Notes: generated from the sequence alone by a model not told the origin. A stretch of DNA of 20,000 nucleotides from an uncultured virus (IMG/VR IMGVR_UViG_3300007961_000315) (IMGVR_UViG_3300007961_000315), one strand, 5' to 3'. Counted from the first letter of the stretch, positions 1-20,000 are shown. Program-made: numbers and translations.

Positions 1-90
1 GCTGGTATAATCGAAATTATCCCTGCTCCACACTGTTTTTCCGTTAAACAGCGTTGTGGTTTGATTCCTGCTTTCTGGTGAAATATCCAT
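1..90 (-). CDS. Hypothetical protein, 5' part only (MDISPESRNQTTTLFNGKTVWSRDNFDYTS..., runs off the window)
   Basis: ATG at 90-88 with AAAGGAG RBS 8 nt upstream; frame open to the window edge; same strand as the leftward operon. Confidence 0.7.
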   Translation of the reverse strand, partial: MDISPESRNQTTTLFNGKTVWSRDNFDYTS

Positions 91-110
91 CTCATAAGCT
101 CCTTTCCATG

Positions 111-158
111 AAAACAAAAAAGGCACCCTGCGAATTCCCTCGTTTCGCAGAATGCGTC
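111..158 (-). terminator. Intra-operon intrinsic terminator-like hairpin
   Basis: Minus strand GCATTCTGCGAA-ACGAGGGAA-TTCGCAGGGTGC then CTTTTTTGTTTT, between two co-oriented genes. Confidence 0.65.
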
Positions 159-182
159 TCTCATCGTTTCGGTTTGGTTCTA

Positions 183-533
183 CTAGTCGTCGGCAACCAT
201 TTCACGGACGATGCCGCTGCGGATATATCTTCGCAGGTCATCTTCCTCAAATGGAATCACATGGATCTCGCCGCATTCGTCGCATTGGACCGTTAGGCTT
301 TCAGGAGTTAGCTGTATTGAGGCGATGATCTCCGCCTCACATGCGAAGCAGTGATCCCAAAAGGCTGACGCCAGGCGGTCGGCGCTGGGCCATTCGCCTA
401 AAATGCTGTTCAGCATCGTACAGCGGCTGCAGAGTGTAGTTCCTGATTCGATTTCTTTGCCGCATGCCTCACAGTGCGATTGTTGACCCGCCTTGGTACA
501 TTCTTCATCAAAGGGTCTTAAAACATGACTCAT
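183..533 (-). CDS. Hypothetical zinc-finger-like protein (116 aa, four CxxC motifs)
   Basis: CEAC, CSRC, CFAC, CDEC; ATGA overlap with the upstream stop; GAGGA RBS. Confidence 0.75.
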   Translation of the reverse strand: MSHVLRPFDEECTKAGQQSHCEACGKEIESGTTLCSRCTMLNSILGEWPSADRLASAFWDHCFACEAEIIASIQLTPESLTVQCDECGEIHVIPFEEDDLRRYIRSGIVREMVADD

Positions 534-1540
534 AAAACATCCTCTTTTCCTTTTTCTTGCTGATGTAGCTTTTCTTGCCGGCGCAGCTTTGCCAACTGGC
601 GTTTTTCTTTTCGTTGGCGTTTTTCCATCTGTGCCTGCTTTTCCAGATCGCTTGTATGGACGACCTCATATCCTTCCGCAATATCGGCCAAGTCCTGCAG
701 CAGGTCGCGGTGTTCCCGACATTCGATCCGTACATTACGTACCGCCATGGTGAATTCAAAAGCCTCATATTCCCCGAAACCTTCTTTGCCATGCACATCG
801 CTGAAAAACCGGTCTCGACGGTCTGCGAAAGTCATTTTCGGCCTGAATTCCTTCTCGCCGTATACCTTCAGCCAGATTTCCGCATCGGTGCGGGCAATGC
901 CCTTTTTGAAACGGCGCACGCCTTTCTCCAGCTTCTTTTCTTCCGTAACAGAACCGCCTTTTGTTCGGCGCCAGAGCCGGAGTATGTCATAATAGATATT
1001 GACTCTCTGCAAATTGCGCTCTTTTCGGGTGATGGCACAGACTTCATTTTGGCAGCCAAATTGGATGCATTTCTCAACGTCGTAGCGCGGGACATATTTC
1101 CGGCTCTTCCGGTCCCATTCCATACAGGAACAGTACCCAAATTCAGCTACTTGCTTCTGCCATGCCTGGGATTGGATTTTATCCCATCTGCCCCAGAGCT
1201 TTTCAACGCTGACGGAATAATCGTAATGCCGGACGATTTGATGGAAGGCGCAGTTGGCGCCCATCAATTTGGTGTCCAGCCGGTACTCGCAGGGCACCTC
1301 ATCAAAATATGGGCATCCAAACAGGGGATTGTCATTTTCCGGGCAGTGGGTGACGCCGTTCTGAGAACAGTTGTTATATCCGCAGCCTTGTTTAATCAGG
1401 CCGCAGGGAGCTTCCCAAATCATCTCCCTGAGTGCGGCGGCGGTATACTCAAAATCATTCCAGTTGCTCCACGTCACATAATCGGGATGGTGTTCCCGGG
1501 TAAAGCCTTCCGCAAATAATCGCTTTGTCAAATCGTTCAT
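530..1540 (-). CDS. Cys-rich hypothetical protein (~336 aa) with charged coiled-coil C-terminus
   Basis: Long ORF; start placed at MNDLTK (1540) because it forms an ATGA overlap with the stop of 1537..1722; many Cys; K/R/E/Q-rich tail. Confidence 0.8.
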   Translation of the reverse strand: MNDLTKRLFAEGFTREHHPDYVTWSNWNDFEYTAAALREMIWEAPCGLIKQGCGYNNCSQNGVTHCPENDNPLFGCPYFDEVPCEYRLDTKLMGANCAFHQIVRHYDYSVSVEKLWGRWDKIQSQAWQKQVAEFGYCSCMEWDRKSRKYVPRYDVEKCIQFGCQNEVCAITRKERNLQRVNIYYDILRLWRRTKGGSVTEEKKLEKGVRRFKKGIARTDAEIWLKVYGEKEFRPKMTFADRRDRFFSDVHGKEGFGEYEAFEFTMAVRNVRIECREHRDLLQDLADIAEGYEVVHTSDLEKQAQMEKRQRKEKRQLAKLRRQEKLHQQEKGKEDVL

Positions 1541-1722
1541 TGGAATAAACAGGGCCGTTTGCCCTTTACCCAAAGCATCTGCTCGTTGAGGTCTTCCACG
1601 TTTTGGTCGTATTCCTCAGCGATGCATTTGATGCAGAGGGGGAACTTATATGCCAGTACCTTTGACACCTGCCGGTCCCATGCAGTCAACGGCGTACCGC
1701 AGGCGGCACAGACGTTTTCCAT
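1537..1722 (-). CDS. Small zinc-finger-like hypothetical protein (61 aa)
   Basis: CAAC...CIKC; AAGGAG RBS inside the upstream gene; tight operon packing. Confidence 0.75.
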   Translation of the reverse strand: MENVCAACGTPLTAWDRQVSKVLAYKFPLCIKCIAEEYDQNVEDLNEQMLWVKGKRPCLFQ

Positions 1723-1723
1723 G

Positions 1724-1912
1724 TTACATTTTCTCCTTCTCTATGCGTAATCTGTGCGGGATCTCCGATTTCAACGCTCTTGTGCGTTCAGACCATCTTT
1801 TTTCTAAAATATCGTCATAGCGGGCGGCTTTTGTTTGTTCCGCTGTTGCCGCATCAAGCAGCTTCAACAGGGCTGCGGTAGGGATTTCGTTCAAAGGGCA
1901 CTGATGATTCAT
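1724..1912 (-). CDS. Hypothetical protein (62 aa)
   Basis: GGAGG RBS and ATGA overlap with the DUF4313-like gene. Confidence 0.7.
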   Translation of the reverse strand: MNHQCPLNEIPTAALLKLLDAATAEQTKAARYDDILEKRWSERTRALKSEIPHRLRIEKEKM

Positions 1913-2322
1913 GCCGCCTCCGTGTCAAGAGTTTTCTCTTTGTTGTCCTCTTTTGCCAGTTCTTTGCGATCATGGAGATACCCCTCATAGCCAATGGGAT
2001 CAAGCTCTCGCAGCAGTGCCTCCTCAAAGCGGTACTCCGGATATTTGCAATAGCCGCTGTACTCATATCGCCCTGTGGGTACGGCCAGGTTATGCTGCGC
2101 GATCCATTCGAGGATATCTTCGCCGTTTCCATTGGTGTCGATAAAGGCACAATTGAGCGGCGGGATCGCATCGAGATTGACGGTTAAGTAAGACCAGGGC
2201 TCTGCTATGCCATCCTCGTGGCTGATCATCTGGATTGCGAGGCCGCCGCCATACAAATAAACGGAAATCTTCAGTTGGATGGGCCAGGTAGAACCGTACT
2301 TTTTCAGATCAAAGGTCTTCAT
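1909..2322 (-). CDS. DUF4313-like protein
   Basis: Motifs EPWSYLTVNL, CAFIDTN, TGRYEYSGYCKYPEYRF resemble DUF4313 proteins of Clostridial mobile elements; start placed at MKTFDL after GAGGAG. Confidence 0.75.
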   Translation of the reverse strand: MKTFDLKKYGSTWPIQLKISVYLYGGGLAIQMISHEDGIAEPWSYLTVNLDAIPPLNCAFIDTNGNGEDILEWIAQHNLAVPTGRYEYSGYCKYPEYRFEEALLRELDPIGYEGYLHDRKELAKEDNKEKTLDTEAA

Positions 2323-2342
2323 CGATGGTTTGTGCTCCTCTC

Positions 2343-2627
2343 TCAAACAGCTTTTTTCAGGTATTGCTTTGCGTGGGTCAAACACTCCCTTTCAGTGTCA
2401 CAGGCGGATGCTATGGTGATGCCACGGCATTTCGCCAGCCAGAAGGCTTTTGTTTCCTCCATTACAAAGGCGTAATAGCAGAGCAGCTCCACTGCTTGTC
2501 CTTCGACGCATGCTGTTTCTCTGATTTCCGGTTGGGAAAACAGCTGCTTTTCTTCCATTACGCGGCACTCTCCTTTGGACAAACCGGGTGTTCCTCTGCG
2601 CTTTTTTGCCGCATGAGTTCCATGCAT
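2343..2627 (-). CDS. Hypothetical protein (94 aa; alternative start MEEKQL at 2558)
   Basis: TAATG coupling with the upstream ORF at 2627; a second ATG at 2558 has an AAAGGAG RBS. Confidence 0.6.
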   Translation of the reverse strand: MHGTHAAKKRRGTPGLSKGECRVMEEKQLFSQPEIRETACVEGQAVELLCYYAFVMEETKAFWLAKCRGITIASACDTERECLTHAKQYLKKAV

Positions 2628-2800
2628 TAGGCCCCCTTATCCAGGTCAAGCGGTTCTTTCATCAGCTCCTGCATCCAAGCAGGCGGCTTTTTGGTGTTGT
2701 GCAGGTCGTCCCGAAAAATAATTGCTTCGCGTTCGATCCCATTGGCATCAATAAATTTGATTACCTGCCGGCGCTCCCGGTTTACCTTTTTCAGTCTCAT
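2627..2800 (-). CDS. Small hypothetical protein, first gene of the leftward operon (57 aa, MRLKKVNRERRQVIKFIDANG...DKGA); not in the ORF track
   Basis: Manual translation; GAAAGGAAG RBS upstream of the ATG at 2800; TAA at 2629-2627. Confidence 0.65.
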   Translation of the reverse strand: MRLKKVNRERRQVIKFIDANGIEREAIIFRDDLHNTKKPPAWMQELMKEPLDLDKGA

Positions 2801-2833
2801 GTCTCAACTTCCTTTCACTTTGGTTTTATATGC

Positions 2834-2866
2834 AAAAAGAAGCGGGAGCCGTTCGGTCCCTGCTTC
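2834..2866 (-). terminator. Second terminator-like hairpin in the leader of the leftward operon
   Basis: Minus strand GAAGCAGGGACCG-AA-CGGCTCCCGCTTC followed by TTTTT. Confidence 0.55.
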
Positions 2867-2897
2867 CAATTACCATCGCGATTCATCTTTTCACAAC

Positions 2898-3000
2898 AAA
2901 AAAGGCGCAGTACGCCCATAATGGGGGTACTGCGCCAAGAAAATCATTTCAAGCAGCGACGAAGCTGCCAACAAGCAAACTCTTCGAAGAGTTCAAAAAA
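2898..3000 (-). repeat. Conserved 103-bp operon-leader element, copy 1 (palindrome + hairpin + terminator)
   Basis: Reverse complement matches 8415-8517 at 100 of 103 positions by manual alignment. Confidence 0.95.
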
Positions 3001-3012
3001 TATCGTAAATAT

Positions 3013-3041
3013 AGTATAGCCTGACAGCAGGTGGTTGTCAA
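3013..3041 (-). promoter_or_regulatory. Sigma-A promoter of the leftward operon
   Basis: TTGACA (3041-3036), 17-bp spacer, TATACT (3018-3013). Confidence 0.85.
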
Positions 3042-3107
3042 GCTGGGGGGCTCCGCCTTTGGATGATAAGTACAAAGATCATCTTCTGGCTGGGGATGCT
3101 ATTCCCA

Positions 3108-3136
3108 TTGCAGTTGCAAAAACTATATGGTATACT
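3108..3136 (+). promoter_or_regulatory. Probable promoter of the fic gene
   Basis: TTGCAG-17 bp-TATACT with a TGn extended -10. Confidence 0.6.
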
Positions 3137-3176
3137 GATACTAATTGATACTATAAATTATCAAAGGCGGTGTGCC

Positions 3177-4346
3177 ATGAACGCAAAAGACCTCGCAAAG
3201 ATGATAAACGACAAGCATTTTTTTGATCTCAAGAAGATGCAATATAAGTATTCGAATGAAAGTGTTGCCGAGATGCTGGATGCACTGGTGGCAATGAGCT
3301 ATAACGAACTTCCTATTCGGGATTTTGCAGGGGTTTCCTGCGTTTACCTGCCTGCCCAGAGTATGATTTCTACTGGCGTGGTGAAGAAGTTGCTGGCGGC
3401 AAATACCTCCAAGGAGATGTTTGGTCGAAAGGCGATGGAGGAGGAGATCAACTCCACCCTGCAGATCGAAAATATCCAGTCCAACCGGGAGAGCGTCCGT
3501 AGGATCATGCAGGGCTATGCCCCCGCCAATGAGGAAGAAAACCGCATCCTGGGCATGAAAAAGGCGATCGAGTTTATCGGTGACCCGGCAAATAAGATCA
3601 CCGAAGAAAATCTGCATAAGCTCTATATGCTTTCGGTTGGCGCCTATCTGGAGGGCGAGGACGGACTTTCCGAGGGCAGTTTTTATCGTGATGACTCCGT
3701 TTTCGTCATCGGTGATAAGCCGTATCATCAGGGCCTGCCTGCAAAACTGTTGCCGGAATACATGGCGCAGCTGATTGATTTTGCCAATCAGAAGGACGAC
3801 ATCCCGGAGCTAGCTAAAGCGTGTATTCTACATTTTTATATCGCCTATCTGCACCTCTACTTTGACGGTAACGGCAGAACTGCCCGAAATGTGCAGATGT
3901 GGTATCTTGTGCAGCAGGGCTTTTCCTCGACCTTATTCTATGCCTTTTCCAAGTATATCAACGCCTCGAAAAATGAATATTATGACAGCTTCCTCGCTAT
4001 CGAAGAGAATTACAAAATCAGTGGACTGATCGATGTGACGCCATTTATTCGGTACTTCAAAGAGAATGTGTACGACAAGATCAGTGTAGCGGGGGATGAG
4101 GTGGCGGTTTCGCAGATCTTTACACAGGCGATGCGGGAGGGCAGAATCACCGAGAAAGAGCGTGACCTGTGGAATTTTGTCCTCTCTGCCTATGGAGATG
4201 CTGAGTTTTCGACCAAGCGACTAGAGAAGGACTTCGGCAACGCGGCATACGCGACGATCCGCAGCTTTGTGCTGAAGTTCGAGGAGCTGGACTTGCTGGA
4301 AGGGCAAAAGGTTGGAAATAAGGTGAAGTATCGGGTGAGAGGTTGA
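3177..4346 (+). CDS. fic: Fic-domain protein, class II (N-terminal inhibitory motif), probable C-terminal winged helix
   Basis: HLYFDGNGRTAR matches HxFxDGNGRxxR-type motif; TLQIEN matches (S/T)xxxE(G/N); start placed at MNAKDL after AAAGGCGGTG. Confidence 0.9.
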   Translation: MNAKDLAKMINDKHFFDLKKMQYKYSNESVAEMLDALVAMSYNELPIRDFAGVSCVYLPAQSMISTGVVKKLLAANTSKEMFGRKAMEEEINSTLQIENIQSNRESVRRIMQGYAPANEEENRILGMKKAIEFIGDPANKITEENLHKLYMLSVGAYLEGEDGLSEGSFYRDDSVFVIGDKPYHQGLPAKLLPEYMAQLIDFANQKDDIPELAKACILHFYIAYLHLYFDGNGRTARNVQMWYLVQQGFSSTLFYAFSKYINASKNEYYDSFLAIEENYKISGLIDVTPFIRYFKENVYDKISVAGDEVAVSQIFTQAMREGRITEKERDLWNFVLSAYGDAEFSTKRLEKDFGNAAYATIRSFVLKFEELDLLEGQKVGNKVKYRVRG

Positions 4347-4378
4347 CATACTCAAAGAGGAGGAGCAATATAAAAAAT

Positions 4379-4505
4379 ATGTGTTATATGGTTGCTTACG
4401 CTGATGCCGATGGCAGAGGTTTCGGGATACTACCATTTATCGAAGATTCGTTCGGCTGCAAAGAAGAAGCCTTGCAAAAGAGTCGCCTTATGGCTGGTTG
4501 GGGCT
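4379..4505 (+). pseudogene. Small gene (MCYMVAYADADGRGFG...LMAGWG) cut by the IS right end
   Basis: GAGGAGGAG upstream of the ATG; frame runs into the IS end at 4506. Confidence 0.5.
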
Positions 4506-4700
4506 TTGACACTCCCCACGCCTAAAGGCGGGGGATTCTCGGTTCAGCGACCGTAGCCCGCAATATGCAAGGACTTACATAGTCTTCCCGAGCGTTAGGT
4601 TCGGGCGTGTCCCGCCCTACCGTATGCACCAACTACGCCAGTAGGCGCAGCCCTTCATTCAGGATGTTTTTTGCGGCGTTGCGGTCTCTGTCGTGAACAG
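4506..4700 (-). ncRNA. Predicted TnpB omega/reRNA scaffold; the guide would be the flank AGCCCCAACCAGCCATAAGG (4505-4486)
   Basis: Structured region from the tnpB 3' end to the terminal TCAA; established TnpB biology. The 5' boundary is approximate. Confidence 0.65.
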
Positions 4701-5745
4701 CGCCGCACTCCGGGCAAGTCCACTCTCTGACGCTGAGGTCTTTTGTACCCGGCCACTGCGCACCGCAAGCGGAGCATAGCTGAGAGGACGGAAAGAAGCA
4801 GTCTATCGTCACTACCTGCTTCCCATACCATCCGGCTTTGTACTCCAACTGCCGCCGGAACTCGCCCCACGATGCGTTTGAAATGGACTTGGCCAATCTG
4901 TGGTTTTTTACCATGTTTTTCGGGGCTAAATCCTCCACGCAGATCACATCGTTCTGCCGGATGATTTCCGTAGACAGCTTGTGTATCATGTCCTGCCGCT
5001 GGTTAGCGATGTGCTCATGGAGCCGCGCTACCTGAAGCCTCACCTTTTCCCGGCGGTTGCTCCCCTTTGTCTTTCGGGAGAGCTGCCGCTGGAAACGGGC
5101 CAGCTTCTTCTCAGACTTGGCAAGGTATTTGTGGTTTGGATGCTCTACTCCATCGGAAGTGACTGCAAATGTCTTGATCCCCATGTCGAGCCCCACAGCC
5201 GTTCCGGTGGAGGGCAGGTGCGCAATGTCCACATCCGTACAGCACAGGGCGACGAAGTATTTCCCGCTGGGATTCTGCGACACTGTGGCGGACAGGATAC
5301 GGCCTTTGACCTCTTTGGAGATCCGGCATTTCACCTTTCCCAGCTTCGGGAGCTGTACGGATTTATCTAGCACCTTGATGTTCGTCCCCACGCATTTGCT
5401 CTTGTAGCTCTGCCGGTGGTCGCGCTTGCTATTGAACCGGGGGTAGCCGGGCTTCTCGCCCTGTTTAACACGCCGAAAAAAATTCTGGAAGGCTGTATCC
5501 AGGTCGCGCAGAGATGATTGAAGAGCAGTAGCATCCACCTCGCGCAGCCATTCCAGAGACTTCTTAAGCTGGGTCATATCCCCGGCGCAATCGTAGTAGT
5601 TGAATGTTCTGCCGTTCTGCTCATAGTCTTCTTTGCGCTTGGAGAGATAGTAGTTGAACACATACCGGCAGCAGCCGAAGGTCTTATGTATTTGATGCAC
5701 CTGCGCTGCATTGGGATAGATGCGGAATTTATAGCTGTATTCCAT
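4633..5745 (-). CDS. tnpB: RNA-guided endonuclease TnpB (370 aa)
   Basis: N-terminal [17 protein letters not shown]; RuvC residues GLDMG, VEDL, DRDRNAA; zinc finger CSAC...CPEC; catalytic triad appears intact. Confidence 0.97.
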
Positions 5746-5754
5746 CTTCCCACC

Positions 5755-6147
5755 TCACACATTCTTCTGGTTTTCAATGTATTGCTTGATGACCGATAAA
5801 GGAGCTCCACCGACGGTAGACACAAAATATGAGTTTGTCCACAACGACGGCAGACGGGAGTTCAGCCACGCAAATTCCTGACGCAGCACCCTTGATGTTC
5901 GGCCTTTTATTTGCTTGATAGCTTTATGGACGCCGAATTGTGGGTTTACTTCCATCAGCAAATGCACATGGTCTGGCATGACTTCCATCTCAATGATGTC
6001 GATGCGGTATTCACGGCTAATTTCCTCTATGAGTTCCTTTAACCGTATATCAACACCATCGACCAAGACCTTACGGCGGTATTTTGGACACCATACCACA
6101 TGATATTTGCAGGAGTACACCACATTGTTATTGCTTTTATATTCCAT
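5755..6147 (-). CDS. tnpA: IS200/IS605 Y1 (HUH) transposase
   Basis: YHVVWCPKYRR, DHVHLL (HUH), LWTNSYF, KQYIENQ (catalytic Tyr). Confidence 0.97.
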   Translation of the reverse strand: MEYKSNNNVVYSCKYHVVWCPKYRRKVLVDGVDIRLKELIEEISREYRIDIIEMEVMPDHVHLLMEVNPQFGVHKAIKQIKGRTSRVLRQEFAWLNSRLPSLWTNSYFVSTVGGAPLSVIKQYIENQKNV

Positions 6148-6153
6148 AGAAAT

Positions 6154-6182
6154 ATTATACTACTGTTCGCCATCTAATGCAA
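6154..6182 (-). promoter_or_regulatory. tnpA promoter, probably giving a leaderless mRNA
   Basis: TTGCAT-17 bp-TATAAT, 6 nt before the ATG; no RBS. Confidence 0.7.
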
Positions 6183-6261
6183 GACGATATCCTGTTAACG
6201 GGGGGAGCAAGGTGTGGCTTATATCCCCATAGCTAAAGCAAGGGGTTTTACGCCACGTGTG

Positions 6262-6402
6262 ATAAATGGCCCGTTCCACTTCATCGACGAAGTGCTCCGC
6301 CACTATGGGATTTTCTAAACGATGCGTGATATAATCCACAATCCCATTCAAATCCTTTTCAAATAATGGAAGAAAGGAAAGGCTATATCGCTTAGTGTTC
6401 AC
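6262..6402 (-). pseudogene. RelE/ParE-family toxin, N-terminal half only, cut by the IS left end
   Basis: YSLSFLPLFEKDLNGIVDYI...NPIVAEHFVDEVERAIY is a typical ParE-like N-terminus; it follows a Phd antitoxin; sequence after ...AIY is IS DNA. Confidence 0.85.
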
Positions 6403-6414
6403 GGATGCGCTTCC

Positions 6415-6651
6415 TCACTCTCGCAAAGACTTCCCCTCGGAGGATCGGATTTCAGAAAGTGAAGCAGCGCGATCTGCTTCGTCCAGTTTAAGTTCCAGCT
6501 CATCGGTCAAAGCGGAATACTGCTCCAGGCTCATCACCACCATAGAGCCATATCCATTCTTGGTCAAAAAGACTGGCTCACCGGTGTTCAAAACAACTTC
6601 TTCGATTTCCGGGAATTTGTTGCGCAAATCGGATACAGGACGAATCGTCAT
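6415..6651 (-). CDS. Phd/YefM-family antitoxin, probably frameshifted near the C-terminus
   Basis: IRPVSDLRN...EPVFLTKNGYGSMVVMSLEQY; the alternate frame continues EVFARVRKRIREH* to 6392, overlapping the toxin start. Confidence 0.88.
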   Translation of the reverse strand: MTIRPVSDLRNKFPEIEEVVLNTGEPVFLTKNGYGSMVVMSLEQYSALTDELELKLDEADRAASLSEIRSSEGKSLRE

Positions 6652-6674
6652 AGTAACACCCCACTTTTAATTTA

Positions 6675-6718
6675 TATCATTATTTTATCATTATTTTATC
6701 ATGATATTATCAAAATAT
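6675..6718. repeat. Four tandem 11-bp repeats (TATCATTATTT x2, TATCATGATAT, TATCAAAATAT)
   Basis: TATCA at 6675, 6686, 6697 and 6708, between the divergent antitoxin and resolvase starts. Confidence 0.85.
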
Positions 6719-6743
6719 CGATATTTGCAAAGGCGGTAAGGGG

Positions 6744-6915
6744 TTGAAAATCGGATAAGTACCCAAGAGCAGAACACCATCCGCCAAACGGCGCTGATGG
6801 AATCTCTTGGCGTGGATGAGGTCTATATTGACAAGACGAACGAGAAAAACACCGACCGGAGCTTCAAGGGATGATGGAATATGTCAGGTTGGGCGATACT
6901 GTAATTGTAGAATCA
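6744..6915 (+). pseudogene. Serine recombinase (resolvase/invertase) remnant, frameshifted and truncated
   Basis: Spliced manual translation MKIG/ISTQEQNTIRQTALMESLGVDEVYIDKTNEKNTDR/ELQGMMEYVRLGDTVIVES resembles the resolvase catalytic N-terminus (R-x-S-T, GDTVIV); not in the ORF track. Confidence 0.8.
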
Positions 6916-6918
6916 AAA

Positions 6919-6973
6919 AAGTTTATGCTATCAATAGCATAAACTTGAATAAATCGTCTTTTTGTGCTACACT
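6919..6973 (+). promoter_or_regulatory. Promoter of the ATPase gene with an overlapping 12-bp-arm palindrome
   Basis: AAGTTTATGCTA-TCAA-TAGCATAAACTT (6919-6946); TTGAAT-17 bp-TACACT with TG extension. Confidence 0.65.
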
Positions 6974-6991
6974 TCAAGCAGAGGTGATATG

Positions 6992-8311
6992 ATGCTTAAA
7001 AATGGAAGTGAGTTGTGCCGCCGTGATTTGTATCTGAACCGGCTGATTGCATTTCAAGATACCGAACCGGTTAAGATAGTCACCGGCATTCGGCGCTGTG
7101 GAAAATCCAGCGTTTTGAAGTTGATGGTCCGCCATCTACAGGAAACCGGTGTAACGGATGATCAGATTATCGAGATGAACTTTGAATCCATGGATTTCCG
7201 CAGAATGACTGTCGAGGAGCTATACCGGTATGTAAAGGAACGATTGCCGGAGAAAAAGCGCGCCTATCTGTTCTTTGATGAGATCCAGCGCATCGATCAA
7301 TGGCAGGACGCAGTGAACTCCTTCCGGGTGGATTTTGACTGTGATATCTATGTGACCGGCTCCAACGCTTATCTTTTGTCCTCGGAGTATGCAACCTACC
7401 TGGCCGGACGAAGTGTGGAGATTAAAATGCTTCCGCTCTCCTTTCGAGAGTTTCTGGACTTCCACGGCTATACGGTCCGGGAGAGCAAAAGCCCCGCTGG
7501 AGGAATGAGAAAGCGGATCTACGATTCCAATGGCGATAGCTATGAGGTTCAGGAGTTGCTAGACGCCTATCTGCGCTTCGGCGGGATGCCTGGAATCGCA
7601 GATGTGGGGCTGGATATCGACAAGGCGCTGACCCTGCTGGATGGGATCTACTCCACGGTCGTGGTGCGAGATATCTTGGAGCGGGAGCGCCGCCGTGGCC
7701 AACGGCAGATCACCGACCCAGATCTGCTGCGGAAGATCATCATGTTTCTGGCTGACAATATTGGTAACAGCACCTCCATCACATCCATCAGCAATACCTT
7801 AGTGAACGAAAAGCTGTTGGACCAGAACCGTAAGGGGAATCCTTCGGTCCACACCATTCAGGCGTATGTGGATGCGCTGCTGGAGTCCTATATCTTTTAT
7901 GAGATCAAGCGTTTTGACATCAAGGGCAAGGAGTACCTTCGCACCCTGGGTAAATATTATATCGTGGACACTGGTCTGCGAAACTATTTGTTAGGCTTCC
8001 GGGACATGGATACCGGACACCTCATCGAGAACATCGTTTACTTTGAACTGCTCCGCCAGGGATACGATGTGTCGATCGGCAAGGTGGACAACAAGGAAGT
8101 GGATTTTATCGCCGCCAATACGGAGGAGAAGCGTTATATCCAGGTGACCGAGTCCATAAACGATCCGGCCACCCGGGAGCGGGAGCTGGCACCGCTGCGG
8201 ATGATCCGGGACAATTACGAGAAGGTCGTTATTGCCGGAAGCTGCGATTATCCCATCACAGCGGACGGCATCAAGATAATCAAGCTGACAGACTTTCTTC
8301 TGGATACCTGA
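6992..8311 (+). CDS. AAA+ ATPase, AAA_14 + DUF4143 type
   Basis: Walker A GIRRCGKS, Walker B FFDEIQ, YVTGSNA, LAGR, FGGMP, KYYIVDTGLRN, EVDF...YIQV; GAGGTG RBS. Confidence 0.92.
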   Translation: MLKNGSELCRRDLYLNRLIAFQDTEPVKIVTGIRRCGKSSVLKLMVRHLQETGVTDDQIIEMNFESMDFRRMTVEELYRYVKERLPEKKRAYLFFDEIQRIDQWQDAVNSFRVDFDCDIYVTGSNAYLLSSEYATYLAGRSVEIKMLPLSFREFLDFHGYTVRESKSPAGGMRKRIYDSNGDSYEVQELLDAYLRFGGMPGIADVGLDIDKALTLLDGIYSTVVVRDILERERRRGQRQITDPDLLRKIIMFLADNIGNSTSITSISNTLVNEKLLDQNRKGNPSVHTIQAYVDALLESYIFYEIKRFDIKGKEYLRTLGKYYIVDTGLRNYLLGFRDMDTGHLIENIVYFELLRQGYDVSIGKVDNKEVDFIAANTEEKRYIQVTESINDPATRERELAPLRMIRDNYEKVVIAGSCDYPITADGIKIIKLTDFLLDT

Positions 8312-8373
8312 CCAATTGGAGGCGAATTGATGGCATATGAAATTACCGTTACTGGAATATGACATATGTGGTG

Positions 8374-8402
8374 TTGACATTTAAAATAAAATACTATATA
8401 CT
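8374..8402 (+). promoter_or_regulatory. Sigma-A promoter of the rightward operon
   Basis: TTGACA (8374-8379), 17-bp spacer, TATACT (8397-8402). Confidence 0.85.
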
Positions 8403-8414
8403 GTGGTTACAGTG

Positions 8415-8517
8415 TTTTTTGAACTCTTCGAAGAGTTTGCTTGTTGGCAGCTTCGTCGCTGCTTGAAATGATTTTTTTGGCGCAGTACTCCCACTATGGG
8501 CGTACTGCGCCTTTTTT
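8415..8517 (+). repeat. Conserved 103-bp operon-leader element, copy 2
   Basis: Inverted copy of 2898-3000; palindrome AACTCTTCGAAGAGTT at 8422-8437; hairpin GCAGC-TTCGTC-GCTGC; terminator 8479-8518. Confidence 0.95.
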
Positions 8518-8518
8518 T
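8479..8518 (+). terminator. Leader intrinsic terminator (attenuator candidate)
   Basis: GGCGCAGTAC-TCCCA-CTA-TGGGC-GTACTGCGCC then T7, between the promoter and the first gene. Confidence 0.85.
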
Positions 8519-8631
8519 ATTGCAAAAAACACTGTGAAGTCAAAAAGGAAGGAGATCACAACTATGAGCGGGTAAATCTCACAATCACCGCAGTATTCAA
8601 AATTTTAAAATGAAAAGGAAGGAACGTGTGT

Positions 8632-9417
8632 ATGAGCCAGTCCCTGTCATTGTCGGAGTTTTTTCTCATGGGAAAAATGGATGCCGGTTTTGAGATCAGC
8701 GAAAGGTATGTCACCGGGATCTGCGTCCTGTATGCGGAACGAACAGCGGAAGAGCGGGAGTACATGATTCGGGAAAAATCCATTGTTGCGCTGGCCGGAC
8801 GAGAACTGAGCGAGTGTGTGCAGGAGGCGAAAGACCTTGCGTGCCGATCTGCTATCCGGCGCTTATCGGATATGCCGGCAATCCCTGCCGCCGAACCAGC
8901 GCAGGAGAAAGACAGCGAAAAGCCAGCCTCCCGATTCAGCATCGCACCTCAGAAACGGGTTGTAAAGGAAGCGCCGGCGGTTGAACCGGAGCCGGAAGAA
9001 CAACTTAGGCCGGACGACTTTATGGAAGAACGTTCGATCTCTTTTGTGGACGAATCGAAGAATGCGGTAAAATCTCAAAATACGGAGGAGCCGATTTTGA
9101 GTAGCGTCAAACAGGTCGGGTTTGCTGATTTACGGCCTGCATCCTCACTCCTGAAAGAAGAACCGACGCCTGTGCTAAGCAGCGATCTTGAAGCGGACAA
9201 AGAAGATGAGGCGCTGGAAAAGGCTCGCGCCATGAAGATCAGCATCGTTGGCAAGGTCCATCAGTGCTATGGCTGGACGGCTGGTAAGATTTTGAATGAA
9301 GCGCCTGAAGTAATCGTGGAATTTGCCAACCGGTATAACGGACCAAGAACAGAGGAACGTGACGCATTGCGAGCGCTCTATACCGAGGCCCTGCGGCGCG
9401 TTAACCGCGCTGCATAA
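8632..9417 (+). CDS. Hypothetical protein (~261 aa) with acidic, disordered middle
   Basis: Long ORF, AAAAGGAAGGA RBS; first gene of the operon. Confidence 0.8.
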   Translation: MSQSLSLSEFFLMGKMDAGFEISERYVTGICVLYAERTAEEREYMIREKSIVALAGRELSECVQEAKDLACRSAIRRLSDMPAIPAAEPAQEKDSEKPASRFSIAPQKRVVKEAPAVEPEPEEQLRPDDFMEERSISFVDESKNAVKSQNTEEPILSSVKQVGFADLRPASSLLKEEPTPVLSSDLEADKEDEALEKARAMKISIVGKVHQCYGWTAGKILNEAPEVIVEFANRYNGPRTEERDALRALYTEALRRVNRAA

Positions 9418-9454
9418 CCGCTGATCTCCGTCTGCCTGGAAGGAGGGAAATCCT

Positions 9455-10165
9455 GTGTCAGAGGATTTTATATTTGCTAAGGAAAGCCTGGATATTGCCG
9501 ACGTGGCCCAGCGGTATGGCGTCCATGTGGTCAGGGGAAATAAAGCCCACTGCCCCTTCCATGCCGACAGGACGCCCAGCCTGTCCTTTTATGACAGCAA
9601 TCGGAAGTTCCACTGCTTCAGCTGTGGGGCGCATGGAGACGTCATTGACCTGGTACAGATTCTGCTCAATGTTTCCAGCAAGGAGGCATTGCGGGAGCTC
9701 AACGACGCTTATCATTTGGGATTGGATTTGGATACGCCGCCGTCTGCCGAAAAAGTACGGCGCGCTGTTTCCAGGCGCAGGCAGATTCAGCAGGAGAAGG
9801 AGCTGTTTGAGCAGTGGGACATCGGCAGCTTTCAAATCCTTAGCACCTATTGCCGCACCCTGCGGGATTGGAAGAGAAAGTATGCGCCCGATTTTCCCAA
9901 TGAGCCGCTGCATCCGCGGTTTGTGGAAGCGCTGCATCGCCTGGGGTATATCGAATATTTACTGGACACGGTATACATCAATGGCGATAAAAAGAAGAAG
10001 GCAGCTTTTTTCAGATCTCATGAAAGGATGCTTCGCCTGCTTGAACAAAGGTTGATATGGGAGGGGAATTATTATGCTCACAGAAGTGGGGCAGGTGCTG
10101 TCGCGGCTGCAAACTTTAGGCCTGTCGTCATCGAGGGCGGCCGCCGACCTGAAGCAGCTGCATAA
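9455..10165 (+). CDS. CHC2 zinc-finger protein (DnaG zinc-binding domain, no TOPRIM seen)
   Basis: CPFHADRTPSL...FHCFSCGAHGDVIDLV...EALREL; AAGGAGG RBS. Confidence 0.88.
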   Translation: MSEDFIFAKESLDIADVAQRYGVHVVRGNKAHCPFHADRTPSLSFYDSNRKFHCFSCGAHGDVIDLVQILLNVSSKEALRELNDAYHLGLDLDTPPSAEKVRRAVSRRRQIQQEKELFEQWDIGSFQILSTYCRTLRDWKRKYAPDFPNEPLHPRFVEALHRLGYIEYLLDTVYINGDKKKKAAFFRSHERMLRLLEQRLIWEGNYYAHRSGAGAVAAANFRPVVIEGGRRPEAAA

Positions 10166-10628
10166 CCGGTATACCGGCTCCCTGGAACGGATAGCAAGCT
10201 GTGCTGAGCACCCCCATGTCATGCGGATCCTGGCGGAGGAAGCGGTAGAAGAGCTGTATTACCGGATGAGCTATTTAGGAATCCCGCTGGAGGACGAACA
10301 ATGCGCACCCGGCCCACAATACTGGGCCAGCTATATAAGGGCGGTGCACAGCGGTGAGTTGTTGGACAACGAATATTCCAGATTCCGGGCAGCACAGAAG
10401 CTGATGGGGATTTTTCTGGATCACTCGTATATCGACGACGATGAGAACGACACTGGGGAATACAAGGTGCTTCGCTACGCTTATGCGCAGTCGGAGGGAC
10501 CTATGCCGGCGTGGTTTTCAGCGGAAAAGGTGATGCGGTATCTGGAAGAGATCGTCACGGCCTGCGGATTCTTATGGTTTTCCATAGTGGATTATGCAGA
10601 GGAACAGTATTATGCGAAAGGAGCTTGA
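10074..10628 (+). CDS. Hypothetical protein (184 aa), overlaps the upstream gene by 92 nt
   Basis: GGAGGGG RBS before the ATG; tight spacing to the next gene. Confidence 0.75.
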   Translation: MLTEVGQVLSRLQTLGLSSSRAAADLKQLHNRYTGSLERIASCAEHPHVMRILAEEAVEELYYRMSYLGIPLEDEQCAPGPQYWASYIRAVHSGELLDNEYSRFRAAQKLMGIFLDHSYIDDDENDTGEYKVLRYAYAQSEGPMPAWFSAEKVMRYLEEIVTACGFLWFSIVDYAEEQYYAKGA

Positions 10629-10634
10629 TAGAAC

Positions 10635-11198
10635 ATGGCAGAATATCTATCTCCTTCCATTGGGCAGGTCATGCCCCAGCTGGATCAGGCCTGTGCGGAA
10701 TTAACACGACAGACGCTGATCCATGCACTGACGGAGTATACGAAGGAACTCTGTGAGTTTGATCCGGAGCTGGCCGACATCCTGTTGGAAGGAACGAAAA
10801 CTCTTTCCAGATGCGTCCGTTACGTCACGGAGCAGGCGCAGAAAATTGCCGTCAAACAGGCGGAATCGCTGACAGCGAAAGAGGTCAACGCATTGAGCAG
10901 AGGTAAGGTCCACGGGAGGGATATCCCGATGATGGGGCTTGCCATCAGCAGCGACGAAGTGTACAGCTGGGCGAAGGACTACTATTATGGTGGGCCCGGT
11001 GTGGAACCAACGGATGCCATGAGTGGCACGAACACGCCCGCCCGTCGAAAGGCTCCAGAAAAAAAGAACAGCAAAGAACAGGTCGGCGTTACAGGAAGCG
11101 GAAAGAAAAACGCTCCTGCAGAGGAAAAAAAGAGTGAGGGGAAGTCCAAGCCCGCCAAGGCGGAATCTGCCCAGCTGTCGCTCTTTGGTGCCGCTTGA
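10635..11198 (+). CDS. PcfK-like / AcrIIA9-family protein (candidate Cas9 inhibitor)
   Basis: KTLSRCVRYVTEQAQK...AISSDEVYSWAKDYY, a Lys-rich linker and a QLSLF tail fit my recollection of the PcfK family pattern. Confidence 0.7.
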   Translation: MAEYLSPSIGQVMPQLDQACAELTRQTLIHALTEYTKELCEFDPELADILLEGTKTLSRCVRYVTEQAQKIAVKQAESLTAKEVNALSRGKVHGRDIPMMGLAISSDEVYSWAKDYYYGGPGVEPTDAMSGTNTPARRKAPEKKNSKEQVGVTGSGKKNAPAEEKKSEGKSKPAKAESAQLSLFGAA

Positions 11199-11215
11199 AA
11201 AGGAGGTCAGCAGCG

Positions 11216-12262
11216 ATGATCCGTTACAACGGAAAAATTTTTTTGGGAATAGACCTTGGCAATTATAACATCAAAACCTCCCAGACATGCTTTCCGGCCG
11301 CATATATGGAACTCCCTGGCGACGGCAAGCAATATAACAATGTCCTCAAATATGAAAAGGGCACCTATATCCTGGGAGGCAGCCGGGTGGCGCAGCGTGA
11401 CGATAAATCCGCCGTCAACGGTGAACAGAAGCTTACCAACTCAGACTACCTGTATCTGTCGCAGTTTGCGATTGCAATGGAGCTGGAAGCAAATGGATGC
11501 CCTCCCGGGGACTATGAAATCCATCTGTCGACCGCGCTTCCGCCGGCGTATCTTTCCAACAAAGAGATGCTGCGGAACCTCAAACAGTTTTACCGCCGGC
11601 AGATGAATTTCCAGTATAACGGGCGGTTTTATCGGGTCAATGTAGCCCGGGTGTATGTATGCCCCCAGGGAACGGCGGCGATTTATGCCAACGTGCTGAC
11701 CGATGGGATGCAGAGGATGGCTGAAAAAGGACAAATCGCACAGTCTTCGCGTCCGATTGATATACTGGTTCAGGAGCCGCTCTCGATTCTTATAGACATT
11801 GGCGGCGGTACAGTATGTCCCGTTGTGCTGGAATACGGCGTCCCGCAGCCCTTTGCCGACGAAAACCCCACCCGCGGTGTGATTTGGACCTACGGGCAGA
11901 TCCAGCGCGATATCAAGGCAAAGACCAGCATGGATATTTCGGAGAACGTCATCAACAAGTATTTGATGGGAGAACAAATCCGAATCAGTGAATCTGGCAA
12001 ATCGATTGTTCAGGAACATATCGAGCGGTATGCCAAGCAGACGCTTATGCAGCTGCGGGAAAAGGGATTGCCCTTCTCCAACGCCTATACCATATTGATG
12101 GGAGGCGGCGCTAAGCATGTACGGAGGTATTGGGACAGTCTGGACAATTTTGCAATCCTGGATTATCTAAGCGAAATCCGGTCGACTGCCAGAGGATGTG
12201 AAGCCATGGCACAGCGGATCCTGGAGCGGCAAGGGCAGGAGCTGGAAAGCAGGGTGAGCTGA
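11216..12262 (+). CDS. parM: ParM/StbA-family actin-like ATPase
   Basis: GIDLGNYNIKT (phosphate 1), PQGTAA (connect 1), IDIGGGT (phosphate 2), MGGGA (adenosine); AGGAGG RBS. Confidence 0.9.
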   Translation: MIRYNGKIFLGIDLGNYNIKTSQTCFPAAYMELPGDGKQYNNVLKYEKGTYILGGSRVAQRDDKSAVNGEQKLTNSDYLYLSQFAIAMELEANGCPPGDYEIHLSTALPPAYLSNKEMLRNLKQFYRRQMNFQYNGRFYRVNVARVYVCPQGTAAIYANVLTDGMQRMAEKGQIAQSSRPIDILVQEPLSILIDIGGGTVCPVVLEYGVPQPFADENPTRGVIWTYGQIQRDIKAKTSMDISENVINKYLMGEQIRISESGKSIVQEHIERYAKQTLMQLREKGLPFSNAYTILMGGGAKHVRRYWDSLDNFAILDYLSEIRSTARGCEAMAQRILERQGQELESRVS

Positions 12263-12266
12263 GACG

Positions 12267-12623
12267 ATGAAGTTGGATCTTCATATTCGGTTCAATACTC
12301 GGAATCAGCGTCACAACCAAGTACGCGCCTATATAGAGCCGGTGAAGGCAAAGTATCGGACAGCCTTGTTTGTGGCGGCGATGGAGAAATATATGGATCA
12401 GAACCCCTATGGGGCAGATTACCAGGAGCTGGAAAAGATCCGCAAGGGTTCTTACCATAGTTTTCGGCCCCAACGCCCGATCCGGGAAAACCTGCAAAAA
12501 AAAGAGCGTCAGAGAGAAGCACTTATACCCTCTGAGCCTGTGAGGCAACCGGCATTGTCCGGTCAGTCATCGGATTCGCTGGATCAGGTGATCGACCTCT
12601 ATGCTCTGGATGACGAAGGATAA
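12267..12623 (+). CDS. Probable ParR-like adaptor / DNA-binding protein
   Basis: Small gene directly after parM; beta-helix-helix-like N-terminus and disordered C-terminal tail; inference from synteny. Confidence 0.55.
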   Translation: MKLDLHIRFNTRNQRHNQVRAYIEPVKAKYRTALFVAAMEKYMDQNPYGADYQELEKIRKGSYHSFRPQRPIRENLQKKERQREALIPSEPVRQPALSGQSSDSLDQVIDLYALDDEG

Positions 12624-12637
12624 CCCCAGTTTTGATG

Positions 12638-12679
12638 AGGCATTTATGCGTGTTAGACGTATAGGTGCCTTTTTATTTT
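12638..12679 (+). terminator. Intra-operon intrinsic terminator-like hairpin
   Basis: AGGCATTTATGCGT-GTTAG-ACGTATAGGTGCCT then TTTTATTTT. Confidence 0.7.
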
Positions 12680-12689
12680 GTGAAATGGA

Positions 12690-13223
12690 GTGATGAACAT
12701 GGAAAAACAGGATGCAAACCCGAAAAAAAGGAGCGTGCAACAGCTGCTTCAGGACCTGCTGCCGCCGCTTTGGAAAGGAATCCGAATGGCAGTGATCAGG
12801 ATCGGTCAAATGCCTTTTTGGAGTATGGCTTTACTCTGTTTCGCGCTTCGTGTCTTTGTGGTTTATCCTTTCGGCACCGGCGCTGCGATCTTGTCCGGCT
12901 GCATCTGGACTTATTGGAATTTGAGCTGTGTCAAAACGATGGTGCTCAATGGCCTGTGGAGCCTTATAGGCGCACTTGGCGGCCATGAGCAGCAATCCCT
13001 TTGGTTTGAATTTGAAGGCAGGGATGAAATATGCAAGATCATTGATCGGCTATCGGCACAAGGGGTCAATCACTGCAATCTGGTTGAGCAGATCGATGAT
13101 CTGCCGCCGGAGAACCAGTGGTATGCAATCTGTAATGGCCTGAACGCCATGGGGGTCATTGCGCAGACAACCCGACGCGCGCTGTATATCACCTGGTGTC
13201 TGCCGCATGCGGCGGCTGAATAA
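12690..13223 (+). CDS. Hypothetical membrane protein (start may be 12693 or 12699)
   Basis: Hydrophobic stretches at about residues 40-95; GGAG upstream of the ATGs. Confidence 0.7.
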   Translation: MMNMEKQDANPKKRSVQQLLQDLLPPLWKGIRMAVIRIGQMPFWSMALLCFALRVFVVYPFGTGAAILSGCIWTYWNLSCVKTMVLNGLWSLIGALGGHEQQSLWFEFEGRDEICKIIDRLSAQGVNHCNLVEQIDDLPPENQWYAICNGLNAMGVIAQTTRRALYITWCLPHAAAE

Positions 13224-13291
13224 GATAAGGCCTGCGGGCTTTTAGATAGATGTACGTCAACGAATTGAGTGAAAAAGAGAGGTAAAAGATT

Positions 13292-14212
13292 ATGGCAAAG
13301 ACGAACAATCCCGTTATGACCCGTTTTACTACTGGCAAGAGCCGCCTGACCTATGCTTTCCTTTGGACACCACGCGCCTCCGATAATGACAATGACGCAG
13401 ATGGTAAGGATGATAAGGGCGATAAATACAGCACCTGCGTCCTAATCCCCAAAAGCGACCAGAAGACAGTGGACAAGCTCAATGCTGCGCTCGGTTATGC
13501 CATTCAGCAGGGACAGGCCAAAGGGTATTGGGGTGCAAACCTTCCTGCCAATTTTAAATGGCCGCTGCGGGATGGTGACGCAGAATATCTGGAAAAGGGA
13601 GAAGAGTATAAGGGTAACTGGTTTTTGAATACTTCATCCACCCGCCAGCCTAAAATTGTAGATCTCGCCCTCAACGATATTTACGACCAGAGCGAGGTCT
13701 ATTCCGGATGTTACGTACGCGTTTGCATTAACCTGTTCCCTTTTAATCAGAGAGGGAATCGCGGTGTCGGATGCGGGCTGGAAGCTATCCAGAAGATTTG
13801 CGACGGTGAAGCATTGGGCGGAACTCAGGTGGATGTGGGTGAGGCATTTGGCGACAGCGCGCAGTATGTCGCTGAGTCCGGCTATGCTCAGCCGGCAGGT
13901 TATCCACAGCAGGCACAGGGCTATCCGCAGATCGCCCAGCAGCCGCAGCAACCTGCTCCCACAGCCCCGGTTCAGCAGGGATATGCCCCGGCACAGGGGG
14001 GATATGCACAGCCGGCTGTACCGGCCGTTCCTGGACAGCAGGGCTATCCGCAGCAAGCGCCGGCCGGAGATCCGACGCAGCAGTATCCAGCGGGGTACCC
14101 GGCGCCGCAGATGCCGGGTATGGTCAATACTTTTGCCAATAATGTGGCGGTTGCCAACAGCGCTCTTCCACCCCGACTTTTTGGCGAGGGTCAGCAATCG
14201 CAGGTAGCGTAA
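13292..14212 (+). CDS. DUF2815 phage-type ssDNA-binding protein with a Q/P/G/Y-rich tail
   Basis: RLTYAFLWTP, KYSTCVLIPKSD, PLRDGD, EVYSGCYVRV, GNRGVGCGL, QKICDGEALGG are DUF2815 hallmarks. Confidence 0.9.
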   Translation: MAKTNNPVMTRFTTGKSRLTYAFLWTPRASDNDNDADGKDDKGDKYSTCVLIPKSDQKTVDKLNAALGYAIQQGQAKGYWGANLPANFKWPLRDGDAEYLEKGEEYKGNWFLNTSSTRQPKIVDLALNDIYDQSEVYSGCYVRVCINLFPFNQRGNRGVGCGLEAIQKICDGEALGGTQVDVGEAFGDSAQYVAESGYAQPAGYPQQAQGYPQIAQQPQQPAPTAPVQQGYAPAQGGYAQPAVPAVPGQQGYPQQAPAGDPTQQYPAGYPAPQMPGMVNTFANNVAVANSALPPRLFGEGQQSQVA

Positions 14213-14279
14213 CCAGATAAAGATTGAATGGACGGCGTGATTTTATTTCGCGCCGCCCATTTCTATAAGGAGGAGGCAA

Positions 14280-15134
14280 ATGGGTTTACTGGATATTAGC
14301 CTGTTGGTGAAGGAATTTTACGCAATCGAAGCGGTCACGGCAATGTTGACTGGGGCGGGATATGGTGATTTCCAGCTAATGCGGCATAGCCATAACCGTT
14401 GGTATCAGGATTTCACCGATTTTAGAAATGAATATATCTCCAAATTCGCATCTGCCATCTATGACTACACCGCTCTGGTCGTTGCTGCGGAACTGCGGCA
14501 TGCTATGCGAAACGCATCCCATTACATAGCGAATTACTATACGAATTCCCTCCACAGGGATGAAGTTTATCGCGATTGTACAACGTACACACCTGAGGGT
14601 ATTTTAAAATCCGGGTTCAGGATATTTGACCCTGAACAGGTGAAATGGTCTGAATCGTATGGCGGTGAAAAATGGTGGAACATCGCAAAGGCGGGTCTCA
14701 TGAAAGGCCGGGTCAGCGACTGCATTTTCATCGATCACTGTGTCGATCTGTCCCACAATAATAGTGTGTATTTCGATAAAAGTGCCGGAATTTTCTATTT
14801 GAGTGAGAAGGAAAAATACAGTGACTTCCTCGATTGGAAACGCATTTGCGATCCCCGGGATCTCCTCCAGGAGCAAAGAGGCGCTATCTTGAACAGGCTG
14901 ATTTGGAGGGCGGATAACCTGAACATTATCCGGGACTGTTATGTGGACAACCTGTTTTTTACAGAGTCCGATAAGGCGGAAAAGCTTTTACTTGATTACC
15001 GTCCGGTCCAGTGGGGAAATAAGCATCTGGAGTGCTCTGAAAACAGCATATTACAAAGCGATGAATTTTACAGGGAGGAAAAAGACGAAAGAGAGGAATA
15101 TGAGAGGCAATGCAGATATGCAAAATGCGCTTAG
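14280..15134 (+). CDS. Hypothetical protein (284 aa)
   Basis: AAGGAGGAGG RBS; aromatic-rich globular sequence (SYGGEKW, FIDHCVDLSHNN); family not recognised. Confidence 0.8.
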   Translation: MGLLDISLLVKEFYAIEAVTAMLTGAGYGDFQLMRHSHNRWYQDFTDFRNEYISKFASAIYDYTALVVAAELRHAMRNASHYIANYYTNSLHRDEVYRDCTTYTPEGILKSGFRIFDPEQVKWSESYGGEKWWNIAKAGLMKGRVSDCIFIDHCVDLSHNNSVYFDKSAGIFYLSEKEKYSDFLDWKRICDPRDLLQEQRGAILNRLIWRADNLNIIRDCYVDNLFFTESDKAEKLLLDYRPVQWGNKHLECSENSILQSDEFYREEKDEREEYERQCRYAKCA

Positions 15135-15144
15135 GAGAGTTTGA

Positions 15145-15846
15145 ATGGGAAAAAGATGGAGATTTGAGGACCAAAGCAGGAATTTATGCCATGCCGGTCC
15201 AGTGGAGGTAATTAAAAATCTGTTCTGCGGAAGTATGGAAGAGTCTGCTGCCATGGCTTCGTCCATTCAGGTCAATACCCTGGTCCCTTTGGATTCTATG
15301 CGTGCGAATGTATGGAATCAGGGCTTTCGCGGGGAAGTCTTATACTATCCGATCGAGGACTATGGAGTTTTGCCAGATGATGTTTTAAACGATCTGGCGT
15401 CTAAAATTATCAACCGTCTCAAGTGCGGGAAAAAAGTAGGGCTGTTCTGCTTGGGCGGCCATGGAAGGACCGGATACGTTGCGTCTGTTGTTCTTGGAAA
15501 GCTGGGCTGGGAAGACCCGATAGGCTTTCTAAGAGAAAATTACTGCAAACATGCAGTAGAGAGCAATGATCAAATCCGCCATATTTCGAAAGTACTGGAT
15601 AAACCGGAACTGCTGGAGGAATATTTAACATTTGACAGATTTGATGATTTTTATGGGTTCCGGTTTGACTATTTGAACGGCCTTGGATTTGACCACCGAT
15701 ACTATATGGCGGATTCAGATGTATCTGTTTGTGGGAACTGCGCTTGGATGATGGATGGGATATGTCAAATATATAAGACTTTTGTGGACGACGATGAGCT
15801 TGCATGTGAGATTTTTTCCAAAAAGGAGTCTTCGTTCAGCAAGTAA
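15145..15846 (+). CDS. Dual-specificity / protein-tyrosine phosphatase (CX5R) with C-terminal Cys cluster
   Basis: YPIEDYGV acid loop; FCLGGHGRTG P-loop; VESNDQ Q-loop; CGNC...C...C tail. Confidence 0.85.
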   Translation: MGKRWRFEDQSRNLCHAGPVEVIKNLFCGSMEESAAMASSIQVNTLVPLDSMRANVWNQGFRGEVLYYPIEDYGVLPDDVLNDLASKIINRLKCGKKVGLFCLGGHGRTGYVASVVLGKLGWEDPIGFLRENYCKHAVESNDQIRHISKVLDKPELLEEYLTFDRFDDFYGFRFDYLNGLGFDHRYYMADSDVSVCGNCAWMMDGICQIYKTFVDDDELACEIFSKKESSFSK

Positions 15847-15931
15847 AGTCGTCCGATTTCCGCATTGCGATCATTTAATAAAAAGGAGGATGCCCGTCCC
15901 CGGTGTCTGAGAGTCCGGAGGCGGGTATAAA

Positions 15932-16756
15932 ATGCTTATGAAACTTGAGAGTATTCAGAATACCTTTCGTCGGAGGAAAATCATTACCTATGCAAGCGAT
16001 CACTGTACGGCTGTGGTCAAGAACATATGCCTGCAGCAGCTTGCCGGCTATTTGTACAAGGGGAAGAACAAATCTGACCAATATGGCCAGACATTCTGCC
16101 GGTTCTATATTTTCTATCCGGAATTGGATATCGGAATGGACGTCGGCGGAATAACCTACCCGGATACACGGACAGTCGAGGAGATCCAGTCTTGGATTGA
16201 TCCGGCGCTTTTGCAGGGCCCGCGTGCTTTTATAAAAGCACTTGATCAGGAAGTCATCGAGGGAAAGCGCATCGTAAACGCACAGATCGAACTGGCTCGG
16301 TACATTGCACCCGAAAAGGTAGACGTCTATATCGAAGCACGTCAACAGTATTTGGACAAGCGGGAGGCAGCCCGGAAACTGGATCGAGAAAAACGTGAGG
16401 CTGAGGATGCAGCGTACTGCAAAGAGAAAAACGAGGAAACGCATAAGGAGATCAACCGGGCACTGGAGATCCTTCGTACCGGCGGCAAACTGGAGAATGA
16501 CTGCGTCGTTTTTTACAAGACGAGATACGACAAACGGTCTTACCAGATAGTCAACTATCTGGCTCGGGAGTACGGCGTTGAGATTCCCTTAAAAGTGCAG
16601 GGATGGATCAACCACAGCTTGGTTCATGTGATTATTCGCGATGGCAAAACGGCTCAAATCCGGTACACCGGCCGGATGTCAAAAACCGTTTGGCTGTATA
16701 TGGACCAGTTGATTCACAGCGTCTGTGAGCATGAATCTGTTCAAAAATCGGCGTGA
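15932..16756 (+). CDS. Hypothetical protein (274 aa) with central coiled coil
   Basis: Long ORF in the operon; GGAGG upstream. Confidence 0.8.
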   Translation: MLMKLESIQNTFRRRKIITYASDHCTAVVKNICLQQLAGYLYKGKNKSDQYGQTFCRFYIFYPELDIGMDVGGITYPDTRTVEEIQSWIDPALLQGPRAFIKALDQEVIEGKRIVNAQIELARYIAPEKVDVYIEARQQYLDKREAARKLDREKREAEDAAYCKEKNEETHKEINRALEILRTGGKLENDCVVFYKTRYDKRSYQIVNYLAREYGVEIPLKVQGWINHSLVHVIIRDGKTAQIRYTGRMSKTVWLYMDQLIHSVCEHESVQKSA

Positions 16757-16810
16757 ATCAATGAAAATTTCCGCTGATATTCCCCAATTTAAAATTGTGA
16801 GGTAACTAAA

Positions 16811-17203
16811 ATGAGGTTTAAAAAGCCAACAATCTGCCCGTATTGCGGCGGAAAGGTAATTTTTACGGACTCCTCTGTGATGTACGGAAGAAGCTATGGA
16901 ATGGTGTATCTCTGCACGAACTGTGGAGCGAGTGTGGGCGTACATAAGGGGACTCAAAAACCTTTGGGTACTTTGGCAAATGCTGCACTTAGAAATAAAC
17001 GGAGGGAGACCCACGCAGTCTTTGATAGTTTTTGGAAACAGCGCAAAATGAACCGCACTGAAGCTTATAAATGGTTAGCTCGGCAGATGCAGCTTCCGGA
17101 GTATCGCGCTCACATCGGCCAGATGGACATGGAACAGTGCGCTCAGGTAATCCGGGTTGTGCAGAGCCAAAATCAGCCGGAATCATCCCGGATGACAGAA
17201 TAA
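16811..17203 (+). CDS. DUF3268-like zinc-finger protein
   Basis: CPYCG...YLCTNCGASVGVH...PLGTLANAALR...HAVFD..W...AYKWLA...HIG; GAGGT RBS. Confidence 0.85.
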   Translation: MRFKKPTICPYCGGKVIFTDSSVMYGRSYGMVYLCTNCGASVGVHKGTQKPLGTLANAALRNKRRETHAVFDSFWKQRKMNRTEAYKWLARQMQLPEYRAHIGQMDMEQCAQVIRVVQSQNQPESSRMTE

Positions 17204-17371
17204 CCAGTACCATATTTAGGCGGTTTGCTATACCGGCAAGTCCACGGCTTTACATTTACCGACTACCGGCTCTGCGATAAAAAGCGGACACCCTAATCTA
17301 TCAGCTATGACCTGCTGCTCTATGATTGGGAAAGTGTATCCAAAAGGCAGGGTAATTGAGAGAGGAAACGA

Positions 17372-17773
17372 TTGGAGGCAAGCACTTTGAAATTAGACCG
17401 GATAGAACATATCGACTACTTTGAGGGGGCGACAATATTTTGGGCGGATCTTTCTGAGGCGCCGCAGGAACTGCAGGATTTGGCGCGAGCACTAGACGGT
17501 TCTGAGTATGATCCCATGCGCTTTGGAATGTGCATCCATCACGACGTGGCGACAGGAGAATGGAGCGTTGTGACCGATACCGATCTGTCCACCGGAGAGA
17601 ACTGTAATGTTTTTTATATCGATAAGGAAGGAGATAAGTATTGGTTCAAAGCGGATCTTACGCAAGACTTTGTTCTCTTGGTATTCATGGAATGTAAACG
17701 GGCCGCAGTTAAATCAAATGGCGACCCCATGGAAGGTAGTTGCCCAATAATCGACCTCCCAAAGCAGCCTTGA
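17372..17773 (+). CDS. Hypothetical acidic protein (133 aa)
   Basis: TTG start after GAGAGGA; followed by a terminator. Confidence 0.7.
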   Translation: MEASTLKLDRIEHIDYFEGATIFWADLSEAPQELQDLARALDGSEYDPMRFGMCIHHDVATGEWSVVTDTDLSTGENCNVFYIDKEGDKYWFKADLTQDFVLLVFMECKRAAVKSNGDPMEGSCPIIDLPKQP

Positions 17774-17789
17774 AAAGACAGTTTAAATA

Positions 17790-17832
17790 AAGAAAAGGTG
17801 TTCCTTGCTAAGCAGGGTGCACCTTTTCTTTC
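17790..17832 (+). terminator. Bidirectional terminator ending the rightward operon
   Basis: AAGAAAAGGTG-TT-CCTTGCT-A-AGCAGGG-TG-CACCTTTTCTT. Confidence 0.85.
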
Positions 17833-17871
17833 TCAAATATAAAAGTCCCAAAAATGCGAGAAAGTTGCATC

Positions 17872-17900
17872 TTGCATTTTTCAACCACATTATTTATAAT
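17872..17900 (+). promoter_or_regulatory. Possible sigma-A promoter
   Basis: TTGCAT-17 bp-TATAAT, but in AT-rich DNA. Confidence 0.5.
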
Positions 17901-18026
17901 TAAATTACTATTATGACAAGTGTGATAAAAAACATAATATTATTGTGCTAAATTTTGAAGCATATATAGGCTGAAAATTGGTGTTCAAAGTATTCGGTGG
18001 ATCGGTGTTGGATATTTGTAGGACTG

Positions 18027-18148
18027 CAAAAGCGGCACAAATCCTCAGTCTTTAGGGATGGAATATCAAGCTTCAGAGGTATTCTTCATTTTGAAACAAT
18101 CATTGTTGATCGCAGAATCCCTGGCTTTAGCCATGGGGAGTATGTCAA
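18027..18148 (+). mobile_element. Miniature non-autonomous IS200/IS605 derivative (PATE-like)
   Basis: Right end GAATCCCTGGCTTTAGCCATGGGGAGTATGTCAA (18115-18148) parallels the IS right end; a degenerate left-end-like segment GGCACAAATCCTCAGTCTTTAGGGATGGAATATCAAGC lies upstream. Left boundary approximate. Confidence 0.7.
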
Positions 18149-18185
18149 GTATCTGTAATTCAGCATTATAAAAGGAGAAATTACT

Positions 18186-18470
18186 ATCGATACGAACCAA
18201 TTATTACAGATGATCGTGCAGGAATCTGGGTATCCGAGGGAGACAGTGACAGCTGTATATCTTTCAATGATCAACACGCTGGAAAATGTACTTGGCCGGG
18301 GAGAGGTCGTAGATCTATCCCCGGAATGGGGCAAGTTTATTCCAAAACTGAGGGAACAAAAATTGAATCCCGGTTCCCCGCGCACGCCAAAGGATACGCG
18401 GTATCAGGTGTTTTTTCGTTTCAGCAATGATTTTGAAAAGAAGATAAAACCCTTGCGCAAGGAGATTTGA
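18186..18470 (+). CDS. HU/IHF-like DNA-binding protein, apparent ATC start
   Basis: (M)DTNQLLQMIVQESGYPRETV...VLGRGEVVDL..WGKF...PRT...VFFRFSNDFEKKI follows the HU pattern; AAAGGAG lies 8 nt before the in-frame ATC. Confidence 0.65.
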   Translation: MDTNQLLQMIVQESGYPRETVTAVYLSMINTLENVLGRGEVVDLSPEWGKFIPKLREQKLNPGSPRTPKDTRYQVFFRFSNDFEKKIKPLRKEI

Positions 18471-18510
18471 GCTGGAGAGATTAATCCATCAAAGAGGTGA
18501 TGTCAGCTTT

Positions 18511-19050
18511 ATGTCGACGGACGACAGAATTGTTTTTGAGAAAATAGACGCACCGATAGAACGCATCAATTGACCGAGCAATGCGCCACATATAATCGTC
18601 TACATCGAAAATGTCAAAGACAGTGTTCCTAATGGCAGGCTGACAAATTTTTATCTGCAATCACCAGTCTTTTTTTGCGGTTTTGGAGATATGTTCCTTA
18701 CGATGGACTCTATTTACGATTATTTGAACTTTCCACAAGCCAGTCGGGAACCACGTAGCTTTATGCAGCCAAATAAGCGGTTTTATGACCATCTGGCTCC
18801 ATACCAAAAGCAGTTTTATCAGCGCTTTTCGATTAAGGCGCCAGTAAAGAAAGCCCTCGCTGTTTTTGTTGTCGAAACACGTTTTCGGCAGAACGGAAGT
18901 TGGCAGGGAACCGTTCGTTGGGTCCATGAAAACAAAACACAAAACTATTTAAGTGCCCTTCAGCTTCTGGGATTCATGACAGAGGCGATTCATACAATAC
19001 AAAACAGAAAACAACCAGGTGAGAAAGAAGCATTGGAACCTGATAGATGA
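18511..19050 (+). pseudogene. Clostridial-type hypothetical gene with an in-frame TGA at 18571-18573
   Basis: ATG at 18511 after AAAGAGGTGA is in frame with ORF 18691..19050; the read-through segment is protein-like; FRQNGSWQGTV motif downstream. Confidence 0.65.
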
Positions 19051-19121
19051 CCTAAAAAGACTTCGTATTGGCAAGGTGTGTAGAAGACCGTGGACTTGTA
19101 AGCTGTCAGGAAAAAACAAAT

Positions 19122-19331
19122 ATGTTAAGACCGGAAAAACATAAATTATTGATTAGCGATGATTCTGAAATAAACCGCTTGGCTTTGTCCAGAATTATGT
19201 GCAACGAATTTCAAATCGATGTGGCTCACAATGGATTGAAGGGATTGGAACTTCTACAAAAGAATGTAACAGATATCCTTCGGAGCGTTGAGTTTCTTGG
19301 GAGGGCCTTTATTATTATTGGGCCTCCTTGA
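19122..19331 (+). pseudogene. Truncated response-regulator receiver domain
   Basis: KLLISDDSEINRLALSRIM...AHNGLKGLELL is a REC N-terminus; similarity is lost before the phospho-acceptor Asp. Confidence 0.7.
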
Positions 19332-19529
19332 TCAATGATGAAACGATATACTCAGTTGGCATCCAGCCGGAATTCGGGCGGTGCGTCGAAGAATGTCGCC
19401 ATGGGGAGTTTTTAATGGTAATGTAGCTGTTTTTCTGGTAACAGAGATTTACTCATAAAATAACTTTGCTTTTTTATATATTGGTCGATAATCTAAATAT
19501 AGGTTTGTTTAAGGGGTAACACGAATTAC

Positions 19530-19558
19530 TTGCATATGTGTGCATGAAGCTGTATGAT
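19530..19558 (+). promoter_or_regulatory. Possible cheV promoter
   Basis: TTGCAT-17 bp-TATGAT. Confidence 0.5.
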
Positions 19559-19589
19559 ATGACTGAATGGGTAAAGTGGAGGTGGCCAA

Positions 19590-20000
19590 ATGGAAAAACA
19601 GGATATTCTATTGGAATCGGGTACCAATGAATTTGAAATTATGGAATTCACCATTGCGGGAGAGACCTTTGGCATTAATGTGGCGAAAGTCCGTGAAATT
19701 ATGATGGCGTGCCCGGTGAAACCCATGCAGAAGGCTCAAAAAGATATCGAAGGGATATTTAAATCCCGTGACATTGTTATCACGGTAATTGATTTGGCTA
19801 GCTACCTCAATCTGCCAGCATCGAAAAATCCCGATCGGGATATCTTCATTGTTACAAATTTTAATAACACCAATTTTGCTTTCCATGTGCATACAGTGGT
19901 TGGTATTGATCGAGTCTCCTGGCAGCAAATCAAGAAGCCCGACAAGATCATTTACGGTGGTCAGGAAGGTGTAGCAACGGGGATTGCAGATTTTGAAAAT
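19590..20000 (+). CDS. cheV: Chemotaxis protein CheV, N-terminal CheW domain (partial); not in the ORF track
   Basis: Manual translation MEKQDILLESGTNEFEIMEFTIAGETFGINVAKVREI...EGIFKSRD.VITVIDL; GGAGG RBS; open to the window end. Confidence 0.92.
   Translation, partial: MEKQDILLESGTNEFEIMEFTIAGETFGINVAKVREIMMACPVKPMQKAQKDIEGIFKSRDIVITVIDLASYLNLPASKNPDRDIFIVTNFNNTNFAFHVHTVVGIDRVSWQQIKKPDKIIYGGQEGVATGIADFEN

Follow-up and report, generated by a model that had tools for sequence, protein, structure and literature searches.

We found one and the same promoter-leader-terminator cassette, ~145 bp from promoter through terminator, at the head of two or more operons (probably three or four) in a mobile replicon, a plasmid or ICE, which is rare and belongs to Firmicutes of the animal gut. 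The reading we prefer, with roughly even confidence, is that this shared cassette gates several operons and that a trans-acting factor allows read-through of its terminator, probably by processive antitermination. Two of the copies lie divergently in the window, i.e. the whole 20,000-nt stretch of DNA which was analysed.

The repeat was observed directly. A repeat search of the window identified an inverted repeat, I1, with 121-nt arms at 2898-3018 (-) and 8397-8517 (+) which are 93% complementary; the runner-up inverted repeat was 31 nt at 77%. An earlier note on this DNA had claimed that the two leaders match at 100 of 103 positions, and pairwise alignment bore this out, with 3 mismatches over 103 columns (8415-8517 against 3000-2898). 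It also confirmed that the conserved block begins 12 nt past the -10 hexamer at both copies and that the conserved unit comprises the promoter hexamers and the transcribed leader, TTGACA and TATACT being identical and the 17-nt spacer unalignable. The right promoter (8374-8402, +) and the left promoter (3041-3013, -) ranked top of 30 in a promoter scan of the window, each with 11/12 consensus positions, and the exact pattern TTGACA-N17-TATACT occurs twice in the window, at these two promoters only. The scan, which covers sigma-70-type sites only, found no promoter of ≥ 9/12 between the leader terminator, T1, and the first gene on either side.

The right leader RNA (8409-8518, +) is ~105-110 nt long if transcription starts, as we infer, at A8409, 7 nt past the -10 hexamer; the left leader occupies 2898-3006 (-). 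RNA folds of both leaders recovered the palindrome, second hairpin and terminator with U-tract that had previously been proposed. Hairpin 1 (8421-8438 in the right copy and 2977-2994 in the left; -5.1 kcal/mol) contains a perfect 16-bp palindrome (8422-8437 in the right copy), which occurs 2 times in the window against 0.07 expected and may serve as an operator, an RNA hairpin or both. Hairpin 2 (8446-8463 and 2952-2969; -8.6 kcal/mol) has a 6-bp stem and a 6-nt loop and lies inside a 27-nt block which is invariant in 3/3 full copies. T1 spans 8479-8518 in the right copy, with a stem of 10+4 bp (8479-8511, -25.2 kcal/mol) followed by U7, and 2904-2936 in the left copy, followed by U6 (2898-2903); its energies ranged from -24.7 to -25.2 kcal/mol and its pair probability from 0.996 to 1.0. 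With a G+C-rich hairpin and U6-U7 directly 3' on the transcribed strand, T1 is predicted to be an intrinsic (Rho-independent) terminator. Against 200 shuffles the two leaders gave fold z-scores of -5.4 and -7.0. The 3 differences between the copies do fall at unpaired sites, namely in the linker, in the loop of the terminator and at the mismatch inside its stem. From an ATG at 8467 a frame runs for 36 codons in the right copy and 21 in the left, without a Shine-Dalgarno sequence; a leader-peptide attenuator or small toxin ORF was rejected, since a 2-nt deletion in the related contig L091 shifts the frame and alters the peptide.

The suggestion that the leader is a self-contained attenuator did not hold up. 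In 3/3 leaders, 29-73% of 500 shuffles matched the pairing which the 70 nt upstream can form with one or the other arm of the terminator, so that no alternative pairing to an antiterminator fold rose above chance, and the terminator formed with a probability of ~1.0. When the terminator 3' arm was forced to be unpaired, the best fold reached ~-20 kcal/mol, compared to -41 to -42 kcal/mol. Having no competing fold, the leader is neither an attenuator nor a riboswitch in its own right, and a trans-acting factor would be required for read-through. Across the whole window there were 0 matches to Rfam 15 at the gathering score, so the leader is no known riboswitch, T-box, sRNA or leader; the earlier note had not recognised a named riboswitch or T-box in it either. 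A relaxed search of 2700-8800 (E up to 5) returned only Srn266, at 24.6 bits on the opposite strand (gathering 63), and mir-2970, at 20.5 bits (gathering 72).

Both divergent cassettes are also present in L091, a related metagenome contig, where they lie ~330 bp apart and adjoin orthologous genes. The copies are systematically placed: in agreement with the original description they stand at operon heads and are oriented with the operon, and they recur at the same places in L091, where the right promoter keeps its hexamers and spacing (TTGACT-17-TATACT). The ~330 bp between the L091 cassettes are unrelated to the block between the window's copies (3042-8373), and because this 5.4-kb block is absent from L091 we take it to be inserted cargo and not part of the device. 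A family scan of its ORFs identified Fic (~3174-4346, +), IS200/IS605 tnpB (4633-5745, -) and tnpA (5755-6147, -), a ParE-like remnant (6160-6402, -), Phd (6415-6651, -) and an AAA_14/DUF4143 ATPase (6962-8311, +).

Between the window and L091 the left leader is identical at 90/103 columns (87%), compared to 80% for the p57 gene, 71% for DUF4313, 64% for the Zn-ribbon gene, 63% for p71 and 67% for the spacer from T1 to the ATG; the DNA upstream of the -35 hexamer could not be aligned. Conservation of the leader was significantly higher than that of all coding sequence (Fisher: P = 2.6e-5), and not significantly higher than that of the p57 gene alone (P = 0.14). The 3 full leader copies have 13 variable columns, 4 paired and 9 unpaired (P = 0.033). 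In the L091 terminator stem two changes yield G.U or U.G pairs, which fit the transcribed strand only, and no internal pair is broken; hairpin 1 keeps 6/7 pairs there, and the number of double compensatory changes in the leader is 0 among only 3 full copies. Over the 30 nt readable in all four copies, 4/4 substitution columns are element-specific and common to both paralogues, which to judge from the alignment reflects concerted evolution, or else co-evolution of the copies with a shared factor. Much of the 97% identity of the leaders within the element may be owed to gene conversion.

Copy number was observed in the sequencing runs. At least one further copy of the cassette is present in the sibling sample X2: a 16,236-nt contig at the element's depth opens with a variant of the leader in which 2 letters differ and 1 gap occurs, another TTGACA promoter with different upstream DNA is seen at a loose end (8390), and the summed depth at 8472 is 127.4, compared to 31-33 for single-copy sequence. 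In X4, from an independent study, a 981-nt contig is identical to the window over 8353-9333 (0 differences).

The first gene of the left operon, p57 (2627-2800, -), encodes 57 residues with a basic N-terminus; it belongs to no known family and is 77-81% identical to the clusters of its only 3 relatives and to the L091 ORF. The first long gene of the right operon, p261/p263 (8632-9417, +), also has no known family. Other products of the cassette-headed operons are a primase zinc-finger protein, PcfK, a ParM-like actin, a Gp2.5-like SSB, a Lar-like DUF3268 protein and DUF4313, and the genes of these operons are, as predicted from their sequences, of replication, partition and establishment type. 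A second terminator-like hairpin followed by a U run, T2 (2834-2867, -; -20.2 kcal/mol), lies between T1 and p57 and is kept in L091 (-19.4 kcal/mol, z -5.9), with one compensatory double change from A-U to G-C as read from the two folds. The right operon contains a strong internal intrinsic terminator (12637-12671, +; -22 kcal/mol, z -5.8) which is 19 nt ahead of the next ORF and has 7 ORFs behind it, with no promoter between in the promoter scan. Processively antiterminated operons have such a layout, with one promoter followed by several terminators, according to the available parts of PMC8191782 and PMC11658703. Comparison to Pfam, PHROGs and NCBIfam gave no antiterminator or regulator candidate in the window, and none of the 28 ORFs scanned in the window matched an HTH or RHH regulator.

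According to our preferred reading, the near-consensus sigma-A-type promoter would drive a ~105-nt leader containing hairpin 1, the invariant hairpin 2 and T1. Judging from the stem energy and the U-tract, most transcripts would stop at T1 by default, and expression of the operon would thus depend on read-through of T1; termination, the control of read-through and the factor itself are model-based here. The factor would probably be encoded by the element and act on the leader. The likeliest mode would be nut/N-like processive antitermination with hairpin 2 as putative recognition element, and the palindrome just past the start site may be a repressor operator in addition. Points which weigh against this reading are the span of hairpins 1 and 2 (~43 nt, far below that of canT and also below that of put), the 0 double compensatory changes in the leader, its conservation at a level not significantly above that of the p57 gene, and the negative outcome of the family searches of the window for an antiterminator or regulator.

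It is also conceivable, if rather unlikely, that the cassettes form an operator-only regulon of the EGeRS2/Reg576 or CUP/ArdK kind, in which a dimeric repressor on the palindrome, ~13-28 nt past the start, shuts all copies, and T1 does no more than attenuate in a fixed, leaky way or terminate transcription of the ATPase gene upstream. The symmetry of the palindrome is perfect and extends to its TCGA centre, which is more than an RNA hairpin calls for; neither of the other hairpins is a true palindrome, and the palindrome has the position of operators which block promoter escape. The strong establishment promoters of p576 bear operator motifs, in 2/4 cases also just past the start site (available text of PMC8708921), and CUP sequences are ArdK binding sites (PMC6289460, likewise). 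Co-variation of paralogues within an element would also be expected of sites matched to one repressor. However, both L091 copies have one half-site altered without a symmetric change, and the best-conserved block is hairpin 2 with its flanks, not the palindrome. Conservation covers the whole leader up to the U-tract, with terminator changes that retain RNA pairing via G.U, and T2 is conserved separately; the lack of an HTH or RHH regulator in the family scan of the window also argues against this explanation.

Conservation from about the start site to exactly the U-tract, a strong promoter with a strong terminator, an invariant, seed-like loop and flanks of hairpin 2 and several copies per element would suit a multicopy gene for a trans-acting sRNA. 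Such a unit of promoter, ~105-nt RNA and terminator would act elsewhere (for example on copy number, conjugation or host mRNAs), its position at operons being secondary. We consider this unlikely, as every readable copy points into an operon without another recognisable promoter, and conservation of T2 behind T1 makes sense only if transcripts pass T1. An antisense partner is impossible since both copies yield the same RNA, and a duplex scan of 29 window translation start regions gave one outlier, p71 (0/100 shuffles as good), with none convincing after 29 tests.

A narrower version of the antitermination reading, which we think quite improbable, is a minimal repeated nut-like 'double-lock' switch of a Firmicute plasmid, in which a ~43-nt two-hairpin RNA built around the invariant hairpin 2 would bring in a small element-encoded protein, allowing polymerase to pass T1, T2 and the terminators inside several operons together. 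One candidate for this protein is p57, which is small, well conserved, family-less, basic at its N-terminus and first behind the left cassette. As the factor would be made only after read-through, this would be a positive-feedback, bistable establishment switch and, if true, would add a new family of antiterminators whose RNA site serves several operons and evolves in concert.

That the cassette is a functionless relic, either a duplicated intergenic segment homogenised by gene conversion or only a recombination or inversion substrate for the cargo, is very improbable: identity of 97% within the element vs 87% between elements, together with paralogue-shared changes, does show homogenisation, but both copies persist in place in L091 (where genes are 63-80% identical), no stretch is better conserved than the leader, the promoters retain their hexamers and spacing as the spacer sequences diverge, and no strand-switch joint was seen at the repeat arms in 4 sequencing runs. 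It is hardly credible that the cassettes are ends of a mobile element, be it a MITE or a composite transposon with them as terminal repeats around the 5.4-kb block. Inverted 121-nt arms do flank accessory genes including an IS, but the orthologous arms in L091 lack the block between them, the two ends of a cassette show no inverted repetition of one another, no flanking direct repeat was seen, IS200/IS605 elements have no terminal inverted repeats, and searches of PLSDB, INPHARED and IMG/VR with the arms gave no match (nor did blastn of the 161 nt of promoter and leader, 8370-8530, match PLSDB).

Amongst known systems, EGeRS2 of p576 and of clade II plasmids of the pLS20 family (Reg576 regulon) is a cassette which recurs upstream of genes and includes a strong sigma-A promoter, and as in our element it heads several establishment-type operons, has a repeat motif which can sit just past the start and defines a regulon (available parts of PMC8708921 and PMC6294495). 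However, EGeRS2 works via dual TTATCCC heptamers and an RHH repressor, and membership of EGeRS2/Reg576 was rejected because the heptamer is absent from the 4 aligned cassettes and the scan of the 28 window ORFs revealed no RHH gene; a conserved terminated leader is not among the features described in the available parts of those two sources. EGeRS1 of pLS20 is likewise a structured repeat upstream of operons (5 in pLS20), where it forms a one-way transcription block and same-plasmid copies cluster (available parts of PMC8708921). It is 420-750 bp long, GC-rich compared to the plasmid and without a constitutive promoter, whereas our cassette has a ~105-nt leader and a near-consensus promoter; membership was rejected on the grounds of the ~145-bp size, the 11/12 promoter and the lack of a PLSDB match. 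The CUP repeats of IncN pKM101 are also conserved repeats upstream of several leading-region genes, forming one regulon under the plasmid repressor ArdK (PMC6289460, citing Delver and Belogurov 1997), but they are Gram-negative DNA-binding sites and a conserved terminated leader RNA is not described for them in the available part of that source.

putL/putR of HK022 and nutL/nutR of lambda resemble the cassette in having two similar copies of a short two-hairpin RNA, past two divergent early promoters and before terminators (available parts of PMC9378689 and PMC11658703), an analogy of layout: two hairpins after each divergent promoter, with terminators downstream. The put RNA is ~70 nt and protein-free (PMC9378689, in part), whereas hairpins 1 and 2 together span ~43 nt; unlike in put and nut, the terminator belongs to the conserved cassette unit, and neither in sequence nor in Rfam is there a resemblance. 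The pLS20 zipper attenuator (cATT), conAn and Tn916 canT/T1 share with the cassette a leader which bears an intrinsic terminator before the first gene, and in Gram-positive conjugative elements processive antitermination carries polymerase past several terminators (available parts of PMC13401043, PMC8191782 and PMC11658703). The zipper attenuator needs an upstream stem-loop complementary to the terminator, whereas the cassette has none above chance (pairing no better than 29-73% of shuffles), and we rejected it on this point. A cATT-style three-part layout is superficially present, with a short central stem of 6 bp and a leader of ~105 nt vs 456 nt (PMC13401043, in part). The conAn2 and canT RNAs are large compared to hairpins 1 and 2 (canT is at least 341 nt; PMC11658703, in part), and the pLS20 and Tn916 systems are single-copy at one operon, whereas the cassette is repeated.

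Little is known about the timing of replication, partition and anti-defence genes in gut-Firmicute mobile elements. If read-through is controlled by a factor, the cassette would mark the element's co-regulated gene set and provide a compact ~145-bp promoter-leader-terminator part which could be dissected with simple reporters; if it is only an operator with a leaky terminator, it would be an ordinary regulon marker. The worked examples so far come from Bacillus plasmids (EGeRS1, EGeRS2, conAn and the zipper attenuator), Tn916 and enterobacterial plasmids, and the cassette unites features which are seen separately there, namely a near-consensus promoter, a palindrome after the start and a short leader ending in a strong terminator, and is also repeated at several operons and evolving in concert.

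A search for repeats in the window found an inverted repeat with 121-nt arms at 2898-3018 and 8397-8517 which are 93% complementary, the runner-up being only 31 nt at 77%. The arms belong to two copies of a cassette consisting of a promoter, a leader RNA of ~105 nt and the leader's own intrinsic terminator (T1), one on the minus strand (2898-3041) and one on the plus strand (8374-8518). When the copies were aligned pairwise in the direction of transcription, both were found to have identical TTGACA and TATACT boxes 17 nt apart, with unrelated spacers; TATACT is followed by a 12-nt half-similar stretch and then by 103 columns with 3 mismatches, and the likeness stops sharply past the U-tract. 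Out of 30 promoter-like sites across the window, these two rank highest, each having 11 of 12 consensus positions, and the exact sequence TTGACA-N17-TATACT occurs in the window at these two sites only. The predicted fold of each leader comprises three hairpins, given here with the coordinates of the right copy (+ strand): hairpin 1 (8421-8438, -5.1 kcal/mol), which includes a perfect 16-bp palindrome, hairpin 2 (8446-8463, -8.6 kcal/mol) and T1 (8479-8511, about -25 kcal/mol), followed by U6-7, with fold z-scores for the two copies of -5.4 and -7.0. Transcripts are predicted to begin near 8409 and 3006, and terminated ones to end near 8515 and 2900. The 3 differences between the copies fall in the linker, at an internal mismatch and in a loop. 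An earlier note had described a leader matching at 100 of 103 nt, 12 bp past a TTGACA-17-TATACT promoter and differing only at unpaired positions, and its account of the repeat, promoters, leader hairpins and terminator was right in every detail checked. A promoter-like site within the leader (8444-8472, 9/12) was rejected as an operon promoter, as its transcripts would begin at the terminator stem. In read-through transcripts of the right copy, a perfect 12-nt complement (8409-8420 with 8524-8535) closes the whole leader as a long-range helix; neither the left copy nor the full leader copy of a related metagenome contig, L091, has this complement.

The left cassette faces a minus-strand operon encoding p57 (2627-2800), p71, a DUF4313 protein, a 347-aa protein and a zinc-ribbon protein. 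The operon faced by the right cassette lies on the plus strand and encodes a mini-ORF, p263 (8632-9417), a CHC2 primase zinc-finger protein, p184, PcfK and a ParM-like actin; past the latter is a strong terminator, beyond which come a Gp2.5/Enc34-type SSB, a phosphatase-like protein, a DUF3268 (Lar-like) protein and others. The mini-ORF, of 3 codons (ATG AGC GGG TAA, 8564-8575), comes after the right terminator and ahead of the first long gene, and begins 9 nt past a strong Shine-Dalgarno-like run (8544-8554). p57 has an Arg/Lys-rich N-terminus and no match in Pfam, PHROG or NCBIfam, and its AlphaFold2 model, built from 5 sequences, has a mean pLDDT of 59.5. Atlas look-ups gave nothing usable for p57 and weak leads only for p263. 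Only 4 clusters (77-100% identity) in a set of 5.8 billion proteins make up the very small p57 family, which marks the element family as rare. In the protein index, the window's own p57 and DUF4313 genes are assigned to a contig of 131,673 nt. Further along the window, a palindrome with 21-nt arms (17789-17831, -26.6 kcal/mol) is flanked by A-runs and T-runs, which make it look like a two-way terminator. Past it, within 17500-20000, the G+C content falls from ~0.50 to 0.38-0.43 and a CheW-domain ORF is found at 19590; this may be a boundary of the element. The starts of p177 and of the CheW-domain ORF (12680-12713 and 19571-19604) share 34 nt at 74% identity, spanning the ribosome-binding site and the first codons.

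The hairpin-2 24-mer had a single match in the JGI metagenomes, the 2,879-nt contig L091. Its minus strand carries TTGACA-17-TATAAT, 12 nt, a homologue of the leader and a second terminator-like hairpin, followed by orthologues of p57 (81% amino-acid identity), p71, the DUF4313 protein and the zinc-ribbon protein. A second cassette lies ~330 bp upstream on the opposite strand, where it is cut by the contig end, and reads TTGACT-17-TATACT, 12 nt and the first 30 nt of the leader. It is 85.5% identical to the right copy of the window over 76 nt, and is orthologous to it because the promoter spacer and the upstream 11 nt can also be aligned. In the window the gap between the cassettes (3042-8373) is 5.4 kb long and filled with accessory genes, vs ~330 unrelated bp in L091 (2481-2806), and therefore the divergent pair is ancestral and the 5.4-kb block is cargo. 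The repeat arms cannot be the ends of this block, since L091 has both cassettes without it. The gap between the two promoters seems able to tolerate the insertion of cargo, which in the window encodes a Fic protein, an IS200/IS605 tnpA-tnpB pair, a Phd antitoxin, a truncated ParE-like ORF and an AAA_14/DUF4143 ATPase. The IS200/IS605 pair (tnpB 4633-5745, tnpA 5755-6147) directly adjoins the ParE-like ORF (6160-6402), which matches only positions 2-36 of the 89 in the profile, while the neighbouring Phd/YefM antitoxin gene (6415-6651) looks whole; the toxin gene next to the IS appears to have been truncated, which would leave the antitoxin an orphan.

The public runs which contain this stretch are animal-gut metagenomes; none of the 20 listed is an RNA run, and the four examined in detail consist of contigs. 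In one run, the contigs break inside the repeat, as would be expected, and one contig of 16,236 nt, whose depth (31) is that of the element, opens with a leader variant that differs from 8448-8517 by 2 letters and 1 gap; beyond the variant, its DNA does not resemble the window. At 8390, a loose end shows another TTGACA box preceded by different sequence, and the summed depth was 127.4 at 8472 vs 31-33 elsewhere. Together these indicate at least one more copy in the sample, possibly two. A 981-nt contig from another study covers 8353-9333 with 0 differences, so the joining of promoter and leader to the first gene is not an assembly artefact.

We compared the left operon of the window with that of L091. 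The left leader is identical in 90 of 103 columns (87%), compared to 80% identity for the p57 gene, 71% for the DUF4313 gene, 64% for the zinc-ribbon gene, 63% for the p71 gene and 67% for the spacer from T1 to the ATG, and sequence upstream of the -35 box could not be aligned. Leader conservation was significantly higher than that of the pooled coding sequence (p = 2.6e-5) and of the T1-to-ATG spacer (p = 4.6e-4), but not than that of the p57 gene alone (p = 0.14). Across the 3 full copies, an invariant 27-nt block comprises hairpin 2, its loop and both flanks, and among the 27 predicted pairs 23 are unvarying, 2 have one-sided changes to G.U or U.G, 2 loop-closing pairs are lost and none has a double (compensatory) change. 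Variable columns are found at 4 of 54 paired vs 9 of 37 unpaired positions (p = 0.033), and the G.U changes are compatible with the transcribed strand only. The pattern of pairing in these three sequences lends weak support to an RNA structure. In the 30 nt readable in all 4 copies, every one of the 4 substitution columns splits the two elements and is common to both paralogues of each, and therefore the leaders evolve in concert, unlike the promoter spacers.

On neither side does the stretch from T1 to the first gene contain a sigma-70-type promoter of ≥ 9/12, so expression of both operons seems to need read-through of T1, which is predicted to be strong, with a formation probability of about 1.0 at equilibrium. 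Further terminators follow: T2, a terminator-like hairpin (2838-2867), lies downstream of T1 in the left operon and is kept in L091, where a double change has turned an A-U pair into G-C, and the right operon has a terminator (12637-12671, -22 kcal/mol) that is followed 19 nt later by the first of seven downstream ORFs. Processively antiterminated operons of conjugative elements and phages have several terminators behind a single promoter (PMC8191782; PMC11658703). We therefore favour a model in which a trans-acting factor would act on the leader and carry the polymerase past T1 and the later terminators; invariant hairpin 2 would be its likeliest recognition site, and the palindrome, which is perfect through its centre and just past the start site, may double as an operator. 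The earlier note had proposed a candidate attenuator or establishment switch. A self-contained attenuator did not hold up, because upstream segments pair with either terminator arm no better than shuffled sequence, which argues against a self-contained riboswitch, T-box or zipper-type attenuator; the note had likewise recognised no named riboswitch or T-box, and no named family corresponds. A conserved leader peptide is dismissed, as its only frame is shifted in L091 by a 2-nt deletion. A scan of 29 start regions for sRNA targets gave no convincing target.

Searches for further copies were largely negative. Blastn of 8370-8530 had no match in PLSDB or INPHARED, and the L091 cassette had none in PLSDB. 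In IMG/VR, three DNA patterns had 0 matches and protein scans found 0 relatives of the DUF4313 protein or p57, with CHC2 giving 10 distant zinc-finger matches only. There were also 0 matches for the hairpin-1 23-mer in JGI metagenomes, for p263 in GTDB genome contigs, for leader DNA in 5 genomes and for p57 in a sample of 400 scored genomes from across one class. The leader was absent from the 80 DUF4313 loci aligned, out of 109 relatives found in GTDB, where blastn gave 13-15-nt chance words only; just 7 of the 80 share a second gene with the window, at 26-33% identity. Four weak leader-model matches among these loci (E 0.013-0.96) were, on inspection, unrelated intergenic hairpins. In one unrelated DUF4313 locus, from a MAG titled Anaerovoracaceae bacterium, similar hairpin-plus-T-run elements (577-650, 3880-3940 and 7584-7683) part successive genes, each leading straight into the next ribosome-binding site, making this another operon with repeated internal terminator-like elements.

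The cassette is a repeated unit of ~145 bp in which a consensus promoter is coupled to a short terminated leader. We found no description of such a unit in a literature survey which was not exhaustive and did not extend to subscription-only papers. Both regulatory cassettes in several copies and terminators within leaders are well-known themes, and regulation by this cassette is putative. The closest known kinds are the repeated upstream cassettes of establishment regulons, namely EGeRS2 with Reg576, EGeRS1, and CUP with ArdK (PMC8708921; PMC6294495; PMC6289460), and putL/putR of HK022, paired leader elements at divergent phage early operons (PMC9378689). The cassette is like them in logic but is not a member of any by sequence or defining motifs. 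It is real and conserved, matches no named family, and is a variant of an established regulatory design.
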